Part shown: piece by piece, positions 1 through 64,000 of the stretch | Layout: every line of letters begins with the position of its first letter | Position numbering within the stretch: position 1 is the first letter of the stretch | Origin: Nitrososphaerota archaeon | GTDB taxonomy: Archaea; Thermoproteota; Nitrososphaeria; Nitrososphaerales; Nitrosopumilaceae | Assembly: GCA_028866655.1 (NCBI GenBank) | Contig: JAGWHQ010000004.1 | Span: 7,674 to 71,673 of the forward strand | Direction: 5' to 3' | Length of the DNA stretch: 64,000 bases | Made by a program: the position numbers and the translations under genes | The notes under the pieces: model-generated | What the model was told of the DNA's origin: nothing | What the model saw: only the letters and a program-made list of their open reading frames with translations | Database searches by the model: none

Positions 1-663
1 AAGATTGCTTATACCAGATATAGCAACAGAACTGCCTGCAACTTTGCCTGCAAAATATCCAAGCATTCCATAAGTCAATTCATCACGCGGCTCTACCTTC
101 ATACGAATTGTAAGATTTGGCTCTCTGACATCATCGTCTCGCAAATCAGAGCACGGGCTTTTACCAGTAAGTGCACTTGCAAGAGCACTAAATGCACCCT
201 CTTTGTTTGTCTTTAATCCAGAAAAAGAGTTTGCATAAATTGCAGCATTACTTTCTGCAAAAGAAACATGAGTTCCTCGTTTTGGAATATCAAAAATTTC
301 ATACGGAATGCAAGAGTACGATGGAATTGCTCCCATTTTTTCATACGAGTCTTTGATACTGCGTTGATTTTCAATGAATTTGTCATCTAGTTTGTATCGT
401 GAAACTGAATCAAAATCAAACCCCATTGGATTTACTGTTGTTTTTACTTTGAATTTGGCATCCTTACTTAGAGATGAAAGGAATTCTTTTCCTGCATCAC
501 CTATAGTATTGTAATTTACTCCAGACAAATGTGCCCATTCGATTGGAATTAGTCTATTGGCATTTGATGCTTCGCCAATTGCTACAAGAGTTCTATATGC
601 AAGAGCAAGAGTATCTCCTTGTTTTCCGTCAAGTGCATCCTCTTCTTCTTTTGTTAATTCCAA
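1..663 (-). CDS. Aconitase X (DUF521) family; probable phosphomevalonate dehydratase large subunit (3' end runs off window)
   Basis: Not in ORF track. My translation from TTG at 663: MELTKEEEDALDGKQGDTLALAYRTLVAIGEA...AHLSGVNYNTIGDAG...HVSFAESNAAIYANSFSGLKTNKEGAFSALASALTGKSP, typical AcnX motifs. Confidence 0.85.
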   Translation of the reverse strand, partial: MELTKEEEDALDGKQGDTLALAYRTLVAIGEASNANRLIPIEWAHLSGVNYNTIGDAGKEFLSSLSKDAKFKVKTTVNPMGFDFDSVSRYKLDDKFIENQRSIKDSYEKMGAIPSYSCIPYEIFDIPKRGTHVSFAESNAAIYANSFSGLKTNKEGAFSALASALTGKSPCSDLRDDDVREPNLTIRMKVEPRDELTYGMLGYFAGKVAGSSVAISGISNL

Positions 664-716
664 TACATGACTTTGTTATAACAGATATAATACTTGTGTG
701 GTCAAAACAAGATCAA

Positions 717-1373
717 TTGGAAAAGATTGTAAGAATTTTAGATGGTATGATCTCAACAATGAATTCTGTCAAGCCGCCTCGTATGACAGCACTCAGAGAA
801 TTACGTGAGGCAGAAAATGGAAGTCCTCTGAATATTTTGATAGGAACAATACTTTCTGCTAGAACTAGAGATGAGAGCACTGCAGCTGTAGTTAAAGTAC
901 TATTCTCAAAGTACAAGACTGCTCATGCACTTGCAAGTGCCAAGTTATCAGATGTTGAAAAAATAATCAAACGAACTGGTTTCTATCATGTAAAAGCAAA
1001 AAGAATAATCGAGGTTGCATCAATCATAGATTCTAAATATTTAGGCAAGGTTCCTAAAACTATGGCAGACTTGTTAAGTCTACCAGGCGTAGGAAGAAAG
1101 ACTGCAAATTGTGTTCTAGTTTATGCTTTTGATGAGCCAGCAATACCTGTTGATATACATGTACATAGAATTTCCAACAGGCTTGGACTAGTGCAAACAA
1201 AAATTCCAGAAGAAACAGAAGTTGAATTGATGGAAAAAATTCCACGGAAACATTGGATTAGGATAAATGATACCTTTGTCATGTATGGCCAAAATATTTG
1301 CAAGCCAATTTCACCAATGTGTTCTGTCTGTAAGATAAAGAAAGACTGTAACTATTACAAGAACAAAAACTAG
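717..1373 (+). CDS. nth: Endonuclease III (HhH-GPD, 4Fe-4S)
   Basis: LPGVGRKTAN HhH, VDIHVHR, C-terminal CKPISPMCSVCKIKKDC; true start probably TTG 717 because the 531 start overlaps the AcnX gene. Confidence 0.92.
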   Translation: MEKIVRILDGMISTMNSVKPPRMTALRELREAENGSPLNILIGTILSARTRDESTAAVVKVLFSKYKTAHALASAKLSDVEKIIKRTGFYHVKAKRIIEVASIIDSKYLGKVPKTMADLLSLPGVGRKTANCVLVYAFDEPAIPVDIHVHRISNRLGLVQTKIPEETEVELMEKIPRKHWIRINDTFVMYGQNICKPISPMCSVCKIKKDCNYYKNKN

Positions 1374-2086
1374 GATGATTTATTCTCAGAGATCTTTTTT
1401 GCTTCTTCTGAACTTCTATTCTTAGTTTTTAGCAGTACAACAATCAATACCACTGTTACTGCAAGTACCATAAATGGCATATAGAATATTATATTTTGAG
1501 TTGGATCTCCAGAGACAATACTAAAGGTCAATGTTCCAGAAGTTACTGGAGGAGGATCAGAAGCAGAGTTCATTCCAGAAACAGTAAATTCTCTCATTGT
1601 AAAACCAGCGATATCCAAGTTAGAAACTGCCTCTTTTTGTCCAACACTGACAGTAAGACCACCACTACTTGAGTGAGTTGCAGTGATAAGCATGCTAGGA
1701 CCCCAACCAAGCTGTTTTTCATCATGAATCATAAAGTATCCATCTTCAGGAGTATTTACTGCCACCCAGAATCGATAGTCGGGTTGACCTCCCATTCCAA
1801 TTTCTATAAACTTGGGTGTGTGAATATCTTCATACAATCTTACCACTACGTTACCTTCCTGATCTGTATACTGGAGTTTGTTTTGCATTTCAATTTCCCA
1901 ATTGGTCACATGCTCGTGATCAAGTTTGAAAAGTGTGGCATTTTTGGCATATACATTAAACGCACTATATGGAACATCAACAGAATCATAACGCTCAGAT
2001 TTGTTCATTGTTGCTTCTTGGGCGTAAACAGGCAAAATGGAACCTGTTAACAAAAGTACAACGAGCAAGACACGCATAATCTGCAA
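1370..2086 (-). CDS. Hypothetical exported protein with C-terminal membrane anchor
   Basis: Signal-peptide-like N terminus and C-terminal hydrophobic helix followed by a basic tail. Confidence 0.7.
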   Translation of the reverse strand: MQIMRVLLVVLLLTGSILPVYAQEATMNKSERYDSVDVPYSAFNVYAKNATLFKLDHEHVTNWEIEMQNKLQYTDQEGNVVVRLYEDIHTPKFIEIGMGGQPDYRFWVAVNTPEDGYFMIHDEKQLGWGPSMLITATHSSSGGLTVSVGQKEAVSNLDIAGFTMREFTVSGMNSASDPPPVTSGTLTFSIVSGDPTQNIIFYMPFMVLAVTVVLIVVLLKTKNRSSEEAKKISENKSS

Positions 2087-2107
2087 TTATATCATTTCAA
2101 TAAAAAT

Positions 2108-3256
2108 CTAATCAACAAAAGGATTATCTAATTTCGTTAGTACTTGGAATACCTCTGGCCTCATCATATACTCAGATGGACTCTGTTTATCAAGAATCAT
2201 TGCTCTAAGTTTAGTTCCACTCAGGCTTTCTTGATATTCTGTACCATGTGGACAATTTCTTTCACTTGCAAATGACAAACATTTCCTACAATAGAAAAAT
2301 GCTGGAAAGAAAATTGGTTCTATGCCAATGTCAGGATACAAATCAAATATTTTTTGCGAAGCAAATGGATCATAATATGTACCTACACCTGCATGATCCC
2401 GCCCTATTATGATATTAGTACAGCCAAAGTTTTTTCGCATTATGGAATGGTGTATTGCCTCCTTTGGTCCCGCATACCTCATTTCCGTATGCAATGTACC
2501 AAGATAGCACCTGTTTAGAGGATAATAATACGATATGAGAGTTTCATAAGCAGTAACAATTGCTTCATCTTTGTAATCTCCAGATTTTTTCTTTCCTACA
2601 AGAGGATTAACAAATAATCCATCATGAGTGTTAAGGGATGCTTTTTGAAGCATTTCATGTGCTACGTGTGGAACATTTCTTGTTTGAAATGCTACAATTG
2701 TTTTCCATCCAGCCTTTTGAAAAAACTCTCTTGTTTCAATTGGAGTCTTTCTGTATCTTCTAATTTGAGTCTCATCTGCTCTTTTTACATAATCAATTTT
2801 TCCACCGACAAGAAATTCTTTCATATTCATGGTTTTTGCCACACCAGGATGTTTTGGATCAGATGTGCCATAGATTTTGTTTGAAACTATACTTTTATCA
2901 AAATCATAAACATCTTCCACATGCAAGATGGCAAAATTTTTACCATTCACATTTAGAGCAACATCTTTTGCATCTTTCATTTTTGTGGCAGTATCCTTGT
3001 CTACATCAAGTATGATTGGAATTGTCCATGGTAAATCGTTTGCAAGTCTACCGTGAGAAACTACTTTCTCAAAATCTTCTTGCGTTAAAAATCCTTCAAG
3101 TGGACTAAAGATTCCATCAGCAATATTTTCTATATCATTTGCAAGATCAGCATTAACAGCAATTGAAAACAACTGGCTTGGATCTTCTTTTGTAATCCTG
3201 TTTACTAGTTTTCCACCATGTGGTTTTGCTACACCAATATTTGTCATGTATATCAC
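2108..3256 (-). CDS. sat: Sulfate adenylyltransferase (ATP sulfurylase)
   Basis: [24 protein letters not shown] motifs. Confidence 0.95.
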
Positions 3257-3972
3257 TTGTTATGGTCTGCATGCAACCCACATTCTTTCTGGGAATCAGA
3301 TTCCCACCACCAACGTCCAGCTCGTAATGGTTCGCCAGATTTGATTGCACGCGTACATGGTTCACATCCAATACTAGGAAATCCTTTGTCATGTAATTTG
3401 TTATATGGAATATTGTTTTTCTTGATATAATCCCAAGTTTGCTCCCAAGTCCATTCTATTATAGGATTTATCTTGAGGATGGAATTATGTTGTTCATCTA
3501 GTTCAAGTTTATTTGCATTTGATCGTACCTCAGTTTGATCTGCCCTCAATCCTGTAATCCATCCATCTAATGTTGAAAGAATTCTATTTAGTGGATGAAC
3601 TTTTCTGATACCACAGCAAAGTTTTCTGTTGCCTACGCTATCATAAAATAGATTTAATCCATTTACACGAACCATTTGTTCGACCTCGTTCTGGTCTGGA
3701 AACATTACTTCTATATTCACATTGTATTTCTTGCGAATTTCGTCCATTACATCATATGTTTCTTGATTAAGCCTTCCAGTGTCAAGAGTAAAAATTCTTG
3801 ATTTTGGGTTTATTTTCATCATCATATCAATTACAACTACATCCTCTGCACCAAAGCTTGATGCCAAGGCTAGTCTAGGGTGAAGATTATCTAATGACCA
3901 TTTCAAAACTTCTTGAGGAGTTTGCAGACTTTCATTTAACTGCTGGATTTGTGCAGCAGTAAACTTGGGCAT
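3253..3972 (-). CDS. cysH: APS/PAPS reductase (FeS-type CC...CxxC)
   Basis: [32 protein letters not shown]-terminal ECGLH; overlaps sat start by 4 nt. Confidence 0.93.
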
Positions 3973-4058
3973 GATAAAATTTGCTATTATTCGTCATATA
4001 ATTATTTAGGTAAAACATTCATTCTAGAGTTATAAATAACATAAACGATGAAAACATA

Positions 4059-5183
4059 ATGTTAGAAAAAACTGTGCTTGTCATTTTTCCATCTATCTAT
4101 ACCTTGAATAAAATAAACAATCTTGCAACAAATGTCTCAAAAATTCTCAAGATGAAAAATCAACGTCATGATGGTGTAAGAAAAAATGAATCACTTGTCA
4201 TTGTAGAAGCAGTTGATCCAGTTCTAGCTTCATCTGCAGTAAATCTCTTATTTGGAATAGATAGAATTGCAATTGCAAAAGAGGTAGACAATAACTTTGA
4301 TTCTGTCTTGTCAGCCATTACAAATACTGCTTTGAGTTTGCTCTTAAAAGGCGAAAAATTTTATATCAAAGTTGAAGGAAAGACAAAAAAATTCCTAGCA
4401 AAAGATTTGGAAATTGCGGCAACCGGGATGCTGGTGGAGAAGAGTATGCATCTTGAGGTAAAACCTGGTTCAGAATCAAACCATGATAGACTCGTATATG
4501 TTTACATCACAGATGCGCATGCCTATGTTTGTATTTTTGTGGACAAGGGATTAAGCGGCATTCCATATAACTCACAAAAAGAAAAAATCCTATGTTGTAT
4601 CCATGATGAGCTTTCTGCGATAGCATGTCTTCAAACCATAAAGATGGGTTTTGAGGTAAAGATATTGATTTGTTATCATAATGAATCAGATTTGCTCAAA
4701 TTAGCGAAGATCATAAACAAAATACTACCAAGAATTATTGAAGAAAATGTTACTCTTCACATCTGTAAGATGAGTGGATCTACAGTAACACCAACTGCAA
4801 TTGCCACAATAACCCAAGTGATGATAGCAATAGCATCAAAGGAAAAGATTGGGAGAATCTCTTTGGGTATATCTCCAATGATCTTTCCAGCATCATTTTG
4901 TGAATACAATGCAAACTTGGTATTTCAGAACAAGATGATTCCATGGTTTTCTCTTTCTGGCATAGATTCTGGAATTTTTGAAAATGCAAAGGAGATTGGA
5001 TTAGAAAAATATATTACAAATTTGGAAAATCTTTGCAAGAAACATCCCAACTACGAGAAAATTTCCATGTCTGAGATATCAAGACATGCAACTAGTACAC
5101 TAAAAACTCTCAAATGCATTCAAGTTATTGCGGGTCCAAAAAATATACATGATATAATTGACTCATTAAAATCAAATCATTGA
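4059..5183 (+). CDS. ThiI-like THUMP-domain protein with degenerate PP-loop
   Basis: ThiI architecture (N-terminal domain, THUMP, 'KGLSGIP' linker) but SGGxDS position reads HDELS. Confidence 0.7.
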   Translation: MLEKTVLVIFPSIYTLNKINNLATNVSKILKMKNQRHDGVRKNESLVIVEAVDPVLASSAVNLLFGIDRIAIAKEVDNNFDSVLSAITNTALSLLLKGEKFYIKVEGKTKKFLAKDLEIAATGMLVEKSMHLEVKPGSESNHDRLVYVYITDAHAYVCIFVDKGLSGIPYNSQKEKILCCIHDELSAIACLQTIKMGFEVKILICYHNESDLLKLAKIINKILPRIIEENVTLHICKMSGSTVTPTAIATITQVMIAIASKEKIGRISLGISPMIFPASFCEYNANLVFQNKMIPWFSLSGIDSGIFENAKEIGLEKYITNLENLCKKHPNYEKISMSEISRHATSTLKTLKCIQVIAGPKNIHDIIDSLKSNH

Positions 5184-5214
5184 GAATTTAAACGGGTCAA
5201 ATTTACTTGCTGTT

Positions 5215-6447
5215 ATGAAGAAGATTGGAGGATTCATCTATCCTTGGGGAAATGGTCATTTTACAAGAATGATGCATCTTGATAATACAATTCAAGACAT
5301 GCTGAAAGATGACATTGAGATGCATTACACAAGTAGTGGTGAGATTTATCAAAAACTATTACAAAAATTTCCCCAGAAAAAAGATGCAATCCACAATATT
5401 GAGATGCCAACACCAATAGATGGTAAAAAGGGTCCCAGCATTGTTTTATCTTCACTTAATTTCCTTTTACCAATATCTGGAAGACCCCCTTTACTTTCAG
5501 TTGTAACCAACTATTTGAAAAAGGAAGCAAGACTTTACAATAGTCAAAAATTTGACCTTGTCGTAAATGATGGTGATGTAGGATCAAACGCAATTGCTCA
5601 ACGAAGAAACATCAAGTGTGTTTTTATTACAAACCAGTTTAGGCCAAAGCTCTGGACCTCTAGATTTTATCTTTATCCCGGAGTACTATATGTATCAAAA
5701 AATATTGAAAAAGCAACAAAGATAGTAGTTGCAGATTCTCCTCCACCTTATACCATATGCGAGTATAATCTCAATTTTCCTGAAAGATTAAAGGAAAAAG
5801 TCGTGTATGCAGGTCATTTTTCAAATGGCATCATGATACATTCCAAGCCGAAATCTAATTTAGAGAAGATAATTGAAAATGTAGATAGTTTTGGATATTG
5901 GATGATAACAGGAAACAAGTCTACAAAGAAAATAACTCTAGAAAATTACAAAAAAGCTTTTTCCAGTTTGGAGATGAGAGAAGAGAGAAGAATAATTTCA
6001 CATGCAAGTGCCGATCCATCTCTGGATAAAGTTTGGGGAAAGGACGGAAAAACATATTCTATTTTAGAAGCATTAGAAAAAAAGATAGATTGGATTCAGA
6101 TAGACATAGGATTTTTGTCAGAACAGGAAAAAGACACTGTTCTTAATTTGTGTAAATATGCAGTGATAAATGGCTCACATACAGCAATGGGAGAGATATT
6201 AGGAGGAAAAGCAAAACCAATCATAGGAATACCAGTCTATGACGAGCACACTAATCAAATAAAGTGGGCACAAGATAGGAATCTGGGAATTCTGGCTACA
6301 ACCGTTAAACAGACTGTCAAAGCAGTTTCTCTAATACACAATGATTACAACAAGTACCAAGAAAATCTTTTGGAATTTTCAAGAAATTATAGTACAGGCG
6401 GTACAAAGAATACAGTAAAAATAATCTCCGAGATGTTAGAAAACTAG
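5215..6447 (+). CDS. GT-B glycosyltransferase (GT28/MurG-like)
   Basis: N-terminal GNGHFTR, C-terminal INGSHTAMGE...PVYDEH donor-binding pattern. Confidence 0.75.
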   Translation: MKKIGGFIYPWGNGHFTRMMHLDNTIQDMLKDDIEMHYTSSGEIYQKLLQKFPQKKDAIHNIEMPTPIDGKKGPSIVLSSLNFLLPISGRPPLLSVVTNYLKKEARLYNSQKFDLVVNDGDVGSNAIAQRRNIKCVFITNQFRPKLWTSRFYLYPGVLYVSKNIEKATKIVVADSPPPYTICEYNLNFPERLKEKVVYAGHFSNGIMIHSKPKSNLEKIIENVDSFGYWMITGNKSTKKITLENYKKAFSSLEMREERRIISHASADPSLDKVWGKDGKTYSILEALEKKIDWIQIDIGFLSEQEKDTVLNLCKYAVINGSHTAMGEILGGKAKPIIGIPVYDEHTNQIKWAQDRNLGILATTVKQTVKAVSLIHNDYNKYQENLLEFSRNYSTGGTKNTVKIISEMLEN

Positions 6448-6480
6448 AAAGAATTATAATTTTTTAATTTTTAATACATA

Positions 6481-6556
6481 GTTCTGGTACGCGGCATTTT
6501 AGATGGGCGAACTGACCTTTTAGGGATGAAGACATAGACCGCGTACCAGAAACTGA
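6481..6556 (+). ncRNA. Candidate structured RNA: 13-bp stem with apical C'/D'-type K-loop (H/ACA-like)
   Basis: Perfect inverted repeat TTCTGGTACGCGG (6482-6494)/CCGCGTACCAGAA (6539-6551); CTGA 6512-6515 and GGGATGA 6523-6529; TTATAATT at 6455-6462. Confidence 0.45.
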
Positions 6557-6594
6557 CCAAAAGCTTTTATGGATAACTTTGATGATCGCCGTCG

Positions 6595-6816
6595 TTGACT
6601 GAATGTCCCGAATGTGCAGCCAAAGAAGTGGTGGTAGAAATGAAATTTGATGCCAACACTAAACACTTCATTTGCAAAAAATGTGGTTTGTTTGCTACTA
6701 GGGAACAAGTAAGTGATATCAGATATAGATTGAACAAGCGAGAGAAAACACGTGAAGACAAGCATGATGAATATCGTGATTGGTGGACAACAAGTAAGAA
6801 AGACAAACAGGGCTAA
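6595..6816 (+). CDS. Small zinc-ribbon protein
   Basis: CPEC...CKKC, 73 aa, TTG start. Confidence 0.75.
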   Translation: MTECPECAAKEVVVEMKFDANTKHFICKKCGLFATREQVSDIRYRLNKREKTREDKHDEYRDWWTTSKKDKQG

Positions 6817-6831
6817 TTACAGTGAGTCATA

Positions 6832-7233
6832 ATGGGAAAAGAAAAAGAAATTCCAAAATGGGTACAAGATGAGATAAAGGATGCCAAATTTGGCAAGCCA
6901 GAGTCTTTTACAAGAACTGGATACATACTTGAGATTTATGAAAAAGATATGAAGATTGATTCTCAACTTTATGAGGCCATAGAAGATGGAAGAAAGATAG
7001 TAGAAGGAATGAATTTGCCAAAGAAGACCAAACCTGCAGATCTTATGAAGGGAGTTGTCTATGAATTTACAATAAATTCATCAAAGGCGCCGTTAAGCAA
7101 AAAAGTTATCGAGTTTCTGAAAAAAGAAATGGAAATTGACATGGATGCAATTTATCAGTTTGAATTAACAAAACTTGAACTAATGGATGTAGACTCGGAT
7201 TCTTCAGGAGAAGAAGAATCCGAAGAAGAATAG
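6832..7233 (+). CDS. Conserved hypothetical protein with acidic tail
   Basis: Clean 133-aa ORF co-oriented with the zinc-ribbon gene. Confidence 0.65.
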   Translation: MGKEKEIPKWVQDEIKDAKFGKPESFTRTGYILEIYEKDMKIDSQLYEAIEDGRKIVEGMNLPKKTKPADLMKGVVYEFTINSSKAPLSKKVIEFLKKEMEIDMDAIYQFELTKLELMDVDSDSSGEEESEEE

Positions 7234-7244
7234 ATTATTCTTTT

Positions 7245-8042
7245 TCAATCTAATTTAGCTTTCATTGATTTTCTGAAAATTCCGCCCACTATGGGATTTA
7301 TCAGATATGGAAAAGTTTGCTTTAGCCATATTGCTAATCGCACTACCTGGGGAACAACAATCTCAAGTCTGGGTGATGCCGCAGCTTTTACTACAGCATT
7401 TGCTACTGTCTTAGAATCAAGTGACGTGGTTGAATATCTAGGCATCTTGCCAAAAGATTCGTGATCAAAGAAATTAGTTCTCACCATTATTGGACTGACT
7501 ACAGTTATTCCTACTCCAGTTCCTTTTAGTTCATGAAATAATGATTCAGAAAATCCTAACATAGCAAATTTTGATGCGCAGTATGACGCCATTCCTGGAA
7601 TTCCAATACTTCCTGCGACAGATGCAACATTAACAATATGCCCAGATCTCTGTTCTAGCATTTTTTGTAAAAATGTTTTTGTGCAATACATCATTCCAAG
7701 AAAATTTGTGGCCATTTGTGATTCCATTTCATCGATTTTTGTTTTTTCTACAGTATTGTATATCCCAAAACCAGCATTATTTACTAGTACATCGATTTTA
7801 CCAAATTTTTCAATTATAGTTTTTCCCATTTTATCGACTTGATCTTTGTTAGAAATATCACATGCATAAGCAAAAGCCTCAATTTGGTATTTTGATAATC
7901 TGGTAGCAATTTCCTGTAATCGTTTTTCATTTCTGGATACAAGTATCACATTAGCATGTAGTTTTGCAAATTTCTCAGCTGACTGTTCTCCTATTCCACT
8001 TGATGCGCCTGTAATAACAACTACTTTGCCAGAATAATCCAA
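7245..8042 (-). CDS. Short-chain dehydrogenase/reductase
   Basis: TGASSGIG, NNAGFG, YCASK. Confidence 0.92.
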   Translation of the reverse strand: MDYSGKVVVITGASSGIGEQSAEKFAKLHANVILVSRNEKRLQEIATRLSKYQIEAFAYACDISNKDQVDKMGKTIIEKFGKIDVLVNNAGFGIYNTVEKTKIDEMESQMATNFLGMMYCTKTFLQKMLEQRSGHIVNVASVAGSIGIPGMASYCASKFAMLGFSESLFHELKGTGVGITVVSPIMVRTNFFDHESFGKMPRYSTTSLDSKTVANAVVKAAASPRLEIVVPQVVRLAIWLKQTFPYLINPIVGGIFRKSMKAKLD

Positions 8043-8078
8043 TAATTAAAAATTAAAAGCTTGAAAATAAAGTGCTTT

Positions 8079-9095
8079 CTATACAGTTTTTGCTTTCTTT
8101 ATGCTTGGGTAAACCACTTTCATAAGAAAGAGCCAGCTTATTACAAGACCAACATGATAGGTAGCTATTCTCCACCCAATCACAATATTCCATTGAAGAC
8201 TGTTCTTAGCAGCCTCAAATGTCAAGCTATTCAAGTGTCCCAAATATGCCCAGATTGAAAATTCAGTCAGACCAGAACCACCAATAGTGATTGGCAAGTT
8301 ACCTACTGCAATAGATGCCATAGTAGCCATTAAAGAATGGAAAAAGTCTATCATGTATCCTGCACCATTTGCAATTATCATAAAAGAAAGACCATAGAGT
8401 GACCATGTAAATACAGAAATTATTATTGAAACTATGAATGCTTTTTTGATCTCTTTTGTGTGTAGAGTCTCCCTACTCATATCACAAATCTCTTTCATCC
8501 ACAGATTGGTTTTGTCAACATACTTTACTGAACGCTCTTTTCCTATTTTTGTAGCAAGTCTAGAAGCCCAGCCAGGTATCTGAAATGTTCTTTTTGACGA
8601 CAAAAAGAATAGAGTAGACCAAAGTCCTGTTATAGGTATACTAATTGCAAGTATTGTTATACCAATAGCATAAGCGCCATATGCAAATGAAAATGCTGCA
8701 GCAATAATTGCAAATGCCCCTGAAACCAATACTTCAGTTACAATTTCTATTATTGTTACCCAAGATGCCTTTCCAATTGGAATGCCTTTTTTGCCCAACC
8801 ACATTATTCGAACCAATTCACCGCCTACAAAAGAGGGAGTAGTAGATGTTACAAATTCACTACCTACTCTTACAGAAATTGTTCTCCAGTTTACGTCCAC
8901 AGGACCCAAGAATTTCTTTACAAGATAATTGAATTTTAGCCCTTGAGTGAATAGTTTACCTGCCATAGCAATTGAGGCACCTAGGAAAGGTAGAAAGCCA
9001 ATTGCAAGGAGATTTTCAAAACTTACATTAAATGTAGTTGCAATGATTAAGAATGGGATTATACTAACAGGAATGGCAAGAAGCTTCCAATTCAT
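8079..9095 (-). CDS. Lysylphosphatidylglycerol synthase TM / UPF0104 (flippase-like) membrane protein
   Basis: TPSFVGGE, LPITIGGSGLTE, WRIATY motifs; multi-TM. Confidence 0.8.
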   Translation of the reverse strand: MNWKLLAIPVSIIPFLIIATTFNVSFENLLAIGFLPFLGASIAMAGKLFTQGLKFNYLVKKFLGPVDVNWRTISVRVGSEFVTSTTPSFVGGELVRIMWLGKKGIPIGKASWVTIIEIVTEVLVSGAFAIIAAAFSFAYGAYAIGITILAISIPITGLWSTLFFLSSKRTFQIPGWASRLATKIGKERSVKYVDKTNLWMKEICDMSRETLHTKEIKKAFIVSIIISVFTWSLYGLSFMIIANGAGYMIDFFHSLMATMASIAVGNLPITIGGSGLTEFSIWAYLGHLNSLTFEAAKNSLQWNIVIGWRIATYHVGLVISWLFLMKVVYPSIKKAKTV

Positions 9096-9153
9096 TGCCT
9101 GCCCTACTCATGGATGGAAATATAAGCTCAACATAAAATAAATTATCAGAAAA

Positions 9154-9912
9154 ATGAAGGCAATTTTCATAGTAGGAACTGCAGGTGCGGGAAAATCTTT
9201 GTTAGCTTCTAAAATTCTTGATTATTATTCTAGAAATGGCGCTTTTGTTGGAATGTTAAATCTAGATCCAGGTGTTGAGAATTTACCATACACATGTGAC
9301 ATTGATGTTAGAGATTATATCGACATTGTACAGATCATGAAACAATATGATCTTGGCCCAAATGGAGCCATGATCATGGCAAATGATCTTATCGCGTCAA
9401 AAATAGATGATCTGCAAAATGAAGTAGATAATGTAAATCCAGATTATCTCATAATAGATACACCTGGTCAAATTGAGCTGTTTGCTTATAGAGCCAGTGG
9501 ACCATTTCTGATAAAAAACCTGAATGCAGAAGAAAAAGCATCAATATTTCTTCACGATGGATCGCTTATGACATCTCCAAGTAATTTTGTTTCAATTGCA
9601 TTACTTGCTACTTCAGTAAAATTACGACTTGGTTTATCACAGATAAATGTTCTAACAAAAATAGATCTTATTGAAGATAAGATTAAAGACATACTAAAAT
9701 GGTCAACAAATATGGCAAGTCTAGAAGATGCACTTGCAAAAGATTCTGATGGTGAAAATTATACTCTTGCAATTAATATTCTCAGAAGCTTGAATTTGGG
9801 AGGATTTGCTCAAGGAACAATTCCAATTTCTAATGCTACAGGAGATGGAATGGTGAACCTCCAAGCTGCACTAAGTCGCGTATTAAATTTGGGTGAAGAG
9901 GTGGAGGATTAA
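9154..9912 (+). CDS. GPN-loop GTPase
   Basis: GTAGAGKS, NLDPG, LGPNG, DTPGQIE. Confidence 0.92.
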   Translation: MKAIFIVGTAGAGKSLLASKILDYYSRNGAFVGMLNLDPGVENLPYTCDIDVRDYIDIVQIMKQYDLGPNGAMIMANDLIASKIDDLQNEVDNVNPDYLIIDTPGQIELFAYRASGPFLIKNLNAEEKASIFLHDGSLMTSPSNFVSIALLATSVKLRLGLSQINVLTKIDLIEDKIKDILKWSTNMASLEDALAKDSDGENYTLAINILRSLNLGGFAQGTIPISNATGDGMVNLQAALSRVLNLGEEVED

Positions 9913-10826
9913 TGAAAAGCGTAACTGCAAGGGCTCCAAGCTCTACAGCTAATTTGGGTCCTGGTTTTGATGTGTTTGGATTAGCTCTTGATGCATATTA
10001 TGATGAGGTGCAGATAACAAAACAAGGAAAGGGAATAACTATTGAGAGTTTAGATTCTGTTCCTCTTGAGCCAGAAAAAAACTCGGCAGGACTAGTGATC
10101 AAGGAAATGTCAAAAGAATTCAAGATAAAAGATGGGCTTTTAGTTAAAATCAAAAAAGGAGTTCCGGCAGGGTTTGGAATGGGTAGTAGTGCAGCATCTG
10201 CTGCAGCCGCAGCAGTTGCCTTTGATGCATTATTTGATCTCAAACTTGATCAAAATACCCTTGTAAAATTTGCAGGAATTGGAGAAAAAGCTAGTGCTGG
10301 ATCTATTCATTATGATAATGTGAGTGCATCAGTTCTAGGTGGATTTGTAATAGTAAGAACAGATCCGCTTGATGTGATAACAATTGATCCACCAAAGGAT
10401 TTGGTGTTATGTGTAGCAATACCAAAAATCAATGTTCCCAAAAAAAAGACAGAAGTATCCAGAGGAGTTCTTCCTCAACAAGTAAAATTATCAGATTATG
10501 TAAAAAATCTTGCCAATGCTTCTGCAATAACTACAGGATTTATCAACAAAGATGTGGAATTGATAGGTCATTCAATCAAGGACATAATTGTAGAGCCTGC
10601 TAGAAAACATTTGATTCCAGGTTTTGACAGAGTTAAAACAAATGCACTAAAAGCTGGCGCGTTAGGTGTAACAATAAGCGGTGCTGGTCCATCAGTAATT
10701 TCATTTACATCAAAATTTGCAGATCATAAGAAGATCTGTAAATCAATGGAGAAAGGGTTTGCGTCAGCAGATACAAAATGTACCACGGTAATTTGCAGGC
10801 CAAGCAAAGGCGCTTTTGTGTCATAG
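9912..10826 (+). CDS. thrB: Homoserine kinase
   Basis: SSTANLGPGFD, GMGSSAASA, HYDNV, SGAGPS. Confidence 0.95.
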   Translation: MKSVTARAPSSTANLGPGFDVFGLALDAYYDEVQITKQGKGITIESLDSVPLEPEKNSAGLVIKEMSKEFKIKDGLLVKIKKGVPAGFGMGSSAASAAAAAVAFDALFDLKLDQNTLVKFAGIGEKASAGSIHYDNVSASVLGGFVIVRTDPLDVITIDPPKDLVLCVAIPKINVPKKKTEVSRGVLPQQVKLSDYVKNLANASAITTGFINKDVELIGHSIKDIIVEPARKHLIPGFDRVKTNALKAGALGVTISGAGPSVISFTSKFADHKKICKSMEKGFASADTKCTTVICRPSKGAFVS

Positions 10827-11579
10827 CTATTTCTTTTCAATAAATTTACGCATTCTTTCTTCTCTATCCTTGGTTGAAAAACATACTGCCCATGAATAGA
10901 TCTCAAGTTTTAATCCAGTATCAAGATTTGTATCAGTGCCTCTGTTTACAAGCATTTTAGAAATTCCTATTGCAAAATTACTGTTTTTAGATATAGCTTT
11001 TGCATATGCCCTAGTTTCAGGAATCAAACTTTCAGAAGGAAATATTTTATTTATCAAACCCATTGAAAATGCTTCGTCTGCAGTAATTTTTCTACCAGAA
11101 AATATGAGGTCCTTGGCTCTGGCAGGACCAATAATTCGCAATAGTCTTTGTGTACCTCCCCAGCCTGGACAAATTCCTAATGTAACTTCTGGTTGACCAA
11201 GTTGTGCATTAGGTGATGCAAATCTGATATCACATGAGAGTGCAAGTTCACATCCTCCCCCCAGAGCATATCCATTTACTGCTGCAATGACTGGTTTTTC
11301 TAATTTTTCAATCCTGTTCAAAACTTCATGCCCACAAAGTGCATATTTTTCAGCCTCTGCAGGTCCAATGTTACTCATATATTCAATATCTGCACCAGCT
11401 GAGAAAGCTTTTGGGCCATCACCAGTGATAATAATGACTTTTGAAGAATCTTTTTCCAAGTTATCAAGAAGAGAGATAAATTCATTCATGACATCCAAAT
11501 TCATTGCATTTAGTTTGTCTTGCCTGTTGATTGTGATTTGAACAACTTCATCTTCGCGTTCAACTTGCAGATATGTCAT
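10827..11579 (-). CDS. Enoyl-CoA hydratase/crotonase (3-hydroxypropionyl-CoA dehydratase/crotonyl-CoA hydratase-like)
   Basis: FSAGADI, ALGGGCEL, GQPEVTLG, PGWGGTQRL. Confidence 0.9.
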   Translation of the reverse strand: MTYLQVEREDEVVQITINRQDKLNAMNLDVMNEFISLLDNLEKDSSKVIIITGDGPKAFSAGADIEYMSNIGPAEAEKYALCGHEVLNRIEKLEKPVIAAVNGYALGGGCELALSCDIRFASPNAQLGQPEVTLGICPGWGGTQRLLRIIGPARAKDLIFSGRKITADEAFSMGLINKIFPSESLIPETRAYAKAISKNSNFAIGISKMLVNRGTDTNLDTGLKLEIYSWAVCFSTKDREERMRKFIEKK

Positions 11580-11670
11580 ATATGAAAAATATTTTAGCAG
11601 AAATTAAACTTTAGAGATATGTTTCAGATAGAAACCGAGTTATAATACCATTCTCACAGTCAAATCATCT

Positions 11671-12498
11671 TTGAATCCATTTGGATTGGCATCATCTATT
11701 GGCTCTGCTGTTTGTTGGGGTACTTTTTTTGTTCCAGTCAAAAAGGTTAAGGTTGCAAATATTTGGCAACTTCAGGGGTCTACAGGAATTGGAGTTCTTC
11801 TTTTTGCAATACCAATTGGTTTTTTCTGGGGATTTGGAATTTTACCTAGTGGTCTTCTCAGCGGAGTAATTTGGGCTGTAGGAAACATTCTGGCGCTTTA
11901 TTCAGTTAAGATCATAGGACTTTCAAGAACCTCTCCGTTTCTTGCAGGTTTTAGTATTCTAGTTTCATTCCTATGGGGAATTTTGTTCTTTGGAGAAAAA
12001 TTTAGCTATATGATACTAGCAATTGGAGCAATCGGATTATTGTTAGCTGGTTTACCAATTATTGCAAGCGCTACAAAGACCTCAACTATTCAGCGAAAAG
12101 GATACTTGATTGCTGCAGCATCAGGCATTATTGGAGGATCTTATGTCATACCAATGCAGGCAACACATACACTGCAATCTGGATTCTTTTCATCTAGCTT
12201 GGCAATTTTTGCAATAGGAATACCGTTATTGTTGTTATCACGAAAATGGAGCAAAAAAGAGATCACTGCCGGAATAATTTCAGGAAGTTTATTCAATACA
12301 GGCAGTTTGTTTGTGCTGATGGCTATAGCATCAATAGGAATTACAGTAGCATATCCTATTTCCCAGACAGCTACGCTTTTTGCTGTATCTTGGGGAGTTT
12401 TGTATTTTAAGGAAATATCTAACAGACGCAATATACTCAGAGTCATTACTGGATCTGTCATGATTTTATCTGGAGCAGTATTGCTCTCTATTGCCTAG
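11671..12498 (+). CDS. DMT superfamily transporter, GRP/GlcU sugar-uptake-like
   Basis: About 10 TM helices in two repeats; CWGTFFVPVK, IGITVAYPISQ...VSWGVLYFKE. Confidence 0.75.
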   Translation: MNPFGLASSIGSAVCWGTFFVPVKKVKVANIWQLQGSTGIGVLLFAIPIGFFWGFGILPSGLLSGVIWAVGNILALYSVKIIGLSRTSPFLAGFSILVSFLWGILFFGEKFSYMILAIGAIGLLLAGLPIIASATKTSTIQRKGYLIAAASGIIGGSYVIPMQATHTLQSGFFSSSLAIFAIGIPLLLLSRKWSKKEITAGIISGSLFNTGSLFVLMAIASIGITVAYPISQTATLFAVSWGVLYFKEISNRRNILRVITGSVMILSGAVLLSIA

Positions 12499-12536
12499 TC
12501 AAGCATTTTATTTGGTATGATTGAATTGTTTTCAAA

Positions 12537-13211
12537 TTGAAAGCTGTTATAGTATTTAGCGGGGGTTTGGATTCAGTGTGTACTGCAGCCTATCTACAAA
12601 AACAATATGATCTGTATGGAATAACTTTTTCTTATGGCCAAAAAGCAAGTAGAGAAGTAAAAATTGCACGACAGTTTTCAAAATTGTTAAAATTTAGAGA
12701 ACATAAGGTAGTAGATATTGAATTCATGAAAGATCTATATGAAAATACAAATGCTCTAACTAATTCTAAAATGACAATTCCTTCAAAATTTGATTATTCC
12801 ATAGTTGCTCCAATAAGAAATGCCATTTTTCTTAGCATAGCTTCAGCATGGGCATTTTCCAAAAAAGCTGAAGTTGTTGCCTATGGTGCTCATATTGGAG
12901 ACACTAGATATCCAGACTGCAGACCAACGTTTACAAAATTGCTTGCAAGGGCTTTGAATGAAGGAGAAGTTGATGGAATAAATCTAGGTCTTAGAAAGAA
13001 GATAAAAATTTGGAGTCCATTTATGGACAACCTTTCAAAGAGTGATCTTCTAGAGAAGGGATACAAAGAGTTAGGTAAACAGATTTTCAAAAGTTGGAGT
13101 TGTTATAGAAATGACAAGATTCATTGTGGGAAATGTGAATCATGCAATAACAGAAAATTGGCTTTTGTTAAATCTAAAATTTTAGACAAAACTAGATATC
13201 TAGATTTTTGA
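12537..13211 (+). CDS. queC: 7-cyano-7-deazaguanine (preQ0) synthase
   Basis: SGGLDS, RNAIFLS, YPDCRP, WSCY...HCGKCESC. Confidence 0.95.
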   Translation: MKAVIVFSGGLDSVCTAAYLQKQYDLYGITFSYGQKASREVKIARQFSKLLKFREHKVVDIEFMKDLYENTNALTNSKMTIPSKFDYSIVAPIRNAIFLSIASAWAFSKKAEVVAYGAHIGDTRYPDCRPTFTKLLARALNEGEVDGINLGLRKKIKIWSPFMDNLSKSDLLEKGYKELGKQIFKSWSCYRNDKIHCGKCESCNNRKLAFVKSKILDKTRYLDF

Positions 13212-13454
13212 TAAAATCGGTCTTCTTAGTATTAATGGTCTTACAATTAGATAATAGGCTAGAAACACTACACCAATAATTCCCCAAAACGCCCACACTG
13301 TCATTGAAGAATCAAAACCCATTTTGGTAAAGAAACCCATTGAATTAAGAGAGATTCCCAATCCAGCACCCAATACAACAAAGAATTCTATGGCATACCA
13401 CATAAAAGATGGCCATGATTCTTTTGGAACGTGTATGTTATTGTGTGTGCCCAC
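13200..13454 (-). CDS. Small two-TM membrane protein
   Basis: 84 aa, two hydrophobic helices, co-oriented downstream of folE. Confidence 0.6.
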   Translation of the reverse strand: MGTHNNIHVPKESWPSFMWYAIEFFVVLGAGLGISLNSMGFFTKMGFDSSMTVWAFWGIIGVVFLAYYLIVRPLILRRPILSKI

Positions 13455-13493
13455 AGTAGTTCTGCATTATCTGTTATTATTTAATTTTTTAGA

Positions 13494-14057
13494 TTAACTA
13501 ATGCTTGGTTTAGATTTTCCATTATATATCAGATTTAGAACGTCTGATCTTAATTCTTTTTTATCGTAAATTCCTCTTGATGCTATTGTTGTTACTATAG
13601 CGTCATTTCGTACTCCTCGCATTTTCATACAGAGATGTTCACCTTCTGCAATTACAACTACGCCCTTGACTCCTTCTGAGTATAGTTCATCAGCTATATT
13701 TTTTGTAATTCGCTCCTGTATTTGTAATCGAGCAGAATATTTTTCTACAAGTCTAACCAACTTTGATATTCCAAATACTTTACCATCTGGTGCATATGCT
13801 ACACTTACTTTTCCGTAGAATGGTAACATATGATGCTCACACATGGAATAAAATTGGATATCTTTTGCAATTACGATATCAGAATCCTCAGAAAACTTTA
13901 CTGATAGTTCTGATTCTCCTTCATATCCCTTGAAGATCTCTTCGTACATATCCGCTATTCTACTTGGAGTATCAACTAGACCTTCCCTTGTTGGATCTTC
14001 GCCTATCTCTGCGATTATTTCTCGAATTAATTTTTTGACTCTTTCTTTATTCATCAA
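13494..14057 (-). CDS. folE: GTP cyclohydrolase I (type IA)
   Basis: GEDPTREGLVDTP, CEHHMLPF, QIQER, HLCMKMRG. Confidence 0.95.
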   Translation of the reverse strand: MMNKERVKKLIREIIAEIGEDPTREGLVDTPSRIADMYEEIFKGYEGESELSVKFSEDSDIVIAKDIQFYSMCEHHMLPFYGKVSVAYAPDGKVFGISKLVRLVEKYSARLQIQERITKNIADELYSEGVKGVVVIAEGEHLCMKMRGVRNDAIVTTIASRGIYDKKELRSDVLNLIYNGKSKPSIS

Positions 14058-14767
14058 GGTGCACCTATGAACTTGTGAAGCTGTGGTACTATTCTAACTT
14101 GATCATTGTAGGCATAAACTAAATCGTAAAAGCTAAATAGCTGTTCCAAACTAGGTTCGGAAATACCATACGTAGGCTGTATTATAAATCCTGCAAGTTC
14201 TGTTTTTGACATTATTTCAAATATCTGCTTAAGAAGCTTCTTGAAGGGACCTAATTGAGTCTTTGAACTTATTACCACTTTTACATAGGTTGTTTTCTTT
14301 GATTTTTTGGCAAGCCTTAGGCATTCAAGTTCATTTTCTAAAAGTTTAGAATAATGTTTTGAATCAACAAAACCAGAGTCTGGAGTTTTAAATTCAATTT
14401 TTATAAAATCAATATAAGGAAGAACTTCTGCAAACTTGGATGAATCATAACAAGATGATTCTAGATAAGTAGGAATTTTTTTGCTTTGTACAAAGTTCGC
14501 CAATTCTGCAACAGCCTTTGACTGAGCAAGTGGATCTCCGCCAGTAAAATTAACCTTGTACGTATTTTTCTTGAGATTTTTTTTGATTAATTCTTTTGCT
14601 TTGCTAATGGAATATTCTTTCCCAGAGTTCATTGGAAGCGCACCCTTGGTATCACAATAAAAACACTTGAAAGGACATCCTGACAGTCTCACAAAAAGAG
14701 TCTTTGTACCATACAAGATTCCCTCTCCTTCAACAGATGTAAATATCTCATAAAGTCTTACGTTCAA
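14054..14767 (-). CDS. queE: 7-carboxy-7-deazaguanine synthase (radical SAM)
   Basis: SVEGEG, FVRLSGCPFKCFYCDT, FTGGDP, C-terminal PQLHK. Confidence 0.92.
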   Translation of the reverse strand: MNVRLYEIFTSVEGEGILYGTKTLFVRLSGCPFKCFYCDTKGALPMNSGKEYSISKAKELIKKNLKKNTYKVNFTGGDPLAQSKAVAELANFVQSKKIPTYLESSCYDSSKFAEVLPYIDFIKIEFKTPDSGFVDSKHYSKLLENELECLRLAKKSKKTTYVKVVISSKTQLGPFKKLLKQIFEIMSKTELAGFIIQPTYGISEPSLEQLFSFYDLVYAYNDQVRIVPQLHKFIGAP

Positions 14768-14860
14768 GTATTCGATCTGTGCTTGTTCATTATTTAATTG
14801 GATCTTCTTATGAATGATTTTTTGCCAAAGTGAATATAATAGTAAATATAATAATTAGCA

Positions 14861-17224
14861 GTGGAAAAATTAATTTTCTTATTTTTACTTGTGGTCCTAC
14901 CATTTGTGGTTTATCAAGATGCTAATGCTTTAACGATAAGTGCTATTCCTGTAAAACAAGAATTTGGAGCAAATGAGTGGATAAAGGTCAATGTTACGAT
15001 TCAAGGGTATAACGGTGGTCAGGTAAATTGGATTGCCCACAAACCTGATAATTCAACAATATCAGGTGTACTAGACCAACAGCAGATAAAATCAGGAAAA
15101 ATAATACATCAAATTATACGAAGTGCAGATGATAATGAATTTGGTCAATGGTCAATTAACTATGGATATGGAGGTAGCAATCAGACAGCCCACGTTAATG
15201 TCAAGCCTCTTGATTTAACCGTAATAACAGACAAGATAACATACTATGAACCGGACACAATGAACATCAACATTACTTCATCTTACTATAGTCCATATTC
15301 CAAATTTGCACATTCTTATTTTCTGGATTTTTATGATCAGGACGGAAATAAGGCAATTGGAGTAACAGAAATTGAAGTAAAAGCAGATCAACCAAGTGTA
15401 ACATATCATTTACCAATGTTACAATTTGCTAAATACAATGCTCCAGGATTATATAATTTAAAAATTCAGTATTTTAATTCTATCAAATATGTACCATTTC
15501 TTTTAGGCGACATAAACAAGCTAATGGAGATATCAGTAAATTATTCACCCACTGATTATGTAGGAAACGATGTGGCACTTGACTTGATATTTAGCAAATT
15601 AACAGCATCAAGCGGCACTATAAAAATAACAGATCCTTTAGGAAATACCACTAGCAACCAATTTTATCCACAATCTGTACTGTATACTTTGACACTCAAG
15701 AATTTACCCAAAATAATTGGTACTTACAATTTTGAAATTGATTATGCTGGCATAACAAAGACGGGTTCCTTTAAAATAGTTCAAAATTCTCTAGAGCTAC
15801 CTAACATTAAGTTAGATATATTTCCAAATAAACTAAATTATAGACCAGGCGAAATTGCGAACTTTGAAATTCAGATATCAAATGTTACTACAAATTCAAT
15901 AAGTACATGGGTTACAAGTCCAAACGGTAACACAAGTCCAGCTATAACACTGCCAATGAATACAACTGAAATTATCATACCTCACAAGATTGCTCAAAAT
16001 GACAGCAAGGGGTTATGGGAATTGTATGTGAATTATGATGGAATTATAAAAAGTTCATCTTTTTACGTAGATGGTTCACCAGTTGATAGTGGAAGTGCTC
16101 TAGATGCAGTTCAATACAGCATTCCTACTCTTGTTTCAACAATTAATTCAACAACATTTGCGTCTCCAACTGGCATTGCCATTGATCATGACAATAATAC
16201 CTACATTGTAGATTCTGGAAATTCGAAAATAAAAAAATTCGATGATAAAAACAGATTGCTCCTTTCATGGGGTGATATGGGTTCCTCAAATGGACAATTC
16301 AAGAATCCATCAGGCATATTTGTAAATGAAAATTATGTGTATGTAGCAGATAGTGGAAATTCAAGAATAATCATGTTCAACAAGACTGGAAGTTTTGTTT
16401 ATTCTTGGGGTACATATGGAAATAATCCGGGCATGTTCCAAATACCAACTGCCATAAATTCAGATCATAGTGGTGATCTTGTTGTAGGTGATATGGAATT
16501 AGGATCCATTCAACTGTTTGACACCAAAGGCACCTATGAGGATAAAATAGACTCATCATCTGCAGATGGGGCAAGTTTCTCAGGCATCAAAGCATTAGCA
16601 TTTGATTCAAAAGATAATTTGTATGCCATTTCAACAGATAGTAAAATATTAAAATATTCTAGAATTGGAACATTTCTAAATTGGTATGGTTCTATAGGAG
16701 ATGCAGATGGTAGATTTAACAATCCATCTGCAATAGCTATTGATTCTAAAGATAATATCTATGTGGCAGATACAGGCAATCACAGGATCCAAAAATTGGA
16801 CTCTCATGGAAACTTTCTTTGGAGTTGGAATATGGAAGAGAATGGTCAGGGGGGATTTGAACAGCCAGTTGGTCTTGCAATTGATGCAGCAGATAACATC
16901 TATGTTGTAGATAAAAAAGAAAACAGCATACAGAAATTTGCACTTTATGGTGGAACAAACAACAATGTTTTACCTAGTTGGATAAAAAATACAGCTATTT
17001 GGTGGGCTGAGGGAGTTTTAGATAAAAAAGACTTTTCCCAGTCAGTCAGATATGTAGTAAACCAAGGAATAATCAAGACACCATCAATGAGTCAATCAGA
17101 CATTGTAAAGATTCCAAATTGGTTAAAGGGAAATGTGAAACAATGGTATTCAGGTCAGATTGATGATAACACTTTCTGGGCTTCCATCCAACATCTCCTA
17201 TCTATTGGAGCTATGAAGATTTAG
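14861..17224 (+). CDS. Exported NHL-repeat beta-propeller protein with Ig-like N-terminal domains
   Basis: Signal peptide; repeated F..P.GIAID...YV.D.GN.RI; C-terminal LPSWIKNTAIWWAEG thaumarchaeal surface-protein domain. Confidence 0.85.
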   Translation: MEKLIFLFLLVVLPFVVYQDANALTISAIPVKQEFGANEWIKVNVTIQGYNGGQVNWIAHKPDNSTISGVLDQQQIKSGKIIHQIIRSADDNEFGQWSINYGYGGSNQTAHVNVKPLDLTVITDKITYYEPDTMNINITSSYYSPYSKFAHSYFLDFYDQDGNKAIGVTEIEVKADQPSVTYHLPMLQFAKYNAPGLYNLKIQYFNSIKYVPFLLGDINKLMEISVNYSPTDYVGNDVALDLIFSKLTASSGTIKITDPLGNTTSNQFYPQSVLYTLTLKNLPKIIGTYNFEIDYAGITKTGSFKIVQNSLELPNIKLDIFPNKLNYRPGEIANFEIQISNVTTNSISTWVTSPNGNTSPAITLPMNTTEIIIPHKIAQNDSKGLWELYVNYDGIIKSSSFYVDGSPVDSGSALDAVQYSIPTLVSTINSTTFASPTGIAIDHDNNTYIVDSGNSKIKKFDDKNRLLLSWGDMGSSNGQFKNPSGIFVNENYVYVADSGNSRIIMFNKTGSFVYSWGTYGNNPGMFQIPTAINSDHSGDLVVGDMELGSIQLFDTKGTYEDKIDSSSADGASFSGIKALAFDSKDNLYAISTDSKILKYSRIGTFLNWYGSIGDADGRFNNPSAIAIDSKDNIYVADTGNHRIQKLDSHGNFLWSWNMEENGQGGFEQPVGLAIDAADNIYVVDKKENSIQKFALYGGTNNNVLPSWIKNTAIWWAEGVLDKKDFSQSVRYVVNQGIIKTPSMSQSDIVKIPNWLKGNVKQWYSGQIDDNTFWASIQHLLSIGAMKI

Positions 17225-17417
17225 GATGTAATTGAGGTTCTGGTCTTGAGAAGAATCCAGCTATGAAAATTATCACTCCCAGAATTCCGATAAGACTTCC
17301 TATAAATTCTACAGTATCCTTTAGATCTGCTTGTAATGATGCTAAAATGAAAGCAAGTATAATGCCAACTATTATCATTGGAATTCCCACGCCTACCGAA
17401 ATTTGCTTTGAAGCCAT
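17211..17417 (-). CDS. Small two-TM membrane protein
   Basis: 68 aa, two hydrophobic helices. Confidence 0.6.
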   Translation of the reverse strand: MASKQISVGVGIPMIIVGIILAFILASLQADLKDTVEFIGSLIGILGVIIFIAGFFSRPEPQLHPKSS

Positions 17418-17694
17418 CGCTCTTGGGTCTGGTAAAAATCTATATGAATTTTATGTAAAATCTATGCACGAGTGAGAATAGTGATTTTCTATTGTTCCCA
17501 GTCATGAACTTGGACAAATATGAAAAATCACTTTTAAATCAATATTTCACAATGTATTTTAGATTTATGAGATGTTTTTCGGATTTTTGCTTAATGTAGA
17601 ACTAGTAAATCTTTGAACATATCTATTACTCAAAAGCTATGCCAATCATGATTTTAGATGTATTACTAGTTCCTATTTGTCAAATCTATTAATT

Positions 17695-18306
17695 TCACTT
17701 GAGATCTTTTGCTTTATCAGAGGCCCGTTGTTTTGCCACTTCTGCAAGTGAATCATGAGCATTATTTAGAAACTGGTTTACAGATATAATCAATTGGGAT
17801 GTTTCATTAATTTTGCCAGTATCAAGATCCTGTTTTGCTTGCTTGATTAATTGATCAGATTGTGTAAAGTTAAAATCGATATGATTAGTTATTGCTATAG
17901 ATTGAAGTGTTTGATCAAACTTTTCTAATCTTGTGATTTCACTTTGTAATTGTATTACATCTACATGTTGTTGGTCATTTGTTTCTGTTTCATTAAGAGA
18001 ATTTATCTTATCATTTGTGATCTTGAAGAAATTCATTGCAGCAAGGAAATGTTGTTTGGCTGATGCAATGTCTTGTGCATTTACTGCCTTGGTTAAGGCA
18101 TTTGTTTCATTAGAGCCTTGATCATACAGAGAAACAATGTCGTTAGGAACATTAGGTATTTGAGATATGCTGATATTGAGATTGTTTTGTGCCTGTGTAG
18201 CAATACTCACTAGTGTATCAAGTTGAGGATCTGCATATGATTGGATTGGACCATTCAAAATTAATGTCACAACTAGTGCTGCGATGAAAATTGTCAAACT
18301 TTTCAT
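17695..18306 (-). CDS. Exported helical-bundle hypothetical protein (possibly 3'-truncated)
   Basis: Signal peptide; Q/N/A-rich amphipathic helices; start overlaps upstream stop (ATGA). Confidence 0.65.
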   Translation of the reverse strand: MKSLTIFIAALVVTLILNGPIQSYADPQLDTLVSIATQAQNNLNISISQIPNVPNDIVSLYDQGSNETNALTKAVNAQDIASAKQHFLAAMNFFKITNDKINSLNETETNDQQHVDVIQLQSEITRLEKFDQTLQSIAITNHIDFNFTQSDQLIKQAKQDLDTGKINETSQLIISVNQFLNNAHDSLAEVAKQRASDKAKDLK

Positions 18307-19529
18307 CTTTGATCCTCCATTTTACGAAGTTTAATGAGATTTTGTTGATCAACTTTTTCTATTTCAACAACATCTTCTCTTTCTAATCGTTTAACAGCAC
18401 GCCACATTGTTGTTCGTGGCATCAAGAATTTTTTACGTAATTCACTTTCGTATACTTGACCCCCTTTTTCAGAAATGAATGCTATGATTTCCTTGTCATC
18501 TTGTCGTAAATCTGGTTTGAGTTTGTAGATTGCCTCCTTTGTTGATGGAATATAATTACTATTTTGTGAAATTTCACTGGATGTTGTTATCTTCGTTGAT
18601 CTTGTCTTTCTCATCATTATGATCCCAGCTGCCGCTCCTGCTGCAATGATACCTCCAATCAAAAGGTAAATTATCAAATTATTAGATGAATTAGCCGATG
18701 TATAGTTATCTGATGAATTAGTAGACGGTTTTGAAATGTCAGTTTGTTGTTCTTGTAGAGCAAGATTCTTTGCTGAATTAGCAAGAGATTCTGCATCAGA
18801 ATACTTGCCTTGGTTAAAATCAAATTGAGCTTCTTGAAGTTTTGCCAAAGCCATTGGAGTTTTCACACCTGTAGAATTCAAAGTATTAATAAAATCTTGA
18901 GCTTTTTGGATTGCCAAAGTAGCAGTCTGGCTTGTACCCAGTACACCAAAAACATAATCGATATCTGATGAACCACTTGGCAATGATATGAGTGATTGAT
19001 CATCAACTATTTGCATGTTTAAAGGAGATGAGCTCATTCCAACAATTACTGTATTTTTTGGTAACATTATAGAATAATCAGTAGAGGAATCTACATGAAA
19101 AGTCCATGTTCTTCCATTCTTTGATATCAAATCAGGAGTATCATAGTCTACCTTTATCGCAGAAGCTCCTAGAGTTGCTATTGTTATAGTATTTGCGTTC
19201 ATCTTACTTGAAAGCAGTGTTCCATTTTCATCCTGTACAATAAGATTTTCAATATTGCTACCATATACATTCAGACTGAAATTCTGTGATTGAGAGTCTA
19301 CGTCAGTTTGATAGAAAACATGAGTTGTTCCATCTTCATAAACTGTAAAATCAAGAATTTTTGGACTAGCTATTGCATATTGTACAAATGAAGAAAGAGT
19401 AAGCAAAACAAAGCATGCCGCTACAACTGGAGCCCTTACCATTGTTGTGAGAATATGATTGATCCTTACAAAAAGCATTCTTTCTGGTGATACTTTTTGT
19501 ATCTCGATCATTTGATATTCTTGATACAT
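18303..19529 (-). CDS. Membrane-anchored transcriptional regulator (extracellular domain + TM + C-terminal wHTH; COG2512-like)
   Basis: Signal-like segment from alternative ATG 19442, TM LIIYLLIGGIIAAGAAAGIIMM, wHTH GQVYESELRKKFLMPRTTMWRAVKRLEREDVVEIEK. Confidence 0.8.
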   Translation of the reverse strand: MYQEYQMIEIQKVSPERMLFVRINHILTTMVRAPVVAACFVLLTLSSFVQYAIASPKILDFTVYEDGTTHVFYQTDVDSQSQNFSLNVYGSNIENLIVQDENGTLLSSKMNANTITIATLGASAIKVDYDTPDLISKNGRTWTFHVDSSTDYSIMLPKNTVIVGMSSSPLNMQIVDDQSLISLPSGSSDIDYVFGVLGTSQTATLAIQKAQDFINTLNSTGVKTPMALAKLQEAQFDFNQGKYSDAESLANSAKNLALQEQQTDISKPSTNSSDNYTSANSSNNLIIYLLIGGIIAAGAAAGIIMMRKTRSTKITTSSEISQNSNYIPSTKEAIYKLKPDLRQDDKEIIAFISEKGGQVYESELRKKFLMPRTTMWRAVKRLEREDVVEIEKVDQQNLIKLRKMEDQR

Positions 19530-19532
19530 TTC

Positions 19533-19820
19533 TTAATACCTGAGATTAAGGCCCTGCATTACACCTTGGAATCTTTGAAATTCCTGGAAGAACCGGATTC
19601 CCTTATCTGTGACCCTAAAAAGCCTGTTTCTATCAGATTTTATTGATTCTATCAATCCTGCATCTATCAATTTCTGACATTTCTCAAGCACCGCGTAATG
19701 CGATAGGTTTGCTCTTCTGGATATAGCAGAGACAATCACTCCCTGGATTCCTCCATCCATGGTAACGCCAAGGATATCGGCTATGATGCCCATTTCGGAC
19801 CTGTATTGTTGTTTTGACAT
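19533..19820 (-). CDS. Small winged-helix transcriptional regulator
   Basis: YRSEMGIIADIL...ISRRANLSHYAVLEKCQKLIDAGLI...FRVTDKG. Confidence 0.85.
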   Translation of the reverse strand: MSKQQYRSEMGIIADILGVTMDGGIQGVIVSAISRRANLSHYAVLEKCQKLIDAGLIESIKSDRNRLFRVTDKGIRFFQEFQRFQGVMQGLNLRY

Positions 19821-19854
19821 GAGATGTTATAGTATTGATGTGTTATCAGGGACA

Positions 19855-19901
19855 GCATGAAATTTCCTAGCGGAACACATAGCGGAACGGCAGTTTCATG
19901 C
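19855..19901. promoter_or_regulatory. Putative operator: 8-bp inverted repeat enclosing a 9-bp direct repeat
   Basis: GCATGAAA 19855-19862 / TTTCATGC 19894-19901 around TAGCGGAAC at 19868 and 19880. Confidence 0.45.
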
Positions 19902-20017
19902 CTTGAAACAATCAATTTTCTAGTTATTGAGAAGCGGGGGAAGAGATCAGAGCAGGTTAGAATGCAAAAAAAGATTACATAATGTACTAGATATTGGGGA
20001 GATTATTCCTTAATTTG

Positions 20018-20395
20018 TTATAGTTTTGCAGTTTTCTTTTTGATTAATTCTACAATTTCTAACTTTCGTTTTATGTCCATATCAGGCTCCATTGTTACGT
20101 AGACAGTCTTGCGTTTTGGATAGATTACAATTTGAGTGATTTTTTGACGTTCAATGTGTACATAATTTACTGGACCAAGGCTCTTGTCAAAGTGTTGCCT
20201 GATTTTTCTCCTTGTTGCTACTTGTTTGCAGAAATGTTCTTCTTCCTTTTGTGATTTTAGCGAGGTCTTTCCTTCCTTCATTATTGCTTCTGATATGTTT
20301 CCTTTTAGATCTATTATCGCAGCAAATCTCATCATTTGATCTAATCCAATGATATCTTCTACTATCGGAAGCAGGTTTACTTTGCCATTCTTCAA
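20018..20395 (-). CDS. Profilin/roadblock-like thaumarchaeal protein (DUF6659-like)
   Basis: MRFAAIIDLKGNI...FDKSLGPVNYVHIERQKI pattern. Confidence 0.6.
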   Translation of the reverse strand: MKNGKVNLLPIVEDIIGLDQMMRFAAIIDLKGNISEAIMKEGKTSLKSQKEEEHFCKQVATRRKIRQHFDKSLGPVNYVHIERQKITQIVIYPKRKTVYVTMEPDMDIKRKLEIVELIKKKTAKL

Positions 20396-20552
20396 GTAAC
20401 TCGAACCAAAGATTCAGGTCTCTAAATATATCTCAATCTCCGTTATAGCCCATTTTGACTAGAAATGTTCAATAGGCTACCAAACTTCTCAAAACTGGTT
20501 TTTTGTTTATTAACTTTTTATATATTAAAAACAACAATACCCAATAAGCGAT

Positions 20553-21146
20553 ATGTTTGATAAATTCAGAAAGAAAAAGGATGAATTCGGATCGACTTCA
20601 GGAATTGAGGATAAGATCGCTGACCAACCACCAGGCAAGGTTTTTCAATATGAACCAGAAGGAACAAGTGTAAAGACGTCTGAAGTCATAGAAGAATCCC
20701 GTTTTCGCCCTTCAGAACAAGTAAAAATACCGGAACCTATTCAACAAACTCGTATGAGCACATCAGGTGAAGATATAGGAATCAAGGCATTGATGGACAA
20801 GAGAACCAAGTTAGAAGAAGCCATAGACTATGTAGGTTTAATGATCAAGGATCTTAAAGACAAGCGAACTAGTCTAGAAAAAAACATCGAGGATGAATCT
20901 GTTGATATCAAAAATCTAAAGGAAAAACTTGTCAAAGTAGGTCAATACATAGAAGAAGAAAAACAGGGCATCAGGACATTACAACAGAAAAGGGGTGAGG
21001 TTGAAAAAGAAGCAGATGATGTTGCTGTAATGATCACCAGCCTACGAGAAAGACTGATCAGTATTGATCAAGTGGTAAATGAAGAAGGTAGCAAGATTGC
21101 AAAATTCAAAGAGACTAGACCAAAGACCGAGTCTTCCCTAACCTAG
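20553..21146 (+). CDS. Coiled-coil hypothetical protein
   Basis: Long E/K-rich heptad region; TTTATATA upstream. Confidence 0.7.
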   Translation: MFDKFRKKKDEFGSTSGIEDKIADQPPGKVFQYEPEGTSVKTSEVIEESRFRPSEQVKIPEPIQQTRMSTSGEDIGIKALMDKRTKLEEAIDYVGLMIKDLKDKRTSLEKNIEDESVDIKNLKEKLVKVGQYIEEEKQGIRTLQQKRGEVEKEADDVAVMITSLRERLISIDQVVNEEGSKIAKFKETRPKTESSLT

Positions 21147-21481
21147 AATGTGAAACTCTCTTTTACTAGTGCATCTAGATTTTCTTTTATTTCATCATCA
21201 GAAGACAATGAACCTAGATCTCTTACCAACACCTCAGTTGCAAGACACTGATTCTTGGAGTATTGGTAGTAACAATCTAGTTTTTCTTCGTATGTCTTTG
21301 CACTATAATAGGTAGTCCAGAAATTTTCTGTAGAATGTTGAACATACAGAAGGAACTTTTGAATTATTGATTCAATCTTCGGAGAAGGATTGTCTTTTAC
21401 CAATCCAATTAGAATTTGCTCTAGTTTGCTGTCTAGATTTGATTCGTAAATAAGCTGATACACATCCCCATCCTTTTTCAT
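21143..21481 (-). CDS. Hypothetical protein
   Basis: 112-aa ORF converging on the coiled-coil gene with 4-nt overlap. Confidence 0.6.
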   Translation of the reverse strand: MKKDGDVYQLIYESNLDSKLEQILIGLVKDNPSPKIESIIQKFLLYVQHSTENFWTTYYSAKTYEEKLDCYYQYSKNQCLATEVLVRDLGSLSSDDEIKENLDALVKESFTF

Positions 21482-21901
21482 GACTAGAGTACGTCATCGT
21501 ATCATAAAAGCTTTATAGAGAAATTTTAGATATATTTGAAAAATTATCTAACAACTTTGAATAATCAAGAAAATTCAAAAATTTAAGATGAAATTTAACA
21601 CAAGCCTTAAATATTTTATTCACGTATTAATACTCCCTGTCAAAGGAAATCCTCCCAAGATAGGTATCATGCAAGCAATGTGTGATGTGTAAAGACAATC
21701 TTTCCACATAAAGCATCCCAAGGTACCCCGAAGGAAAATGATGACAAAGGTCAACATGCTTTGAGTGTACTACACTCACAAGGTGTAGTCTCCACACTTC
21801 TGCATGATAGAATTTTTTCCACAAATAGCAAAGAATAGACAAAACTATGGAAATGTTTCAAATGCATTATACAATAATGTCCAATTTCTGATTCTAGAAC
21901 G

Positions 21902-23176
21902 ATGCAACTTCAAAATAAACGATGGATGTGGTACTTGTTACCATCTCAGATTACTTCTCAGGGATTAAGCACTGTAATTCCATTATACGTAATCTTTCTT
22001 GGAGGCGATATAGGAGAAATAGCTATCATATCTGCCCTTCAAAATGGCTCAATAGCTATTGGCTCATTAGTATGGGGGAAAATAATTGATAGATTTCATT
22101 CTAAAAGACTGATACTTGTTATCTCATCCTTTTTTGTTTTGCTTTGTAGTCTTGGCATGTATTTTACCAATTCAATCTACATTCTTTATGGATTAGCAAT
22201 AGTACTCGGGTTTTTTATGGTTGCAAAAAGCCCAGTTACCCAGCTTCTTGTAATGGAATCGGTACAAAAGAATCTTTGGAGTTGGCTATTTGCTAGAACA
22301 TCAATTATCAGTACACTTGGAATGTTAGTTGCTATGATAATTGGAACAGTTGGAAGTTTTTATTTTGATCTCAGACCATACTTTTTGATATGCGCTGTAT
22401 CAAGCGGCGTATCCATGGTTTTGAGCATCATATCTGTTAAGGATGACGAGGGTATTCATATTGAAAGAAGCAGTATTGCTCACTCTCTTTATGGTCTACG
22501 ATACTCAATTAGTCATCATCATTTTGTTTTTCCAAAAATTCTAGAAGTATATGATTTCAGGCACATAATTACACTATTCAAGGGAAGAATAAGCAATGAA
22601 ATAGGCATATTCTATCTGGCTTCATTTTTTTTCTATTTTGGAAGTAACATGTATTTTACTGCCTGGACGCCATTTTTGAAAAATCAGAATTTTTCAAATG
22701 CTGATGTTTTCCTGAATTATACAATTCAAATGATAACCATGCTACTAGTATTTTTCATAGCTCCCAAAATAATATCAAAATTTGGAGAAGAACGATCAAC
22801 TATTCTAGCGCATATACCACGAATTTTAGCAGTAATGATTCCAGCTGTATCATTATTCTTCATGACAGGGACTTTGGGTTTTCCAGTTACAATAACATCG
22901 GCTTGCATGATGGTAATTGCATTTTCAATCTTTAGTACATCTAGCTCTGTGATATTTTTCAAAAGCATCCCACAAGGATTCGAGGGAAAATATCTAGGAG
23001 TAAACAGCGCAGTAACAGGCATAGGAGTATTTGCAGGTTCTCTTGTTACAGGAGAATTGACAAAATTTCTAGGATATGCCACTATGTTTCTATCTGCCTC
23101 TGCAATACTAGTGGTATCACTAGTATTGTACAAGATATACTTCCGATATAGACTATCACACAATAAGATAATCTAG
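21902..23176 (+). CDS. MFS transporter
   Basis: About 12 TM helices; WGKIIDRFHSKR loop motif. Confidence 0.88.
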   Translation: MQLQNKRWMWYLLPSQITSQGLSTVIPLYVIFLGGDIGEIAIISALQNGSIAIGSLVWGKIIDRFHSKRLILVISSFFVLLCSLGMYFTNSIYILYGLAIVLGFFMVAKSPVTQLLVMESVQKNLWSWLFARTSIISTLGMLVAMIIGTVGSFYFDLRPYFLICAVSSGVSMVLSIISVKDDEGIHIERSSIAHSLYGLRYSISHHHFVFPKILEVYDFRHIITLFKGRISNEIGIFYLASFFFYFGSNMYFTAWTPFLKNQNFSNADVFLNYTIQMITMLLVFFIAPKIISKFGEERSTILAHIPRILAVMIPAVSLFFMTGTLGFPVTITSACMMVIAFSIFSTSSSVIFFKSIPQGFEGKYLGVNSAVTGIGVFAGSLVTGELTKFLGYATMFLSASAILVVSLVLYKIYFRYRLSHNKII

Positions 23177-23820
23177 ACGAAGCGTGTTGTGGAAGCTGAT
23201 TGATCCGCAGGAGTTGAAGGCAATTTGTCGTTGATTGCTGCCTCAGCAACTGCAGAAGCCTCTTGGAGAATCTTGTCAGATTCTTCGCTTGATGCGCTTG
23301 AGTCGATTCCAAAGTCACCACTGTGGAATGTATCAGTCATAAGACCTCCTAGCATCTCAGTCATTCCAGATAGTTCACGGTCAGCCTCTGGCATGAATTT
23401 GACTAGAGAAGATTTGAGGTTCTTCATCAAGCCTATTGTTGGCATGATTGTTACTACAGTATCTCCTAGGTCGTGGAATGTGCTTAGTCTAAGCTCGATT
23501 TGTTCTAGAGCAATTCTAGCATTTCCTAAAAGCTTTGTTACTTTTCTAACTTCGGCTAATTCTTTTGATAAAACTTTACTTGCAGTGATATCATGATTCT
23601 GTGTTGCAATTACAATTCTTTTGAATAATTTTTCATCTTTTTGTTTTAGCTTTGTAATCATTCCATCGAGTTTTACAATTTGAGTTTGGAGTCTTTTTAT
23701 TCCAGTCTCTAATCTTGGTTTTAGTGCACCTTTTGGTTTTATTACATCATTAAATTTTTCACCAATGCTTGGTGTTTGCTGTCTTTGCCAATTGTTCGTA
23801 AATGTTGTCATGGTTACCAC
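23173..23820 (-). CDS. cdvB: ESCRT-III/Snf7-family CdvB paralogue
   Basis: Helical Snf7 core KLKQKDEKLFKRIV...ELAEVRKV...LEQIELRL; 'SEESDKILQEASAVAE' tail; alternative start 23811. Confidence 0.85.
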   Translation of the reverse strand: MVTMTTFTNNWQRQQTPSIGEKFNDVIKPKGALKPRLETGIKRLQTQIVKLDGMITKLKQKDEKLFKRIVIATQNHDITASKVLSKELAEVRKVTKLLGNARIALEQIELRLSTFHDLGDTVVTIMPTIGLMKNLKSSLVKFMPEADRELSGMTEMLGGLMTDTFHSGDFGIDSSASSEESDKILQEASAVAEAAINDKLPSTPADQSASTTRFV

Positions 23821-23997
23821 TGATAAAGTTGGTTTTTAATTTCAGGTGTGAAATACGGTTCACAGTATACTAAATTTAGCTGACAAAACACAGAATGCCA
23901 GGTTCAGCCTACGCTTGGTCTCCATTTGAATAAAAAACTAAAAACTCGTGGATAACCATGATTGGATACATCCTACGACTAATCCCCGCGCAGAGCC

Positions 23998-24108
23998 TTA
24001 TTGCATTATTTGAATTGCAGTATTTCTCTGTGGATGGATTTTCTTTAGGTGAATAGCCAGTGCCTGGTTCGACTGCTGGAATTCACAACAAAGTGGACAT
24101 TGTTCCAT
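23998..24108 (-). CDS. 36-aa C2H2 zinc-finger microprotein (unannotated)
   Basis: MEQCPLCCEFQQSNQALAIHLKKIHPQRNTAIQIMQ = C-x2-C-x12-H-x4-H; TATA box upstream. Confidence 0.7.
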   Translation of the reverse strand: MEQCPLCCEFQQSNQALAIHLKKIHPQRNTAIQIMQ

Positions 24109-24122
24109 TTTATTTAATGCGG

Positions 24123-24147
24123 GTTCTGCAGAACAAATGTATTTAAA
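24123..24147 (-). promoter_or_regulatory. TATA box (TTTAAATA, 24147-24140) followed by a perfect 12-bp palindrome GTTCTGCAGAAC (24123-24134)
   Basis: Lies just upstream of the zinc-finger ATG at 24108. Confidence 0.5.
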
Positions 24148-24469
24148 GGTTATGTACAAGTCTGCAAAAAATAATTTTAAAGAAAAATTTTTGAAAAAAT
24201 TGTTTAAAGAAAAATTTAAAAAATAATTTTAAAAAATAAATCAAAAAATATTATTTGAAAAGATCAAATTTGATTTTGTCTCATGATCATCAGTCAAAAA
24301 AATGAATCAACGTGAGAGATTACAATATGCTAATTAGAATATTTTGGTATTAATGAAATATAAAATAGAATTTTTATATTATATCATGATGAAATAACGA
24401 ATTAATAGATTGTACACTCATAGTTAAACCTTTTTATTTATGTTAATCGAAATTCTTATAAGATATTAT

Positions 24470-25384
24470 ATGACTCGCGAATCTTTTGGTTCTGGTGGCC
24501 GTTGCCCTCGTTGTGGAAAAGGCCCAATGGTAACTGATAACACTACAGGAGAAATGTTTTGCGGAGGTTGTGGTTTTGTACTTACAGAGCGCGTAGAAGA
24601 ATCCGGTCCAGAATGGAGATCATTTTCTAAAGAAGAACATGAAGATCGAAGTAGAACTGGAACTCCTACTTCACTTGCAATGCATGACATGGGACTTGCA
24701 ACAATAATTGGTCCTGCTGACAAGGATGCATCAGGAAAACCACTTTCTGCATCAATGAAGAGTACAATAGAGAGACTCAGAACTTGGGATAGCAGAAGCC
24801 AAGTTCATGAACCAGTAGATAGAAACTTTAGACAAGCCTTCAGCGAACTTGATAGATTAAAAGATAAACTTGCATTATCTGATGCAGTAATTGAAAAGAC
24901 TGCTTACATTTACAGAAAAGCACTTGACAAAGGTCTTGTCAGAGGCAGATCAATTCCAGGACTTGTAGCTGCTGCACTATACGCAGCATGTAGAGATACT
25001 GAAACTCCAAGGACACTTACAGATGTTGCAAATGGAATCAACATCAAACGAAAAGATGTTGCCAGATGTTACAGATTATTATTGCGAGAACTTGATCTGA
25101 AAATGCCAGTTGTTGATCCAATAAAATGTGTAGCAAGAATTGCAAGTAAAGCAGGCTTGAGCGAGAAAACAAAAAGAAGAGCTTTGCAGATTCTAAAAGA
25201 TGCAGCTGAAATTGAAATTTCAGCTGGAAAAGATCCTATGGGACTTGCAGCTGCTGCACTATACTTGTCATGTGTTATGAACGGAGAAAACAAAACACAA
25301 AAGGATGTTGCACAAGCTGCTGGAGTAACTGAAGTTACAATCAGAAATAGATACAAGGGATTGAAAGAATCACTCAAACTCTAA
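24470..25384 (+). CDS. tfb: Transcription initiation factor IIB
   Basis: Zn ribbon CPRC...CGGC, GPEWRSF, two cyclin repeats, VTEVTIRNRYK; start ATG 24470. Confidence 0.97.
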   Translation: MTRESFGSGGRCPRCGKGPMVTDNTTGEMFCGGCGFVLTERVEESGPEWRSFSKEEHEDRSRTGTPTSLAMHDMGLATIIGPADKDASGKPLSASMKSTIERLRTWDSRSQVHEPVDRNFRQAFSELDRLKDKLALSDAVIEKTAYIYRKALDKGLVRGRSIPGLVAAALYAACRDTETPRTLTDVANGINIKRKDVARCYRLLLRELDLKMPVVDPIKCVARIASKAGLSEKTKRRALQILKDAAEIEISAGKDPMGLAAAALYLSCVMNGENKTQKDVAQAAGVTEVTIRNRYKGLKESLKL

Positions 25385-25436
25385 ATTTTTGTAAAATCAT
25401 TTTTCAATCAAGATAATTTTTACTTTCTAGTGGTTC

Positions 25437-25568
25437 AAAAATTAATGGCGTGGCCCTTGTTCGTAGACAAACAGAGATTACCTCTTTTTATCCCACCCAT
25501 GTGGGATTCACAATTCAAGTCTACGGAGCCACGCTCTCTTAAGCAGTAGATTTTACATCTTTCTGCAT
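25437..25568 (-). ncRNA. Candidate structured RNA, element E1 (homologue of E2)
   Basis: ATGCAGAAAGATGTAAA 5' motif; stems GCGTGGCTC/GGGCCACGC, CGTAGAC/GTCTACG, ATCCCAC/GTGGGAT, AGAG/CTCT; own TATA box and 3' T-tract. Confidence 0.7.
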
Positions 25569-25590
25569 TATTTATCATAATACATCATCA

Positions 25591-25598
25591 TATTTATC
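25591..25598 (-). promoter_or_regulatory. TATA box of element E1 (GATAAATA, preceded by BRE-like ATGAAAT)
   Basis: Ends 23 nt before the conserved ATGC start at 25568. Confidence 0.55.
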
Positions 25599-25768
25599 AT
25601 TTCATATGTATTTTTACATATTTTTAAAATATTTACATAAAATATTTCAATAAACATAGACATTGTTTACGATCACTAGATTGCTATAATATGCATTTTT
25701 GAAGATTCATCAAAATGAGTTGCTTGTCTTCGACAGACTAATTTGATACAGTATGTGATCAGACATGT

Positions 25769-26512
25769 ATGAAACTTTCTGGCAAGGTTGCAATTGTTAC
25801 AGGAGGTAGTAGAGGCATTGGAAAAGCTACGGCAATGTTACTTGCACAACATGGAGCAAATGTAGTAATCACATCAAAAGACAATACCAATCTTCAAAAC
25901 GCTGCAGCTGAAATGAAAAATGTTATAGCAATATCTGGAGACATTAGAAAAAATACAGATGTAGAAAATGTTGTAAAAAATACTTTGGAGACTTTTGGTA
26001 AGATTGACATTCTAGTAAATAATGCAGGTATTTTTCCCAAAGTAAAACCTCTACATGAAATTTCTGAAGAAGAATGGAATGACATCATAGATGTAAATTT
26101 AACGGGGCAGTTTCGTTTTACAAAAGCCGCAATACCTCATTTGATGAAAACGAGTGGTTGTATTGTCAATGTTTCATCAGATGCGGGGTTGAAATCATTT
26201 GAAAATTTTGAAGCAGATGCATATACTGCATCAAAGGGAGCACTAGTTTTACTTACAAAAGCATGGGCCGTAGAATATGCCAAATACAAGATACGTGTGA
26301 ATTGCGTCTGCCCTGGAATTGTGGAAACTGATATGACAAAGCCATATCTTGGAAATGAAGCTGACAGAGAAATGGCAATAGCAGAGCATCCAATTGGGAG
26401 AATAGGAATACCGGAGGATGTTGCAAGGGCAATATTCTATCTTGTTTCAGAGGATTCTTCATGGATTACAGGTGCAATTTTACCCGTAGATGGTGGAATC
26501 ATTACTAAATAA
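25769..26512 (+). CDS. Short-chain dehydrogenase/reductase (FabG-like)
   Basis: TGGSRGIG, NNAG, YTASK. Confidence 0.92.
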   Translation: MKLSGKVAIVTGGSRGIGKATAMLLAQHGANVVITSKDNTNLQNAAAEMKNVIAISGDIRKNTDVENVVKNTLETFGKIDILVNNAGIFPKVKPLHEISEEEWNDIIDVNLTGQFRFTKAAIPHLMKTSGCIVNVSSDAGLKSFENFEADAYTASKGALVLLTKAWAVEYAKYKIRVNCVCPGIVETDMTKPYLGNEADREMAIAEHPIGRIGIPEDVARAIFYLVSEDSSWITGAILPVDGGIITK

Positions 26513-26554
26513 TTATACTAATAAAATTAATAGAACCTATTCTAAGGTTATATC

Positions 26555-26773
26555 GTGACCCCAAAAAAGAAGAGTGCACTCAAGGTAATTATCATGCTTT
26601 CAATCATTTGGTTTGCCTCAGCATTACCTGTACCTTTCATATGGTCCAATCCAAGTCCTCAACAATCTGAACAGTTCAAGACCTATCTGGAAATAGCAGC
26701 CTTGATTTCTGTGCCATTTATTGCAATGGCAATTGCCTGGACATTAAAGCCAGAACTTACCACACGTGGCTAG
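26555..26773 (+). CDS. Small two-TM membrane protein
   Basis: 72 aa, GTG start, two hydrophobic helices. Confidence 0.6.
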   Translation: MTPKKKSALKVIIMLSIIWFASALPVPFIWSNPSPQQSEQFKTYLEIAALISVPFIAMAIAWTLKPELTTRG

Positions 26774-27513
26774 CCAAGAAACTCTACTGCCCCTAGTCCT
26801 TCGGGGGTTGCTTTAATCCACCTGGTTCTTCCAATCCTTTCAACTTCAATGAATCTCCACTCGTTTAGAAGTGGCTGGATGATATTTTTATCAAGACTTG
26901 CAAATCTTGCTTGTTGAAAATTTTCCTCTCTTGCATTTACCATGATGAGTTTTCTTTCGTATGCAATTTTTGCCATCTCCTTCTTGGTTATTTTTCCATT
27001 ATTTTCTTGTATTATTTTCAAGGCCTGTACCAGTACAGGTTTTGGAGTATGAATTTCATAAGCTGGCAACTTGACAACTGATTTGAGTCCAGATGATAGC
27101 TGTTCCCCCTTTACACTAGAGTAACTTTCCGGTTCTGCATAATATGGAGTAAGTTTTATCTTTCCTTGAAACATCATGCATGCCATCATACATGCAATTG
27201 CTTGTATTTTTGATCCAGAAGAACAGTTTACAAAAATATCATTGCCATCTTCTTTTTGTACAATTTCTCGTAATGCCTTTAGGATCTTGAATAGATCAAA
27301 TCTATTGGAATGTGCTACTTGGACTTCGATCTTTTCTTTTTTTAGCTGAGCTCGAATTTTTTCCATGAATCCTTGGGCTTGATCCTTTGATGGTTCTGCG
27401 TGCATCAATAGCCACACTCTATCGGCTTTCATTTGTTTTGCAGGAATTGCAATTCGATCAATTTCAAAACCTACAGGAGCTACATGTACACGGAGGTTTA
27501 CTATTTTACTCAT
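26770..27513 (-). CDS. CARF-like domain + wHTH transcriptional regulator (HFX_2341/DUF6293, Csa3-like)
   Basis: VHVAPVGFEIDRI, IFVNCSSGSKIQAIA, C-terminal wHTH ending RTRWIKATPEG; start ATG 27513. Confidence 0.75.
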   Translation of the reverse strand: MSKIVNLRVHVAPVGFEIDRIAIPAKQMKADRVWLLMHAEPSKDQAQGFMEKIRAQLKKEKIEVQVAHSNRFDLFKILKALREIVQKEDGNDIFVNCSSGSKIQAIACMMACMMFQGKIKLTPYYAEPESYSSVKGEQLSSGLKSVVKLPAYEIHTPKPVLVQALKIIQENNGKITKKEMAKIAYERKLIMVNAREENFQQARFASLDKNIIQPLLNEWRFIEVERIGRTRWIKATPEGLGAVEFLG

Positions 27514-27649
27514 GTTAGTATGTATAGTTATCATACTATGGTGATGATATATAATAATTGTGCATTGTATACAGAAACATGCAACAAAAACTCACATCAG
27601 AGCAAAGCAAAGTCTCTGTTTATCCTAGAATAAGATCAGTCTTTGAGAA

Positions 27650-28210
27650 CTAATTCTTCATCCACGGGGTAGATTCCAAGTAATCTATGGATTTTATCAT
27701 CTCGTCAAGCTTTGTAGCAACCGCAGTCACTGCTTGAAATTCTTCATACATCATTTTTTCTTCATCTTGTGATAGTACTTGTTTTTCTGCAGTGTCAAAG
27801 AACTTGTCTTCTTTTGTTAAATGATCATCGAGGTAAATTGCATACGCCTTGAGAAATCTTGCAACAGGTTCTCTTTGATCTTCTCCTGACTTCCACTTTT
27901 GTAGATGCTTTGAAATGTTTGATGCGATTCTTCTTCCAAATTCATGTTCAATCATAAACACTCGGATCTCTTGCTTGAGAGAATCATAACTTGCAACACA
28001 AGGAAAATACTGGTCTTCTTCTCTTGCATAATGTATTGCATCCAAAAATTCCGACATGATTGAAACCATTATTTGCATATCAGAAAATGGGATATCATTA
28101 TTTTCATTTAATGCAGTATAACATCTAGTGATTATTTTTTCTAGTCTGCGTATTTGTCTATGATCGTTTCGTAATGTTTCAGTTCCGCTCATATCAGGTC
28201 CTGATATCAT
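27650..28210 (-). CDS. Hemerythrin (HHE) domain protein
   Basis: NDHRQI, IHYAREED, IEHEFG, DHLTKED. Confidence 0.85.
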   Translation of the reverse strand: MISGPDMSGTETLRNDHRQIRRLEKIITRCYTALNENNDIPFSDMQIMVSIMSEFLDAIHYAREEDQYFPCVASYDSLKQEIRVFMIEHEFGRRIASNISKHLQKWKSGEDQREPVARFLKAYAIYLDDHLTKEDKFFDTAEKQVLSQDEEKMMYEEFQAVTAVATKLDEMIKSIDYLESTPWMKN

Positions 28211-29049
28211 TAGGGATTTACTGTAAATAGTATTACCTTTTTTGGGTTGTATTGGATTATGGCAAAATGTGGCATGGAAGAGCCAACACCATAATATCCA
28301 GCAGGACCTCCAAGGCCTAATCGTATGAGATAATCATTTGTTGGATTGATTACAATTTCTTTGCTTTCCAATATGTGTCCTGCAATTTTTTCTTTTTTTG
28401 GTTCAAGATTAGAGTAGATCTCACGAATTTTACCTGCTTGATGGACTAGGGCAGCCTCCATGTGCTGATGTCCGCACAGTATGATATGATTACGTACATG
28501 CTTTCCTACTTCTCCAAAAGCAGACGATGCTTTGTAATGATATCCGTGATAGCTAAAGAACTCAAAGCCTTCATCGGTGAGTCGTTGCCAATTTCTTTGA
28601 TATAACCAGGCTTCACTATTGGCATTTTTTGGGGTTATCTTCTTGGGATCCAATGGTCCTCCATGAACACAGAAAAGACCATTTTTTGTATCTACAAACT
28701 CTTGATTGCCAAATGTACCATCTTTATTCTGTTTGAAGAATGCCAAGTCTTCAGAATCAAGCTTTTCATGTGCATCCATGCTTTCAAGAGAACTGGCACT
28801 CACTTTTTTTCCACTCAAGAATCCTTCGTCATGGTTACCTATCACAGAAAATATTGGATAGTTTTTTTCAAGGGAGCGTAATTTTGATATGACTTGTTTT
28901 GGGTGAATGCCACGTTCAAGCAAGTCACCTAGATTGATGATTCTAGAAAAAGAACCATACTTTTTTACAAACTCATCACTTGATACAGTCTGGATTATCA
29001 GGTCAAGCCCGTTGAGGTCTGCATGAATGTCAGAAAAAACTAGATCCAA
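28210..29049 (-). CDS. Calcineurin-like metallophosphoesterase
   Basis: SDIHAD, LGDLLE, GNHD, VHGG, CGHQH. Confidence 0.88.
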   Translation of the reverse strand: MDLVFSDIHADLNGLDLIIQTVSSDEFVKKYGSFSRIINLGDLLERGIHPKQVISKLRSLEKNYPIFSVIGNHDEGFLSGKKVSASSLESMDAHEKLDSEDLAFFKQNKDGTFGNQEFVDTKNGLFCVHGGPLDPKKITPKNANSEAWLYQRNWQRLTDEGFEFFSYHGYHYKASSAFGEVGKHVRNHIILCGHQHMEAALVHQAGKIREIYSNLEPKKEKIAGHILESKEIVINPTNDYLIRLGLGGPAGYYGVGSSMPHFAIIQYNPKKVILFTVNP

Positions 29050-29273
29050 TACAACTTGTTGTTTTTTAGCCTAATTTGAAATTTTTTGTGTCAAGAATTG
29101 GTTTGTAGAAAGATGTATGTGTAGATTTGTGTCCAGAATTGATATGATGTCATTCTAGGATTTTAGAATAAGAAAGTAAAAGTTTGATCTCAAATAAATA
29201 ACAAGTTTGGGATACATTATCAAATTAGCTTGCATCCTCATTATCCTACCCTGTGGGGATGTCAGCCGATTTA

Positions 29274-30191
29274 TTATTGAGAATCAATTTTTTGAACAGA
29301 CTGTTTTGGGATATTAAGTTCTTGAAATGTGTCAGGATGAATTATCTTGGTCAAAATTTCAAGACCTGTTACAGTTCTTGGACCTGGTTTGCTAAAGTAC
29401 TCATTTGCATTCACTGCATAAACTTCTCCTCTGGTTACTGCCTTGATATTTTTCCATTTGTTGTTTTCAAGTAATTTTTCATATTCATCAAGTGTTCGTG
29501 ATACATCAAATCCACATGGCATTAGAATTATGATATCAGGATCAAATTGTATCATTTCTTCAATCTGTATTTTTCTTGATCTGTCTCCAGTTGCGCTTAT
29601 TCCGTTTATTCCACCTGCAATTTCCACCATTTGAGGAACCCAATGGCCTGCTGAGAAGAACGGATCAAGCCATTCTATGCATAACACCTTTGGTCTTGAA
29701 ATTTTTGGGGTATTTTTGATATAGTCAATTCTTTTCTTTAATTTTATAACAAAGTCTTTTGCCTTGTCTTGTTTTCCTACTTTATCTCCTACCTCAATGA
29801 TGTTTTCCAGTATGCCGTCAAGATTTTTTGGATCTAGAACAAGGACCTCTGGTTTGCCTCCAAGCAGTGTGACTGCTTTGTTTATCTCTCTTGTATAAGG
29901 GGAACATACTTCACAGATTCCTTGAGCTACAATCAGATCTGGATTTGCTTGCTTGAGGACTTGTTCATCTAATATGTAGATGTCTTTTCCTGCATTTACT
30001 AGTTCCATTACCTTGCTGTCAATTTCTTGGCTAGACATTTTTTCTGGGTCAAAGGAGGAATGGATAACCCTTGGCTTTGCCTTGGCCTCTGTTGGATAAT
30101 TGCATTCATGTGTTACTGCTAATACTTGATCTCCCACTCCTAGCTCATACAATATTTCAGTTGCACTTGGAAGAAAGGAGACTAGTTTCAT
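29274..30191 (-). CDS. BtuF-like cobalamin/iron-chelate binding protein, no signal peptide
   Basis: VSFLPSATEILYELG, THEC, PDLIV, EWLDP...GHWVP, RPGPR-like KPGPR. Confidence 0.85.
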   Translation of the reverse strand: MKLVSFLPSATEILYELGVGDQVLAVTHECNYPTEAKAKPRVIHSSFDPEKMSSQEIDSKVMELVNAGKDIYILDEQVLKQANPDLIVAQGICEVCSPYTREINKAVTLLGGKPEVLVLDPKNLDGILENIIEVGDKVGKQDKAKDFVIKLKKRIDYIKNTPKISRPKVLCIEWLDPFFSAGHWVPQMVEIAGGINGISATGDRSRKIQIEEMIQFDPDIIILMPCGFDVSRTLDEYEKLLENNKWKNIKAVTRGEVYAVNANEYFSKPGPRTVTGLEILTKIIHPDTFQELNIPKQSVQKIDSQ

Positions 30192-30305
30192 AGATGTATC
30201 ATCTATGATATTTGTTTTAAACATGTATTCAAGTTTTAGATGATTACAAATTTCTCTTATACATATTCCTCAAAACTTAAGAATAGCCAAGGCTCGATTT
30301 GGTTG

Positions 30306-31181
30306 ATGATTGATTTTACAGTTATTGGTGGACCGTCTTCAGAACAATTAGCAAAAAAGATTGCCTCTAAATTAAAATCAAAGTTTATCAGTTGTGAACT
30401 GCGGACCTTTCCAGACGGGGAAAGCAAGGTCACACTCAAGGGAAAACCTAGTGGAAAGATTCTGGTAGTACAATCAATCTATCCTCCAGTTGACTCGAAC
30501 CTGCTTCGCTGTCTTGCAATAACATCGCAAGCAAGGACATTTTCTTCTCACGTGTATGTTATCATACCATATATCGGATATGCAAGACAAGACAGGCAAT
30601 TTCTTCCAGGCGAGATTATTACAATGGAACTTGTTGCAAAAATGTTCAAGTCGGCAGGTGCAACCAAGGTAATTGTGGTTGATATCCACAGTACTACCGC
30701 ACTAGAGCATTTCCAGATTCCTGCAAAAAATATCAGTGCAGTTGAAGAGCTTGCAAAACATTTCAAGAAAATGTCACTTAACTCTCCTCTTGTAGTATCA
30801 CCAGACAAGGGAGGAGTAGAACGAGCAAGAAACTTTGCAAAATCACTCGGTGTTGATTATATCGCACTAGAAAAACACAGAGACCGAAAGACTGGAAATG
30901 TTGCAATAAAATCCAAAGGCCTTGATGGAGTCAAGGGTCGAGACATTATACTAGTTGATGACATGATAAGTACTGGAGGCAGCATTGTAAAAGCTGCAGA
31001 ATTTTTAAAGAAACAAAAAGGCGGCAAGATCTATGCATGCTGCACACATGCATTACTAATTGGAGATGCAGAGAAAAATATCATAAAAGCTGGAGTTACA
31101 AAGATAATCAGCACAAATACCATACCAGGTAAGACATCAGTTGTTGATGTCTCATCAATAATTGCAAAGGCAATAACCTGA
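30306..31181 (+). CDS. prs: Ribose-phosphate pyrophosphokinase
   Basis: FPDGES, YARQDR, VSPDKGG, VDDMISTGG; start probably ATG 30306. Confidence 0.95.
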   Translation: MIDFTVIGGPSSEQLAKKIASKLKSKFISCELRTFPDGESKVTLKGKPSGKILVVQSIYPPVDSNLLRCLAITSQARTFSSHVYVIIPYIGYARQDRQFLPGEIITMELVAKMFKSAGATKVIVVDIHSTTALEHFQIPAKNISAVEELAKHFKKMSLNSPLVVSPDKGGVERARNFAKSLGVDYIALEKHRDRKTGNVAIKSKGLDGVKGRDIILVDDMISTGGSIVKAAEFLKKQKGGKIYACCTHALLIGDAEKNIIKAGVTKIISTNTIPGKTSVVDVSSIIAKAIT

Positions 31182-32114
31182 ATGTCAAGCTTTTTTGTAT
31201 TACAGAAACAATACGAAGACCTTGCAAGGGATGAGATAATTGCAATATCAAAAAGTTATGATCCAAAGTCAAACATAAAATCAGAGCCAAGACTTGTCAT
31301 GGTATCATCAAAGGTTCCATGGCAAAAGATAGCAAGCAGGGCAACATTTGCAAGATATTCTGGAACCATAGAAAATACATTTGATGATATTACAAAAATC
31401 GACTTGTCTATACCTACACCAAAATCATTTGTATGCAGGACAATAAACTTGTCATCAAAAAATACAGGCTCGTCTGCACTTGAAAGACAAGCAGGTGGGA
31501 TACTCTCAAAAAGATGGGGCTCCAAGGTTTCCCTCTCAAACCCTCATGTTATAGTATATCTCATCATTACAGATTCCAAAAAATATCTAGGATATGCAGA
31601 CTGTCAGATTTCACCAAGTCATCCAAAAAAGATAATCAAGCACCCGCATGAACTTGATACAAAACTTGCAAGATGTATTGTTAATTTATCAGGATTAAAG
31701 GAAAAAGACACTCTCTGTGATCCTTTTTGTGGCACTGGAACAATTTTGCTTGAAGCTGAATCCATGGGGATTAATGGTATCGGAATGGATTTTGATAAAA
31801 CAATGTGCAAGATAACAAGAAAGAACTTGGCTGCAAATGGATTTGATTCCCAGGTGATAAATTCTGGCTATGAAAAAATACAGGACATCATGGGTACAAT
31901 AGACGGTATTGTTACCGACTTGCCATATGGAATATCATCAAGGTCATCTGTCTCTCCAAAGAAATTGATTCAAGATTTTGTCTCAGTCATACCAAAGAGA
32001 AAAAAACTTGTAATTGTATACAAGAAGGGTCTTGAAGTGGATGATATCAGCAAAGCAAAGAAATACGAGATCTACAGACACAAGAGCTTGACAAGAGTGA
32101 TTGCGGTAAGATGA
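31182..32114 (+). CDS. THUMP-domain tRNA guanine-N2 methyltransferase (Trm11/TrmG10-like)
   Basis: [11 protein letters not shown] motif, TDLPYG. Confidence 0.8.
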
Positions 32115-33010
32115 AGCTAGTATTTTTGGGAACATCAGCAGCACAACCAACTGCAGAGCGTGGCATGACATGCATCTGTTTGGTACTTGACAGGGAGATA
32201 CTGATGTTTGATGCAGGAGAAGGCGCACAGATTGCATTTTCAAAAGCTAAACTTGGCTGGAATAAAAAAATGAAAATATTTGTGACACACTTACATGGAG
32301 ACCATTGTGTTGGGATACTTGGCCTATTGCAGACCATGTCGTTGCAGAACAGGACAGAGTCTGTTGACATCTACGGTCCAACTGGAATTGAAGAGTTTAT
32401 CGCGGCAAATCTCAAGATACTAAATTTTGGCCTGACATTTCCTGTCAGAATAACTAGAATCAAGGAGGGACTAGTCTTTGATGATTCTGGATTTAGCGTT
32501 CACGTATGTGAGGCAGAGCATTCCATTCCTGCCTACTCGTATTTATTTACAGAAAAAGACAGGCCTGGCAAGTTTTATCCTGAGAAAGCAAAGGAGCTTG
32601 GCATCCCAGAGGGAAAGCTCTGGCATGATCTTCAAAGCGGCAATGAGGTAAAAGTTGGTGATAAACTGGTAAGACCATCTGATGTAACTGGAGAAAAACG
32701 TCATGGCATCAAGATTGGCATATCAGGGGACACAAGACCTACTGCCAAGCTTGTAGAATTTTTCAAGGGTTGCAATTACATGACATTTGATTCTACATAT
32801 TCTGATGCATTACAAGACAAGGCAAAAGAGAATTTCCACTCGACATCAAAGGAAGCAGCAGAGCTTGCCAAAAAAGCAGGTGTCTTAAATCTTATCTTGA
32901 CACACTTTTCTGCAAGGTATGAAGATGTGCAAGAGCTTGTCAATGAAGCAAAGACAATTCATGATTCCGTTACTGCTGCAAAAGATCTCTTAGAGATTGA
33001 CATCAAGTGA
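32111..33010 (+). CDS. rnz: Ribonuclease Z
   Basis: FLGTSA, THLHGDH, exosite [23 protein letters not shown]. Confidence 0.95.
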
Positions 33011-33735
33011 AAATGTGGGATATCATATCTAACAAATTAAGACAGGCAGAAAAAATTGTATTTGTAACAGGAGCAGGAATTTCCCAAGAGAGTGGAATTC
33101 CTACATTTCGCGGAAAAGATGGTTTCTGGAGAAAGTACGATCCAATGAAGCTTGCAACAATAGATGCATTCTATGAAGATCCAAAACTTGTATGGGAATG
33201 GTATGAAGAGAGGAGAAAAAACATTCTAGATGCAAATCCAAACCTTGGTCATGTTTCCATTGCAGAACTTGAAAAACATAAAAAAATTTCTGTCCTGACA
33301 CAAAACATTGATGGTCTTCATCAGAAGGCCGGAAGCTCGCATGTTTACGAATTGCATGGAAGTATCATTACAATCAAGTGCACCGTATGTGATTTCAAAG
33401 ATTCCATCACATCTGGATTTTCTCATCTTCCACCACTCTGCAAATGTGGAAACATACTGCGACCTGATGTTGTATGGTTTGGTGAAGCTTTACCGCAGGA
33501 TGTGTGGAAGTCTGCAATGGAAGAGGCAGTCTCTTGTGACATCATGATTGTTGTTGGAACCTCACTTGTAGTATCTCCTGCAAATCTATTGCCAGTATAT
33601 GCCAAGCAAAATGGAGCCACTCTAGTTGAGGTAAATATTGAGGATACTCCCATGTCGTCAAACATGGACCTGTCCCTTAGGACCTCTGCTGCAAAGGCAC
33701 TTCCAGGACTAGTTGATATTGTATCCAGGCTCTAG
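33007..33735 (+). CDS. cobB: NAD-dependent protein deacylase (sirtuin)
   Basis: [23 protein letters not shown], Zn CxxC pairs, RPDVVWFGE. Confidence 0.95.
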
Positions 33736-33850
33736 TTTGTGTTTTTTCAGATTAATTTGATTAGTTGTGAGTAAAATGTTGATTATTTTGGATATGAGAA
33801 CAATAATTTATACAAAATAAAATATATTCATGTAAGAAATCATACTAATT

Positions 33851-33858
33851 ATTAAATA
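33851..33858 (+). promoter_or_regulatory. TATA box of element E2 (ATTAAATA)
   Basis: Ends 23 nt before the conserved ATGC at 33881, same spacing as E1. Confidence 0.55.
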
Positions 33859-33880
33859 AGAGAATAACGTATAAAGAACA

Positions 33881-34024
33881 ATGCGGAAAGATGCAAATTC
33901 TGGCAAATGAATTTGCGTGATCCTGTGAAAAATGGTACATAGTGAAGTACAATTCGTTGTACGAAGCGGCAAGAGAAAGCTTTTGCCTATACAGGGTCAC
34001 GCCATCACACCTTTTCCTGTTTTT
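33881..34024 (+). ncRNA. Candidate structured RNA, element E2 (homologue of E1)
   Basis: ATGCGGAAAGATGCAAA 5' motif; 12-bp stem 33915-33926/33991-34002; GTACAA-TTCG-TTGTAC; GGCAAGAG-AAAG-CTTTTGCC; 3' T-tracts. Confidence 0.7.
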
Positions 34025-34066
34025 ATAAAATTCAAGTTCAATCGATACTGAAATTTTCTTTGTATT

Positions 34067-34939
34067 TTATTGTGATAAAATTCCAGTTATGGTAGAATTT
34101 TGCACATCTGATGGTGCATATGCAGATGCATGCAATGTTCCGTAAATTGCATTGTTTATTGTCATTTCTATGATGTGTGGAGTGTTTGGAACATCGTTAA
34201 CCTGGGTTGAAAACTGGGAAGAATAAAATGTTCCAGAGAACAAGACAGTGTCACTGTTTTTCATTGTGACTGTAACTGATTTTGTCTGGCCAGATGTATC
34301 ATCAAAATTTAACACTGCATTGTTTCCTTGGTTTACCATGGTAAGCTTGACTGTTTGATAGTAAGATGGAAGAGATGGTAAGGTAGTTGAGCTTGTACCA
34401 CCATCACTAGAATAAGGAGAGATTATCAGACCACTTGGAACATCTACTGGTGGAGAATTTGGTTTTGCTGTAAGTTTTGTTACCTGCACAGGATCATCTA
34501 CATTTGATTGACATTGATCAAGTTGAATTATTCCAGTTAGCTGTTTTATTCCATTTATTGTCTGGGCCAATTCTGGAACAGAGATTTGACATGTATTACC
34601 ATTTTTTTCAAAGACCTGTCCAGTATAGTTTTGTCGAGATACATATTGTGGAGCAAGTTGATAAACAGAAGTTGAATTGTTATTTGGAGCCATATTTAGA
34701 ATAGAATTTGCACTAGACAATATACCAGAATTGTTTTCAAGCAATTTTGCACCAAGGCCTACGTCCTTGACTGCTAGCTTGGAATCATTAATCACTTGCT
34801 TGCTGGTTGCAACTTGATCAATCTTGCCTTTTACAGTATCAATTGATGATGGTATTTTCTGAAAGAATTTTGATGAGCTTGGTACAAAGATAGCTACTGC
34901 AGCTATAATGATTCCAATAATGATCAGTTTACCTATCAA
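34067..34939 (-). CDS. Membrane-anchored exported hypothetical protein
   Basis: N-terminal TM, S/T/P/N-rich beta domains. Confidence 0.7.
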   Translation of the reverse strand: MIGKLIIIGIIIAAVAIFVPSSSKFFQKIPSSIDTVKGKIDQVATSKQVINDSKLAVKDVGLGAKLLENNSGILSSANSILNMAPNNNSTSVYQLAPQYVSRQNYTGQVFEKNGNTCQISVPELAQTINGIKQLTGIIQLDQCQSNVDDPVQVTKLTAKPNSPPVDVPSGLIISPYSSDGGTSSTTLPSLPSYYQTVKLTMVNQGNNAVLNFDDTSGQTKSVTVTMKNSDTVLFSGTFYSSQFSTQVNDVPNTPHIIEMTINNAIYGTLHASAYAPSDVQNSTITGILSQ

Positions 34940-35007
34940 ACAGTTACTTTTCTTGAGGTATTCATAAAAAAGCGCAAATGCACACTAGTTGAGCAAGTGT
35001 AGTAAAT

Positions 35008-35430
35008 TTATCCAGTTATTTGAGTCAGATCAGGTGCAAGCCAGTCCACTACCTTCTCAAGGTCCTTTGAATGAAGTATCACCTTGATTGGGCCCATGGC
35101 AGACTCTTCTGCTTCCTCGCATACTGCAATTATATCCACATAGGCTGCCTGCTTGTTGAGGTAAAACCAAGTGGTGTCTCCTTTTGTATTAAATCGCATC
35201 TGTCTTCGGTAGATCTTGTTGGTTCGATGTTTTTTGATTGTCTCTTGGATTTTTACAAGCGATTCCAACTGGTTTGAGGTTGCCTTGATGCTTCCTTCCT
35301 TGTATTGGTAATCTGTTTCTAGTATGACATGCGATACAGCAAGTCTGACTTTATCTGGATCTTCGGATGGATTTACTGCTGCATAGACTTCGATCTTGCA
35401 GGTAACATTTGGAATCTTCAATTCATCCAA
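35008..35430 (-). CDS. UPF0201 RNA-binding protein (ribosomal L5-like fold)
   Basis: VNPSEDPDKV, FYLNKQAAYV, MGPIKV. Confidence 0.85.
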   Translation of the reverse strand: MDELKIPNVTCKIEVYAAVNPSEDPDKVRLAVSHVILETDYQYKEGSIKATSNQLESLVKIQETIKKHRTNKIYRRQMRFNTKGDTTWFYLNKQAAYVDIIAVCEEAEESAMGPIKVILHSKDLEKVVDWLAPDLTQITG

Positions 35431-35963
35431 CCTTTGATGACTCGATATGAAGCGTCAACAAGTTCTTGAATTGTCATGTTGTTATTTGAAATTGTTTCGT
35501 CTGCAAGTGCAATTGATTCGCTCATGCCCACTCCAATTTCTCTTGAATCCCTTTTTGTAAAATCTTCACGATCAGATGGAGCATCAGATCTGCCCCTTTC
35601 TGTTAGGAATTTGTATCGTATATCACCAGATGCATGGATTGCAAGAACTTTGACTGTACCAATTTTTTTCAATACATCAACTTCTGCAAGTGATCGTACC
35701 CCATCTACAAGTATAACATCAGACTTGGAATTTTGTATTCCATCTTTTATGAGCTCAGCCACTGCACCTGGACCATTTTTTTCTCGCAGCTCAATCATAA
35801 GCTTGCCAAGATTAGCCCCTGTTGGATCTATCTGTCTTCTTGTTGCTTCTGCCCTTACAGCATCACCCATTGTAATTTTATCAAAGCCTTTTGATTTCAA
35901 ACCCTCAGCTATTGTGGTCTTTCCAGCTCCTGGCATTCCTGTAAGACATACGATTAGTTTCAC
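35418..35963 (-). CDS. P-loop nucleotide kinase (COG0237, dephospho-CoA kinase-like)
   Basis: LTGMPGAGKT, MGDAVR, DGVRS, ERGRSD; start probably GTG 35963. Confidence 0.8.
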   Translation of the reverse strand: MKLIVCLTGMPGAGKTTIAEGLKSKGFDKITMGDAVRAEATRRQIDPTGANLGKLMIELREKNGPGAVAELIKDGIQNSKSDVILVDGVRSLAEVDVLKKIGTVKVLAIHASGDIRYKFLTERGRSDAPSDREDFTKRDSREIGVGMSESIALADETISNNNMTIQELVDASYRVIKGWMN

Positions 35964-36036
35964 ACTCACAAACTTTATCCTCCAGTCTATGAAGCTACCG
36001 GAAATTATTATAGATGCCACAATCTGAATTCCACTA

Positions 36037-36576
36037 ATGCGTGCCTTTATTGCAGTAGAGATTCAGGATGAGAGTGTACTTGATGCAATTACCAAGATTC
36101 AATCTGAATTCAAGATAAGGGCAACACCAGTAAACAAAAAAAATATGCATTTTACATTGCTTTTCTTGGGAGAGATAACAGAAGAGACTGCTGCAAATGT
36201 AAAAAAAGCACTAGATACAATTTCATTTAAAAAAATAGATGTAAACTTTACACATGTTGGAGCATTTCCAAATCCAAGATCTGTACGAGTTATTTGGATT
36301 GGCGTAGATGAAACATCTTCAAAACAGTTGGTAGAGCTTGCAATGCAAGTAGAAAAAAAATTGTCGCCTCTTGGATTTAGGTCTGACAAGCCTTTCAAGC
36401 CACACCTAACAATATTTAGAATAAAGAACAAGATAGATGATATTTCAGACATGATGGAAAAATTCAAGAAAATTGATCTAGGAAGATATACCATGACAGA
36501 ATTAAAGTTCAAGCAAAGCATCTTAACCCCTAGCGGGCCAATATACTCTGATTTACAGGTGATTTTAGCTAAATGA
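36037..36576 (+). CDS. thpR: RNA 2',3'-cyclic phosphodiesterase (2H family)
   Basis: MRAFIAV, HFTL and HLTI motifs, GPIY. Confidence 0.93.
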   Translation: MRAFIAVEIQDESVLDAITKIQSEFKIRATPVNKKNMHFTLLFLGEITEETAANVKKALDTISFKKIDVNFTHVGAFPNPRSVRVIWIGVDETSSKQLVELAMQVEKKLSPLGFRSDKPFKPHLTIFRIKNKIDDISDMMEKFKKIDLGRYTMTELKFKQSILTPSGPIYSDLQVILAK

Positions 36577-37907
36577 GGAACGTTCTGGAGCAGGCAAGAA
36601 AGATATCAATTCCCACAAGACAAGAAGAGGAAAAGATAGAAGCACTTGCAAAAAGTCTTCTTGACTTGGTAAAAAAAGAGATTGTAAAATATCCAGAGAT
36701 CAGCTCAGTAGAGCTTGGTGGATCTTTTGCAAAAGGAACTTGGCTCAAGGGCAAGCTAGACCTTGACATTTTTGTCAAGATGAAAAAAGACACAAACGAA
36801 AAACAATTCGAAGAGATTGGCAGAGAAATTGGTTTTGAATCCATGAAAAAGTTTGGCCCCTATGTTAGATATTCAGAACATCCATACGTTGAGGCAGTAG
36901 TTCAATGCACCAAGGTAAATGTCGTTCCTTGCTATGATGTGGAAATAGGTCAGTGGAAGAGTGCAGCTGACAGGTCATCGTTTCATACCAAATTCATACT
37001 TGAAAAATTAGATGCAGAAAAAAAGAATGAGGTAAGACTGCTCAAAAAGTTTCTCAGGGGAATTGGAATCTATGGTGCAGAAATTGCAATAGAAGGGTTT
37101 GGAGGATATGTCTCTGAGGTTTTAATTTACCATTACGGAAGTTTTATGAAAACTTTGGAGGCTGCCGCAAACTTTTCCCAAGGACAAATCATTGGTAGCC
37201 CCACAAAAAAATTTGAGACAGCATTAGTATTGATAGACCCAATAGATAGCAACAGGAATCTTGGTACTGCAATCTCTGCTCAAAACCTTGGCAAGTTCAT
37301 ACTTGCAGCAAGGGCATATCTGAAAAAACCTTCACTTGAATTTTTCAATGGTAAAAAATTGTTGCCAAACACAAAGAACCTACAAAATGTTCTAGTTGTC
37401 AAGTTCAAGTACAAACCTAGAAGTCCTGATATCATTTGGGGTCAGGTAAAAAGGGGGGCAACTGCACTTTCTGGCCAACTTGAGCTTGGTGGATTTCAGG
37501 TATTGCGTAAGGGTGCCATAACAGATGAAAAGTCAGAGGCTGCAATGCTTTTCCTATTACATTCTACAACAATTGAAAAATTCATGGTCAAAAATGGTCC
37601 AGACGTATTTAGAAAACCAGAATCAGAGAACTTTATTTTGAGAAATTCCAAGAATAACATAACCTGGGTTGACGAACAAGGAAGGATCTTGTCACTGCAG
37701 CAAAGAGAATTTTATGATGCAAAAAAATTCCTCCAGTCACTTTTGAAGAAAAATCTGACAAAAGCAGGCATCCCAAGCGGTATTATTTCAGACATGAAAT
37801 GTGGCTTTGTGATATCAGTGGGTCATCAGGTGACAAGCAAATCCATTAAAAAGGCTCTGGCTGAGTTAACCTCTACCAATGAACTCATCTTTGGTTCCAA
37901 CAAGTAA
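36573..37907 (+). CDS. cca: Archaeal class I CCA-adding enzyme
   Basis: GSFAKGTWLKGKLDLDIF, EHPYV, DRSSFH, GFGGYVSE, IDPIDSNRN. Confidence 0.95.
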   Translation: MRNVLEQARKISIPTRQEEEKIEALAKSLLDLVKKEIVKYPEISSVELGGSFAKGTWLKGKLDLDIFVKMKKDTNEKQFEEIGREIGFESMKKFGPYVRYSEHPYVEAVVQCTKVNVVPCYDVEIGQWKSAADRSSFHTKFILEKLDAEKKNEVRLLKKFLRGIGIYGAEIAIEGFGGYVSEVLIYHYGSFMKTLEAAANFSQGQIIGSPTKKFETALVLIDPIDSNRNLGTAISAQNLGKFILAARAYLKKPSLEFFNGKKLLPNTKNLQNVLVVKFKYKPRSPDIIWGQVKRGATALSGQLELGGFQVLRKGAITDEKSEAAMLFLLHSTTIEKFMVKNGPDVFRKPESENFILRNSKNNITWVDEQGRILSLQQREFYDAKKFLQSLLKKNLTKAGIPSGIISDMKCGFVISVGHQVTSKSIKKALAELTSTNELIFGSNK

Positions 37908-38646
37908 GCTTGTCAAAGAACCATACTCTCTGATACTAGGATACCCCAAGGCAACAAAGGGTGAGCTTGCAAAAAGGCTTGTCGAGCTTAAAAAACTTGG
38001 AATTACCGGAGTCATGTTCGAGGGTGAGACAATTTTGAACAACATCCATGTACTTGGCAAGGGCTATGTTGGAGTTGTTGTATTATCAAGGCTTGGCAAA
38101 AAAAATGTAGCCCTCAAGATTCGTAGAATAGATTCTAGCAGACAAGAGATGAAAAGCGAAGCAAAACTTCTCAAGATTGCAAACAAGGAAAACATAGGTC
38201 CAAAATTGATAAGCAGTAGTAAAAATTTCTTGGTAATGGAATATCTTGAAGGTAAAAAAATAACTGACTGGGTACAAGATCTAAAAGGTAGAGGAAGCGC
38301 TGCAACATTTAGATCTGTTGTAAGACAAGTCTTGGAAGATTGTCACACCTTGGATAGGATTCATCTTGATCATGGAGAGCTTAGCTACATCCACAAGCAT
38401 GTCATTGTAGGAAAATCTCCATGCTTGATTGATTTTGAAAGCTCTAGTACAAACAGGAGAACTTCAAATGTTACATCTGCAACTCAATCAATATTCATAG
38501 GATCTGTACTTGCAAATATCGTCAAAAATATGATCAAGATACCAAGCAAGAAAAAGATGATAGGTCCTCTCAAAAAATACAAGCATGACCAATCAAGAGA
38601 AAATTTTGATGCCATATTGAAGATGTTGGGGTTGGACAAGAGTTGA
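37879..38646 (+). CDS. RIO/atypical Ser/Thr kinase-like protein
   Basis: LGKGYVGVV, VALKIRR, HGELS, IDFE. Confidence 0.75.
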   Translation: MNSSLVPTSKLVKEPYSLILGYPKATKGELAKRLVELKKLGITGVMFEGETILNNIHVLGKGYVGVVVLSRLGKKNVALKIRRIDSSRQEMKSEAKLLKIANKENIGPKLISSSKNFLVMEYLEGKKITDWVQDLKGRGSAATFRSVVRQVLEDCHTLDRIHLDHGELSYIHKHVIVGKSPCLIDFESSSTNRRTSNVTSATQSIFIGSVLANIVKNMIKIPSKKKMIGPLKKYKHDQSRENFDAILKMLGLDKS

Positions 38647-40001
38647 GCTTGCAAGACATCAAGACAAATGCACTAAAAATTTCACTTGCAGTAATACTTT
38701 CTGCCTTTGCAGTAGAATTTTTGATAGGAGTCTCTTCTAACAGTCTTGCTCTTGTCACAGACAGTATCCATGCAATACTGGATTCTATTGTAACAATGGT
38801 TTTGCTTGTTGCTGCAAAATGGTCTACCAAGCCACCGGACAGAGAACACACCTATGGTCATGGAAAAATTGAGACAATGGGCAGTTTTGTAGCAGGGATC
38901 ATAATTCTTGTAATTTCACTGTTTTTTGTGTACGAATCGATATCAAGATTCCAGGAACCAAAACCCCTAGTTTTGCCTGGAATTTTAGCCGTCATTGCGG
39001 CTACGTATACGCTAGGATCAATCTTTTTCAGGATTGTCATCCTGAAAAGAGCACTCAGAAAAACAGAGGGTTCATCACTTCAAGTCGACTTGTACCATGC
39101 TCTCATGGACATGGGTGCAACTTCTGTTGCATTGGTAGGAATTGTGTTTGTAATAATGGGATTCTACCAAGGTGATAACATTGCGGCATTGATTCTTGGA
39201 GGCCTGCTTGCTGTATTGAGCTTGAAATTGATCCACAAGAGTGGTCTTGAGCTAACTGATGCCGTTCCTGCAAACATGGTCAAAAGAGTACAGGATATTG
39301 TAAACAATACCAAAGGAGTGATGAAAACAGAATCTGTACAAATACGCAGATCTGGCAGTGACATTTTTACTGAAATTACAATATCATTGAGTGCTGCATC
39401 AAGTTTTGAGGAAGCCCATAAGATTAGTGCCAATGTAGAAAAGAACATTAAAAATGCAATTGCAAATTCAAATGTCACTATTCACTTTGAGCCAACTTGG
39501 AAAGATGTTCCAGCAAATTATGTCATAAATACAATTGCAACTTCAGTCAAGGGAGTAAAAGAGATCCATAATGTAACTTCATTTGCTGCAGAAAATGGCA
39601 TCTTCATTAGCTTGCATGTGATGGTTGACAGAAACATGTCACTTGAGGATGCACATCGTGTATCAGATGAGATAGAATCACAGATAAAAAAATCAGTTGC
39701 AAATGTAAATCACATTACTATACATCTTGAACCATATGTCTCAATTCCAGAGAGTATTCCTGTAGAAGACATAACAATAGAAGAGCAAGTTACAAACATC
39801 ATAAAAGAATATCCCAAGGTAAAAAAAATTGGTCGAGTGATAACATTACATCTGCAAGACATCTTCAAGATAGACATTGATTGTTCATTTGAAAAAGATC
39901 TTACAATAGAAGAAGTCCATGACATTGTCTCAGGTATTGAAAGCAAAATTAAAGATCAAATAAAAAATGCCATAGTTACTATACATCCAGAGCCAAACTA
40001 G
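38643..40001 (+). CDS. Cation diffusion facilitator with three C-terminal dimerisation domains
   Basis: DSIHAILD, PPDREHTYGHGKIE; three repeats ending TIHFEP/TIHLEP/TIHPEP. Confidence 0.9.
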   Translation: MSLQDIKTNALKISLAVILSAFAVEFLIGVSSNSLALVTDSIHAILDSIVTMVLLVAAKWSTKPPDREHTYGHGKIETMGSFVAGIIILVISLFFVYESISRFQEPKPLVLPGILAVIAATYTLGSIFFRIVILKRALRKTEGSSLQVDLYHALMDMGATSVALVGIVFVIMGFYQGDNIAALILGGLLAVLSLKLIHKSGLELTDAVPANMVKRVQDIVNNTKGVMKTESVQIRRSGSDIFTEITISLSAASSFEEAHKISANVEKNIKNAIANSNVTIHFEPTWKDVPANYVINTIATSVKGVKEIHNVTSFAAENGIFISLHVMVDRNMSLEDAHRVSDEIESQIKKSVANVNHITIHLEPYVSIPESIPVEDITIEEQVTNIIKEYPKVKKIGRVITLHLQDIFKIDIDCSFEKDLTIEEVHDIVSGIESKIKDQIKNAIVTIHPEPN

Positions 40002-40002
40002 C

Positions 40003-40608
40003 ATGACAATTACTGATGCAATAAAATTTCTTAGACAAGACAAAGAGATGGCTCAAGTCATAGATACAATTGGTGAATACAAGCTAAAGAAAAGAAATCA
40101 CCATTTTTCAGTCCTGGTAGAATCAATAATCTCTCAACAGCTTGCTACTAGTGCAGCAGATGCAATTTTTAAGAGATTCAAGGAATTATATCCAAAATTT
40201 CCAACTGCCTCTGAGATTCTTGCTACAAGAAAATCCAAGCTTCGCCAAGTTGGGCTTTCTAGTATGAAGATAGATTATCTAAAAGACTTGGCAAAACATG
40301 TCAATAAAGGAAAATTGAACATGAGATCGCTCTCTAGGATGGATGATGAAGATGTAATATCTCATCTAACTCAGGTCAAGGGAATAGGAAGATGGACTGC
40401 AGAGATGTTTCTCATTTTTTCTCTTGGAAGGCAAGACATTTTTCCTGTTGGCGATCTTGCGTTGAGAAAAGGTGTTCAGATATTGTTTTCATTGCAAGAG
40501 ATTCCAAAACAAAACGAAGCTGAAAAACTTGGCCAAAGATGGAAACCATACAGAACTATAGCCACATGGTATTTGTGGAAGAGTTTGCGACAGTTCAACA
40601 AGATTTGA
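40003..40608 (+). CDS. DNA-3-methyladenine glycosylase (AlkA family)
   Basis: IISQQL, VKGIGRWTAEM, FPVGDL, WKPYRT. Confidence 0.9.
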   Translation: MTITDAIKFLRQDKEMAQVIDTIGEYKLKKRNHHFSVLVESIISQQLATSAADAIFKRFKELYPKFPTASEILATRKSKLRQVGLSSMKIDYLKDLAKHVNKGKLNMRSLSRMDDEDVISHLTQVKGIGRWTAEMFLIFSLGRQDIFPVGDLALRKGVQILFSLQEIPKQNEAEKLGQRWKPYRTIATWYLWKSLRQFNKI

Positions 40609-40721
40609 TGATATTATTTTCACAAGATGTGGAATATGATTATAACAAAATTAAATTTGAAATGTAGTAAAACAAGCGATTAAGTATTGTTCTTTAAACA
40701 TTTTATCATATCTGAATTAAC

Positions 40722-42431
40722 ATGACTACTGTTCTTGAACACTTTCCAGAGGAATTCAAACCAAGAGAAATACAAAAAGAGATCTTAAAGGGGATAGAGG
40801 AAAAGATCAAGTCAGGATACAAGACAATCATCTTGTCTGCACCAACAGGAGTTGGAAAATCACTCATTGCTGCAACGCTTGCAAGATATTTTGGTAGCTC
40901 TTTTGTCGTTACTGCGTCTAAACAATTACAGGACCAATATTCTAAAGATCTAAAATTTCTCATGCCAGTAAAGGGAAAATCAAATTTTGCTTGCCTCAAA
41001 TTGATGGACCAAGAATCAATCCTAAAATCAGATACAAGAAGTGCAATCCAGAAAGGCCTTACTTGTGAGAAAGGTCTCTGTGAAGAGACAATAATGCAAA
41101 ACGGAAAGAAAGTCAAGGAGATTTGCCAGTTTAAACCAAAGTTAGGAGAGCCACAAGGCATTCCCAAGGAATCGTGTTATTATTATGAACAGAAATATCG
41201 TGCATTGACTTCGCCTCACTCTATCTGGAACTATGCTGCATATTTTCAATTGATGAGGTTTAACAGAAAGGCCTATGAGGAATATGTTAAAAAACCAATA
41301 GCAATTTTTGATGAGGCACACAAGGTAGAAGACCAGATTATCCAGTTCATAGGTGTAGACATCTACAACACATATTTTACAGAGTGTGGCATAGATGCAA
41401 AAAAGTTTGATGATCTTGGAGATATTGATACAATAGCAAAGTTGCTTGAGGGTTTGGCAAAATCATATGCAAAACAGATACTTGATTTGCAGGAAAGCAG
41501 AGCATTTATGCTAAATCCAGATTATGCCACGCTTGCAAAATTAGAGTCAAGGTATGAAAAGATGTCAAATTCCTATGTAGAAATAAATTCAAACAAGAAT
41601 AATTTTGTGGTAAATGATCCATTCAAAGATGAAAGAGGAAATTTCAGATCAGTTTCTATCAAACCACTTGACATTTCAAAGTACGTCAAGGCCTTTTTTG
41701 ATATCGAAAATCAAGTTTTCATGTCTGCAACAATAGACAAGGATAGTTTTTGTGAAAATACAGGACTTGATCCATCAAAAGTTGGATTTGTGGATACACC
41801 AAGATCTCCATTTCCTCCAGACAAGAGAAGAATTAATTTTCTTAATACAAGAAAACTAAGTTATTCTTCAAGTAGAGATGACGAACTTGCTGTCATAAAA
41901 AAAATTGATGAGATAATGTCACAACATGGTACCGAACGAGGATTGATACTTACTTCGTCAGAGAAGAAATGTCTTGACATAAAAAATAATCTCTCTGAAA
42001 AAAATAGACAACGAATTAGGATATGCCATAGCAGAAATGAGAATGGTATGACACAAGATGAGGTATTGCAGGAGCACTCTTTTGATGAAGATGGTGTATT
42101 ATTATCATCGTCATTATGGGAAGGAGTTGACTTGAAAGATGACTTGTCAAGATTTCAGATAATAGCAAAGGTACCATATCCTAACCTAAGTGAAAAGAGA
42201 ACCAAGACTAAAATGCAAAAGTTTCCTTTATGGTACAAATCTCAGACATTGACAAAGCTACTACAAGGTTTTGGTAGATCAATTAGAAGCGAAGATGATT
42301 GGGCTGTTACGTATGTTCTTGATTCTGCTGCAAGTGATCTTTTGCTTCAATCAAAATCAATGATTCCAAAATCATATCAAGATGTACTTGGATTTCCAAG
42401 CTATGAATCAAGCATGAAATCTACCTTATAA
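40722..42431 (+). CDS. DinG/Rad3-like SF2 helicase
   Basis: APTGVGKS, DEAH, MSAT, LWEGVD, QGFGRSIRSEDD. Confidence 0.88.
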   Translation: MTTVLEHFPEEFKPREIQKEILKGIEEKIKSGYKTIILSAPTGVGKSLIAATLARYFGSSFVVTASKQLQDQYSKDLKFLMPVKGKSNFACLKLMDQESILKSDTRSAIQKGLTCEKGLCEETIMQNGKKVKEICQFKPKLGEPQGIPKESCYYYEQKYRALTSPHSIWNYAAYFQLMRFNRKAYEEYVKKPIAIFDEAHKVEDQIIQFIGVDIYNTYFTECGIDAKKFDDLGDIDTIAKLLEGLAKSYAKQILDLQESRAFMLNPDYATLAKLESRYEKMSNSYVEINSNKNNFVVNDPFKDERGNFRSVSIKPLDISKYVKAFFDIENQVFMSATIDKDSFCENTGLDPSKVGFVDTPRSPFPPDKRRINFLNTRKLSYSSSRDDELAVIKKIDEIMSQHGTERGLILTSSEKKCLDIKNNLSEKNRQRIRICHSRNENGMTQDEVLQEHSFDEDGVLLSSSLWEGVDLKDDLSRFQIIAKVPYPNLSEKRTKTKMQKFPLWYKSQTLTKLLQGFGRSIRSEDDWAVTYVLDSAASDLLLQSKSMIPKSYQDVLGFPSYESSMKSTL

Positions 42432-42468
42432 GAAAAATTTCCAACTCAAAAAAAGCGCTGATGGGAAA

Positions 42469-42777
42469 TCAATTTGTAATTGCATGTACTGATTTGTCAG
42501 GTAGATCAGTCAAGGTAAAGACAAATCTAGAACCCTCAAATTCAGTTGTTCCTTCTCTTTCCCAATTCACTTTGTAAGATTTTATCAGGTGACCACCCAC
42601 TATTGAGATTGTCTTTGGTACACCTTCGAAGAGTTTCTCTACCTTTTCTTTATCCCTTGTCATAAGCAGAGATCTTCGCCTTTTCATGAGATACTTGATT
42701 GCAACATTCTTGTGCAAATGTCCTTCTACCTCAATCTTCTCGTTGCCAAGGTCAATAGTGAATTTTCGTTTTCCCAT
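42469..42777 (-). CDS. Conserved hypothetical basic protein
   Basis: Start probably ATG 42777 (MGKRKFTIDLG). Confidence 0.65.
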   Translation of the reverse strand: MGKRKFTIDLGNEKIEVEGHLHKNVAIKYLMKRRRSLLMTRDKEKVEKLFEGVPKTISIVGGHLIKSYKVNWEREGTTEFEGSRFVFTLTDLPDKSVHAITN

Positions 42778-42916
42778 GGGCCTGTTACAATCACAATTAT
42801 ACAAAAAAGGTGGTTGACAATTTGACATTAGCAAGTAGATTGTAAATTATGACAAAATTTGCTTTGCATGAGACATGATAACAGATGAGACAAGATTTTA
42901 CATCATATCACAAATT

Positions 42917-43315
42917 CTATCTTTTTCGAGCAATCTTCCAAGCATTTTGTATGTTTTCCATCCCAATGTGAGAATAAAACGAGTTTGCTTCTGGGGCAGA
43001 TAACAAAAGTATCATGACTTGTTCTCCAAGTGTTTTTTGTGCCAATTTGAGTAGCTTTTTTCCAATTCCAAGACGCTGATATTTTTTGTCAACTGCCAAA
43101 TCAGATACATAGCAACAGTAGCTAAAGTCAGTTACAGCGCGCAATATTCCAACTAGCTTCTTGTCATCTCTTGCACATATTATCAAATTTGCATTTTCAA
43201 TCATGCGTTTTATTCTTCCAATATTATTTACAGGTCTTTTAATTCCAGAATTAACAAACAGTGTAACTACCTCCTTTGGTTTCAAATCAGGATTTATCAG
43301 ATATGATATTTTCAT
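42917..43315 (-). CDS. GNAT N-acetyltransferase
   Basis: YVSDLAVDKKYQRLGIGKKL acetyl-CoA motif A. Confidence 0.9.
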   Translation of the reverse strand: MKISYLINPDLKPKEVVTLFVNSGIKRPVNNIGRIKRMIENANLIICARDDKKLVGILRAVTDFSYCCYVSDLAVDKKYQRLGIGKKLLKLAQKTLGEQVMILLLSAPEANSFYSHIGMENIQNAWKIARKR

Positions 43316-43371
43316 GAATTGTTTGTCTTGATGTATCTATGCAAAATCAAGTCTTAACTATATCTCATACA

Positions 43372-43448
43372 TGGTGGGGCCGGCCGGACTTGAACCGGCG
43401 ACCTCTAGCACCCCAGGCTAGCATCATACCAAGCTAGACTACGGCCCC
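43372..43448 (-). tRNA. tRNA-Pro(GGG), CCA encoded
   Basis: GGGGCCG acceptor stem, anticodon arm CTAGC-CTGGGGT-GCTAG, T-loop GGTTCAAGTCC, ends CCCCACCA. Confidence 0.97.
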
Positions 43449-43522
43449 TCAAGGTGCTGGCTATTGTTGAAATTATTAAGTTATAGTATTGAATTGATAT
43501 CAAGAAATTTGTGTTTGAAAAT

Positions 43523-44665
43523 CTAGAGCCATTTTTTCAGTCTTTCTTGTTCAAACTTTTCTTTTTCTGCAAAGTGTTCTGTTGATGAGGATTTTAGCTG
43601 AGTCAGAGGATCTGGTGTTGCAAACATGTCAACCTGAATATATCCTGCAGTTCCCTTGCCAGTTTCAAGAAAACATCCACCTTTTCCATCAAAGACTGCT
43701 TTTTCAAATTCATTTTTTATTTGCGCAATAATATTTCTTGCAACTGTTATTCCCTCAGCTTCTGCAAAAATTCCTGCCTTTGGCACAGCTATCTTGTCTG
43801 TTACCATTATCTGGTTTACATCGCCTATTGCATAGACATTCTCATATTTTGTTTCACAGGTTTTGTTTACCGACACAAACTTGCCATTTTCTGCAAAACC
43901 TGCATCTACTACAACTGAAGGAGCCTTGTGAGGCGGAACAGAAATTAAAATATCAAAACTTGTCTCACCGTTTTCAAATTTTATTTTGTTTGGCTCTACT
44001 GCAATAGTTTTATGATTTCCGTGAAATTCTATCTTTTTTGATTTTAAAATTTGAAATATTTCCTCACTTACCTGTGGACCTCCCGCAGGAAGTGTAATTG
44101 GAGTTGGACTGTAGAAATCCATCTGGACAGAATCACTTGCACCTGTCTCCTCAAGTACAGACCTAATCAAAAGAGCTGCTTCAAATGGTGCAGGAGGACA
44201 TTTGTATGGAAGGCCAGTGATTGCCATTGCAATCTTGCCTGACTTGACTTGTCTTATTGTATCTCTGATTTTTGGAACATCGTTGATGTCATAAAGTACA
44301 AAACCATTTTCTTTCAAACCGGGAATCTGTTCTGGTGCAAGCTCTACACCAAGTGCTATTATCAAATAGTCATAATGAAATTGCCTATACTTTGTTCGAA
44401 CAGATTTGTTGACAGGATCTATCTTCAGTATGTCTTCATTTACAAATTCAATACCTTTCTTGGTAACATTTTCAAGTGATCTCTTGGAAGACTCGAACTC
44501 TCTTGTTCCGTTGATTATCCATAGCTTAACCAAGTCCATCATGAACCAGTCTTTTTTATCAATTATTGTAATTCGTGTATCTTGTGTAAGATTATCTCGA
44601 AGTTCATTTGCAGCGGCAAGACCCCCAAAACCCCCACCTAAAATTACAATGTTTGTTGGTCTCAT
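43523..44665 (-). CDS. FAD-dependent oxidoreductase, sulfide:quinone reductase/FCSD family
   Basis: GGGFGG, YKCPPAPFE, AIGD, VPKAG, GGCF. Confidence 0.85.
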   Translation of the reverse strand: MRPTNIVILGGGFGGLAAANELRDNLTQDTRITIIDKKDWFMMDLVKLWIINGTREFESSKRSLENVTKKGIEFVNEDILKIDPVNKSVRTKYRQFHYDYLIIALGVELAPEQIPGLKENGFVLYDINDVPKIRDTIRQVKSGKIAMAITGLPYKCPPAPFEAALLIRSVLEETGASDSVQMDFYSPTPITLPAGGPQVSEEIFQILKSKKIEFHGNHKTIAVEPNKIKFENGETSFDILISVPPHKAPSVVVDAGFAENGKFVSVNKTCETKYENVYAIGDVNQIMVTDKIAVPKAGIFAEAEGITVARNIIAQIKNEFEKAVFDGKGGCFLETGKGTAGYIQVDMFATPDPLTQLKSSSTEHFAEKEKFEQERLKKWL

Positions 44666-44680
44666 GGCAAGGTACAGTCT

Positions 44681-45421
44681 CTATTTTTCTTGTGTAGTTG
44701 GTCTGATTGTAATTTCATTTACATTCATGTGAGATGGAGACTGGAGTGCAAAGATTATGGAATTTGCTATATCTTCTGCCTTGAGAGACTGGATTGTTTT
44801 TGAGTGTGTCACAAATGATTCAAGAGATTTGTCTGTAATTGTATTTGTAAGTTCGGTATCTACTATTCCAGGCTCTATTGTTGTAACTCGAATATTATTT
44901 CGGACAGATAGCTCTTGTCTGAGTCCCTCACTAAAAGCACGTACTGCATATTTAGTTGCACAATAAACACTTCCTGCGGGAAAGACCACTCTACCTGCAA
45001 TTGATGAAATGTTCACAATATGACCAGATTTTTGTGCGATCATGTGAGGAATTGCAGCTGCGGTACAGTACATCACTCCTTTGATGTTTACGTCAATCAT
45101 TTGTTCCCACTCGTCTATTTTGAGATTTTTTACAAAACTCAAAGGCATCAGTCCTGCGTTATTTACCAAAATATCTACTCTATTCCATTTTTTTATTGCA
45201 GAATTAATCAAATTTTCGCAATCACTGCGTTTTGTTACATCGCATGATACAACAATACATTCTACTCCAATTTTTTCAATATCTTTTTTGAGTTGTTCTA
45301 ATTTGTCAACTCGTCTTGCACCAATTGCAACCTTTGCACCAGCTTTTGCTATTGCAATAGCAGTTGCATATCCTATTCCACTACTAGCGCCTGTTACTAC
45401 AGCTACTTGGTCTTTTATCAT
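44681..45421 (-). CDS. Short-chain dehydrogenase/reductase
   Basis: TGASSGIG, NNAGLMPL, YCATK. Confidence 0.92.
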   Translation of the reverse strand: MIKDQVAVVTGASSGIGYATAIAIAKAGAKVAIGARRVDKLEQLKKDIEKIGVECIVVSCDVTKRSDCENLINSAIKKWNRVDILVNNAGLMPLSFVKNLKIDEWEQMIDVNIKGVMYCTAAAIPHMIAQKSGHIVNISSIAGRVVFPAGSVYCATKYAVRAFSEGLRQELSVRNNIRVTTIEPGIVDTELTNTITDKSLESFVTHSKTIQSLKAEDIANSIIFALQSPSHMNVNEITIRPTTQEK

Positions 45422-45526
45422 ACTGAAAACTATTTTTGATCACACCGTCTTGCGTAAATAAGTTTTGTCAATTGAAAAATACTTTTGTTCACTAACACTA
45501 ATTTAGGATCTCAATTAATTACAATT

Positions 45527-45751
45527 ATGGAACAATTTGACTGTGCATATTGCGGACAAACACAAGATTTACCTTTTGAATGTAATTATTGCAATGACAA
45601 GTTTTGTGCAGAGCACAGGTTGCCAGAGTCACATAGATGTGTAAAACTATTTCAAATCAGAGCAAAGAAGTTTGGAGGAAAAAAGATCCAGAGAACAAAG
45701 GGAATAGGCAGACAAAGTTTCATCAAGCGAATTTTTGGAAAGTTCGGCTAG
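45527..45751 (+). CDS. AN1-type zinc finger protein
   Basis: CAYC...LPFECNYCNDKFCAEHRLPESHRC. Confidence 0.9.
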   Translation: MEQFDCAYCGQTQDLPFECNYCNDKFCAEHRLPESHRCVKLFQIRAKKFGGKKIQRTKGIGRQSFIKRIFGKFG

Positions 45752-46020
45752 TACAGTGCTTTTTGTGGATCAAGTTTTGAGAGTCTTGCTTGGTAAAACA
45801 AAGCTACTGCAAGTGCAAGCAATACACCAGCTGTCAGCCAATGAGCAACCTGCATTGTAAGATATGCCACACCAAATCCCATACACATTACTGCTTGGGT
45901 CAAGAGTTTTGCCCAGTTTTTGATCTTGGCCAGTCTGCAGATCATTTCTATTATAAATAATCCAGCAACTGGGTACAGTATAATTTCAAAATAGACATCA
46001 AGATCTATTCCATTATGCAT
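45748..46020 (-). CDS. Small membrane protein
   Basis: Three hydrophobic helices. Confidence 0.6.
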   Translation of the reverse strand: MHNGIDLDVYFEIILYPVAGLFIIEMICRLAKIKNWAKLLTQAVMCMGFGVAYLTMQVAHWLTAGVLLALAVALFYQARLSKLDPQKALY

Positions 46021-46049
46021 GATACTTTACAATATCAGTTGTCTAATTT

Positions 46050-46622
46050 CTAGTCTTCCCAGCTTACCTTTATTGCCACTTTCTTTCCAATCAATGAACG
46101 TGCATTTTCAAAGGGTAATGTAGCAACATCTTCCGCTTCAAACGGTCCATATGACTGGAGATCGGTGCCCATTATCTGGTCTATTGGTTTGAGAAATCTA
46201 ACTACAATTGATCTTGCTCGGTGGTTTTCTCCTACGGTCTCTAAAAGTTTCAGTCTTCCATTGAGTGTAGCAGAAAGAATAGTTTCTTTTCTTTGTCGCA
46301 GCTCATCCTCAGAATCTAAAATAAATCTCTCTTCGTCAAGAAGATTGGTATAATCAATTTCATCCAATGATGTTGCCTTTTCAATTCTGATCTTCAAAAG
46401 AATTGAAGTCATCTCTGTTATCATTTTTACAAGTGATTCAGTAATCTTGGATTCAACTCCATCATAATCATGATTCTTTATGTTTCCAAGAAATTCTGCA
46501 ATATTATGATACAAGCTAGGATCTACCTCCTGAACCGTATCGTTCTCTACTTCACGGAGAAGAATAGCATACAATAAATTTACATCAATTTTTTTTGTTT
46601 CTGACATTTCCATATCCAACAA
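46050..46622 (-). CDS. GINS complex subunit (Gins51/15 type)
   Basis: Helical A domain plus B domain VRFLKPIDQIMGTDLQSYGPFEAEDVATLP. Confidence 0.8.
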   Translation of the reverse strand: MLDMEMSETKKIDVNLLYAILLREVENDTVQEVDPSLYHNIAEFLGNIKNHDYDGVESKITESLVKMITEMTSILLKIRIEKATSLDEIDYTNLLDEERFILDSEDELRQRKETILSATLNGRLKLLETVGENHRARSIVVRFLKPIDQIMGTDLQSYGPFEAEDVATLPFENARSLIGKKVAIKVSWED

Positions 46623-46666
46623 TACTTAAATCATAGACCTCTTTGTGTTATGATCAAGGTGCAAAA

Positions 46667-48127
46667 TTGCCATATAAAGTGATTGGTGGAGAACCAGTAC
46701 CAGTTTCTTATTCTGCAGAAGATGTTTTCTCAAAAATAAAGCACGATCAGATAAAATTTATCGATTTACAATTTACTGGCCTTAGAGGAAGATTTCATCA
46801 CACCACAATTTCTGCAAATCTGTTCACTCCACAACAAATGCAGGATGGTCTGCCAAAACTTGACGGTTCTTCAATTGTAGGATTTTCATCAATTGAGGAT
46901 TCAGATATGGTTCTCAAACCAGATCCCACTACTTTTGCAATAATTCCATGGATGGAAAATGCAAAAACTGCCAGATTGATTTGTGATGTATATCGTAGCA
47001 GAAACAAAGGCAGACTAGAATCTGATCCAAGAGGAATTGCTCAAAAAACAGAAAAATATCTAAAAACTCAAGGATTTGACAATAGTTACTGGGGTCCAGA
47101 AGTAGAATTCTTTGTATTTGATAAAATTAACTGGGATGTACTTACTCCTTACAAAGGCCAATCATATTCAATAGAATCCCAAGAGGCACCTTGGAGCCAA
47201 GACGGCAAGGGATACCCAATGGCATTGAAGAAAGGATACTATCCAAGCACACCAGCTGATACCTTGACAGAATTTAGAAATGATTGTGTAGAGTGTTTGA
47301 ATGAATATTTCGGAATTTTATGTGATAACCATCATCATGAGGTAGCCACAGCAGGACAGTGTGAGATTGATATCAGATATGATACCTTGACCAATTCTGC
47401 AGATGGAGCACAGACATACAAGTATGTCATAAGAAACATTGCTAAAAAATATGATAAAGTTGCCACAATGATGCCAAAACCAATTTCAATGGATGCAGGT
47501 TCTGGAATGCATACAAACGTAAGCTTGTGGAAAGACGACAAGAACATGTTCTATGATAAAGACGACAAGGAAGAAGTTAGTCAATTAGCAAGATACTATT
47601 GTGGAGGAATCATGAATCATGCAAGAGCATTATCTGCAATTGTTGCACCTACTACAAACTCTTATCACAGACTAGTTCCAGGTTATGAAGCTCCAGTGTA
47701 TATTGCATGGAGTGCCAGCAACAGATCTGCAATAATTAGAATTCCATCTCACTTTAGAGGAGAAGGATATGCCAAGATTAAGAGAATAGAGTTTAGAGCT
47801 CCTGATCCATCGTCAAATCCATATCTAGTATTTGCAGCAGTTCAAGCAGCAGGATTAGATGGAATTAAAAAGAAGATGGATCCTGGTGACCCAGTTTATG
47901 AAGATATTTACAAGATGACTAAAGCTCAGCGAGTTGCAAAAGGAATTAGAGATTTGCCTGCAACTTTGGGAGAGGCACTTGATGAATTGGAGAGTGATAG
48001 AAAGTTTCTCACTCCAATTTTCTCAAATGAAACTCTTGATAAATTAATAGAGGTAGAAAGAGCAGACGATCATGAGGTTTCAATAAGACCTCATCCACAT
48101 GAATTCTATCTTTATTTTGATATCTAG
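46667..48127 (+). CDS. glnA: Glutamine synthetase type I
   Basis: LDGSSI, GPEVEFF, HHEVATAGQCEI, GSGMH, RLVPGYEAP, RIEFRAPD; start probably TTG 46667. Confidence 0.96.
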   Translation: MPYKVIGGEPVPVSYSAEDVFSKIKHDQIKFIDLQFTGLRGRFHHTTISANLFTPQQMQDGLPKLDGSSIVGFSSIEDSDMVLKPDPTTFAIIPWMENAKTARLICDVYRSRNKGRLESDPRGIAQKTEKYLKTQGFDNSYWGPEVEFFVFDKINWDVLTPYKGQSYSIESQEAPWSQDGKGYPMALKKGYYPSTPADTLTEFRNDCVECLNEYFGILCDNHHHEVATAGQCEIDIRYDTLTNSADGAQTYKYVIRNIAKKYDKVATMMPKPISMDAGSGMHTNVSLWKDDKNMFYDKDDKEEVSQLARYYCGGIMNHARALSAIVAPTTNSYHRLVPGYEAPVYIAWSASNRSAIIRIPSHFRGEGYAKIKRIEFRAPDPSSNPYLVFAAVQAAGLDGIKKKMDPGDPVYEDIYKMTKAQRVAKGIRDLPATLGEALDELESDRKFLTPIFSNETLDKLIEVERADDHEVSIRPHPHEFYLYFDI

Positions 48128-48185
48128 AAAATAGAAAATTTTTGATTAAAGATCTTGTGATTGAATATGCAGATCTAATTGTATT

Positions 48186-48488
48186 CTAGACTTTGCCAAT
48201 TGCAGTGTACACAAGGAACAATGCAGCTGAAGTAATAACCAACCCAATAATGAGATAGGCTTTTTTGTGTCTGTCAGCAGTAGCTGCTTTGTATATAGAA
48301 ACAGTTCCTGCAAGGCCTACAAATAAGATCAAGGTACCAAAGATAACTAGATCCCAGCTACTGTGAGTAATTATAGGATAGAACATTCCAGAAAGCAATG
48401 CAAAGAATGCTACAAGATAGATGTATCTTGCACTAGTTAGAATCTTGGTTGAGCCAATTTGCATAGAGTTCCTATCTAGATTAGTCAA
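48186..48488 (-). CDS. Small three-TM membrane protein
   Basis: Hydrophobic 100-aa ORF. Confidence 0.6.
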   Translation of the reverse strand: MTNLDRNSMQIGSTKILTSARYIYLVAFFALLSGMFYPIITHSSWDLVIFGTLILFVGLAGTVSIYKAATADRHKKAYLIIGLVITSAALFLVYTAIGKV

Positions 48489-48521
48489 ATAAACTTTGAG
48501 AGAGAAATGTGAATTTGTTAA

Positions 48522-50219
48522 TTACATATCCATGCCAGGCATACCCATACCGCCCATTCCGCCCATGCCTCCCATACCAGGCATTCCACCCATACCGCCC
48601 ATGCCTTCAGCTCCTGGCGGTGGTCCTGCAGATTTTGCAGTTGCAATAACATCATCGATTCTTAGTATCATAGATGCGGCTTCTGTTGCACATGTAATTA
48701 TTTGGATCTTGACAGAGAGTGGCTCAAAGATATCACTAGCGTGCATACTAGAAACTTGGGCTTTCATAACATCAATACCAGTCCATTTGTTTCCTTTGAG
48801 TTGCTTTGAGCGCAATGATGCCAATGTATCAATTGGATCCATTCCTGCATTCTCAGCAAGTGTAATTGGAATTACTTCTAAAGAGTCTGCAAATTTTTCT
48901 ACTGCAAGTTGTTCTCTACCTTCAAGTGTTTTTGCCCACTCACGTAGTTTTGTTGCAGCATAAGTTTCTGGTGCACCACCGCCTGCTACTATCAATGGTT
49001 TTTCCATTACATCTTTTACAACCATCAATGCGTCGTGGACTGATCTTTCTACTTCATCAACTACTCTTTGAGAACCGCCTCTTAGAAGAAGTGTAACTGC
49101 CTTTGGATGTTTGCAGCCTTCAATGAAGACCCATCTGTCAGTTTCTACTTTTCTTTCTTCTACTAGTTCAGCAGAACCGAGGTCTTTTTCAAACAAGTCA
49201 TCGAAATTACTGATAATTCTTGCGCCTGTTGCTTTTGCAAGTTTTGTCATATCACTTTCTTTTATTCTTCTTACTGTAAGTATTCCAGCTTTTGCAAGAT
49301 AGTGTTGTGCCATGTCATCAATTCCCTTTTGGCAGAGCAAAACATTTGCGCCAGAGGCAATTACTTTGTCTACCATATTTTTGATTATTTTTTGTTCTTC
49401 ATCTAGGAATGATTTCATTTGTTGTGGGTTTGTAATGTTTATCTTTGCATCAAACTCTGTCTTGTCAATTTCAAGTGCATTATTGACTAGAGCAATCTTT
49501 GCATTATCGATTTTCTTTGGCATTCCACTGTGAACAACTTCTTTGTCAAGTACTATTCCTTTGATAATTGCACAGTCTTTGATAGAACCTCCAGCTTTCT
49601 TTTCTACTTTGATATCATCAATGTCAACTAGATAACCGTCTTCTTTTCTCTCAGCTACTGCAATTACAGATTTTACAATCATGTCTGCTAGGTTCGCAGA
49701 ATCTCTTCTGACAAGTTTTGTCTGCATGGATGTTCTTGCAATTCTTTCAAGTACATCTTTGTCAGTTGCAGTAACTTTGTCTGCAATTTTTTCCAAGAGT
49801 TCTACTGCTTTTTGAGCAGCTTTTCTATAACCATCAACAATAATTGTTGGGTGTACGTCTTGCAAAATCAAAGCCTCTGCATGTTCCAATAATGCTCCTG
49901 CTAGAACTACGGCAGATGTTGTTCCATCGCCTACTTCATTATCAGTTGCCTTTGAGATTTCAACCAGCATTTTTGCAGCTGGGTGTTGAACATCAATTTC
50001 TTTTAGAATAGTAGCACCGTCGTTTGTAATTGTAACATCACCTAGTGAATCAACAAGCATTTTGTCCATTCCACGTGGACCAAGGCTAGAGTGAACGATT
50101 TCAGCAATTAGTTTGGCTGCTGCAATATTGTTTTTCTGTGCATCACGACCCTTGGTCTGTTGAGCACCGTCCTTTAGAATAACAACTGGTATTCCACCAG
50201 CAGAAGGTTGAATCGACAT
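48522..50219 (-). CDS. Thermosome (group II chaperonin) subunit
   Basis: [28 protein letters not shown]-repeat tail. Confidence 0.97.
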
Positions 50220-50344
50220 ATTTGCAAGAGGTCGATTTTCCCTTATTATGTCTTATGAGATCAGAATCATTTACACTTGAAATAGATAATTTTCAACACC
50301 CTTTGAACGATGTTTTTAAATTAGGAAAACTGTCGGAACTAAAC

Positions 50345-51667
50345 ATGTCTCGTTCTTCACCGCGATCAGCTTACAATGAAGTGCTTTCAAAGCTTAAGAT
50401 ACATAATCAATGGTTTGCAAATTCAATTCCTCTTATTGCAAGTGAGAATGTAACTAGCCCAGCAGTCCGAGAGGCAACAGTCTCAGATTTTGCCAATAGA
50501 TATGCAGAAGGCTGGCCAGGTGAACGGGTCTATGCCGGTTGCATCTACATCGATGAGGTAGAATTCAAGTGCATGGAACTTGCAAAAAAATTATTCAAGG
50601 CAGAGTTTGTAGATGTAAGACCAATTTCAGGTGTTGTTGCTAACCTAGCTATCTATTCCGCATTTTCAAATCCAGGTGATGTTATGCTTGCACCTTCTAT
50701 TCCATCTGGAGGCCACATATCACATGGTAAAAAAGAACATGCTGGTACTGCAGGTCTTGTCCATGGATTAGACATTGAATTTTATCCATTTGATGCTGAA
50801 GAGATGACAATTGATGTAGACAAGACAAAAGACAAAGTCAGAGAACTTGAAAAAGCCGGAAAGATTCCAAAATTAGCAATGTTTGGAGGTTCAGTCTTCT
50901 TGTTTCCACATCCAGTAAAGGAGCTTGCAGATTTTCTAAAAAGTTACAATATGTTTGTCAATTATGACGGTGCACATGTTGCAGGTCTCATTGCAGGTGG
51001 ACAGTTCCAGGATCCATTAAGAGAGGGTGCAGATGCAATGACAATGAGTACACACAAGACTTTGTTTGGTCCTCAGGGTGGAATGATCTGTTCATTTGAA
51101 AAATATGGTGAGAGCATCAAAAAGGCTACATTCCCAGGAATGACTAGCAATCATCATTTGCATCACATGGCAGGAAAGGCAATTGCTTATGCAGAGATGT
51201 TAGAATTTGGTAAAAAATATGCAGCTCAAGTCATAAAGAATGCAAAGGCACTTGCAGAGTCGCTTAACTCATTTGGTTTTTCAGTGCTTGGTGAAAAACG
51301 AGGATTTACAAAATCTCATCAGATAGTTGTAAATGTACTCTCATTTGGTGATGGTGGAACAATTGAGGCAGATCTTGAAAAGGCAAACATTATCGTAAAC
51401 AGACAACTCATACCAGGAGATATCAAGGCTGGACGTAATTATTTCCATCCAGGTGGAATGAGACTTGGTGTTGCAGAACTTACACGACTTGGCATGAAAG
51501 AATCAGACATGAAAGAAGTGGCCAAGTTTATCAAAAAAGTGGTAATAGATAAAAAAGACAAGAAAAAGGTGGCATCAGATGTCAAGAAATTTAGAAAAGA
51601 GTTTCAGAAAGTTCGCTATTGTTTTGAAAGCAAGCATGGCGGTTATGATTACATAAAGATCCGCTAG
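50345..51667 (+). CDS. glyA: Serine hydroxymethyltransferase
   Basis: LIASEN, RYAEG, GGHISHG, YDGAH, STHKT PLP lysine; start probably ATG 50345. Confidence 0.95.
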   Translation: MSRSSPRSAYNEVLSKLKIHNQWFANSIPLIASENVTSPAVREATVSDFANRYAEGWPGERVYAGCIYIDEVEFKCMELAKKLFKAEFVDVRPISGVVANLAIYSAFSNPGDVMLAPSIPSGGHISHGKKEHAGTAGLVHGLDIEFYPFDAEEMTIDVDKTKDKVRELEKAGKIPKLAMFGGSVFLFPHPVKELADFLKSYNMFVNYDGAHVAGLIAGGQFQDPLREGADAMTMSTHKTLFGPQGGMICSFEKYGESIKKATFPGMTSNHHLHHMAGKAIAYAEMLEFGKKYAAQVIKNAKALAESLNSFGFSVLGEKRGFTKSHQIVVNVLSFGDGGTIEADLEKANIIVNRQLIPGDIKAGRNYFHPGGMRLGVAELTRLGMKESDMKEVAKFIKKVVIDKKDKKKVASDVKKFRKEFQKVRYCFESKHGGYDYIKIR

Positions 51668-54600
51668 GCAAAGTCTGTAAGAATAGATTGACTGCTTTCT
51701 TCTTTACCAAAGACTAGCTCTAGTTCATCCAAGAGAGAAAGTACACGTCCTCGAAGATAGGGCGATATTGTATACTTGTTCAACATTCTTCTTGCCAGTT
51801 TGAGATATTTTTGTACAGATGGCCTAGTCATGGTTTGAATCAACCTATTTCCACAGTCAAGACATTTGCCAACAAGAGGAACTCTCCTATAGCTTGCACC
51901 ACATGTAGTACATCGGAAGGATTGGCCAGAATATGACCTGAGATTTCCCATGATATCAGGCAGCAGGTGAGTGGTCATCACCATTGAAACTACTTCACTT
52001 GGGTCAACCGCGTTTATGATGTCTGCAGTTCGTATCTGCATGTCAAGCTTCTCAAGCAATGAACCAAGTGTAGAGTAGGCACTCCTTGACTTTGATGTAG
52101 TCAGTGTAGATGTCATGTGTGTAAAATCATGTCCAAGAAATTGTCTTTCTGTTTCTAGTCTTGATTTTAAAATCTCGACATCTTTGATCTCACTTGCCTT
52201 TTCTCTTGCAAGTGTAGCTTCAAAAAATGAAAGTGGATACGCCTTGACAACTTCAAAGTTGTGAGCTTGTCTTTGTACCTCTTGTGGAATCACAATAGGT
52301 TGAACAAGTAATGGTGCATCCATCAGACCACCTATTCTATCAGACAAAAATAATCTTGAGAAATTAAGCAGACTGTCCATTAGTAACATGATAGAATCTG
52401 CATCACCATCGGCATCACGTCTTTTTGCAGAATGCCATACCGCAGTTCCAAGGCATACTTGGGTATTGGTGTATCCAATTATTCTGCCCACAATTCCAAC
52501 AGATGTATGCGGTGCAAGACCAATGATAAGATGGCCTACAAGATCATCAGTACTTTTCACATTGTAAAATGGCGTGCGTCCAAAAAGTTTTGCAAGCTCT
52601 CTGTCAATGTATTGACATACAAAAACAAGACTGTCTCCACACTCTTTGGGAATTATTACATCTTGGACTCTGAGCTCAACAAGCTGATTAGAATTTTGTA
52701 GTGGATCGCCGTTTGTGTCATGAGTATATCCAAGTTCAACTAGTTTTTCTGGGGTTACTCCAATCCAAGATGGCTTGAAGTGTGAGAGTGGTGCATTAGT
52801 GGTATCAAATCTTATTGTGCCATCCTTGAAGACATTTAGTCCTAGACTCTGCCTTATCAGGCCTTTTTCAAGTGGTTCTGGAACCCTATCCTGGTTTATG
52901 AGCTCTTTTACACCCTTGAATGGCTCTTGGGCCCTAAATCCAGTCCTTTCCTGAGCAGCATACAAGAGATCTTTGAGTGGAAATGAGCGATATGAGTGTC
53001 CTTGTGCCCTAGACTTGCATTTTGGGCAATAATCTGTCTCAATCTCATCTCTGCATTTTTTGCATATGAAAATTGTACTTGTTTTTGTATTACACTTGGG
53101 ACATGCTATGCTAATAGAAGGAGTGTTACATTTTTTGCAGAATCTGTTGTATATGTTACAGTAAAAGTTTGGCTGTTTTGCTGCCTTGAGCAAATCACGG
53201 GATGCTCCACCCTTGTTTCCCACTGGAAATAAAGTATGTACTGGAGGCTTCATTTTTCGTAATGCAGCTTTTTCTGGTCTTCCGACTCGCACTCCAATAG
53301 AGGTTGAAAATTTATTTGGTATTTTTATGCCAGATGATTTTGTTATGATTTGTGGAACAGAAAGATCGTTTTCAAGTTGGATTTGTTTTCTAAATAACAA
53401 ATAGAAAAAGACCTTGGCCTCTATGTCTTTTAGAAGAAGAGAGTCTCCTGCAACTTCATGTGGAACACCCAATTTTTCTAAAATATCTTTTGCATCCATT
53501 GGATAAATAATGAGATCTGAATCAAATTTAGTAGGTTTGAGAATTTTTTCAAATTCTTCAATTGTGATTTGATCCCAATAGTACAGATAATGTGGATGAA
53601 GGCCAATACCAAAATTCAATGATATTCTAAAGGCTTCTTCTAGATCTGGTGTCTTGGATACATAACTGAGAAGTTCAGTGTCATTTGGTTCGTACTTGGT
53701 TACTTTGTCTAGTAGTTCCTGAGTCCAGAACTCTTCTACATATCCAGTCGGTATAAGTTCGGCATTATTTTCTAAAAAATCTCCATAACTTATCAAAATG
53801 TCGCCAAGATGCAAAATCTTTGCAATCTGTGGTTTCAGGGAAATCCCATGTGCAGTGTTCTTTATTTTTACAACATTTCCATTTGTTAATCTAACAATAG
53901 GAGTATCAATCGAGTCCACAAAGGCTACAGTTGAGGCTTTTCCAGGCACATCGAGCTTGATCTGAGTGCCTACGGCTATGGCATGGTCAAGTATCTCTGC
54001 AACTACGGGATGAATGCCAATTGAGGCAAATCCAGTATTGCAGGCACGACCATATCGTAGTCTAAACCCCCCAAGCTTCTTAGGCATGGAAAGCACTGAT
54101 CTGCCTGTAATCACCTCTCTCATTCTATGTGCGGCGGCATCAGCATCACCTGTTTGAATGGCCCCTTTGAGGTCTTTGAGCCAGTCCCAGCCATCAAGCT
54201 TGTACAATTCAATGAGTTTGAGTAGTTTACGGGATCTTCCGATTAGACCGTCATTTAGGACACGAAGGGCACCACCACGAACCCTATTGGTACCAATTCG
54301 CACCATGTTCCTGTGGCTTACAATCTCAACTAGGTCAGTATCTACACCATCAAGTTCCACTGGAAGGTTAGAGATGACATTAATCACATCTTGGTCAGGA
54401 ACATGGAACTGAAAGCTTCCAACCTCTCTTTCGTATACCCTCAACTCTTCTACAAATCGGCCAGTCTCATCATCAAATGAGTTTGCTTGATATTTTGCAA
54501 GTCCAGCTATCTTTCGTACATGATCTGCAATGAGCATGGTAGAGGCCGCTTCTGTTCCTCCTGCTGACCTAATAGGACCTGCAAATGATACAGACAGGTA

Positions 54601-55038
54601 TTCAGTACCATCTGCATTTTTCTTGATTAGAACCTCACTGATGCCTTGAAGGGGGGCAATAGTGACTCCTTCTGTAACTATAGCCAAAGCCACACGTACT
54701 GCAAGATCAAGTTTTTCCTGAAGACCTATGTCAGGTCCAGAGTACTTGCCTTGTGCTATATCTTCTGCAAGCCTTAGAGCAGCTAATTCTTTTGTGGTAT
54801 TTTGAATGAGAGATCGAAGATTATCAGTTACGTCAATGTCGTGCATTTTAGATACACGATCTGCAAGATCAAAAGCGATCTTGGGTTCTACCATCCCAGA
54901 AGAGTCTGCAAGTGTTGCCTTGGCAGATGCGGCTTGTTCAAAAATAGTAAAGACTTCTTCTGATATCTTGGTGTAATATGCAAAATAGTCTTGAGGCATT
55001 GGGACCTCTTTGAGTCTCAATGCTAGGTTTTCAGACAT
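51664..55038 (-). CDS. polC: DNA polymerase D large subunit DP2 (no intein seen)
   Basis: GPIRSAGGT, GGFRLRYGR, RFDTTNAP, KRRDADGDADS, C-terminal Zn fingers. Confidence 0.96.
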   Translation of the reverse strand: MSENLALRLKEVPMPQDYFAYYTKISEEVFTIFEQAASAKATLADSSGMVEPKIAFDLADRVSKMHDIDVTDNLRSLIQNTTKELAALRLAEDIAQGKYSGPDIGLQEKLDLAVRVALAIVTEGVTIAPLQGISEVLIKKNADGTEYLSVSFAGPIRSAGGTEAASTMLIADHVRKIAGLAKYQANSFDDETGRFVEELRVYEREVGSFQFHVPDQDVINVISNLPVELDGVDTDLVEIVSHRNMVRIGTNRVRGGALRVLNDGLIGRSRKLLKLIELYKLDGWDWLKDLKGAIQTGDADAAAHRMREVITGRSVLSMPKKLGGFRLRYGRACNTGFASIGIHPVVAEILDHAIAVGTQIKLDVPGKASTVAFVDSIDTPIVRLTNGNVVKIKNTAHGISLKPQIAKILHLGDILISYGDFLENNAELIPTGYVEEFWTQELLDKVTKYEPNDTELLSYVSKTPDLEEAFRISLNFGIGLHPHYLYYWDQITIEEFEKILKPTKFDSDLIIYPMDAKDILEKLGVPHEVAGDSLLLKDIEAKVFFYLLFRKQIQLENDLSVPQIITKSSGIKIPNKFSTSIGVRVGRPEKAALRKMKPPVHTLFPVGNKGGASRDLLKAAKQPNFYCNIYNRFCKKCNTPSISIACPKCNTKTSTIFICKKCRDEIETDYCPKCKSRAQGHSYRSFPLKDLLYAAQERTGFRAQEPFKGVKELINQDRVPEPLEKGLIRQSLGLNVFKDGTIRFDTTNAPLSHFKPSWIGVTPEKLVELGYTHDTNGDPLQNSNQLVELRVQDVIIPKECGDSLVFVCQYIDRELAKLFGRTPFYNVKSTDDLVGHLIIGLAPHTSVGIVGRIIGYTNTQVCLGTAVWHSAKRRDADGDADSIMLLMDSLLNFSRLFLSDRIGGLMDAPLLVQPIVIPQEVQRQAHNFEVVKAYPLSFFEATLAREKASEIKDVEILKSRLETERQFLGHDFTHMTSTLTTSKSRSAYSTLGSLLEKLDMQIRTADIINAVDPSEVVSMVMTTHLLPDIMGNLRSYSGQSFRCTTCGASYRRVPLVGKCLDCGNRLIQTMTRPSVQKYLKLARRMLNKYTISPYLRGRVLSLLDELELVFGKEESSQSILTDFA

Positions 55039-55039
55039 G

Positions 55040-55789
55040 TTATTTCCTTATAGATTGGATGGCTTTTACGATATCGGAAATTGTTTTGAAACTTCCGCCT
55101 TTCTCAATGAAAGTCCCAATTACGATGGCATCTGCACCGGCTTTTGCTATATCCTCAGCAGTTTCTGGGCTTCGAATGCCTCCACCGACTATAAGAAATC
55201 CTTTGAAAAGTTTCCTTACTGCAGCAACCATCTCAGGTTTCACGTTAGATTTAGCTCCAGAACCTGCTTCCAAGTACACAAATCGCATTCCCATGAATTG
55301 AGCAGACAAAGCATACATGACTGCCAAGCCCGGCTTGTCAAAGGGAATTGTTCTCACCGAACCTACATGCCAGACAGTTGTTCCCTCACCAATAATGATA
55401 TAGGCTGTAGGAAGGGGTTCAAGACCAAATCTTAGGACGCTTGGTGCTCCTAGGGCTTGTGCCTGTGAGATAAAGTATGGATTATCCGAGTTCAAAAGTG
55501 AGCTGAATAGTATTGCATCAGCGCCAGGAACCACGCCTGTAACATTTCCAGGAAAGAGAATTACAGGTATCTTGACTGCTTTTTTGATGCTAGATACAGT
55601 CTCAGTCATAGTAAGTTGATCAACGGCCGATGAGCCGCCAACCAAAATTGCAGAGGCGCCATTTTTTTCCGCTTCTTTTGCTAATGTTGAAGCAGAGCGT
55701 CCTGCAGAATTTTCAGAATCTATTAACACAAAGAGAAGTGTTCCCTTTTTCTTTTTTGTAGCGTGAAGATAATTCTCTGTCTCTTGCAT
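55040..55789 (-). CDS. Geranylgeranylglyceryl phosphate synthase (PcrB family)
   Basis: ILVGGS, LFPGN, YLEAGSG, VGGGIR, IVIGT. Confidence 0.93.
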   Translation of the reverse strand: MQETENYLHATKKKKGTLLFVLIDSENSAGRSASTLAKEAEKNGASAILVGGSSAVDQLTMTETVSSIKKAVKIPVILFPGNVTGVVPGADAILFSSLLNSDNPYFISQAQALGAPSVLRFGLEPLPTAYIIIGEGTTVWHVGSVRTIPFDKPGLAVMYALSAQFMGMRFVYLEAGSGAKSNVKPEMVAAVRKLFKGFLIVGGGIRSPETAEDIAKAGADAIVIGTFIEKGGSFKTISDIVKAIQSIRK

Positions 55790-55824
55790 ATGGATGGTTG
55801 AATACCTATTGATTAAAAGTTTAA

Positions 55825-56217
55825 TTGAATATAGTTATACAGATTTGTATAGCTATGAGCAATCCCCCTGATGATAATTTTAGTAATATTATAAGACAAA
55901 TTATAAAAAAATCATCATTTACTGAAAGACAAATTGCAATTATTTTAAAACGTAAGAACCTTGTAGACTCGCAGTTTACTATCAGTAAAGGGGCATTTTA
56001 TCGACAAGTAACCCAGTCTAAAGACAAGTTGACTGCACTATGCTATTCATGGATCCTGCTCAGGAGCCTAGGCGTGCTTAGTAGTGATGATATTGATGTG
56101 ATAAATCGCCTTTCTGAGCAGGTTTCTGTGATACAAAGTAGTGATGTTTTTCCAGAACGTGAGGAACAAATCATGTCTGTGATACAGGAAGTACTAAAAC
56201 GGACCTGTAACCTATAA
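55825..56217 (+). CDS. Hypothetical protein with predicted HTH
   Basis: FTERQIAII...ISKGAFYRQVTQSKDKL resembles a sigma-region-4/LuxR-type HTH; alternative ATG at MSNPP. Confidence 0.65.
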   Translation: MNIVIQICIAMSNPPDDNFSNIIRQIIKKSSFTERQIAIILKRKNLVDSQFTISKGAFYRQVTQSKDKLTALCYSWILLRSLGVLSSDDIDVINRLSEQVSVIQSSDVFPEREEQIMSVIQEVLKRTCNL

Positions 56218-56260
56218 TTTGGCTTCAAAAATAGGCACGTTTTGGCAAATGGTTGTGATA

Positions 56261-56335
56261 AGATGTGATTAGATGTGTTTGATATTGATGTGTAAGATGT
56301 GAAATAATTTTACTCAAACATGATAAATCACATCA
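56261..56335. repeat. Array of (A/T)GATGTG heptamers
   Basis: Direct copies at 56261, 56271, 56286, 56295; inverted copy CACATCA at 56329-56335. Confidence 0.6.
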
Positions 56336-56349
56336 CTTGACGTTACATC

Positions 56350-56910
56350 GTGATGTTAGTAGACATACCAGACGTAGGAGTCATTTTAAGCGTATTTGCA
56401 TCATTTATTGGCGGACTAGTAGCTATTACAGTGTACAACAAAGTAAGGCCACGACTAAAATCAGATGCCGAAAATGCAAAAATTCTAACAGAACGCTTAC
56501 AGTATTATGAAAATTTGTTAATTGATATGAAAATTCGTTTAGATTCAGTAGAAATGGCACAAGAAACCCAGGAAATTCCTCAAGCACAAATTCCAAGGCC
56601 AAAGGAGCAAAAAGTACAGCAAGAACCTCCAGTAATTGTCAAAGAGGAGAAGCCAAAGGAGAAAATCCAGAATGTGCAGTTTGGAAATGTCACGGATCAT
56701 GTTCTACGTTTAATCACAGAGAAGTCAATGACATCACGTGACATACAAGTCACATTAGGAAGAACTAGAGAACACACATCACGTATGTTAAAGAAGTTGT
56801 TTGAGGAGGGTTTGGTCGAAAGAGACATGACAACAAAGCCATTTTCCTATAAAATAACTGACAAGGGTCTTACAAGGATAGGGGTTATCAAGATGGCTCC
56901 AGCCCAATAA
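56350..56910 (+). CDS. Membrane-anchored wHTH (MarR-like) protein
   Basis: N-terminal TM, coiled coil, C-terminal wHTH MTSRDIQVTLGRTREHTSRMLKKLFEEGLVER...YKITDKG. Confidence 0.8.
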   Translation: MMLVDIPDVGVILSVFASFIGGLVAITVYNKVRPRLKSDAENAKILTERLQYYENLLIDMKIRLDSVEMAQETQEIPQAQIPRPKEQKVQQEPPVIVKEEKPKEKIQNVQFGNVTDHVLRLITEKSMTSRDIQVTLGRTREHTSRMLKKLFEEGLVERDMTTKPFSYKITDKGLTRIGVIKMAPAQ

Positions 56911-57084
56911 CTTTTAGGATATCAATAGTTTTCAGATCAAGAAATTAGGACCAACCCCGGTTATTTTTTAATTAATTTAATCTCCAGTCTATTCAATTTT
57001 CTATCAGGTCATCAAAAATCATTATATTTTAATAATCTTAATTAATTGTAAATTCTTAAATTATTGTTCTTATAATGTAATAAC

Positions 57085-57237
57085 ATGTCTAATGAGCAAT
57101 TAATCAAAATTACCACTGCAGGAACAATCTCAATCCCTAAAGACTTTAGAAAATTCTTGGAACTTCAGAAAGGAGACTATGTCAAGATCACAATAGATGG
57201 GGATCACCTAGTGGTCAAAAAGGTAGTAATCTCCTAA
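57085..57237 (+). CDS. AbrB/MazE/SpoVT-family DNA-binding protein, 50 aa (missed by ORF track)
   Basis: MSNEQLIKITTAGTISIPKDFRKFLELQKGDYVKITIDGDHLVVKKVVIS. Confidence 0.85.
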   Translation: MSNEQLIKITTAGTISIPKDFRKFLELQKGDYVKITIDGDHLVVKKVVIS

Positions 57238-57632
57238 GGCCCATTCTTTTCTCTCTGGGCTATCTTTAGTATCTGGTAGGCCCATTCTTTTCCTTGTTTT
57301 TCCCTTGCTACTCTACCCTTTACTGCAAATCTGGATAGATATGTAGAGATCACGCTCAGCTTGATGGGTTCATCATACTCATCTTCGTATTTTTCCAATA
57401 TCATTGAGGAGGTAAATTTGCCTATGGGGAAGTTCTTGTCTATTATATTCCATATCTTGGCTCCTATGGAATCCAATTGGGCTCCTCCCCCCTCTGGTTC
57501 TTCTATATTCATAAGGTTCATCAATTCAAATATCTTTAGCATCTTTTCACGAGTAACATTTCCCTCTAGGCTAAAGTTGTACTTGGCTCCATCCGAGTCT
57601 TCCAAGTCTATTCTGATTCTTTTTCGGGCCAT
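57234..57632 (-). CDS. Origin-adjacent hypothetical protein with C-terminal wHTH
   Basis: FTSSMILEKYEDEYDEPIKLSVISTYLSRFAVKGRVAREKQGKEWAYQI wHTH pattern. Confidence 0.7.
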   Translation of the reverse strand: MARKRIRIDLEDSDGAKYNFSLEGNVTREKMLKIFELMNLMNIEEPEGGGAQLDSIGAKIWNIIDKNFPIGKFTSSMILEKYEDEYDEPIKLSVISTYLSRFAVKGRVAREKQGKEWAYQILKIAQREKNGP

Positions 57633-57645
57633 TGGGATCGATCTG

Positions 57646-57926
57646 GTTAACTGTTAACACTTGAACAGATCATAGAAGATTTGTTAACTAGTGGGTTTGT
57701 TAACATTCACTGCCTAGCCCACGCCTAGCCATTTTTGATATCTTAACAGACCTTATGAGGCTTATATTCAAACAAGCCCATATTTCATGCCTAGAGTGGA
57801 AACAATGGGGTATTCTTTAGGATGTTAACAATGTTAAGAGCCATCTTCACGCCTGGACTGGAAATAAAGGGGTCATTTTGGGCTTTTCAGGACCTTATGT
57901 TAACAGAAAGTTCACTAATTGTTAAT
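57646..57926. repeat. Cluster of GTTAAC palindromes in the origin region
   Basis: Exact copies at 57646, 57653, 57683, 57699, 57824, 57899; near-matches at 57742, 57833, 57921. Confidence 0.7.
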
Positions 57927-58070
57927 ATCATTTCAGGAAGACTCACACACCTATACTTCCACTCTAGCTTTATTTAAAAAATTTTTTTAATGAAAATAAA
58001 AATAAAAATAATTAATGATATACTAAATTTGGTTTAGTTATTCTATTCTAATCTAATTAATTGAGTAGAG
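57791..58070. other. Probable replication origin oriC: three ORB boxes plus AT-rich unwinding element
   Basis: CTAGAGTGGAAACAATGGGGT (57791-57811), CTGGACTGGAAATAAAGGGGT (57853-57873), inverted CTAGAGTGGAAGTATAGG (57967-57950); AT-rich 57969-58070; directly upstream of cdc6. Confidence 0.85.
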
Positions 58071-58077
58071 TCCTTAT

Positions 58078-59319
58078 GTGGATAGAGAAGAAACGATGGT
58101 GTGTGGGTTCATGACAAAAGATCCAATTGATAAATTATTAGATGATGCACAAAGTGGCAAGTCATTATTTAAAAATCGTGAAGTCCTACATTTTACATTT
58201 ATTCCTGATGTAATTTTACACCGCGAGGACGAACAAAAAAAGGTCACCCAATCACTATTACCATTATTAAAAAAATCACGTCCTTCCAATCTACTAGTTT
58301 ACGGAAAACCAGGTACAGGAAAGACATTGGTAGTAAAGAAAGTTCTTGGTAAGATACAAGAACGAGTAAAGGATAACTCTTTTCCAATTCAATTGCTTTA
58401 TGCTAACGCAAAAGAAGAGACTACTCTCTATGGATTACTAGTAAAATTAGGCAGACAATTGGGTCTTACATCCCAAAAGGAACTACCTTCTACAGGGCTT
58501 TCAATTAGTGAAGTATTCAATCGTATTATTGCAGTAATTGAGAAGAATGAGCTAAACACAGTGTTCGTAATTGATGAGATTGATTATCTCGTAGAACTTG
58601 TCTCTAAATCAGGTAAAGATGTATTTTATTCACTAACCAGAGCCAATGAGAGGCTAAAAAAGGGCACATTAACCCTGATAGGAATTTCCAACGATCTCAC
58701 ATTCAAAGAACGCCTAGATCCTAGGGTCCTAAGCAGTCTAAGTGAGGAAGAGGTAATCTTTACCAATTATACCGTCGAACAGATCAACGAAATTCTTGAT
58801 GAGCGTATCAAGGTCGCCTTTGTACCAAATACTGTAGAGCAGGCAGCCCTAAACCTATGCTCTGCCATGTCTGGCCAAGAACATGGGGATGCAAGAAGGG
58901 CAATTGACCTTTTACGTGTTGCAGGTGAGATTGCCGAGCGTGAACAATCTGATACAGTAAAGGAAGACCACATACGAAGAGCCTCTCTTAAGATGGAGGA
59001 AGATAAGGAAACCACTGCATTGAATTCATACCCATTACATGAAAAATTACTCATACTTGCAGTAATGAAGGCAAGCGGAAACACAACTGGTGAGATATAC
59101 CAATCATACAAAAATCTCTGTAAAATTACAAGACAAAAAGAACTAACCCAGCGTAGAATTACACAGATGCTAAGTGAGATAGAAATGACCGGATTAATCA
59201 CAGGAAAAATTGTTCATCAAGGAATGCATGGAAGAACAAAAAAATTCAATCTCACACTAAATGCTGATACTGTAAAAAAAGCATTCAAAGAAGATCTAAC
59301 CTTAGAAGATCTCTTGTAA
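58078..59319 (+). CDS. cdc6: Orc1/Cdc6 replication initiator
   Basis: YGKPGTGKT, VIDEID, GDARRAIDLLR, C-terminal wHTH GRTK; alternative start ATG 58111. Confidence 0.97.
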   Translation: MDREETMVCGFMTKDPIDKLLDDAQSGKSLFKNREVLHFTFIPDVILHREDEQKKVTQSLLPLLKKSRPSNLLVYGKPGTGKTLVVKKVLGKIQERVKDNSFPIQLLYANAKEETTLYGLLVKLGRQLGLTSQKELPSTGLSISEVFNRIIAVIEKNELNTVFVIDEIDYLVELVSKSGKDVFYSLTRANERLKKGTLTLIGISNDLTFKERLDPRVLSSLSEEEVIFTNYTVEQINEILDERIKVAFVPNTVEQAALNLCSAMSGQEHGDARRAIDLLRVAGEIAEREQSDTVKEDHIRRASLKMEEDKETTALNSYPLHEKLLILAVMKASGNTTGEIYQSYKNLCKITRQKELTQRRITQMLSEIEMTGLITGKIVHQGMHGRTKKFNLTLNADTVKKAFKEDLTLEDLL

Positions 59320-59322
59320 ATT

Positions 59323-60756
59323 TTAAAAAGAATTTTCTGTAAAGTCTTTTGTAAAAACCTTCATGGTGGCAAGGTTTACAATAATGGCAATTCCTGGCGT
59401 AGGACTGATTCCAACACTTGTTTGAAATGGGGTCTGGCTTTGCCATGCGCCAGAGTTTACGATCAATGTTCCCTTGTACATGTCAAGCTCAACAACATGG
59501 ATGTGGCCAGAATGTAAAATGTCTGGAACTTCAGATATTACCATCATGTCTTCCAACTCTGGCGCAATCGGAGTTCTCTTGCCATATATCGGACTTAGAT
59601 GCCTAGTTTTTAGCAAAACCCGCATGGCTTTTGCCGGTTGTGCATAGCTCAATCCTGGTGTGCTGCCAACAACATCATCAAGGCTTTGGCCATGGAACAT
59701 CAATATCTTGACGCCATTTAGCTCAAGCAGGGATGGGTTTCCCACCATGAAAAAATTCTCTCTATTCCAGAGGTGCATATTGTGCTTTTCTGGAATTGCT
59801 GGCTGGGGAAGGGCTCTTCTTCCTGGGTCATGGTTTCCTGGAATGATGAAAACCTTGATGTGTTTTGGGATCTTGTCTAAAAGCTCGGCAGCCTTTGCCA
59901 TCTGCTGGTCCACATCTAATAACAAGAGTTCCTTGTCTTGGTTTGGAAAGATACCTATTCCATCAATAATGTCTCCACCCACTAGGACAAATCTGACCTT
60001 TCTTGCTATTGGATCAGGGCTTGAAAGCCATGAAACAAACTCTGTAAACTCTTTTTCCATAAAGAATTTGCTTCCCACATGCAAATCCGAAATGAAGACA
60101 GCATAAGTTTCAGTCTTTGAACGATTTGCTATGTGTTCAGGTATATCTGGAACAAGGATTTCTTTAACAAAAAATCCACCATTCTTCCCACTTGCAATTG
60201 ATACCATAACAAACTGATCAATTTGCAGAGAATTTGCGGTTTCCTGTATCTCTTTATTGAAAATTAACAATTCTATTGAGCCTGAGGGATCGTCTATGAC
60301 CAACTTTGTGACATCCCTGTCTATTCTTCTATCCATCAACAGACCTGCGATGTATATCTCATCATCTAGCTTACCATTTGTCACATTTGAAATGGGAGTT
60401 AGTTTCTTTGACTGTGAACGCTGCATCATGATTTTAAGCAATTTTGCGTATCTGTCTTTGAATAAGGCATGAAAACCCTCAATTCCTTCTGCAGATGTAA
60501 CCTTTTTCGTAGGATCAAACAAAATCACATGATTATTTTCAATACTGTCGTCTATTTCTGATTCTACAAACATTTTGAGATCACTTTGATTAATCAAAAA
60601 CATATTTTGTTTAGCTTTTTCTCGAACTACTTGTTTGATTATGTTCTGGAGTTCTTTAACATCAATTTTTTCTAATATTTTAAACGCATCAGGATGAATC
60701 TGAAATCCTTTACTTAGTGCATAAGTTATGGCAGAGGAAACTTCTTCTTTCAACAA
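59323..60756 (-). CDS. polB: DNA polymerase D small subunit DP1 (proofreading exonuclease)
   Basis: SDLHVGS, GDIIDG, PGNHD, FHGQSLD, HSGHIH, NSGAWQ. Confidence 0.95.
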   Translation of the reverse strand: MLKEEVSSAITYALSKGFQIHPDAFKILEKIDVKELQNIIKQVVREKAKQNMFLINQSDLKMFVESEIDDSIENNHVILFDPTKKVTSAEGIEGFHALFKDRYAKLLKIMMQRSQSKKLTPISNVTNGKLDDEIYIAGLLMDRRIDRDVTKLVIDDPSGSIELLIFNKEIQETANSLQIDQFVMVSIASGKNGGFFVKEILVPDIPEHIANRSKTETYAVFISDLHVGSKFFMEKEFTEFVSWLSSPDPIARKVRFVLVGGDIIDGIGIFPNQDKELLLLDVDQQMAKAAELLDKIPKHIKVFIIPGNHDPGRRALPQPAIPEKHNMHLWNRENFFMVGNPSLLELNGVKILMFHGQSLDDVVGSTPGLSYAQPAKAMRVLLKTRHLSPIYGKRTPIAPELEDMMVISEVPDILHSGHIHVVELDMYKGTLIVNSGAWQSQTPFQTSVGISPTPGIAIIVNLATMKVFTKDFTENSF

Positions 60757-60831
60757 GGTCTCATAATACGACTTTTAATTAAATCTGATCCAACCACCAA
60801 CCTCAAATATAGTTCTCTTAAAACTGGGGTA

Positions 60832-61374
60832 TTGTTCAGTAAACCGAGAGTTCTAGTATTTCTTATTTTCATTATGATTTTTTCTTTATCTTATTTAATC
60901 GGAACTCAAAGCAAATTATCTAATGACGAATCACAAACATTTCTCAAAGAATTTCAAAAAGTAGTTCAAGGTATTGATGCTATAGGAATTTTTGAACACA
61001 ATGCGTCAGTTGCACTACCCATGTTTATCCCAGGTGCAGGACTAGCTTGGGGTACATTTGCAGCTTGGTCAACAGGGGTTGCGTTTGAGGCTCTAGTAAC
61101 AACAACCCCAACACTTGCAAAAGTTCCTCCATTGGCATTGCTTTACTTGTCTCCCTTTGGCATAATGGAGCTTACAGCCTATTCAATTGGAATGTCAAGA
61201 AGCCTTTTGCTTATAGTTGTAATAGTAAGAAAAAAATCTCTAAGAACTGAACTACGTCATACTGCTATAGAAATAGGAATTGTCTTGGCTCTTCTGCTTG
61301 CTGGAGGATTCATTGAATATTATATGATTCAACAATTTGGATCAAATGTAATTCATCCAAAAACTAGTCTGTAA
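60832..61374 (+). CDS. SpoIIM-family membrane protein
   Basis: IFEHN, PFGIMEL, LLLAGGFIEY. Confidence 0.8.
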   Translation: MFSKPRVLVFLIFIMIFSLSYLIGTQSKLSNDESQTFLKEFQKVVQGIDAIGIFEHNASVALPMFIPGAGLAWGTFAAWSTGVAFEALVTTTPTLAKVPPLALLYLSPFGIMELTAYSIGMSRSLLLIVVIVRKKSLRTELRHTAIEIGIVLALLLAGGFIEYYMIQQFGSNVIHPKTSL

Positions 61375-61443
61375 AGACAATTAACCGGGAATTGCCTAAT
61401 TGTGTGATAAATTATACCCAGTAATTAAATATACAATAAGGGG

Positions 61444-63135
61444 TTGGATAATCTAATGAAATACGTATTTCTGTTTCTAATGATAATTGCAGGACTTGTT
61501 GCTACTACAATGTATTTACCTAATGCCTATTCTGATTTCTCATCTAATGGAAAATACTTGATTGATGCTTCAGGTTATCTTTCAGGAAACAAAACCATTT
61601 TTGATTCAAATATCGCTTTACAGATTACAGCAGGAGCTAACAATGGTACCAGCATGCAAGCCACACTTGATAATGGCCTTGTTACTATAGCAAATACACA
61701 ATATCTTAATTCTGGATTATGGCAAGTCGCAATCTTACGAGATAACAAGTATTTTGTAATACAAGGCAATGCGCAGGATGAAAACGGAAACACAGTTCAT
61801 CTCAATTTGTTTGGAAGAATAATTGGTAGCAACCAAGATGGTTCTGTTTTTACCATATCAGGAAAGATAACTGGATCTGAAACTATGAAAGCAAGTTACA
61901 GCGCTAAAGTATTATCTGCAGGTACTGTAACCACAAAACCGATTACATCAACTACCACACCGACTCAGCCCCCATCATCTAAAATAGTGAACATAAGCAT
62001 TCTACAAGGTGCATCTAATATCAACAACCAAGTCCACTATTCACCATCAAATGTACAGGTAGCTCTTGGTACCACCATAGTATGGACCAACAATGATTTG
62101 GTTCCACATAGAATAATGAGTGGTGTGGCATCTGCAATAACCACTAATCAATCATCTACTACACTTATTTCTGATGGCAAGATTGACAGCGGTGTAATAG
62201 CCCCAGGCCAGTCATTCCAGTATACAATAACTAGTTTTGATACTACTCAATCACTAGATCCTAGGGTTGCAGCACGTTACAACATTCCACAAGATGAAAC
62301 AGTAGGTGACATTACCTTCTTTGATCCCACTTACCAATTCATGGTGGGAATAATTGCACCACTCTCACAATCATCAACTATGCAAACACAAACAGCTCAA
62401 ATGACCATACTTAACGGCGCATCAAATTCTAGTAACATACAATTCCTTGCACCATCATCACTCCAAATTACACCAGGTACAGTTGTAGTATGGACCAACA
62501 ATGATTTGGTTCCACATAGCATAATGAGTGGCCAGTTAATATCAACAACAGAAAGTGCTGGAGGAAAAGGTGCTGCTGGAAAAACAGTTAGTCCTCACTT
62601 TATTTCAGATGGAAATATTAACAGTGGTCCCATTGCTCCAGGCCAAAGTTATCAAACTACTTTTAGCAGAACTGGTTCTACACAAATCTTTGATCCAACA
62701 TATACATGGATAAATGGAATTATCATCTCATCACCTGCAAGCACAACTCAAATTGCTCCAGTCAAAATTAGTATAAACCCAGGCTCATCATCAGCAAAGG
62801 GAAGTGCAACTCAACAGACGTATAATCAATACAATACATACTATACACCAGATACTATACAGATAGTTCCTGGCACTCCTATTATTTGGACTAATAATGA
62901 TTCTATAGCCCATACCATTTACAGTGGTGTTAGTACACAAAAAAATACCAATCCATTTACTCCTGATGGAAAAATAGTAAGTGGTACCATAGCTCCAGGA
63001 CAAACATTCACGGTTATTGTAAATGATACTGGAATTGTTAGATTCTATGATCCACAGTACACTTGGATGAATGGCGTGATAATTTCAATGCCACCAACTT
63101 CGTCATATGTAATTGGCAACACCCCACCTCAATAA
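61444..63135 (+). CDS. Exported protein with three cupredoxin-like repeats lacking the type-1 copper Cys/His
   Basis: Three WTNND..H..SG...SG.IAPGQ.F repeats each ending DP.Y..(M/I).G; no Cys seen in the translation. Confidence 0.8.
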   Translation: MDNLMKYVFLFLMIIAGLVATTMYLPNAYSDFSSNGKYLIDASGYLSGNKTIFDSNIALQITAGANNGTSMQATLDNGLVTIANTQYLNSGLWQVAILRDNKYFVIQGNAQDENGNTVHLNLFGRIIGSNQDGSVFTISGKITGSETMKASYSAKVLSAGTVTTKPITSTTTPTQPPSSKIVNISILQGASNINNQVHYSPSNVQVALGTTIVWTNNDLVPHRIMSGVASAITTNQSSTTLISDGKIDSGVIAPGQSFQYTITSFDTTQSLDPRVAARYNIPQDETVGDITFFDPTYQFMVGIIAPLSQSSTMQTQTAQMTILNGASNSSNIQFLAPSSLQITPGTVVVWTNNDLVPHSIMSGQLISTTESAGGKGAAGKTVSPHFISDGNINSGPIAPGQSYQTTFSRTGSTQIFDPTYTWINGIIISSPASTTQIAPVKISINPGSSSAKGSATQQTYNQYNTYYTPDTIQIVPGTPIIWTNNDSIAHTIYSGVSTQKNTNPFTPDGKIVSGTIAPGQTFTVIVNDTGIVRFYDPQYTWMNGVIISMPPTSSYVIGNTPPQ

Positions 63136-63156
63136 CTAACTCTAATCTTCATTAAA

Positions 63157-63858
63157 TTATTTGAAATTAATGTATGATTCTAGCTTTGTTTGATCAAAGA
63201 CCATTACAGAGAGATCAGAGAATTGTTTTCCTTCCAAATCTTTTACCTTGCCAATAAAATGTGTCTCTTTCTCAGTAGTTAGAAATTCAAAGACATGTAC
63301 CTTCATCTTCGAAGTGTCAAAGCCATGATCTTTTAGATATATTGCTATCTCTGATTGCATAAAGTGCTTGGATGGTTCTTTTGGCCAAGGTCTTGGTACA
63401 AGTATTACACTAAATCCATCAATGAGTGCCTTTTGAAGCTCAAGTTTCTTTTCCTCTATGCTTGTGGAAATATGCATAGTAATGACCTTGCTCTTGTCTG
63501 TTGGTACTTTTGCTTTTGATGCAGCAACCTGCGTGGAACTAATTCCTGGAATAATCTGCACATCACCAAATATCTCAATTAACCTGTCTACAACTTCTGA
63601 TTCTGAGAAATTTACATCTCCTGTAAAAGGAACAACACATGTCTTATTTCCCAAAGTCTTTGAGACCTTTTGATATGCCTCTTCCTGATCTTTCATAGTA
63701 ATTTCATGTATCTCTTTATTTTTCAAGAGGGTTTCTATTGTTCTGAGCGTGTACTTGTAGCCAATAACAATATCCGAATTTAGTACTATTTCTTTTACTA
63801 TCTCAGTTACATATTTTGGTGATCCTGGTCCAACACCAACAGCATAGACCTTTCCCAT
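63157..63858 (-). CDS. cbiE: Precorrin-6Y/cobalt-precorrin-7 C5-methyltransferase
   Basis: VGVGPGSPKY, TGDVNFS, IPGISSTQVAAS; start probably ATG 63858. Confidence 0.8.
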   Translation of the reverse strand: MGKVYAVGVGPGSPKYVTEIVKEIVLNSDIVIGYKYTLRTIETLLKNKEIHEITMKDQEEAYQKVSKTLGNKTCVVPFTGDVNFSESEVVDRLIEIFGDVQIIPGISSTQVAASKAKVPTDKSKVITMHISTSIEEKKLELQKALIDGFSVILVPRPWPKEPSKHFMQSEIAIYLKDHGFDTSKMKVHVFEFLTTEKETHFIGKVKDLEGKQFSDLSVMVFDQTKLESYINFK

Positions 63859-63908
63859 AAATGCAGTTTTGTAATGTTCAATATATTTCAGCAATGCAGA
63901 ATTCTATT

Positions 63909-64000
63909 TTACCAAACATCGTCAACTTCATCAAGTTCTTTGAATTCCTCAACAGGCTTTTCACGCATTACCTTCAATCGAGCAATGTCTCTATCAAAGA
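63909..64000 (-). CDS. 3' end of an unidentified gene entering from outside the window
   Basis: ...FDRDIARLKVMREKPVEEFKELDEVDDVW* open to the window edge. Confidence 0.5.
   Translation of the reverse strand, partial: FDRDIARLKVMREKPVEEFKELDEVDDVW

What the first reader, a model, noticed from the sequence alone, without database searches (positions are those of the whole stretch)
6455..6560. Candidate K-loop hairpin RNA (H/ACA-like) between the glycosyltransferase and zinc-ribbon genes
Seen: a perfect GC-rich 13-bp inverted repeat around a 44-nt interior containing CTGA(6512)...GGGATGA(6523), which forms a C'/D'-type K-loop (tandem G-A pairs). AACTGACC occurs twice (6510, 6551). A TATA-like TTATAATT at 6455-6462 would start transcription near 6485, giving a 9-bp lower stem followed by AGA (6548-6550). 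Established: archaeal H/ACA guides are hairpins with an L7Ae-bound K-turn/K-loop and a 3' ANA box. Inference: a pseudouridylation guide or another L7Ae-binding RNA; the upper stem is weak.
Basis: partly seen in the sequence, partly recalled or inferred. Interest (0 to 1): 0.55.

Follow-up and report, generated by a model that had tools for sequence, protein, structure and literature searches.

The report
One-K-turn rRNA methylation guide RNA
This is a real, deeply conserved small RNA gene of ammonia-oxidising archaea whose kink-turn hairpin and 8-9-base antisense stretch fit a box C/D-type guide for ribose methylation of C1402, a cytidine in the 16S rRNA decoding centre that is methylated in bacteria and eukaryotes; it has one kink-turn and a long closing helix instead of the usual two-motif layout.

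Summary
The inverted repeat is real: 13 bp in this genome, with an 11-bp core kept in relatives. It closes a single-copy small RNA gene with its own BRE/TATA. The gene is found in 79 of 80 Nitrosopumilaceae sampled, in Nitrososphaeraceae, in three non-ammonia-oxidiser families of the class, and weakly in one family outside the class. The closing helix covaries at 16 of 18 pairs.

Inside is a canonical K-turn: box D CUGA (6512-6515), a 2-bp stem and loop, and box C AUGAAGA (6526-6532).

The invariant 8-mer directly upstream (6502-6509) is the exact complement of 16S rRNA 1400-1407. That is the only such site in a relative's rRNA operon. By the box D +5 rule, G6507 pairs with C1402, which is Cm1402 in E. 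coli and equals yeast Cm1639 (snR70) and human Cm1703.

In other classes of the phylum the same guide, in the same register, sits before the 3' box D of sRNAs, one of which resembles known archaeal C/D families. Fibrillarin, Nop5 and L7Ae genes are present.

No H/ACA feature holds: no ACA, no upper stem, and a variable 3' pocket strand.

Verdict: a new architectural variant of a known kind, a single-K-turn, permuted box C/D guide. Methylation itself is untested.

The parts
6448..6462 (+). Promoter: purine-rich BRE-like AAAGAA (6448-6453) followed by TATA-like TTATAATT (6455-6462). It predicts a start near 6484-6486.
   Evidence: Invariant in about 20 genomes of the genus. A TATA-like 8-mer lies 29-32 nt upstream of the helix in 27 of 57 relatives, with an A/T peak at -31 to -24. 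The start site itself is inferred, not mapped.
6484..6494 (+). Closing helix P1, 5' arm. The conserved core is 11 nt; in this genome pairing extends to 6482.
   Evidence: Inverted repeat. 16 of 18 helix pairs show changes on both sides across 57 sequences; 90% of cells are paired against 24-45% when the partner is slid.
6495..6501 (+). Variable single-stranded linker. Position 6501 can extend the guide duplex in most relatives (C or U opposite 16S G1408); it is A in this genus.
   Evidence: Alignments. Position 6501 is C 78, U 12, A 19 among 109 distinct copies.
6502..6509 (+). Antisense (guide) element GAUGGGCG, the complement of 16S rRNA 1400-1407 (E. coli numbering). G6507 is the fifth nucleotide upstream of box D and pairs with C1402.
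   Evidence: Invariant except Y at 6504, where U or C both pair with G1405. There is a single complementary site in the rRNA operon of congener G014, at 16S position 1340. That site gives the best duplex in rRNA scans.
6510..6511 (+). Two-nucleotide spacer (AA) between guide and box D.
   Evidence: The same 2-nt spacing between GGGCG and box D is seen in the sRNAs of other classes that carry this guide.
6512..6515 (+). Box D (CUGA; CNGA in the family), the non-bulged strand of the K-turn.
   Evidence: C, G and A are invariant and position 2 is free. C6512 pairs with G6531 in 57 of 57 sequences.
6516..6524 (+). K-turn C stem (C6516-G6524, C6517-G6523) with a 5-nt loop (6518-6522).
   Evidence: CC/GG is invariant. 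The loop is replaced by GNRA tetraloops or by longer helices with compensatory changes in relatives.
6525..6532 (+). K-turn bulged strand. The 3-nt bulge is G-A-U (6525-6527), followed by sheared G6528 and A6529, then A6530, G6531, A6532. Box C is AUGAAGA (6526-6532); one relative (G027) has AUGAUGA.
   Evidence: The RAUGANGA consensus is conserved in all copies. The geometry is assigned from the established K-turn and box C/D rules, so it is inference.
6533..6538 (+). Variable 3' linker (6-11 nt in relatives; loosely YNAAAGU).
   Evidence: Alignments.
6539..6549 (+). Closing helix P1, 3' arm. Pairing extends to 6551 in this genome.
6565..6568 (+). First T run after the helix; likely transcription stop. 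It overlaps the TATA-like element of the downstream zinc-ribbon gene.
   Evidence: Read from the sequence. Most Nitrosopumilaceae have TTTT directly after the helix. Termination is inferred.

Best explanation
Window 6484 to about 6568 (+) encodes a small RNA that works as a box C/D-type guide for 2'-O-methylation of 16S rRNA C1402 (E. coli numbering) in the decoding centre.

Proposed mechanism:
1. L7Ae binds the single K-turn formed by box D (6512-6515) and box C (6526-6532). The K-turn's canonical stem is closed by a short hairpin.
2. Nop5-fibrillarin docks on that complex.
3. The 8-nt antisense element 6502-6509 (9 nt in most relatives) pairs with 16S 1400-1407(8).
4. Fibrillarin methylates the ribose of the nucleotide paired to the fifth base upstream of box D, which is C1402.

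The layout differs from the usual C - guide - D' - C' - guide - D order. Here a long Watson-Crick helix (P1) holds the RNA ends and takes the place of the second (C'/D') motif. The C/D motif is closed by a loop, as in a circular permutation.

Shown: the gene, its conservation, the helices, the K-turn consensus, the complementarity and its register, and the presence of the protein genes.
Inferred: protein binding, methylation, and the exact RNA ends.
For: 1. A real, ancient, single-copy gene.
- One copy in the own genome.
- The sequence pattern is found once per genome in 167 of 401 genomes of the order.
- The covariance model finds it in 107 of 151 genomes of the class: Nitrosopumilaceae 79/80, f15 3/3, f24 8/10, f26 13/17, f27 2/2.
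- Weak hits with the same layout occur in one family outside the class.

2. Structure.
- P1 has compensatory changes at 16 of 18 pairs.
- The hairpin stem covaries.
- 90.2% of cells are paired, against 76.6% in shuffles and 24-45% in slid controls.

3. K-turn. The strands CNGA and RAUGANGA match box D and box C, including the 4b-4n G-C pair in 57 of 57 sequences.

4. Guide.
- 6502-6509 is invariant apart from U/C at 6504, and both bases pair with G1405.
- Its complement occurs once in the 16S-23S operon of congener G014, at the decoding-centre sequence.
- The 16S site, including G1408, is identical in 8 genomes from 4 families.
- It is the best rRNA duplex for 4 of 5 lineage-specific guides and second for the fifth.

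5. Register. The fifth nucleotide upstream of box D pairs with C1402. E. coli Cm1402 equals yeast Cm1639 (guide snR70) and human Cm1703 (PMC2794176). Archaeal sR12 is predicted to guide the same site (PMC3511168).

6. Other classes. The same guide with the same 2-nt spacing to CUGA is found in 99 of 201 genomes of the phylum. There it lies at the 3' end of sRNAs. One of these matches Rfam archaeal C/D families at E about 1e-3, below the gathering score.

7. Machinery. Fibrillarin and Nop5 (adjacent genes) and L7Ae are encoded in this genome.

8. Promoter. A conserved BRE/TATA sits at the right distance.

9. Expression. Contigs of four RNA-library studies cover the locus; this is weak evidence.
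Against: - The duplex is short: 8 bp here (7 Watson-Crick plus 1 G.U) and 9 bp in most relatives. Positions 1-2 upstream of box D are unpaired in this genus.
- There is no second K-turn and no 12-nt symmetric spacing. From my own knowledge of in-vitro work, archaeal C/D RNPs are thought to need these for full activity.
- The 3b.3n position of the K-turn is free rather than U.U.
- No data show that C1402 is ribose-methylated in these archaea.
- The RNA-library contigs also cover the promoter and run into the downstream gene, so they may be DNA carry-over or read-through. They do not define a discrete transcript.
- Invariance of the guide cannot be told apart from invariance imposed by a protein partner, because the rRNA target never varies.
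- Three families of the class gave no covariance-model hit (f9, f22, f25), although two of them show the 16S site.
Confidence: 0.7

Rival explanations
1. An L7Ae/K-turn RNA that base-pairs with the 16S decoding-centre strand without directing methylation. It would act as a folding or processing chaperone for helix 44 during small-subunit assembly (U3/U14-like), or within some other RNP.
For: The same complementarity as in the main reading. The atypical one-K-turn layout could be poor at recruiting an active fibrillarin pair. No methylation data exist.
Against: The register places C1402 exactly at box D +5. The same guide and spacing occur in the sRNAs of other classes, one of which resembles known archaeal C/D families. 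Box C and box D are conserved beyond what L7Ae alone needs.
Confidence: 0.12
2. A cis-acting 5' leader of the zinc-ribbon gene mRNA: an L7Ae-responsive or autoregulatory K-turn element, like the L7Ae leader described in Sulfolobus.
For: The RNA lies upstream, on the same strand, of the CPEC zinc-ribbon gene in Nitrosopumilaceae and most Nitrososphaeraceae. RNA-library contigs bridge the RNA and the start of the gene.
Against: In five other families the same RNA is followed by tRNA-Ala instead, while the zinc-ribbon gene lies elsewhere. In some Nitrosopumilaceae the two are 1-38 kb apart. A second BRE/TATA-like element and a T run separate them here. A leader role does not explain the invariant anti-16S 8-mer.
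Confidence: 0.07
3. An element tied to tRNA-Ala: a guide for a tRNA-Ala modification, or a structured pre-tRNA leader that helps L7Ae-containing RNase P.
For: The RNA lies 4-50 nt upstream of tRNA-Ala (CGC or UGC) on the same strand in 23 of 28 loci examined outside the two large ammonia-oxidiser families.
Against: Predicted duplexes with the cognate tRNA-Ala fall at different places in different lineages, and only 5-7 bp are shared. In this genome and its family no tRNA follows the RNA. The linkage is explained by co-transcription and 3' processing.
Confidence: 0.05
4. An archaeal H/ACA pseudouridylation guide.
For: A hairpin with a closing helix, an internal loop and a K-turn oriented as in archaeal H/ACA RNAs. 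AGA occurs at the 3' foot of the helix in many copies.
Against: That AGA is base-paired and covaries. Nothing conserved follows the helix. No upper stem can be drawn between the loop and the K-turn in any lineage. The 3' loop strand varies in length and sequence. No two-sided rRNA target exists for the conserved strand.
Confidence: 0.03
5. A chance palindrome, or merely the terminator hairpin of the upstream glycosyltransferase gene.
For: It lies 35 nt after that gene's stop codon.
Against: It is conserved across a whole class in different gene neighbourhoods, with covariation and its own promoter.
Confidence: 0.01

Closest known systems
Archaeal box C/D sRNA sR12 (Pyrococcus, Sulfolobus) and the sRNAs found here in other Thermoproteota classes that carry the same guide
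   Same: The same predicted target, the 16S position equivalent to yeast Cm1639 and E. coli C1402 (PMC3511168). The same antisense core and the same 2-nt spacing to box D. Presumably the same L7Ae-Nop5-fibrillarin machinery.
   Different: In those sRNAs an internal K-turn hairpin lies before the guide, and the guide lies directly before a CUGA at the 3' end, which I read as the terminal box D. The pairing of that box with a 5' box C was not confirmed. Here the guide's box D forms the only K-turn, closed by a hairpin. The RNA ends are held by an 11-18-bp Watson-Crick helix where C'/D' would be. No Rfam C/D family matches this RNA. I did not have the sR12 sequences themselves.
Eukaryotic SNORD43 / snR70 (Rfam clan CL00059)
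   Same: Guides for 2'-O-methylation of the same decoding-centre cytidine: Cm1703 in human and Cm1639 in yeast, equal to E. coli 1402 (PMC2794176, PMC3511168). An internal stem-loop between D' and C' is common in eukaryotic snoRNAs.
   Different: They have terminal C/D boxes with a short terminal stem. No sequence or structure homology is demonstrable; the Rfam scan gave no hit.
Engineered half-mer or single-domain box C/D RNAs (one K-turn plus one guide)
   Same: One box C/D K-turn with one antisense element 5' of box D. The review PMC7994747 cites a minimal functional single-domain eukaryotic snoRNA.
   Different: Those are laboratory constructs with a terminal-stem K-turn. This is a natural, conserved gene with permuted connectivity and a long extra helix.
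Archaeal H/ACA guide RNAs
   Same: A hairpin with a K-turn or K-loop bound by L7Ae, with the same strand orientation of the K-turn.
   Different: No ACA, no upper stem, and no two-sided pseudouridylation pocket.
Bacterial RsmI (protein-only Cm1402 methyltransferase)
   Same: The same modified nucleotide and chemistry at the P-site decoding centre (own knowledge, plus the table in PMC2794176).
   Different: A stand-alone enzyme with no guide RNA. I did not test whether this genome has an RsmI homologue.

Membership tests
Box C/D methylation guide RNA | Box C (RUGAUGA) and box D (CUGA) that form a K-turn with tandem sheared G.A pairs | tested here: met
   AUGAAGA (6526-6532) and CUGA (6512-6515). 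The family consensus is RAUGANGA / CNGA. The G-C pair next to the free 3b.3n position is invariant in 57 of 57 sequences. 3b.3n is not U.U.
Box C/D methylation guide RNA | An antisense element directly 5' of box D, complementary to rRNA or tRNA, with the target at the fifth paired position | tested here: met
   6502-6509 pairs with 16S 1400-1407, the only such site in a congener's rRNA operon. G6507 (+5) pairs with C1402. The duplex is only 8-9 bp.
Box C/D methylation guide RNA | A second C'/D' motif, with about 12-nt spacers between motifs (archaeal canon) | tested here: not met
   No second GA/GA motif at the P1 junction in any lineage. The distance from P1 to box D is 15-17 nt, and from box C to P1 6-11 nt.
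Box C/D methylation guide RNA | Boxes C and D brought together by the RNA's 5' and 3' ends (terminal stem) | tested here: not met
   Boxes D and C are joined through a hairpin loop. The ends pair in a separate helix, giving permuted connectivity.
Box C/D methylation guide RNA | Binds L7Ae, Nop5 and fibrillarin and directs 2'-O-methylation | not testable with these tools
   Genes for all three are present in the genome. Binding and activity are untested.
Archaeal H/ACA guide RNA | A single-stranded ACA (ANA) box directly 3' of the lower stem | tested here: not met
   No conserved triplet follows P1. The AGA at 6548-6550 lies inside covarying pairs.
Archaeal H/ACA guide RNA | An upper stem of about 5-6 bp between the pseudouridylation pocket and the K-turn | tested here: not met
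   Apart from the C6512-G6531 pair of the K-turn itself, no pairing is possible between 6502-6511 and 6532-6538 here or in relatives.
Archaeal H/ACA guide RNA | Two pocket strands complementary to a conserved target flanking an unpaired U | tested here: not met
   The 3' strand is variable in length and sequence. No rRNA site matches a 10-mer of the conserved strand.
K-turn (L7Ae-binding) RNA motif | C stem, 3-nt bulge, tandem trans sugar-Hoogsteen G.A/A.G pairs, NC stem | tested here: met
   By sequence rule only: CC/GG stem with covarying extensions, bulge R-A-U, G6528.A6515 and A6529.G6514. The 3-D fold and L7Ae binding are not testable here.

The most novel reading that the evidence does not exclude
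Ammonia-oxidising archaea and their relatives may use a natural single-K-turn, circularly permuted box C/D RNP. It could be their only readily recognisable methylation guide, kept solely for Cm1402. In it, a long helix (perhaps bound by another protein, such as the class-wide zinc-ribbon protein encoded next to it) would replace the second L7Ae-Nop5 site. That would show that the two-motif symmetry is dispensable in vivo. It would also give a minimal C/D particle, and a candidate link between archaeal and eukaryotic guides for this ancient modification.
Probability: 0.2. Interest if true: 0.8.

Novelty: new variant of a known kind. Interest (0 to 1): 0.62.

Why it matters
Ribose methylation of C1402 at the ribosomal P site is found in both bacteria and eukaryotes. 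Bacteria use a protein enzyme; eukaryotes and some archaea use a guide RNA. I found no description or Rfam family of guide RNAs in Nitrososphaeria (Thaumarchaeota), a globally abundant group that includes the nitrifying ammonia oxidisers, although they keep fibrillarin and Nop5.

This locus offers a concrete, testable candidate. It also has an unusual build: one K-turn closed by a hairpin, and a long terminal helix. That bears on how many RNA motifs a C/D particle really needs, and on how guide RNAs are rearranged in evolution.

It also gives annotators a covariance model for a conserved gene that current pipelines miss.

Tried and rejected
- Rfam (whole window at gathering scores; 6350-6700 at E up to 10) gave no relevant family.
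- A 10-nt guide (6502-6511). There was no site with 9 of 10 pairs at a meaningful rRNA position. Perfect complements genome-wide were at chance level in the own genome and in five relatives. This search failed because positions +1 and +2 are unpaired here. The 8-mer search then found the decoding centre.
- A second small hairpin (UUCG / CGAA around 6498-6511). It is not kept in relatives.
- A terminal C/D K-turn at the P1 junction, or a D box after P1. The CUGA at 6553 is not conserved.
- Pairing with the neighbouring tRNA-Ala is inconsistent between lineages.
- A crude regex for canonical C-D'-C'-D sRNAs in the own genome gave 0 strict hits. The 2 relaxed hits were not examined further. A scan for further RNAs of this architecture found only this one. 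Both scans are too crude to prove absence.
- Zinc-ribbon protein. No family scored above cut-off in Pfam or NCBIfam, its homologues are unnamed, and the ESM Atlas gave nothing informative. Its distribution (143 of 151 genomes) is wider than the RNA's, so no strict co-occurrence.
- RNA-library contigs from four studies cover 6428-6751, and none covers 6300-6427. Depth is 2-4, and three contigs include the promoter. They give no usable information on ends or strand.
- Earlier notes of this scan hold nothing on this RNA.

Full report
OBSERVATION

The window holds a perfect 13-bp inverted repeat, 6482-6494 / 6539-6551, around 44 nt. It lies 35 nt after the stop codon of a glycosyltransferase-like ORF (5215-6447) and 44 nt before a 73-codon zinc-ribbon ORF (6595-6816). 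The + strand folds at -28.7 kcal/mol, z = -5.2 against 200 dinucleotide shuffles. No Rfam family matches, even at E = 10. The element is single-copy in its genome.

CONSERVATION AND STRUCTURE

- In about 20 genomes of the same genus, 6484-6549 is almost invariant, and so is the upstream AAAGAA + TTATAATT. The outer two pairs of the repeat, the hairpin loop 6518-6522 and the second AACTGACC (6551) vary.
- A sequence pattern built from the core occurs once per genome in 167 of 401 genomes of the order. The reversed control is almost silent.
- A covariance model (R1) finds one copy in 107 of 151 genomes of the class: Nitrosopumilaceae 79/80, f15 3/3, f24 8/10, f26 13/17, f27 2/2, f21 1/9. It finds none in f9, f22 or f25.
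- Outside the class, only one family gives weak hits, and they have the same layout.
- On 57 distinct sequences the closing helix P1 (9-18 bp) has changes on both sides at 16 of 18 pairs. Overall, 90.2% of cells are paired, against 76.6% in shuffles and 24-45% when partners are slid.
- Between GACC and GGRAUGA, relatives carry GNRA tetraloops or longer helices with compensatory changes.
- A TATA-like element preceded by a purine-rich stretch lies 29-32 nt before P1 in 27 of 57 loci. Most Nitrosopumilaceae have TTTT right after P1.
- It is therefore a separate small RNA gene. The ends are inferred, not mapped.

THE K-TURN

- The strand C6512-N-G-A is followed directly by the stem C6516-C6517.
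- After the loop come G6523-G6524, then three unpaired bases (G-A-U, 6525-6527), then G6528-A6529, a free base, G6531 and A6532.
- By the established K-turn and box C/D rules (own knowledge), this is a canonical K-turn with sheared G6528.A6515 and A6529.G6514 and the pair G6531-C6512.
- The two strands are box D (CNGA) and box C (RAUGANGA; AUGAUGA in relative G027).

THE GUIDE

- The 8 nt at 6502-6509, two bases upstream of box D, are invariant in all copies except U/C at 6504. The tally was partly fixed by the search expression. The alignments show the same invariance, but most copies were found with a pattern that fixes 6505-6509. Only the covariance-model hits test those positions, and there 6509 varies.
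- A first search for a 10-mer target failed.
- The 8-mer is the exact complement of CGCCCGUC. This occurs once in the 16S-23S operon of the complete congener genome G014, at 16S position 1340 within ACACCGCCCGUCG. That is the decoding-centre strand 1396-1408 in E. coli numbering (numbering from own knowledge).
- The same 16S sequence, with G at 1408, is present in eight genomes of four families.
- U or C at 6504 both pair with G1405. Position 6501 is C or U in 90 of 109 copies and can pair with G1408.
- In duplex scans of rRNA, this site is best for four of five lineage-specific guides and second for the fifth.
- Counting from box D, the fifth base is G6507, and it pairs with C1402.
- PMC2794176 equates E. 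coli Cm1402 with yeast Cm1639 (guide snR70) and human Cm1703. PMC3511168 reports that archaeal sR12 is predicted to guide the same site, and places SNORD43/snR70 in the last eukaryotic common ancestor.
- By my estimate, an 8-mer with one two-fold position matches about 0.16 sites by chance in 5.2 kb of rRNA. The chance that the +5 position also lands on one of a handful of sites methylated in more than one domain of life is of the order of 1e-4. This is inference, not a tool result.

LINK TO OTHER C/D sRNAs WITH THE SAME GUIDE

- The guide core followed by two bases and CUGA occurs in 99 of 201 genomes across the phylum.
- In other classes it is the last element before a 3' CUGA, preceded by an internal NNGA-hairpin-UAUGAAG K-turn.
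- One such locus matches Rfam archaeal C/D families sR2 and sR3 at E about 1e-3, below their gathering scores.
- Register and target are thus shared, but the connectivity differs.
- In Nitrososphaeria the guide's own box D forms the only K-turn, closed by a loop. The RNA ends are held by a long helix where C'/D' would be. This is what a circular permutation of such an sRNA would give.
- Circular C/D sRNAs and a permuted SRP RNA are known in archaea (PMC7994747). I have no evidence that this RNA is circularised, and P1 has no bulge-helix-bulge motif.

MACHINERY

The genome encodes fibrillarin and Nop5 side by side, and L7Ae.

NEIGHBOURHOOD

- In f24, f26, f27, f12 and f16 the RNA sits 4-50 nt upstream of tRNA-Ala on the same strand (23 of 28 loci). 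This suggests co-transcription and 3'-end formation by RNase P.
- Pairing with that tRNA is inconsistent.
- In Nitrosopumilaceae and Nitrososphaeraceae the RNA precedes a CPEC zinc-ribbon gene. That gene is present in 143 of 151 genomes of the class, wider than the RNA, and lies elsewhere in the tRNA-linked lineages. The linkage is not obligatory.

EXPRESSION

Contigs from RNA libraries of four independent studies cover 6428-6751 and not 6300-6427. Depth is 2-4 and three of them include the promoter. This shows at most that the locus is present in RNA libraries.

H/ACA TEST

- No conserved single-stranded ANA follows P1. The AGA lies inside covarying pairs.
- No upper stem can be drawn.
- The 3' loop strand varies in length (6-11 nt) and sequence.

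The RNA is not an H/ACA guide.

VERDICT

This is a real, conserved, unannotated RNA gene. It is best read as a single-K-turn, permuted box C/D-type guide for Cm1402 (confidence about 0.7). The main reservations are the short duplex, the missing second motif, and the absence of any methylation or transcript-end data.

UNPUBLISHED GENOMES

Unpublished genomes were flagged by the tools: G011, G012 and G019 (rows L020, L017 and L019) and G283 (tally). They add rows and counts only.

Noticed in passing
window 6595-6816 (+): The zinc-ribbon ORF belongs to an unnamed family (CPEC ... FICKxCG ... DDYLDWWQxSKK). The family is found in 143 of 151 genomes of the class with a profile of 15 members. No Pfam or NCBIfam model scores above cut-off; the weak sub-threshold hits are to TFIIB, Elf1 and Rpr2 zinc ribbons. 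Nearly all copies read begin with TTG or GTG right before the first CxxC.
   Followed up: partly
window 6560-6600 (+): This stretch is almost invariant in the genus. AAAAGC + TTTTATGG looks like a BRE/TATA about 26 nt before the TTG start at 6595, which would suggest a leaderless mRNA. It also contains a nine-codon mini-ORF (ATG 6569 to TGA 6598) overlapping that start. Earlier notes on this genome report nine-codon frames at two other small-RNA loci.
   Followed up: no
window 6832-7233 (+): A 133-aa ORF with an acidic Ser/Glu tail follows the zinc-ribbon gene throughout Nitrosopumilaceae. It has no family in Pfam or NCBIfam.
   Followed up: no
L107-L118, L120-L122, L126, L024-L029, L032, L034: In five other families the RNA is directly followed (4-50 nt, same strand) by tRNA-Ala (CGC or UGC). 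This is a conserved sRNA-tRNA pair that is probably co-transcribed.
   Followed up: partly
L176-L187 (other classes of the phylum): sRNAs carrying the same C1402 guide have an internal NNGA-hairpin-UAUGAAG K-turn. In L185 there are only about 4 nt between a possible 5' GAUGA and that internal NNGA. If that is box C, these are one-guide sRNAs too.
   Followed up: no
L055 (G014:C1:990504-994193): The 23S rRNA match of the congener spans 3690 nt against a 2987-position model. It therefore carries about 700 nt of insertions (expansion segments or an intron), which I did not examine.
   Followed up: no
window 4059-5183 (+) and 5215-6447 (+): The upstream ORFs give only weak family hits: a ThiI-like tRNA 4-thiouridine synthase domain (E = 1e-11, far below cut-off) and an MJ1255-type glycosyltransferase (E = 7e-8, below cut-off).
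   Followed up: no

Follow-up and report, generated by a model that had tools for sequence, protein, structure and literature searches.

Paralogous genes for a previously undescribed structured RNA in a Nitrosotalea genome

What do two similar elements, E1 and E2, encode in a Nitrosotalea genome? Both lie in the window, a 64,000-nucleotide stretch of DNA that was analysed as a whole, and the first-pass annotation had proposed them as an undescribed structured RNA family on the strength of shared features. The window does contain these: a TATA box ending at −23 in both elements; a 5′ motif, ATGCRGAAAGATGYAAA, with exactly two zero-mismatch occurrences in 64 kb; 34 nt from ATG to GCGTG in each; enclosed domains of 87 and 88 nt with two hairpins apiece; and a 3′ end, GGGYCACGCCAT, with two exact occurrences, each followed by a T-tract. 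Two further motifs hold over a narrower range: GTGAA ahead of the first hairpin is present in the window and gives way in orthologues to GTTAA, GTCAA, GTGGA or ATAGA, and CAT after the stem is kept in the window and the genus, with CCG, CCC or CTG elsewhere. A plain ungapped inverted-repeat search did not return the E1/E2 pair among its 25 longest repeats; the likeness resides in short collinear blocks plus structure, and a model built from E1 orthologues only recovers full-length E2 (26.6 bits, E = 0.004 in 632 kb). E1 and E2 are paralogous RNA genes of one genome, and their RNA class is not yet described.

E1 lies on the minus strand, with a predicted transcript from 25569 to 25437 that starts at A25569 or A25568. 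Its TATA box, ATAAATA (25591–25597), stands 22 nt ahead of the A of an AUG (25568), which opens a mini-ORF of AUG, eight codons and UAA (25539–25568; MQKDVKSTA). The 5′ strand of the closing stem P1, GCGUGGCUC (25526–25534), pairs with GGGCCACGC (25448–25456), which is followed by an invariant C. P1 is extended in E1 by P1b, in which CGUAGAC (25519–25525) pairs with 25462–25468 beside a 3′ bulge, AACAA (25457–25461). Further in are hairpin P2, UCCCAC AUGG GUGGGA (25491–25506), and hairpin P3, AGAGGUAAUCUCU (25473–25485). The body ends at 25446 and a T5 tract occupies 25437–25441; the E1 covariance model, R1, matches 25446–25569 at 154.6 bits.

E2 lies on the plus strand (predicted transcript 33880–34024, starting at A33880 or A33881), and its covariance model, R2, matches 33880–34004 at 156.4 bits. 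The TATA box TTAAATAA (33852–33859) includes TTAAATA (33852–33858), 22 nt ahead of the A of the AUG (33881), and the mini-ORF (33881–33910) reads AUG, eight codons and UGA (MRKDANSGK). The minimum-free-energy fold gives E2 a leader hairpin of its own, GCAAAUUC/GAAUUUGC (33893–33916), which contains the stop codon, has its last two bases in common with P1 and shows a compensatory U–A to A–U change in L303. P1 pairs GCGUGAUCCUG (33915–33925) with CAGGGUCACGC (33992–34002) and encloses P2, GUACAA UUCG UUGUAC (33947–33962), and P3, GGCAAGAG AAAG CUUUUGCC (33968–33987). The body ends at 34004, and T-tracts follow at 34012–34015 and 34020–34024.

The enclosed part, the Y domain, is a three-way junction formed by the closing stem P1 (9–11 bp) and the hairpins P2 and P3. 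Minimum-free-energy folds of the E1 and E2 domains have z = −5.3 and −3.8, respectively, and 0 of 200 shuffles folded as well. All four helices of the domain are backed by base-pair covariation. In alignments biased towards the model by having been fitted to it, E1 across genera has 15 double-change pairs against 6.2 ± 1.4 when shuffled (0 of 500 shuffles reach 15) and 97% of cells paired against 31–45% with slid partners, E2 alone has 5 double-change pairs against 1.3 ± 0.9, and E1 and E2 together have 18 against 12.4 ± 1.3. Covariation thus lies well above both the shuffled and the slid controls, in agreement with the proposal of selection on RNA structure, and the G–U pairs fix the strand of the RNA. 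In E1, P1 is paired in 100% of cells, with double changes at 2 pairs; P1b has changed on both sides in 4 of 7 pairs, with UA and CG exchanged in 11 of 23 sequences; and P2 has compensatory changes at 7 of 7 pairs. The same UA–CG exchange occurs in P2 of E2 in four sequences. P2 is free in sequence while it stays paired; sequence is kept in P1, in P3 and over the first ~27 nt. By the conservation line of the alignment, P3 of E1 is nearly invariant in Nitrosotalea, Nitrosarchaeum and Nitrosopumilus; in Cenarchaeum it reads AGGCGGUAGGCCU, with the stem retained, and P3 of E2 is likewise kept among E2 orthologues. The junction strands are variable, with the hairpins and the base of P1 invariant, which argues for sequence-specific sites rather than a ligand pocket. 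In neither fold do the first 34 nt pair with the 3′ end.

No family in Rfam 15 matches E1, E2 or the Nitrosarchaeum or Cenarchaeum homologues at E ≤ 10, and ARAGORN reports nothing at E1 or E2, as expected if the family is new; tRNA-Pro (43372–43448), with its CCA encoded, is all that the Rfam tRNA model and ARAGORN detect. Individual RNA classes were also rejected on their features. For tRNA, the loops are 4–5 nt and include no T-loop, in place of 7-nt anticodon and T loops, and the end after P1 varies by lineage (CCA, CCG, CCC, CUG or CCU). For SRP RNA, these searches gave no match at E ≤ 10, and the strand before P2, in the position of the Alu UGUNR turn, varies (UUGUGAA, AUAGAA, AUGAAA, AAAGGUA). 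For H/ACA RNA, P1 is followed by C, a variable stretch and a U-rich one, the conserved ANA is absent, and two hairpins, not a single one, branch from a three-way junction in the interior. Neither a C box (RUGAUGA) nor a D box (CUGA) is conserved in the transcript; an ATGATGA close to E1 belongs to the promoter and has no counterpart in E2. For 5S rRNA, there is no Rfam match and the 5′ and 3′ ends are unpaired. For three-way-junction ribozymes and riboswitches, the junction strands J1–J3 vary while the helices are kept, again with no Rfam match, and both units precede convergent genes, not the same-strand gene that a riboswitch calls for. tmRNA is comparable as a small stable RNA with a ~10-codon ORF whose stop adjoins structured helices; unlike tmRNA, E1 and E2 have a 5′-terminal ORF with its own AUG, no acceptor stem formed from paired ends, no conserved CCA end and no ARAGORN match. 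The promoter geometry, transcript-confined conservation and covarying helices are those of a generic non-coding RNA gene.

Both elements are kept in every related genome examined. Homologues were sought with the neighbouring TFB gene, 99% conserved, as anchor, and were found beyond the genome and the genus. R1 finds E1 in Nitrosarchaeum limnium, Cenarchaeum symbiosum, a Nitrosopumilus MAG and two further lineages, the distant matches lying at the same syntenic site (E = 7e-5 to 5e-15); the family therefore spans the Nitrosopumilaceae, throughout which the E1 type is kept beside the main TFB gene. E2 looks like a duplicate that arose within the Nitrosotalea clade. The E1 body is 96.8% identical to that of N. 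devaniterrae (flanks 71%, adjoining coding DNA 87%) and 74.8% identical to that of L244 (flanks ~49%, adjoining coding DNA 68.5%). TFB and E1 are separated in other genera by a 142-aa ORF, whose product, judged by its sequence, seems to have an N-terminal signal peptide or membrane anchor; no Pfam or NCBIfam family matches it. In L057 E2 is inverted together with its promoter, and in L060 its neighbour is lost.

E1 and E2 each have their own BRE/TATA promoter at a fixed distance and end at an oligo-T tract. The TATA box occupies −28 to −22 in five genera; for E1, that placement recurs in Nitrosarchaeum, Cenarchaeum, L308 and L309. Metatranscriptome contigs carry both elements. These are assembled contigs, whose ends are not read-level 5′ or 3′ ends: for E2, X29 begins at 33880 and X28, from a 93-Mb soil metatranscriptome, covers 33892–33996 at a word depth of 731; for E1, X47, from an RNA run, ends at 25572. 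E1 was not seen in the RNA run in which E2 is very abundant. Some low-depth contigs from RNA runs also span the promoter, a sign of DNA carry-over or read-through, and some continue beyond the T-tract. Together, the fixed TATA-to-AUG geometry, the T-tracts and these contigs fit the independent transcription unit that the first-pass annotation had suggested.

That annotation had missed a conserved feature at the 5′ end, the mini-ORF. Every homologue starts with (N)AUG and continues through 9–10 sense codons to a stop (UAA, UGA or UAG) 0–6 nt ahead of the closing stem. The AUG is at nt 2–4 and the in-frame stop at codon 10 or 11 in 35 of 35 distinct Nitrosotalea-clade leaders; AUG and in-frame stop are found likewise in 5 of 5 distant homologues, making 40 of 40 distinct leaders. 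Within the last 10 nt before the stem, the other two frames have no stop in 12 representative leaders, and one of all the Nitrosotalea-clade leaders has an other-frame stop there; shuffled leaders yield an in-frame stop of the kind described with a probability of 0.10–0.41 per context, values that, for non-independent lineages, overstate significance. Conservation does not extend to the peptide (MQKDVKSTA, MPKDIIPID, MSVNPSSID, MRKDANSGK), and codon periodicity is absent, with 8, 9 and 6 distinct bases at codon positions 1, 2 and 3 across lineages. The bases of the mini-ORF are also constrained as RNA, and AUG and stop could be by-products of promoter/initiator and linker constraints. The hairpin by which the 5′ motif had earlier been explained has zero compensatory changes and is broken in other genera, so that this explanation is not borne out. 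A different candidate in E1, GCAG/CUGC plus AGAU/AUCU, overlaps the mini-ORF and has two compensatory pairs, and two alternative 5′ folds are each ~94% compatible.

Our best guess is a protein- or ribosome-binding stable RNA that is coupled to translation by its leaderless mini-ORF. In full, we judge it somewhat better than an even call that E1 and E2 are self-contained paralogues, each the gene for a stable structured RNA of ~125 nt, and that this RNA would work in trans as a particle bound to protein or ribosome, coupled to translation, and not as a classical antisense RNA or a cis leader. Such a particle has precedents in the SRP RNA Alu domain and Y RNAs, in which a closing stem carries two hairpins and which are protein-bound. 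E1 and E2 resemble these in their Y-shaped fold, G+C-rich closing stem, invariant hairpin and loop sequences, apparent abundance and deep conservation within the lineage, and differ in having no Rfam match, a variable strand at the UGUNR position and an extra 34-nt 5′ region. The predicted binding sites are P3, the base of P1 and, within the E1 5′ region, a P3-like hairpin of 4 bp with a GUAAN loop; neighbouring genes point to no partner protein. Since the transcript opens with (N)AUG, as leaderless archaeal mRNAs do, its 5′ end is probably where ribosomes load; several protein genes of the window have their TATA box at an equal distance from the ATG, an arrangement that leaderless mRNAs share. 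A ribosome would read the 9–10 codons and, terminating 0–6 nt before P1, would unfold the 5′ hairpin and push against P1, so that the fold, partners or stability of the RNA would reflect translation or depend on it; the peptide as such would be irrelevant. More specifically, and more doubtfully, the RNA may be a new translation-coupled housekeeping RNA of ammonia-oxidising archaea, combining a leaderless start–9 codons–stop cassette with a protein-binding Y domain. If so, a ribosome that starts at the 5′ end and terminates against the closing stem would switch the fold or partners of the RNA, the cell would thereby read out or buffer its free-ribosome or initiation capacity, and the constant site beside the main TFB gene could tie this readout to transcription.

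It is unlikely that E1 and E2 are instead a sibling pair of trans-acting base-pairing sRNAs, with the 5′ end or the P3 loop as seed and no role for the Y domain beyond stability and termination. OmrA/OmrB and Qrr are sibling, that is paralogous, bacterial sRNAs, and E1 and E2 are like them in being two unlinked genes per genome that have separate promoters and terminators, near-identical 5′ and 3′ ends and diverged middles; P3 and the 5′ region are, moreover, invariant within each paralogue. Across genera, however, the 5′ region changes (AUGCAGAAAGAUG, AUGCCGAAGGAUA, AUGUCGGUAAAUC) in a way unlike a conserved seed, no complementary site in the window rises above chance, the sole near-match (58749) is on the wrong strand of a gene, and conservation at the family level is unusual for antisense regulators. 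E1 and E2 also differ from OmrA/OmrB and Qrr in their archaeal promoter and in a large covarying three-way junction where those have a simple terminator hairpin.

Very unlikely is a cis element at convergent gene ends, whether antisense, by read-through, to the 3′ end of TFB (or of a 290-aa gene) or an insulator or terminator working in both directions. E1 and E2 each point towards the 3′ end of an adjacent gene, the E1–TFB linkage is kept across genera and some RNA contigs, as noted above, extend beyond the T-tract; against this, the 142-aa ORF separates TFB from E1 in other genera, E2 has a varying partner gene or none, and a terminator needs no promoter, conserved 5′ region or invariant hairpin sequence. 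The genes downstream of E1 and E2 are convergent, which leaves nothing downstream to regulate in cis.

That the product is the 9–10-residue peptide, and the fold a stabilising 3′ UTR of a tiny leaderless mRNA, is highly improbable. The AUG at the transcript start and the in-frame stop, present in every homologue, would suit it; but the peptide sequence drifts, variation is no higher at third codon positions than at the other two, and the folded part is the better conserved. SgrS/SgrT and RNAIII/hld are dual-function sRNAs, and archaeal leaderless mRNAs are likewise comparable. As in the former, a short transcript joins a translatable ORF, here a predicted one, to a conserved structure, and as in the latter the AUG is at the transcript start; unlike in SgrS/SgrT and RNAIII/hld, the ORF has 9–10 codons, only its start, length and stop are kept, and its translation is predicted.

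We give equally little credence to a tRNA-like precursor, in which P1 would mimic an acceptor stem with discriminator and CCA, and RNase P and tRNase Z would release a ~90-nt Y RNA and a 5′ fragment. In the window C-CA comes after P1, an invariant C does so everywhere, the tRNA-Pro of the window encodes its CCA, and genes for a tRNase Z-like protein, a CCA-adding enzyme and LigT lie near the elements. Set against these are the absence of any tRNA model match (E ≤ 10) or ARAGORN match at the elements, the short loops and the variable ends, and the RNA-processing gene cluster is kept independently of E2, as the L057 inversion and the L060 neighbour loss show.

Finally, the copies are mutually inverted and flank 8.3 kb, a layout that would suit a mobile element with terminal inverted repeats, or MITEs, but exactly one E1 and one E2 per genome at fixed synteny across dozens of Nitrosotalea genomes refute this, and no third copy occurs in the window or in viral contigs. 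The interval holds housekeeping genes, without transposase or integrase: those between E1 and E2 encode an SDR, PRPP synthase, a methyltransferase, an MBL/tRNase Z-like protein, Sir2 and others.

E1 (minus strand, 25569–25437) and E2 (plus strand, 33880–34024) very probably represent a real, new RNA gene family with a Y-shaped fold, in which a closing stem (P1, extended by P1b in E1) encloses two inner hairpins (P2 and P3) and three junction strands (J1–J3). Our data show an autonomous, conserved and expressed gene for this RNA, with invariant helical elements and a conserved 5′ start-to-stop cassette. E1 reads AATGCAGAAAGATGTAAAATCTACTGCTTAAGAGA then GCGTGGCTC ... GGGCCACGC then CATTAATTTTT, and E2 reads AATGCGGAAAGATGCAAATTCTGGCAAATGAATTT then GCGTGATCC ... 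GGGTCACGC then CATCACACCTTTTCCTGTTTTT. The first-pass annotation had described the pair accurately: its 5′ motif (17 nt) and 3′ motif (12 nt) each have exactly two zero-mismatch occurrences in 64 kb, ATG and stem lie 34 nt apart in both elements, the enclosed domains measure 87 and 88 nt, and 22 nt separate the TATA box from the A of the ATG in E1 and E2 alike. The closing stem with its two internal hairpins also holds (z = −5.3 for E1 and −3.8 for E2; 0/200 shuffles as stable). An ungapped inverted-repeat search does not place the pair among its 25 longest; the likeness consists of short collinear blocks plus structure, not of a long repeat.

A covariance model trained on E1 orthologues only (R1) recovers all E1 copies at 85–155 bits and E2, full-length, at 25–30 bits (E about 0.004 in 632 kb), and E1 and E2 are thus homologous in overall architecture. 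Covariation had been proposed as a check on the fold, and the homologues display it: counted on model-fitted alignments, which favours structure, double changes occur in 15 of 35 pairs among 23 E1 sequences from five genera (shuffles 6.2 ± 1.4; 0/500), with 97% of cells paired as against 31–45% when partners are slid. On the same kind of alignment, E1 and E2 together give 18 double-changed pairs (shuffles 12.4 ± 1.3; 94.7% of cells paired), and E2 alone (its own model, R2; 32 distinct sequences) gives 5 (shuffles 1.3 ± 0.9). Examples are P1b (CGUAGAC/GUCUACG, CGCAGAC/GUCUGCG, CGCGGAC/GUCCGCG and CACGGAC/GUCCGUG) and P2 (CCCAC/GUGGG, CCGC/GCGG, UCCG/CGGA and UUCCG/CGGAA). A chance origin is unlikely in view of the slid controls and the large number of double changes, and conserved G–U pairs assign the RNA to the predicted strand.

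Sequence varies in all three junction strands, whereas the first ~27 nt, the GCGU/ACGC at the base of P1 with the next C, and hairpin P3 (AGAGGUAAUCUCU in E1) are invariant. Such a pattern favours helices that offer contact sites to protein or RNA; it speaks against a ligand pocket or a ribozyme core. The 4-bp 5′ hairpin proposed earlier fared less well, having no compensatory change and being broken in Nitrosarchaeum; a longer candidate hairpin (GCAG/CUGC plus AGAU/AUCU) has two compensatory pairs but breaks too. E2 has a candidate 5′ hairpin of its own, GCAAAUUC/GAAUUUGC, in which lineage L303 shows a single compensatory change. Two hairpins of E1 look alike, AGAU-GUAAA-AUCU in the 5′ region (25548–25560, minus strand) and AGAG-GUAAU-CUCU, which is P3 (25473–25485, minus strand); they could be two putative sites for a single binding partner. 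P3 also resembles a Shine–Dalgarno sequence (GAGGU; GGAGGU in N. okcheonensis), and against a 16S 3′ end that we take to be GGAGGUGAUC, the P3 sequence AGAGGUAAUC would be a possible Shine–Dalgarno mimic.

The RNA is conserved from Cenarchaeum to Nitrosotalea, more strongly than neighbouring protein-coding DNA. Between the window and N. devaniterrae, identity is 96.8% in the E1 body, ~71% in the flanks and 87% in the coding DNA of the adjacent SDR gene; for lineage L244 the values are 74.8%, ~49% and 68.5%. The TFB encoded beside E1 is 99% identical in protein sequence between the window and L244 (SDR of the same lineage, 74%). Clusters of this TFB protein therefore collapse, and searching for its homologues led into other genera. 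It is probably the main TFB of these archaea, under extreme constraint. Within 9-kb loci around TFB, R1 finds a full-length homologue in Nitrosarchaeum limnium SFB1, Cenarchaeum symbiosum A, assembly GCA_023265135, a lineage with 97% TFB identity and a Nitrosopumilus MAG (29–74 bits; E from 7e-5 to 5e-15), and the E1 gene stays beside TFB in five genera. Each distant homologue lies on the opposite strand, flanked by a 142-aa ORF and the SDR gene, with its TATA box at the same −28..−22; the homologues searched against Rfam gave no match. P3 is the identical AGAGGUAAUCUCU in Nitrosarchaeum and Nitrosopumilus, and a compensated AGGC GGUAG GCCU in Cenarchaeum. The Nitrosocaldus TFB locus holds no homologue; gene order differs there, so genome-wide absence is not implied. 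Because the 5′ sequence and P1 of E2 are closer to the Nitrosotalea-type E1 than those of the Nitrosarchaeum E1 are, we infer that E2 may have arisen by duplication within the Nitrosotalea clade. In other genera a conserved protein of 142–144 aa is encoded between TFB and the E1 homologue (4953–5381 in L306, 4934–5368 in L307 and 5007–5441 in L309); its N-terminus appears to carry a signal or membrane anchor, and neither Pfam nor NCBIfam gives a match. The window has no homologue of it anywhere, and Nitrosotalea is thus without this gene at the TFB–E1 site.

Expression is supported by assembled contigs of public RNA runs. E1 or E2 31-mers are present in many metatranscriptome runs. One contig, from a mine-drainage metatranscriptome (X29), runs from 33880 to 34015; a rhizosphere RNA contig (X47) covers 25439–25572, its end 3 nt off the predicted start; and a 93-Mb soil metatranscriptome (X28), from which E1 is absent, has an E2 contig spanning 33892–33996 that reaches a word depth of 731 and abuts an Illumina adapter. 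Some low-depth contigs span the promoters too, which suggests DNA carry-over or read-through. Of the independent transcription proposed in the first-pass annotation, expression is therefore supported by these assemblies; the exact transcript ends are not, and stay predictions.

Nitrosopumilaceae drive nitrification and rank with the most abundant archaea of oceans and soils. As first proposed, the RNA belongs to no known family (no match among 4,227 Rfam families), and this, together with wide conservation and abundance in at least one soil metatranscriptome, suggests a core cellular role rather than that of an accessory regulator. We rate it as a new RNA class, conserved across a globally important archaeal family; its two covariance models define a family missed by current genome annotation. 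Our literature searches found no paper describing the E1/E2 RNA and almost nothing on Nitrosopumilaceae non-coding RNAs beyond rRNA, tRNA, SRP RNA and RNase P RNA, nor do these organisms appear in the 2010 Weinberg motif paper. The nearest analogues, sibling sRNAs, dual-function sRNAs and SRP-Alu or Y-RNA-like particles, are functional, not homologous. The RNA would act in trans, forming a stable particle with one or more proteins or with the ribosome.

The alternative that E1 and E2 are base-pairing sibling sRNAs bears directly on this assessment: the novelty lies at the level of RNA class, and would shrink to that of a sibling or dual-function sRNA variant if the function were ordinary antisense regulation. 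J1 of E1 (GAAUUGU) is complementary to P2 of E2 (ACAAUUC), a pairing rejected for want of covariation between genomes. Reverse complements of the 5′ motif and P3, as antisense targets in the window, gave chance-level matches only, and the one-mismatch site at 58749 is in the mRNA sense of the gene that overlaps it.

The 5′ end carries a conserved start-to-stop cassette, for which a peptide gene is the rival reading. Both RNAs start with (N)AUG and carry an in-frame stop at codon 10, forming a mini-ORF (MQKDVKSTA in E1, MRKDANSGK in E2, then the stop). AUG and in-frame stop are present in all 35 distinct Nitrosotalea-clade leaders; in three divergent lineages codon 10 is a sense codon (CGG, CUA and AGA) and codon 11 is UAG, UGA and UAA, respectively. 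The same holds for 5/5 distant homologues, with MPKDIIPID in Nitrosarchaeum, MPMDVISID in Nitrosopumilus, MSVNPSSID in Cenarchaeum and MQKDAIPTA in L309, each followed by a stop. Twelve representative leaders, tested in three frames, have no stop in the other two frames in the last 10 nt before P1; among all Nitrosotalea-clade leaders one has such a stop. When these 10 nt are shuffled, the probability of an in-frame stop is 0.10–0.41 per context, and retention across perhaps five independent contexts is of the order of 1e-3, which, the lineages being related, is suggestive, not proof. The peptide is not conserved, so if the mini-ORF matters, translating it counts, not the product; third codon positions are no more variable than the others.

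In several protein genes of the window a TATA-like box ends 21–25 nt before the ATG, which puts the E1/E2 AUG at the position of a leaderless start codon. Given the usual size of the mRNA channel, a ribosome terminating 0–6 nt before P1 would need to unwind the 5′ hairpin and free some or all of the P1 5′ strand, and translation of the mini-ORF may remodel or protect the RNA. That the mini-ORF is functionally translated seems to us possible, though somewhat improbable. We know of no described RNA in which a conserved leaderless start-to-stop cassette stands beside a stable fold. E2 has a second short ORF (33907–33942, plus strand; AUG AAU UUG CGU GAU CCU GUG AAA AAU GGU ACA UAG), which overlaps the mini-ORF stop and crosses the P1 5′ strand.

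A tRNA-like processed element fits the data poorly. The CCA-like 3′ end is not conserved (CCG, CCC, CUG or CCU elsewhere), hairpin loops are 4–5 nt, and readings as a tRNA with introns, a permuted tRNA, a 9/4 tRNA-Sec-like fold or encoded CCA fail on model matches and loop sizes. Rfam and ARAGORN models matched no tRNA, tmRNA, SRP RNA, RNase P RNA or 5S rRNA in E1 or E2, and Rfam models no C/D or H/ACA sRNA, riboswitch or ribozyme; the sole match in the window is tRNA-Pro(GGG) (43372–43448, minus strand), whose 3′ CCA is gene-encoded. The family has no conserved ACA box or C/D boxes. The stretch GUGGCUC...UGUGAAUCCCAC UUGG GUGGGA, presumably like the human Alu/SRP 5′ domain, is not conserved in orthologues and matches no SRP model. 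GTGAA before the first hairpin, once listed as a shared feature, is not conserved in orthologues, and the hammerhead-core, H/ACA, C/D and K-turn readings of GUGAA fall with its bases. Closure of the molecule by 5′ AAUG/3′ CAUU pairing is not conserved outside the genus.

An antisense or terminator element of convergent genes is an improbable alternative raised by the gene order. TFB (24440–25384, plus strand) adjoins E1 with its 3′ end and the SDR gene starts at 25769 (plus strand) on the other side, E1 being on the strand opposite to both; Sir2 (33007–33735, plus strand; 83–96% identical to proteins of Nitrosotalea MAGs, N. okcheonensis and N. devaniterrae) adjoins E2 with its 3′ end, and a 290-aa ORF (34067–34939, minus strand) faces E2 with its own. 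The Sir2 identities place the window in Nitrosotalea, an acidophilic ammonia-oxidising archaeon. The gene downstream of E1 and the one downstream of E2 are both convergent, which rules out a 5′ leader in either case. In one lineage (L060, 10733–11043) the 290-aa ORF is missing and E2 faces the PF01877 gene. In another, a Nitrosotalea lineage (L057/L058, 10749–10871; 3′ end CACGCCG), the E2 unit is inverted, TATA box included, but stays in the same intergenic space, the behaviour expected of an autonomous transcription unit.

A mobile element is contradicted by copy number, synteny and gene content. The many copies expected of a MITE did not appear: a pattern scan that covered each GTDB species by one genome returned 52 loci, of which ~10 are chance matches in G+C-rich bacteria (~11 estimated for chance) and the rest lie in Nitrosotalea-type genomes, each with one E1, one E2 and never a third type, in synteny; scanning metagenomes with only the 5′ motif brought in more divergent members. 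Gene order across the whole E1–E2 block is shared with N. okcheonensis, N. devaniterrae and several MAGs, where both elements occupy the corresponding positions. The intervening 8.3 kb encode SDR, a CARF/HFX_2341-like regulator, hemerythrin, a metallophosphoesterase, a periplasmic binding protein, PRPP synthase, a Trm-like methyltransferase, an MBL/tRNase Z-like protein and Sir2, with no transposase or integrase; a casposon-like element with terminal inverted repeats is thus excluded. In viral contigs the 5′ motif occurs only inside unrelated coding sequences, and the number of stem-pattern matches is close to the chance estimate.

A run of RNA-processing genes surrounds E2 (31182–37907): the Trm-like methyltransferase (31182–32114), the MBL/tRNase Z-like gene (32111–33010), PF01877 'RNA binding' (35008–35430, minus strand), an AAA_17 kinase (35418–36020, minus strand), LigT 2′,5′-ligase (36037–36576) and CCA-adding enzyme (36573–37907); we found no evidence of a functional link between this run and E2. 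Between the kinase and LigT genes, N. okcheonensis has an insertion absent from the window and N. devaniterrae, comprising a TnpB-like (Cas12f1-like_TNB) ORF fragment and a 222-aa ORF (L001/L002, 12987–13414). Finally, an HFX_2341_N/DUF6293 winged-helix protein with weak CARF/Csa3-like matches is encoded 1.2 kb from E1 (26770–27534, minus strand) and is possibly a ligand-sensing regulator.

What the first reader, a model, noticed from the sequence alone, without database searches (positions are those of the whole stretch)
25437..25598. Element E1: promoter-bearing multi-stem unit converging on tfb
Seen (minus strand): ATGCAGAAAGATGTAAAATCTACTGCTTAAGAGA-GCGTGGCTC-CGTAGAC-TTGAATTGTGA-ATCCCAC-ATGG-GTGGGAT-AAAA-AGAG-GTAAT-CTCT-GTTT-GTCTACG-AACAA-GGGCCACGC-CATTAATTTTT. 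This gives 9-bp and 7-bp coaxial stems with a 5-nt bulge and two hairpins, GC-rich inside a very AT-rich spacer. The BRE-TATA (ATGAAAT-GATAAATA) points into it rather than at the divergent SDR gene. Inference: a stand-alone RNA whose transcription converges on the 3' end of tfb.
Basis: partly seen in the sequence, partly recalled or inferred. Interest (0 to 1): 0.75.

Follow-up and report, generated by a model that had tools for sequence, protein, structure and literature searches.

The report
Conserved archaeal mini-ORF structured small RNA
Between tfb and a dehydrogenase gene, this ammonia-oxidising archaeon carries a separate small RNA gene, conserved across its order, that joins a nine-codon reading frame to a tightly folded RNA domain; no such RNA has been described and its function is unknown.

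Summary
In 53 orthologues, 95.9% of pair cells are paired and 20 of 34 pairs show compensatory changes.

It is a stand-alone gene, not a tfb 3'UTR. Three things are conserved across Nitrosotalea, Nitrosarchaeum-type Nitrosopumilaceae and Nitrosotenuis: a TATA box 22 nt upstream of an invariant ATGC, conserved U.G pairs that fix the strand, and a T-tract within 10 nt of P1 in most sequences.

It has 9, 10 or 12 codons in 115 of 115 unique sequences. An in-frame stop lies before P1 in 41 of 42 distinct linkers, against 1 and 3 in the other two frames. The stop sits 0-5 nt before P1 in 111 sequences and six bases into P1 in the other four.

A paralogue with the same plan lies at 33881-34007 (+). 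No Rfam family matches, and I found no paper that describes it. RNA-seq contigs cover the element without its neighbours, but they carry no strand information.

The function is unknown. My best guess is a ribosome-engaged small RNA whose fold is coupled to translation of the mini-ORF.

The parts
25591..25605 (-). Promoter: TATA box GATAAATA (25598-25591), preceded by the A-rich BRE-like ATGAAAT (25605-25599)
   Evidence: [A/T]TAAATA lies exactly 22 nt upstream of ATGC in all Nitrosotalea, Nitrosarchaeum-type and E2 sequences. The second GATAAATA copy at 25576-25569 is not conserved.
25539..25568 (-). Leaderless mini-ORF: ATG CAG AAA GAT GTA AAA TCT ACT GCT TAA (MQKDVKSTA*). It overlaps a weak hairpin, P0 (GCAG/CUGC plus AGA/UCU).
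   Evidence: The ORF has 9, 10 or 12 codons in 115 of 115 unique homologues. An in-frame stop is present in 41 of 42 distinct linkers, against 1 and 3 in the other frames. P0 has 2 pairs with compensatory change. RNA-seq contigs end at 25572, 4 nt upstream of the ATG.
25535..25538 (-). Linker GAGA between the stop codon and P1
   Evidence: The linker varies in sequence. The stop-to-P1 distance is 0-5 nt in 111 of 115 sequences.
25526..25534 (-). P1, 5' strand: GCGUGGCUC
   Evidence: 99.8% of cells are paired and 4 of 9 pairs show compensatory change. GCGU...ACGCC is invariant and shared with the paralogue.
25519..25525 (-). P2, 5' strand: CGUAGAC
   Evidence: 6 of 7 pairs show compensatory change, for example CGUAGAC, CGCGGAC and CGCAGAC.
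25508..25518 (-). Junction J2/3: UUGAAUUGUGA. It is A-rich, and its 3' end, R-U-R-G-A-A, recurs in both paralogues.
   Evidence: Alignments.
25490..25507 (-). P3 hairpin: AUCCCAC-AUGG-GUGGGAU. Length and sequence vary between lineages.
   Evidence: All 7 modelled pairs covary. The hairpin has 5-8 bp and different loops in other lineages.
25473..25485 (-). P4 hairpin: AGAG-GUAAU-CUCU. The sequence is nearly invariant.
   Evidence: AGAGG[U/A/C]AAUCUCU is found in Nitrosotalea and Nitrosarchaeum-type sequences, and AGAGGUGUUCUCU in Nitrosotenuis. One sequence has the compensatory GGAG/CUCC.
25462..25468 (-). P2, 3' strand: GUCUACG
25457..25461 (-). Bulge AACAA between P2 and P1
   Evidence: The bulge is not conserved. 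It shrinks to 1-2 nt in several lineages.
25447..25456 (-). P1, 3' strand GGGCCACGC, plus an invariant unpaired C
25437..25441 (-). T5 run: the likely archaeal terminator
   Evidence: A run of at least four T begins within 10 nt of ACGCC in 81 of 112 homologues.
33851..34007 (+). Paralogue E2. TATA ATTAAATA at 33851-33858. Mini-ORF MRKDANSGK* at 33881-33910. P1 GCGUGAUCCUGU pairs with ACAGGGUCACGC. Two inner hairpins. T-runs follow.
   Evidence: The model built from E1 alone scores it 37 bits, E about 6e-6. Sixteen orthologues give 94% paired cells against 31-48% when slid, with 2 compensatory pairs.

Best explanation
The element is a stand-alone gene on the minus strand for a small RNA of about 125-135 nt. 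From my own knowledge, TATA boxes sit near -26 in archaea, so the TATA at 25598-25591 would place the transcription start at or within a few bases of the A of ATG (25568). That would make the RNA leaderless.

The RNA has three parts:
1. A 9-codon mini-ORF (25568-25539).
2. After a 4-nt linker, a three-way-junction domain. P1 and P2 stack, P3 is variable, and P4 is nearly invariant.
3. A T-run terminator (25441-25437).

Proposed mechanism (inferred). A ribosome loads on the 5'-terminal AUG, reads nine codons and terminates at the foot of P1. To reach the stop codon it must open P1. Each round of translation therefore transiently unfolds the 3' domain. This couples the RNA's fold, and hence its stability or its binding to a still unknown partner, to the cell's translational status.

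The 3' domain is the conserved working module. The peptide itself is probably not the product that matters.

What is shown: the gene, its strand, its fold, its conservation, the maintained reading frame, and the presence of the RNA in RNA-seq assemblies. What is inferred: the transcription start, the translation, the ribosome gating and the downstream function.
For: **Fold.** -38.4 kcal/mol, z = -5. 95.9% of pair cells are paired, against 34-43% for slid partners. Twenty of 34 pairs show compensatory change.

**Strand.** Eighty-three G.U cells would be lost on the other strand.

**Promoter.** The TATA box is conserved exactly 22 nt before ATGC.

**Range.** 53 orthologues lie beside tfb in Nitrosotalea, Nitrosarchaeum-type Nitrosopumilaceae and Nitrosotenuis, and about 100 more copies are in metagenomes.

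**Mini-ORF.**
- It has 9, 10 or 12 codons in 115 of 115 unique sequences.
- TAA, TGA and TAG are used interchangeably.
- Where codon 10 is a sense codon, codon 11 is a stop in seven of the eight such linker types. In the eighth the frame ends at a TAG inside P1.
- An in-frame stop occurs in 41 of 42 distinct linkers, against 1 and 3 in the other frames.
- The stop lies 0-5 nt from P1 in 111 of 115 sequences.

**Paralogue.** E2 keeps the ATG, the 9 codons, the stop position and the P1 sequence, although its interior differs.

**Effect of a ribosome.** Occluding nt 1-44, as a ribosome at the stop codon would, removes P1 and halves the folding energy, from -45.6 to -22.7 kcal/mol.

**RNA.** Contigs in X12 and X17 span 25439-25572, and X35 holds only fragments of the element.

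**Leaderless definition.** Transcripts with 0-5 nt before the start codon count as leaderless. They make up 72% of protein-coding transcripts in Haloferax volcanii, and 69% is reported for Sulfolobus solfataricus (PMC4983044).
Against: - There are no strand-specific reads, no mapped 5' or 3' ends, and no ribosome or peptide data.
- The RNA-seq contigs have depth 2-3 and no direction.
- The peptide is poorly conserved: only M1 and D4 are invariant.
- Part of the conservation of the 5' segment could be at the RNA level, because the P0 hairpin covaries in E1.
- The T-run does not abut P1 as in a bacterial intrinsic terminator. Archaeal termination is not known to need a hairpin, so gating of termination is doubtful.
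- The invariant P1 and P4 sequences point to a specific partner that I could not identify.
- How common leaderless transcripts are in this lineage is not established. My scan of the window was inconclusive.
Confidence: 0.45

Rival explanations
1. A purely non-coding structured RNA, acting as a ribonucleoprotein scaffold or a trans-acting small RNA. The 5' AUGC is only the initiator and part of the P0 hairpin. The early in-frame stop is kept merely as a guard, so that ribosomes that load by accident on the 5' AUG do not run into the functional domain and unfold it.
For: P1 (GCGU...ACGCC) and P4 are conserved in sequence, which suggests a specific partner. P0 covaries in E1. The peptide is poorly conserved: 12 non-synonymous against 5 synonymous variant types in the Nitrosotalea-type ORFs that begin ATGCAG.
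Against: If translation were only a nuisance, losing the AUG would be the simplest fix. Yet ATG is invariant in 115 of 115 sequences and in both paralogues. P0 is not kept in E2, while the ORF is. ORF length stays at 9-10 codons in 111 of 115 sequences.
Confidence: 0.3
2. A leader-peptide attenuator without a gene downstream on its own strand. Ribosome occupancy of the mini-ORF decides whether P1 forms behind the polymerase. That in turn decides whether transcription stops at the T-run or reads on as antisense RNA into the convergent gene: tfb here, orf140 in other genera, and a 290-aa secreted protein for E2.
For: The stop codon abuts P1, and a T-run follows P1 within 10 nt in 81 of 112 sequences. 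Both paralogues face a convergent gene. The X12 contig runs about 60 nt past P1, up to the tfb stop codon.
Against: A simple hairpin would suffice, so the invariant P4 and the three-way junction are left unexplained. The T-run lies 5-15 nt from the stem. Archaeal termination is not known to depend on hairpins (own knowledge). The convergent gene differs between lineages and between paralogues. With only two families, the convergent orientation is not significant.
Confidence: 0.12
3. An mRNA whose product is the 9-residue peptide. The structured domain is only a stabilising and terminating 3'UTR.
For: The reading frame and the position of the stop are conserved.
Against: Only M1 and D4 are invariant, and replacements are radical (Q/P/R, K/M/N, S/P, T/I/G/D/N). 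The non-coding domain is better conserved than the peptide.
Confidence: 0.08
4. A plus-strand feature: a terminator or 3'UTR hairpin of tfb.
For: The plus strand also folds well (-36.9 kcal/mol, z = -5.5), and the element lies about 55 nt after the tfb stop codon.
Against: Conserved U.G pairs would be A.C on the plus strand, which lowers pairing from 95.9% to 91.2%. The minus-strand TATA and ATG are conserved. In other genera orf140 separates the element from tfb. tfb has its own T-runs before the element. The paralogue is not near any tfb.
Confidence: 0.03

Closest known systems
Dual-function small RNAs that also carry a small ORF (for example SgrS/SgrT, RNAIII/hld and SR1/SR1P in bacteria; own knowledge)
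   Same: A short independent transcript that combines a small ORF with a conserved structured RNA part.
   Different: Here the ORF has only 9 codons, is leaderless and is poorly conserved as a peptide. No base-pairing target is known. The host is an archaeon. No homology exists.
Leader-peptide attenuators and ribosome-stalling leaders (trpL, ermCL, the 9-codon cat-86 leader; own knowledge)
   Same: A very short ORF whose stop sits at the foot of a strong helix, which is followed by a T-run. A ribosome at that stop would prevent the helix from forming.
   Different: No gene lies downstream on the same strand. There are no runs of regulatory codons. The helix encloses a conserved three-way junction. 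No alternative (anti-terminator) pairing is conserved. The transcript is leaderless, and termination follows archaeal rules.
tmRNA
   Same: A structured RNA that carries a tag-like ORF of about 10 codons and a GC-rich stem reminiscent of an acceptor stem, with an unpaired base after it.
   Different: The ORF is 5'-terminal and has its own AUG. P1 does not join the two ends of the RNA. There is no T-arm, no G.U at the third pair and no conserved CCA. ARAGORN finds no tmRNA. Archaea are not known to have tmRNA or SmpB (own knowledge).
Orphan GC-rich structured RNAs of AT-rich archaea (for example HgcC from the screen by Klein, Misulovin and Eddy; own knowledge)
   Same: A GC-rich structured island in an AT-rich intergenic spacer, with its own promoter and an unknown function.
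   Different: There is no sequence or structural match to any Rfam family. The mini-ORF is unique to this family.

Membership tests
Any Rfam 15 family | Covariance-model match at or near the family's gathering score | tested here: not met
   The only gathering-score hit in the window is a tRNA at 43375-43448. Scans by E-value over E1, E2 and eight loci holding copies from other lineages gave only chance-level hits well below threshold.
tRNA or tRNA-like (including intron-bearing) | Cloverleaf with D, anticodon and T arms; T-loop; 7-bp acceptor stem | tested here: not met
   ARAGORN finds only tRNA-Pro at 43372-43448. The element has an acceptor-like GCGUGGC/GCCACGC plus an unpaired C, but no T-loop and no anticodon arm.
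tmRNA | A tRNA-like domain formed by the 5' and 3' ends, an internal tag ORF without a start codon, and pseudoknots | tested here: not met
   ARAGORN reports no tmRNA. The ORF is 5'-terminal with an AUG, and P1 does not join the RNA's ends.
Archaeal H/ACA guide RNA | A hairpin with a pseudouridylation pocket, a K-turn or K-loop in the upper stem, and an ANA box directly 3' of the lower stem | tested here: not met
   The interior is a three-way junction with two hairpins. The bases after P1 vary (AUUAAU, CCAUUG, AAUUAU, ACCUAA, UUUUAA), so there is no conserved ANA box.
Box C/D small RNA | C (RUGAUGA) and D (CUGA) boxes at the ends, forming a K-turn | tested here: not met
   No conserved C or D boxes appear in the alignment. 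Rfam C/D models give only weak hits elsewhere.
Leader-peptide transcription attenuator | A short ORF overlapping or abutting a terminator helix | tested here: met
   The stop codon lies 0-5 nt before P1 in 111 of 115 sequences. A T-run lies within 10 nt after P1 in 81 of 112.
Leader-peptide transcription attenuator | A conserved alternative (anti-terminator) pairing and a regulated gene downstream on the same strand | tested here: not met
   The next gene is convergent in every lineage. With nt 1-44 occluded, no new helix replaces P1.
Leaderless translated ORF | Transcription start 0-5 nt upstream of the AUG (definition in PMC4983044) | tested here: inconclusive
   The TATA box ends 22 nt before the ATG. 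Unstranded RNA-seq contigs end 4 nt upstream of the ATG. No 5'-end mapping is available.
Leaderless translated ORF | Ribosome occupancy or a detectable peptide | not testable with these tools
   No ribosome profiling or proteomics was on hand. The only support is evolutionary: the frame is maintained.
Intrinsic terminator or 3'UTR element of tfb (plus strand) | Better pairing on the plus strand and constant linkage to the tfb 3' end | tested here: not met
   83 G.U cells are lost on the plus strand. orf140 intervenes in other genera.

The most novel reading that the evidence does not exclude
E1 and E2 are the first archaeal examples of a ribosome-gated regulatory RNA. A leaderless mini-ORF would serve purely as a translation sensor. 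The terminating ribosome would switch a conserved three-way-junction domain between states, tying an unknown output to translational capacity. That output could be a binding partner, the RNA's stability, or read-through antisense transcription into tfb or other convergent genes. This would be an archaeal counterpart of bacterial leader-peptide control, acting in trans or through antisense transcription.
Probability: 0.2. Interest if true: 0.85.

Novelty: new variant of a known kind. Interest (0 to 1): 0.66.

Why it matters
Ammonia-oxidising archaea drive nitrification in soils and oceans, yet I know of, and found, almost no regulatory RNAs described for them.

This family has covariation-grade support for its fold, its own promoter, a paralogue, and conservation across at least three genera of Nitrosopumilales. 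It is therefore a solid new entry for RNA catalogues such as Rfam.

The maintained leaderless 9-codon frame that ends at the foot of the main helix is unusual. If it is translated, it would give a directly testable case of coupling between translation and RNA structure in archaea. From my own knowledge, leader-peptide style control has hardly been documented in that domain.

Tried and rejected
**Known RNA classes.**
- Rfam at gathering score and by E-value, on E1, E2 and loci holding copies from several lineages: nothing.
- tRNA and tmRNA with ARAGORN: nothing.
- H/ACA, C/D, K-turn, SRP Alu domain and 5S rRNA, by inspection of the alignments. The boxes, K-turn G.A pairs and loop-loop pairs are absent or not conserved. 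The topology resembles a 5S or Alu three-way junction, but neither size nor sequence fits.

**Structural ideas.**
- A pseudoknot between the P4 loop GUAAU and AUUGU in J2/3. It is possible in the window but not supported in lineages with other J2/3 or P4 loop sequences.
- P4 as a Shine-Dalgarno mimic. GAGGUAAUC matches my remembered 16S 3' end with one mismatch, but the motif is buried in the stem and is not kept in E2. I did not pursue it.

**Coding.** The 47-aa ORF at 25435-25578 (-) is rejected, because close orthologues differ by 1-2 nt indels in P3.

**More paralogues.** Only E1 and E2 share the leader pattern across 118 metagenome matches, the 64-kb window and the tfb loci.

**Nitrososphaerales.** There is no hit within 3 kb of tfb in Nitrosocosmicus or Nitrososphaera loci. 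The rest of those genomes was not searched.

**Expression.** All available runs are unstranded assemblies. E2 was not seen in three RNA runs that hold E1. The sediment runs gave nothing decisive.

**Literature.** Five searches found no description. The thaumarchaeal transcription-start table of PMC5069720 was cut in the stored copy.

**Genome-wide promoter check.** My scan of TATA-to-ATG spacing for the window's genes was inconclusive, because the true start codons are uncertain.

Full report
**Where the window comes from.** The tfb product (24440-25384, +) is 100% identical to proteins encoded by several Nitrosotalea genomes and MAGs, including Ca. Nitrosotalea devanaterra. The window is therefore from an acidophilic ammonia-oxidising archaeon of the order Nitrosopumilales. 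The element lies in the AT-rich spacer between tfb and a divergent short-chain dehydrogenase (SDR) gene at 25769-26512.

**Check of the observation.**
- RNAfold reproduces the drawn structure at -38.4 kcal/mol. The z-score is -4.98, and no shuffle out of 200 does as well.
- The plus strand folds almost as well (-36.9 kcal/mol), so folding energy alone does not give the strand.
- GC content is 0.40-0.45 in the element and 0.14-0.21 in the spacer beside it.

**Homologues and covariation.**
- I scanned one genome per species for relatives of the tfb product and fetched 80 loci.
- BLAST, a motif scan and then a covariance model built from 14 sequences (R1) found the element in 53 distinct loci.
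- In every locus it lies on the strand opposite to tfb and downstream of it. The loci come from Nitrosotalea, Nitrosarchaeum-type Nitrosopumilaceae and Nitrosotenuis.
- On the model-guided alignment, 95.9% of 1752 pair cells are standard pairs, against 34-43% when the partners are slid by 1-3 columns.
- Twenty of 34 pairs show changes on both sides, and no shuffle out of 500 reaches the observed values.
- P2 alternates between CGUAGAC, CGCGGAC and CGCAGAC, each with the matching partner strand.
- P3 changes length and sequence freely but stays paired.
- P4 (AGAGGUAAUCUCU) is almost invariant, with one compensatory GGAG/CUCC. P1 keeps GCGU...ACGCC everywhere.
- The alignment was fitted to the structure, which favours that structure. 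However, the compensatory changes are also plain in the raw sequences.

**Strand and transcription unit.**
- Eighty-three pair cells are G.U and would be A.C on the plus strand. One P1 pair is U.G in 31 sequences and C.G in 21.
- A TATA box, [A/T]TAAATA, lies exactly 22 nt upstream of an invariant ATGC in every lineage.
- From my own knowledge, archaeal TATA boxes sit near -26, so this spacing would place the transcription start at or very near the A at 25568.
- A run of at least four T begins within 10 nt after P1 in 81 of 112 homologues. Here it is T5 at 25441-25437.
- tfb has its own T-runs directly after its stop codon.
- In the lineages outside Nitrosotalea, a conserved membrane-anchored ORF of 136-160 codons (orf140) lies between tfb and the element.
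- The SDR gene is the divergent neighbour in most lineages.
- The element is therefore an independent gene in a conserved neighbourhood, not a tfb 3'UTR feature.

**The mini-ORF.**
- The conserved 5' segment is ATG CAG AAA GAT GTA AAA TCT ACT GCT TAA.
- In 115 unique sequences, from both paralogues and all lineages, the frame opened by this ATG has 9 codons (97 sequences), 10 (14) or 12 (4).
- All three stop codons are used.
- Eight linker types have a sense codon at position 10. In seven of them (TCA, AGA, CGG, CTA, AGG, CCG, ATA) codon 11 is a stop that directly abuts P1. In the eighth (CGA) the frame runs to 12 codons and ends at a TAG inside P1.
- Forty-one of 42 distinct linker sequences carry an in-frame stop. 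Only 1 and 3 carry a stop in the other two frames.
- The position of the stop relative to P1 varies from 0 to 5 nt in 111 sequences, and the stop overlaps P1 by six bases in the other four. The reading frame is what is kept, which argues for translation rather than a fixed RNA motif.
- The peptides are:
  - MQKD[VA]KSTA in Nitrosotalea;
  - MP[MK]D..[SP]ID in Nitrosarchaeum-type sequences;
  - MRKDINPID in Nitrosotenuis;
  - M[RQ]KDANS[GDN]K in the paralogue.
- Only M1 and D4 are invariant, so the peptide is unlikely to be the selected product.
- The same segment can form a weak hairpin, P0. P0 covaries between lineages of E1 but is not kept in E2.
- Transcripts with 0-5 nt before the start codon count as leaderless. 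They are the majority in Haloferax volcanii (72%) and are reported at 69% in Sulfolobus solfataricus (PMC4983044).
- Whether leaderless transcripts are also common in this lineage I could not establish.

**The paralogue.**
- Model R1 gave a weak second hit in the window at 33881-34007 (+). Model R2, built only from E1 sequences, scores it at 37 bits, E about 6e-6.
- E2 has its own TATA box 22 nt upstream, a 9-codon ORF and a stop 4 nt before P1.
- Its P1 has nearly the same sequence (GCGUGAUCC...GGGUCACGCC). It has two inner hairpins, and T-runs follow.
- A metagenome scan with the shared leader pattern returned 118 matches. They are E1 copies, E2 copies, or random hits without the closing stem. 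No third class appeared.
- Sixteen E2 orthologues, all of the Nitrosotalea type, give 94% paired cells against 31-48% when slid. Only two pairs are compensatory, because these sequences are close to one another.

**Expression.**
- Only assembled contigs of public runs were available. They have no direction and low depth.
- In two rhizosphere RNA-seq runs, one contig covers 25439-25572. This runs from 4 nt upstream of the ATG to beyond P1, and on into the strain-specific downstream sequence.
- In X17 it is the only contig laid on 2.3 kb. In X12 the tfb pieces are separate.
- X35 holds only fragments of the element.
- Soil runs labelled 'transcriptomic WGS' cover everything evenly and may contain DNA.
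- E2 was not seen in X12, X17 or X35.
- This is consistent with a discrete and relatively abundant RNA. It does not prove the strand or the ends.

**What it is not.**
- No Rfam family matches E1, E2 or their relatives.
- ARAGORN finds no tRNA or tmRNA there.
- The features that define H/ACA, C/D, K-turn and SRP Alu RNAs are absent from the alignments.
- The 47-aa ORF across the element is broken by indels in close relatives.
- Five literature searches found no description.

**Mechanism.**
- Shown: a conserved, independently promoted small RNA gene with a covariation-supported three-way junction and a maintained 5'-terminal reading frame.
- Inferred: a ribosome loads on the 5' AUG and terminates at the foot of P1.
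- A terminating ribosome covers about 12-15 nt beyond the stop codon (own knowledge), so it must open P1. Occluding nt 1-44 removes P1 and halves the folding energy.
- The fold of the 3' domain is thereby tied to translation.
- I rank this 'ribosome-engaged small RNA' reading first, at about 0.45.
- A purely non-coding RNA in which the stop is only a guard comes second, at about 0.3.
- A leader-peptide attenuator that gates antisense read-through is possible but weak, at about 0.12. The junction and P4 would then be superfluous, and the T-run does not abut the stem.
- A micropeptide mRNA (0.08) and a plus-strand terminator (0.03) are unlikely.
- The partner of the invariant P1 and P4 sequences, and hence the biological role, remains unknown.

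**Verdict.** The element is a member of an undescribed RNA family of Nitrosopumilales, with an unusual leaderless mini-ORF. It is well supported as a feature and functionally open.

Noticed in passing
window 33851-34035 (+): Paralogous small RNA gene E2. It has its own TATA box, a 9-codon leaderless ORF (MRKDANSGK), nearly the same P1 sequence as E1, different inner hairpins, and T-runs after it. It lies after the RNase Z and Sir2-type deacetylase genes and converges on a 290-aa secreted or membrane protein gene.
   Followed up: yes
L029, L037, L040, L043, L045, L051, L054, L063, L065, L077, L080, roughly locus positions 3300-4500 (the 450-500 nt after tfb): A conserved membrane-anchored ORF of 136-160 codons (motifs HVTLADPKLY, FVPNGDSP, YYTWDY) lies between tfb and E1 in Nitrosarchaeum, Nitrosotenuis and related Nitrosopumilaceae. 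It is absent from Nitrosotalea. Its stop codon nearly touches the 3' end of E1.
   Followed up: partly
L015:4050-4110, L027, L099 (downstream of E1, E1 sense): In one Nitrosotalea sub-clade, the roughly 100 extra bases between E1 and tfb contain CAGTAGATT. This is a perfect 9-nt complement of AATCTACTG in the mini-ORF, next to ATGATGA. It could form a long-range helix or be an inverted partial copy.
   Followed up: no
window 25569-25576 (-): A second copy of GATAAATA lies directly upstream of the ATG. It is specific to the window and its closest relatives and is not conserved elsewhere, so it is unlikely to be the working TATA box.
   Followed up: partly
L121:923-997 (+): Weak hits, below threshold, to box C/D snoRNA models (23-24 bits against a gathering score of 44), in a short locus that also carries an E1 copy. 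This may be an archaeal C/D small RNA.
   Followed up: no
L002:339-388 (-), L006:328-377 (-): A short sequence begins ATGCAGAAG and is followed by a hairpin (GTGTGG...CCACAC) and GAGTGT...ACACTC. It was picked up weakly by model R1 (about 19 bits, E 0.2-0.3). It may be chance or another small transcript with a 5' ATG.
   Followed up: no
window 23173-23820 (-), 32111-33010 (+), 43372-43448 (-): By eye, 23173-23820 looks like a coiled-coil protein of the ESCRT-III (CdvB/Snf7) type and 32111-33010 like an RNase Z-type metallo-beta-lactamase. Neither was checked against a protein library. tRNA-Pro(GGG) is the only Rfam or ARAGORN hit in the window.
   Followed up: no

Follow-up and report, generated by a model that had tools for sequence, protein, structure and literature searches.

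A structured RNA family of Nitrosopumilales with its own promoter, a three-way junction and a predicted leaderless micro-ORF

What is encoded in the 331-nt spacer between two convergent genes of an ammonia-oxidising archaeon? The spacer lies in a 64,000-nt stretch of DNA (hereafter the window; 36% G+C), whose host we assigned, on the basis of Sir2 homologues and genome loci, to Nitrosotalea, an acidophilic ammonia-oxidising archaeon of the Nitrosopumilaceae. A preliminary description of this DNA had placed in the spacer an element, E2, composed of a promoter, a three-way junction with a UUCG hairpin and an overlapping 8-bp hairpin, and had suggested that it functions as an RNA, possibly one with a switch-like alternative fold. 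Reading the sequence (33400-34500) and running a repeat finder placed every one of the described stems where it had been reported (Table 1). E2 lies 145 nt past the stop codon of the Sir2 gene and has no co-oriented gene 3' of it, the next gene being convergent; since it sits between convergent genes, it is not a 5' leader. The genes around it encode a PRPP synthase, a methyltransferase, RNase Z, a PF01877 RNA-binding protein, LigT and the CCA-adding enzyme, a neighbourhood that we took as coincidence because E1, the older member of the family to which E2 belongs (see below), sits elsewhere.

Table 1. Features of E2, its neighbours and its paralogue E1 (positions in the window), with predicted micro-ORF peptides of other lineages
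Feature	Position	Strand	Details
Sir2 gene	33007-33735	+	Upstream neighbour of E2
Archaeal TATA box	33852-33858	+	TTAAATA, exactly 22 nt before the ATG
E2 transcript, ~136 nt	33880-34015	+	Deduced from RNA contigs, promoter spacing and U-tract
Micro-ORF, leaderless (predicted from the sequence)	33881-33910	+	ATG, 8 codons, TGA; MRKDANSGK, then stop
5' hairpin P2	33893-33900/33909-33916	+	GCAAAUUC/GAAUUUGC (also given as GCAAATTC/GAATTTGC); 8 bp, 8-nt loop; 100% complementary; contains the stop codon
Closing stem of the three-way junction	33915-33926/33991-34002	+	GCGTGATCCTGT/ACAGGGTCACGC; 12 bp, one G-U (T33921-G33996)
Junction strand J1	33927-33946	+	GAAAAA..GUAYAURGU; sequence-conserved, invariant columns in alignment A1
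Hairpin a	33947-33962	+	GUACAA-UUCG-UUGUAC; compensatory changes in 3/6 pairs (UA/CG, AU/GC, AU/CG); loop variable
Hairpin b	33968-33987	+	GGCAAGAG-AAAG-CTTTTGCC (3' arm also given as CUUUUGCC); 98.9% paired; G-U/G-C and A-U/G-U exchanges
Oligo-U termination region	34012-34024	+	UUUU 34012-34015, UUUUU 34020-34024; RNA contig end at 34015
Gene for 290-aa protein	34067-34939	-	Convergent downstream neighbour of E2; N-terminal membrane anchor
E1 paralogue	25430-25569	-	Between the TFB and short-chain dehydrogenase (SDR) genes; match of covariance model R1 (25425-25571), 30 bits, E about 5e-6
Micro-ORF peptide, Nitrosarchaeum			MPKDIIPID, then stop
Micro-ORF peptide, Cenarchaeum			MSVNPSSID, then stop
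Micro-ORF peptide, Nitrosopumilus			MPMDVISID, then stop

E2 is conserved as a structure. In an nhmmer search of 80 Sir2 loci, it was found 3' of Sir2, in the same place and orientation, at 37, all of them in Nitrosotalea-like genomes, and at none of the Sir2 loci of Nitrosotenuis, Nitrosarchaeum and Nitrosopumilus; at one locus (L029) it lies ~1.4 kb away from Sir2. From an alignment of 35 E2 orthologue sequences (A1), RNAalifold recovered the three-way junction, with seven pairs changing on both sides. Across the four helices and the 35 orthologues, standard pairs fill 98.3% of cells, compared with 25-51% when the partners are slid by 1-3 columns, and the 54 compensatory cells were reached by none of 500 shuffles. 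The functional strand is the plus strand, since the frequent G-U pairs would read C.A on the opposite one. We counted the conserved closing stem as 11 bp (33915-33925/33992-34002; 99.5% paired, with compensatory changes at three pairs) because the twelfth pair, T33926-A33991, is C.A in most E2 orthologues; directly 3' of this stem C34003 is invariant, and CGCC is invariant family-wide. In line with this structure, the minimum free energy of 33880-34030 (+) is -45.4 kcal/mol, as against -31.3 +/- 3.6 kcal/mol in 200 dinucleotide shuffles (z = -3.88), none of which folds as well; the reverse strand also folds less well. A terminal helix joining the 5' and 3' ends in this minimum-energy fold (GGAAAG/CUUUUCC) paired no better than slid controls and was dropped.

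Two elements of the preliminary description took on a different meaning in this comparison. The UUCG tetraloop, which had been read as a sign of function as RNA, is limited to the closest relatives, other E2 orthologues having AAAAAA, UGUGU or CAAAG in its place; as it is not conserved, it is no evidence of function. The 8-bp hairpin (P2) had been regarded as an alternative fold overlapping both the 5' hairpin and the main stem. It does pair perfectly and does have two nucleotides, G33915 and C33916, in common with the closing stem, but it does not compete with a separate 5' hairpin; rather, P2 is itself the 5' hairpin of the family, in a form remodelled in E2, and it lies within a conserved nine-codon frame. 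P2 shows no covariation because it is nearly invariant in the 35 sequences (its loop-closing pair, C33900-G33909, is broken in eight of them), and with an overlap of two invariant nucleotides comparison cannot tell its pairing from that of the closing stem. A switch between alternative folds thus finds no backing in covariation of this hairpin, in a co-oriented downstream gene or in a riboswitch match in Rfam.

E2 matched no family of Rfam 15. A gathering-level scan of the whole window with this collection (4227 models, riboswitches, ribozymes, 5S rRNA, SRP, RNase P and snoRNAs among them) yielded a tRNA at 43375-43448 as its sole match and no family at E2; for positions 33700-34100, the best match was STnc30, at 21 bits versus a gathering score of 120 (E = 0.36). 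A looser scan, to E <= 10, of the E2 region and of four E1 loci (Nitrosarchaeum, Cenarchaeum, Nitrosopumilus and L095) likewise gave no family, with nothing reaching E <= 1 at these E1 loci, and ARAGORN found no tRNA or tmRNA gene in 25300-34200. A riboswitch, which would need a co-oriented downstream gene, was rejected, as E2 and E1 both face convergent genes and Rfam gave no match. A leader-peptide attenuator was likewise rejected: an open frame does overlap a hairpin, but the transcript ends at a U-tract, with no co-oriented gene beyond it. As for a possible seed-target pairing, the 5' 14-mer and its complement find matches in the window only at chance level.

E2 is one of two copies in the window. 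A covariance model built from A1 (R1), which scores E2 at 165 bits, also matched a paralogue, E1, on the opposite strand (Table 1). The preliminary description had missed this paralogue, as well as the micro-ORF and the breadth of lineages in which the family occurs. E1 has its ATG at 25568-25566 and the open frame MQKDVKSTA followed by a stop, and it has in common with E2 a 5' AAUGCRGAAAGAUG, the GCGUGG...CCACGCC stem and a 5' hairpin followed by a three-way junction; its fold has a z of -4.6. We collected E1 orthologues from TFB loci that had been fetched by protein identity (L081-L106), and found them in ten Nitrosotalea genomes, two further lineages, Nitrosarchaeum, Cenarchaeum symbiosum and a Nitrosopumilus MAG; E1 is absent from the TFB locus of Nitrosocaldus. 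The layout of the family is [AT]TAAATA, 22 nt, ATG, 24 nt, TAA or TGA, 3-4 nt, GCGU, 79-90 nt, CGCC and a U-run, and E2 carries every element of it. A metagenome scan with this layout as a pattern returned 120 loci, ~116 of them clear family members and 4 of the 120 false; the pattern demanded TATA, ATG, stop, GCGT and CGCC and left the inner codons unconstrained, so these copies are no proof of the demanded elements themselves. Applied to 2.9 million viral contigs, the pattern produced no more than two matches, both ascribed to chance. In total, the family comprises 161 unique sequences, or 71 representatives at <90% identity.

In an alignment of 61 E1 sequences (A3), the structure comprises the 5' hairpin, stem a (10 bp) and stem b (7 bp), the latter shifted by a bulge on the 3' side; its hairpin a varies, whereas hairpin b, GAGAGG-NAA-UCUCUC, is near-invariant and has its counterpart in hairpin b of E2. 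Cells are paired in 89.4% of cases versus 40-54% for slid partners, 19 of the 28 pairs change on both sides (a number as high in none of 500 shuffles), and the 5' hairpin covaries as RNA. In A3, lineage correlation masked any covariation of tertiary contacts or pseudoknots. An automatic consensus of 14 pairs was poor, and the model made from it (R2) carries none of our conclusions. Compared with E1, E2 is without stem b and the bulge, its 5' hairpin has been rebuilt into P2, and its conserved single strands differ. As E2 is confined to Nitrosotalea, we regard it as the derived duplicate; E1 is the ancestral member, and the family is present throughout the Nitrosopumilales, usually once per genome, with E2 as a Nitrosotalea-specific duplicate. 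In most lineages a convergent 142-aa gene has its stop codon next to, or within, the 3' end of E1. The product of this gene was considered as a partner protein and rejected, as it looks secreted or membrane-anchored, has no RNA-binding signature and is absent from Nitrosotalea E1 loci.

The promoter assigned to E2 in the preliminary description proved to be constant: exactly 22 nt separate the motif [AT]TAAATA from the ATG in each E2 orthologue and each E1 copy. In the 64-kb window, the strict TATA motif with this spacing occurs at E1 and E2 only, and a count of TATA-ATG spacings across the whole window gave very few sites. Two sets of RNA reads contain the element, both as strandless contigs. 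One, from a mine-drainage metatranscriptome (X29), matches 33880-34015 exactly and then continues into a purine-only stretch, GAAAGGAGAGAAAAGAGAGGAA; the other, from RNA-seq of soil (X28), spans 33892-33996 and is joined at 33892 to a sequencing adapter. In the soil run E2 reaches a depth of 731, versus 7.8 for the TFB mRNA of the same organism. Its depth in the mine-drainage run is 3.2, lower than that of TFB (13.6), and no E2 contig was found in four rhizosphere metatranscriptomes, though the flanking genes are covered there at 2-3x (size selection against small RNAs, or low expression, may be the reason); high abundance of E2 is thus a result of one run. DNA metagenomes from two mine-drainage samples gave a k-mer depth of 100-390x on E2 versus 8-9x at its flanks, for which the simplest explanation is that strains in the same sample have identical E2 sequences and differing flanks.

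All family members have a U-run 3' of the closing stem, and the mine-drainage contig leaves the genomic sequence at the first of the two U-runs of E2. DNA contigs from similar sites are collinear through and past 34015, so the purine tail of this contig is not templated. A/G-rich tails are added by the archaeal exosome, and the purine stretch resembles such tails; a chimeric contig is also possible. Some metatranscriptome contigs extend beyond the U-tract, and, as these also hold promoter-upstream DNA, they may represent DNA carry-over. Taken together, the covariation, the G-U pairs that form on the plus strand only and the metatranscriptome contigs with discrete ends uphold the earlier suggestion that E2 functions as an RNA; it is expressed as a distinct transcript. 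We are highly confident that E2 is a real gene for a structured RNA, with transcription of its own, belonging to a family of which our literature search found no description.

The family carries an open frame at its 5' end. Its ATG, 24-nt spacing and stop do not vary among the 35 orthologues of E2, nor among the E1 copies derived from synteny, sets that were gathered via synteny or nhmmer and not selected for the frame. The peptides, by contrast, are very diverse across the family (MRKDANSGK, MQKDVKSTA, MPKDIIPID, MSLVTKTNE and MLVQRRMMD among them). None of 87 unique 30-mers contains an in-frame stop, compared with 47 in frame +1 and 24 in frame +2; the chance of all frames being open is 5e-5 to 2e-2 once the sequences are clustered to 7-17 well-separated types, a figure to be read with the caveat that few codons are truly free, because much of the frame is nucleotide-conserved for RNA reasons. 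The 24-nt length never varies by an indel, while other loops do vary in length, and the frame persists in E2 despite the remodelled 5' hairpin, its stop codon now falling within a stem.

Archaeal leaderless mRNAs start at, or a few nucleotides from, the start codon, with a TATA box ~26-29 nt upstream. We ascribe this layout to the family because the TAAAT-to-ATG distance (+28) is the same as that of the divergent SDR protein gene at marine loci, and, as more indirect evidence, because the mine-drainage contig starts at 33880, 1 nt before the ATG. Transcription would then begin at, or 1 nt before, the AUG. Analysis of codon-position entropy revealed no third-position bias in the micro-ORF, and the G of the AUG, together with the stop codon in E2, is base-paired, which is expected to hinder leaderless initiation. 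Weighing these sequence patterns, we lean slightly towards the view that selection acts on the frame as such.

How, then, might a tiny frame and a conserved junction work together? The reading that we put forward, and to which we give about an even chance, is that E2 is a stand-alone structured small RNA of ~136 nt, in which a leaderless micro-ORF couples the fold to ribosome loading. The leaderless 5' end would let ribosomes load on the RNA, and the act of translation, rather than its product, would matter, since what is preserved is the openness of the frame and not the sequence of the peptide. On reaching the stop codon, a ribosome would have melted the 5' hairpin and, because only 3-4 nt lie between the stop and the closing stem, would have to melt that stem as well; in E2, loss of the closing stem would collapse the three-way junction. 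When the first 43 nt were held open as a mimic of the ribosome, the predicted E2 fold lost its whole closing stem, and the E1 fold lost stem a and kept stem b and the junction.

The most conserved parts of the RNA are the junction base GCGU/ACGCC, hairpin b and the A-rich junction strand, and that these are conserved in sequence and do not covary points to a tertiary contact or to a protein that recognises them. The working module may thus be the folded junction with the invariant hairpin b and the GCGU/ACGCC base, which would probably bind a protein and less likely a ligand. The micro-ORF would tie the availability of this module, or the stability of the RNA, to ribosome engagement, and the whole could act in trans as a translation-gated regulatory RNA. 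The gating step itself, that is, control of the fold by ribosome loading on the micro-ORF, is a tentative proposal that we consider rather unlikely to be right as it stands. Of similarly low probability is its generalisation, in which the family would form a class of leaderless 'mRNA mimics' found only in ammonia-oxidising archaea, the nine-codon frame serving solely to let translating ribosomes switch a junction effector between folded and unfolded states so as to report or buffer translational capacity, and with two specialised copies in Nitrosotalea.

The main rival of this reading is a purely non-coding structured RNA, such as an RNP component or a protein sponge, in which the AUG and the URA are recognition or structural nucleotides that are never translated and the open frame is a by-product of sequence conservation at the RNA level. 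The lack of third-position bias and of peptide conservation agrees with it, as do the nucleotide conservation of large parts of the frame (UCUAUCGAC, GCAAAUUC), the covariation of the 5' hairpin and the partial burial of the start codon in a stem. It does not, however, readily account for an ATG, stop and 24-nt spacing that outlast the rebuilding of the hairpin in E2, for a frame segment free of indels while other loops change length, for frame 0 alone being stop-free, or for an AUG exactly at the start-codon position of a leaderless mRNA; we regard it as possible, if on balance doubtful. The same frame could also be taken at face value, E2 being an mRNA for a functional nine-residue peptide with the junction as a stabilising 3' UTR. 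Its leaderless layout and fixed-length open frame would suit this, but the great diversity of the peptides makes it very improbable, and the RNA 3' of the frame covaries and is better conserved than the frame itself.

E2 could also be a passive cis element, serving Sir2 or the convergent gene as a 3' UTR or terminator, as its position shortly after the Sir2 stop, between convergent genes, and its kept synteny with Sir2 would allow. Yet a TATA box of its own precedes it at a fixed distance, its RNA contig starts at 33880, outside Sir2, one orthologue is ~1.4 kb removed from Sir2, and E1 shows the same layout among other neighbours, all of which leaves this reading very little room. Somewhat less remote, though still improbable, is a ligand-sensing (riboswitch-like) or otherwise conditional terminator, a relocated version of the switch of the preliminary description, in which the junction would control read-through from E2 or E1 into the convergent gene and thereby the making of antisense RNA. 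Conserved junction nucleotides, the 3' end of E1 at the stop codon of the 142-aa gene in most lineages, the convergent 290-aa gene opposite E2 and the contigs that pass the U-tract all fit such a device; against it, Rfam holds no riboswitch match and no co-oriented gene lies downstream, E1 and E2 have different convergent partners, that of E1 has been lost at Nitrosotalea E1 loci while the RNA stays, the read-through contigs may be DNA carry-over, and the discrete RNA ends at the first U4. Least probable of all is an H/ACA-like guide RNA or a self-cleaving ribozyme, an idea prompted by an ACA triplet 5 nt past the closing stem of the window copy and by the three-way-junction architecture, and by now largely refuted. 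Among the 35 orthologues the triplet reads ACA, AUA, AAA, UAC, UUA or ACG, and it is absent in E1; E2 has no pseudouridylation pocket or K-turn, inspection revealed no tandem G.A, and the junction lies ~20 nt from the triplet, the wrong spacing for a pocket, which is expected 14-16 nt upstream of the ANA box. Single-strand conservation differs between E1 and E2, no Rfam ribozyme family matches, and neither strand contains a CUGAUGA/GAAA core.

Whichever way the frame is read, the family bears on organisms of wide importance: the Nitrosopumilales are among the most abundant archaea of oceans and soils, where they drive nitrification, and to our knowledge almost nothing is known of their RNA-based regulation. 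The RNA appears to be a core component that annotation has missed, kept from Cenarchaeum to Nitrosotalea with an invariant layout and covarying helices, and very deeply covered in at least one metatranscriptome. Should ribosomes translate the micro-ORF, the family would offer an example, rare among archaea, of a regulatory micro-ORF that is leaderless and linked to a structured RNA domain. For further searches, the analysis provides alignments ready for covariance models (A1-A3) and a simple search pattern with few false matches.

Several known systems join a short frame to a structured RNA. Dual-function small RNAs with a short ORF are established in bacteria, where SgrS/SgrT, RNAIII/delta-haemolysin and SR1/SR1P are examples. 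Like RNAs of the SgrS/SgrT type, the family described here is a stand-alone, abundant transcript with a short frame, a conserved structured part and a stem followed by U residues; unlike them, its frame has nine codons and is leaderless, its peptide is not conserved, its host is an archaeon, and it has a three-way junction in place of a seed and terminator. Leader-peptide attenuators, such as ermCL, the cat and cmlA leaders and trpL, resemble it in their tiny ORF, non-conserved peptide and overlapping hairpin, and in that the position of the ribosome would set the folding. E2 departs from them in having no downstream co-oriented gene, in ending ~105 nt past the stop codon, and in being leaderless and archaeal. 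With tmRNA (SsrA), the family has in common an abundant structured RNA and a helix-flanked open frame of ~10 codons, but it has neither a tRNA-like domain nor a CCA end, and its AUG is 5'-terminal where tmRNA has an internal resume codon.

Likenesses also extend to RNAs without a frame. The window copy recalls an archaeal H/ACA sRNA in being a hairpin-type RNA with an ANA-like triplet and a U-rich end, whereas the triplet of E2 is not conserved and the pocket and K-turn are absent. OLE, raiA, GOLLD and IMES are orphan conserved structured RNAs, of bacteria or of hosts unknown, that are represented in Rfam. Like them, the present family was found by conservation and covariation, ahead of its function, and is highly expressed in an environmental transcriptome; it differs from them in being archaeal, ~140 nt long, absent from Rfam 15 and built on an invariant promoter-AUG-stop layout.

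E1, the second member of the RNA family in the window, lies between a TFB and an SDR gene (table), has orthologues spread across Nitrosopumilales and is the ancestral copy; it is probably the same as the ‘Element E1’ of the preliminary description. In most of the comparison loci L109-L227, as in L099, E1 faces a convergent gene for a 142-aa protein that carries a signal or anchor at its N-terminus and a conserved FVPNGDSPQ motif, and in which no Pfam domain was found. The stop codon of this gene lies only 0-3 nt from the E1 closing stem, so both transcripts must run into each other at their 3' ends. The Nitrosotalea group-1 loci are without the 142-aa gene.

Divergent copies of the family were found in L116, L184, L176 and L134. 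Their 5' hairpins differ considerably, as do their peptides (among them MLVQRRMMD, MLVKPQKMA and MRHDKQTID), and they have other neighbour genes, such as those for a TPR protein and a phasin-like protein.

Within E2, the structured small RNA gene 3' of Sir2, another ATG at 33891, in a different frame from the leaderless micro-ORF, likewise starts a 9-codon frame (33891-33920, +), which stops at the TGA within GCGUGAUCC. Orthologues read GCGUGGCC at this position; the frame is therefore not conserved and was rejected as a chance occurrence.

In the mine-drainage DNA metagenomes X1 and X2, the k-mer depth across 33844-34005 is 100-390x, compared with 8-9x in the flanks. This excess probably reflects many strains living together and carrying an identical element sequence, though RNA carry-over into these two runs may also be its source. 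The RNA contig of the mine-drainage metatranscriptome X29 runs on past the U-tract (34015) as a purine-only 22-mer that is not in genomic DNA, which is consistent with A/G tailing of the exosome type or with a chimeric contig.

Features of the window and of two comparison loci (window positions unless a locus is named)
Feature	Position	Strand	Remark
TFB gene	24440-25384	+	one flank of E1
E1	25430-25569	-	second RNA family member
SDR gene	25769-26512	+	other flank of E1
CARF-like/winged-helix gene	26770-27534	-	domains seen in orthologues, e.g. L081 12332-13132
tRNA gene	43375-43448	-	Rfam gathering-level match, 63.9 bits
142-aa protein gene	L099 4953-5381	+	faces E1 at about 5378-5514 (-)
IS605 OrfB/TnpB-type gene (Cas12f1-like_TNB)	L089 1872-3077	+	N. 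okcheonensis locus

E2 is surrounded by an RNA-processing gene cluster (31182-37907), whose members include a UPF0020-type methyltransferase, RNase Z, a PF01877 RNA-binding protein, LigT (2'-5' RNA ligase-like) and the CCA-adding enzyme. The tRNA gene is the sole Rfam gathering-level match in the window, and the IS605-type insertion of N. okcheonensis is missing from the other Nitrosotalea loci. No CRISPR array was noticed near the CARF-like/winged-helix gene, whose orthologues contain HFX_2341_N, CARF-like (Csa3_N, CARF_Card1) and winged-helix domains; its product is a possible regulator that senses cyclic oligonucleotides.
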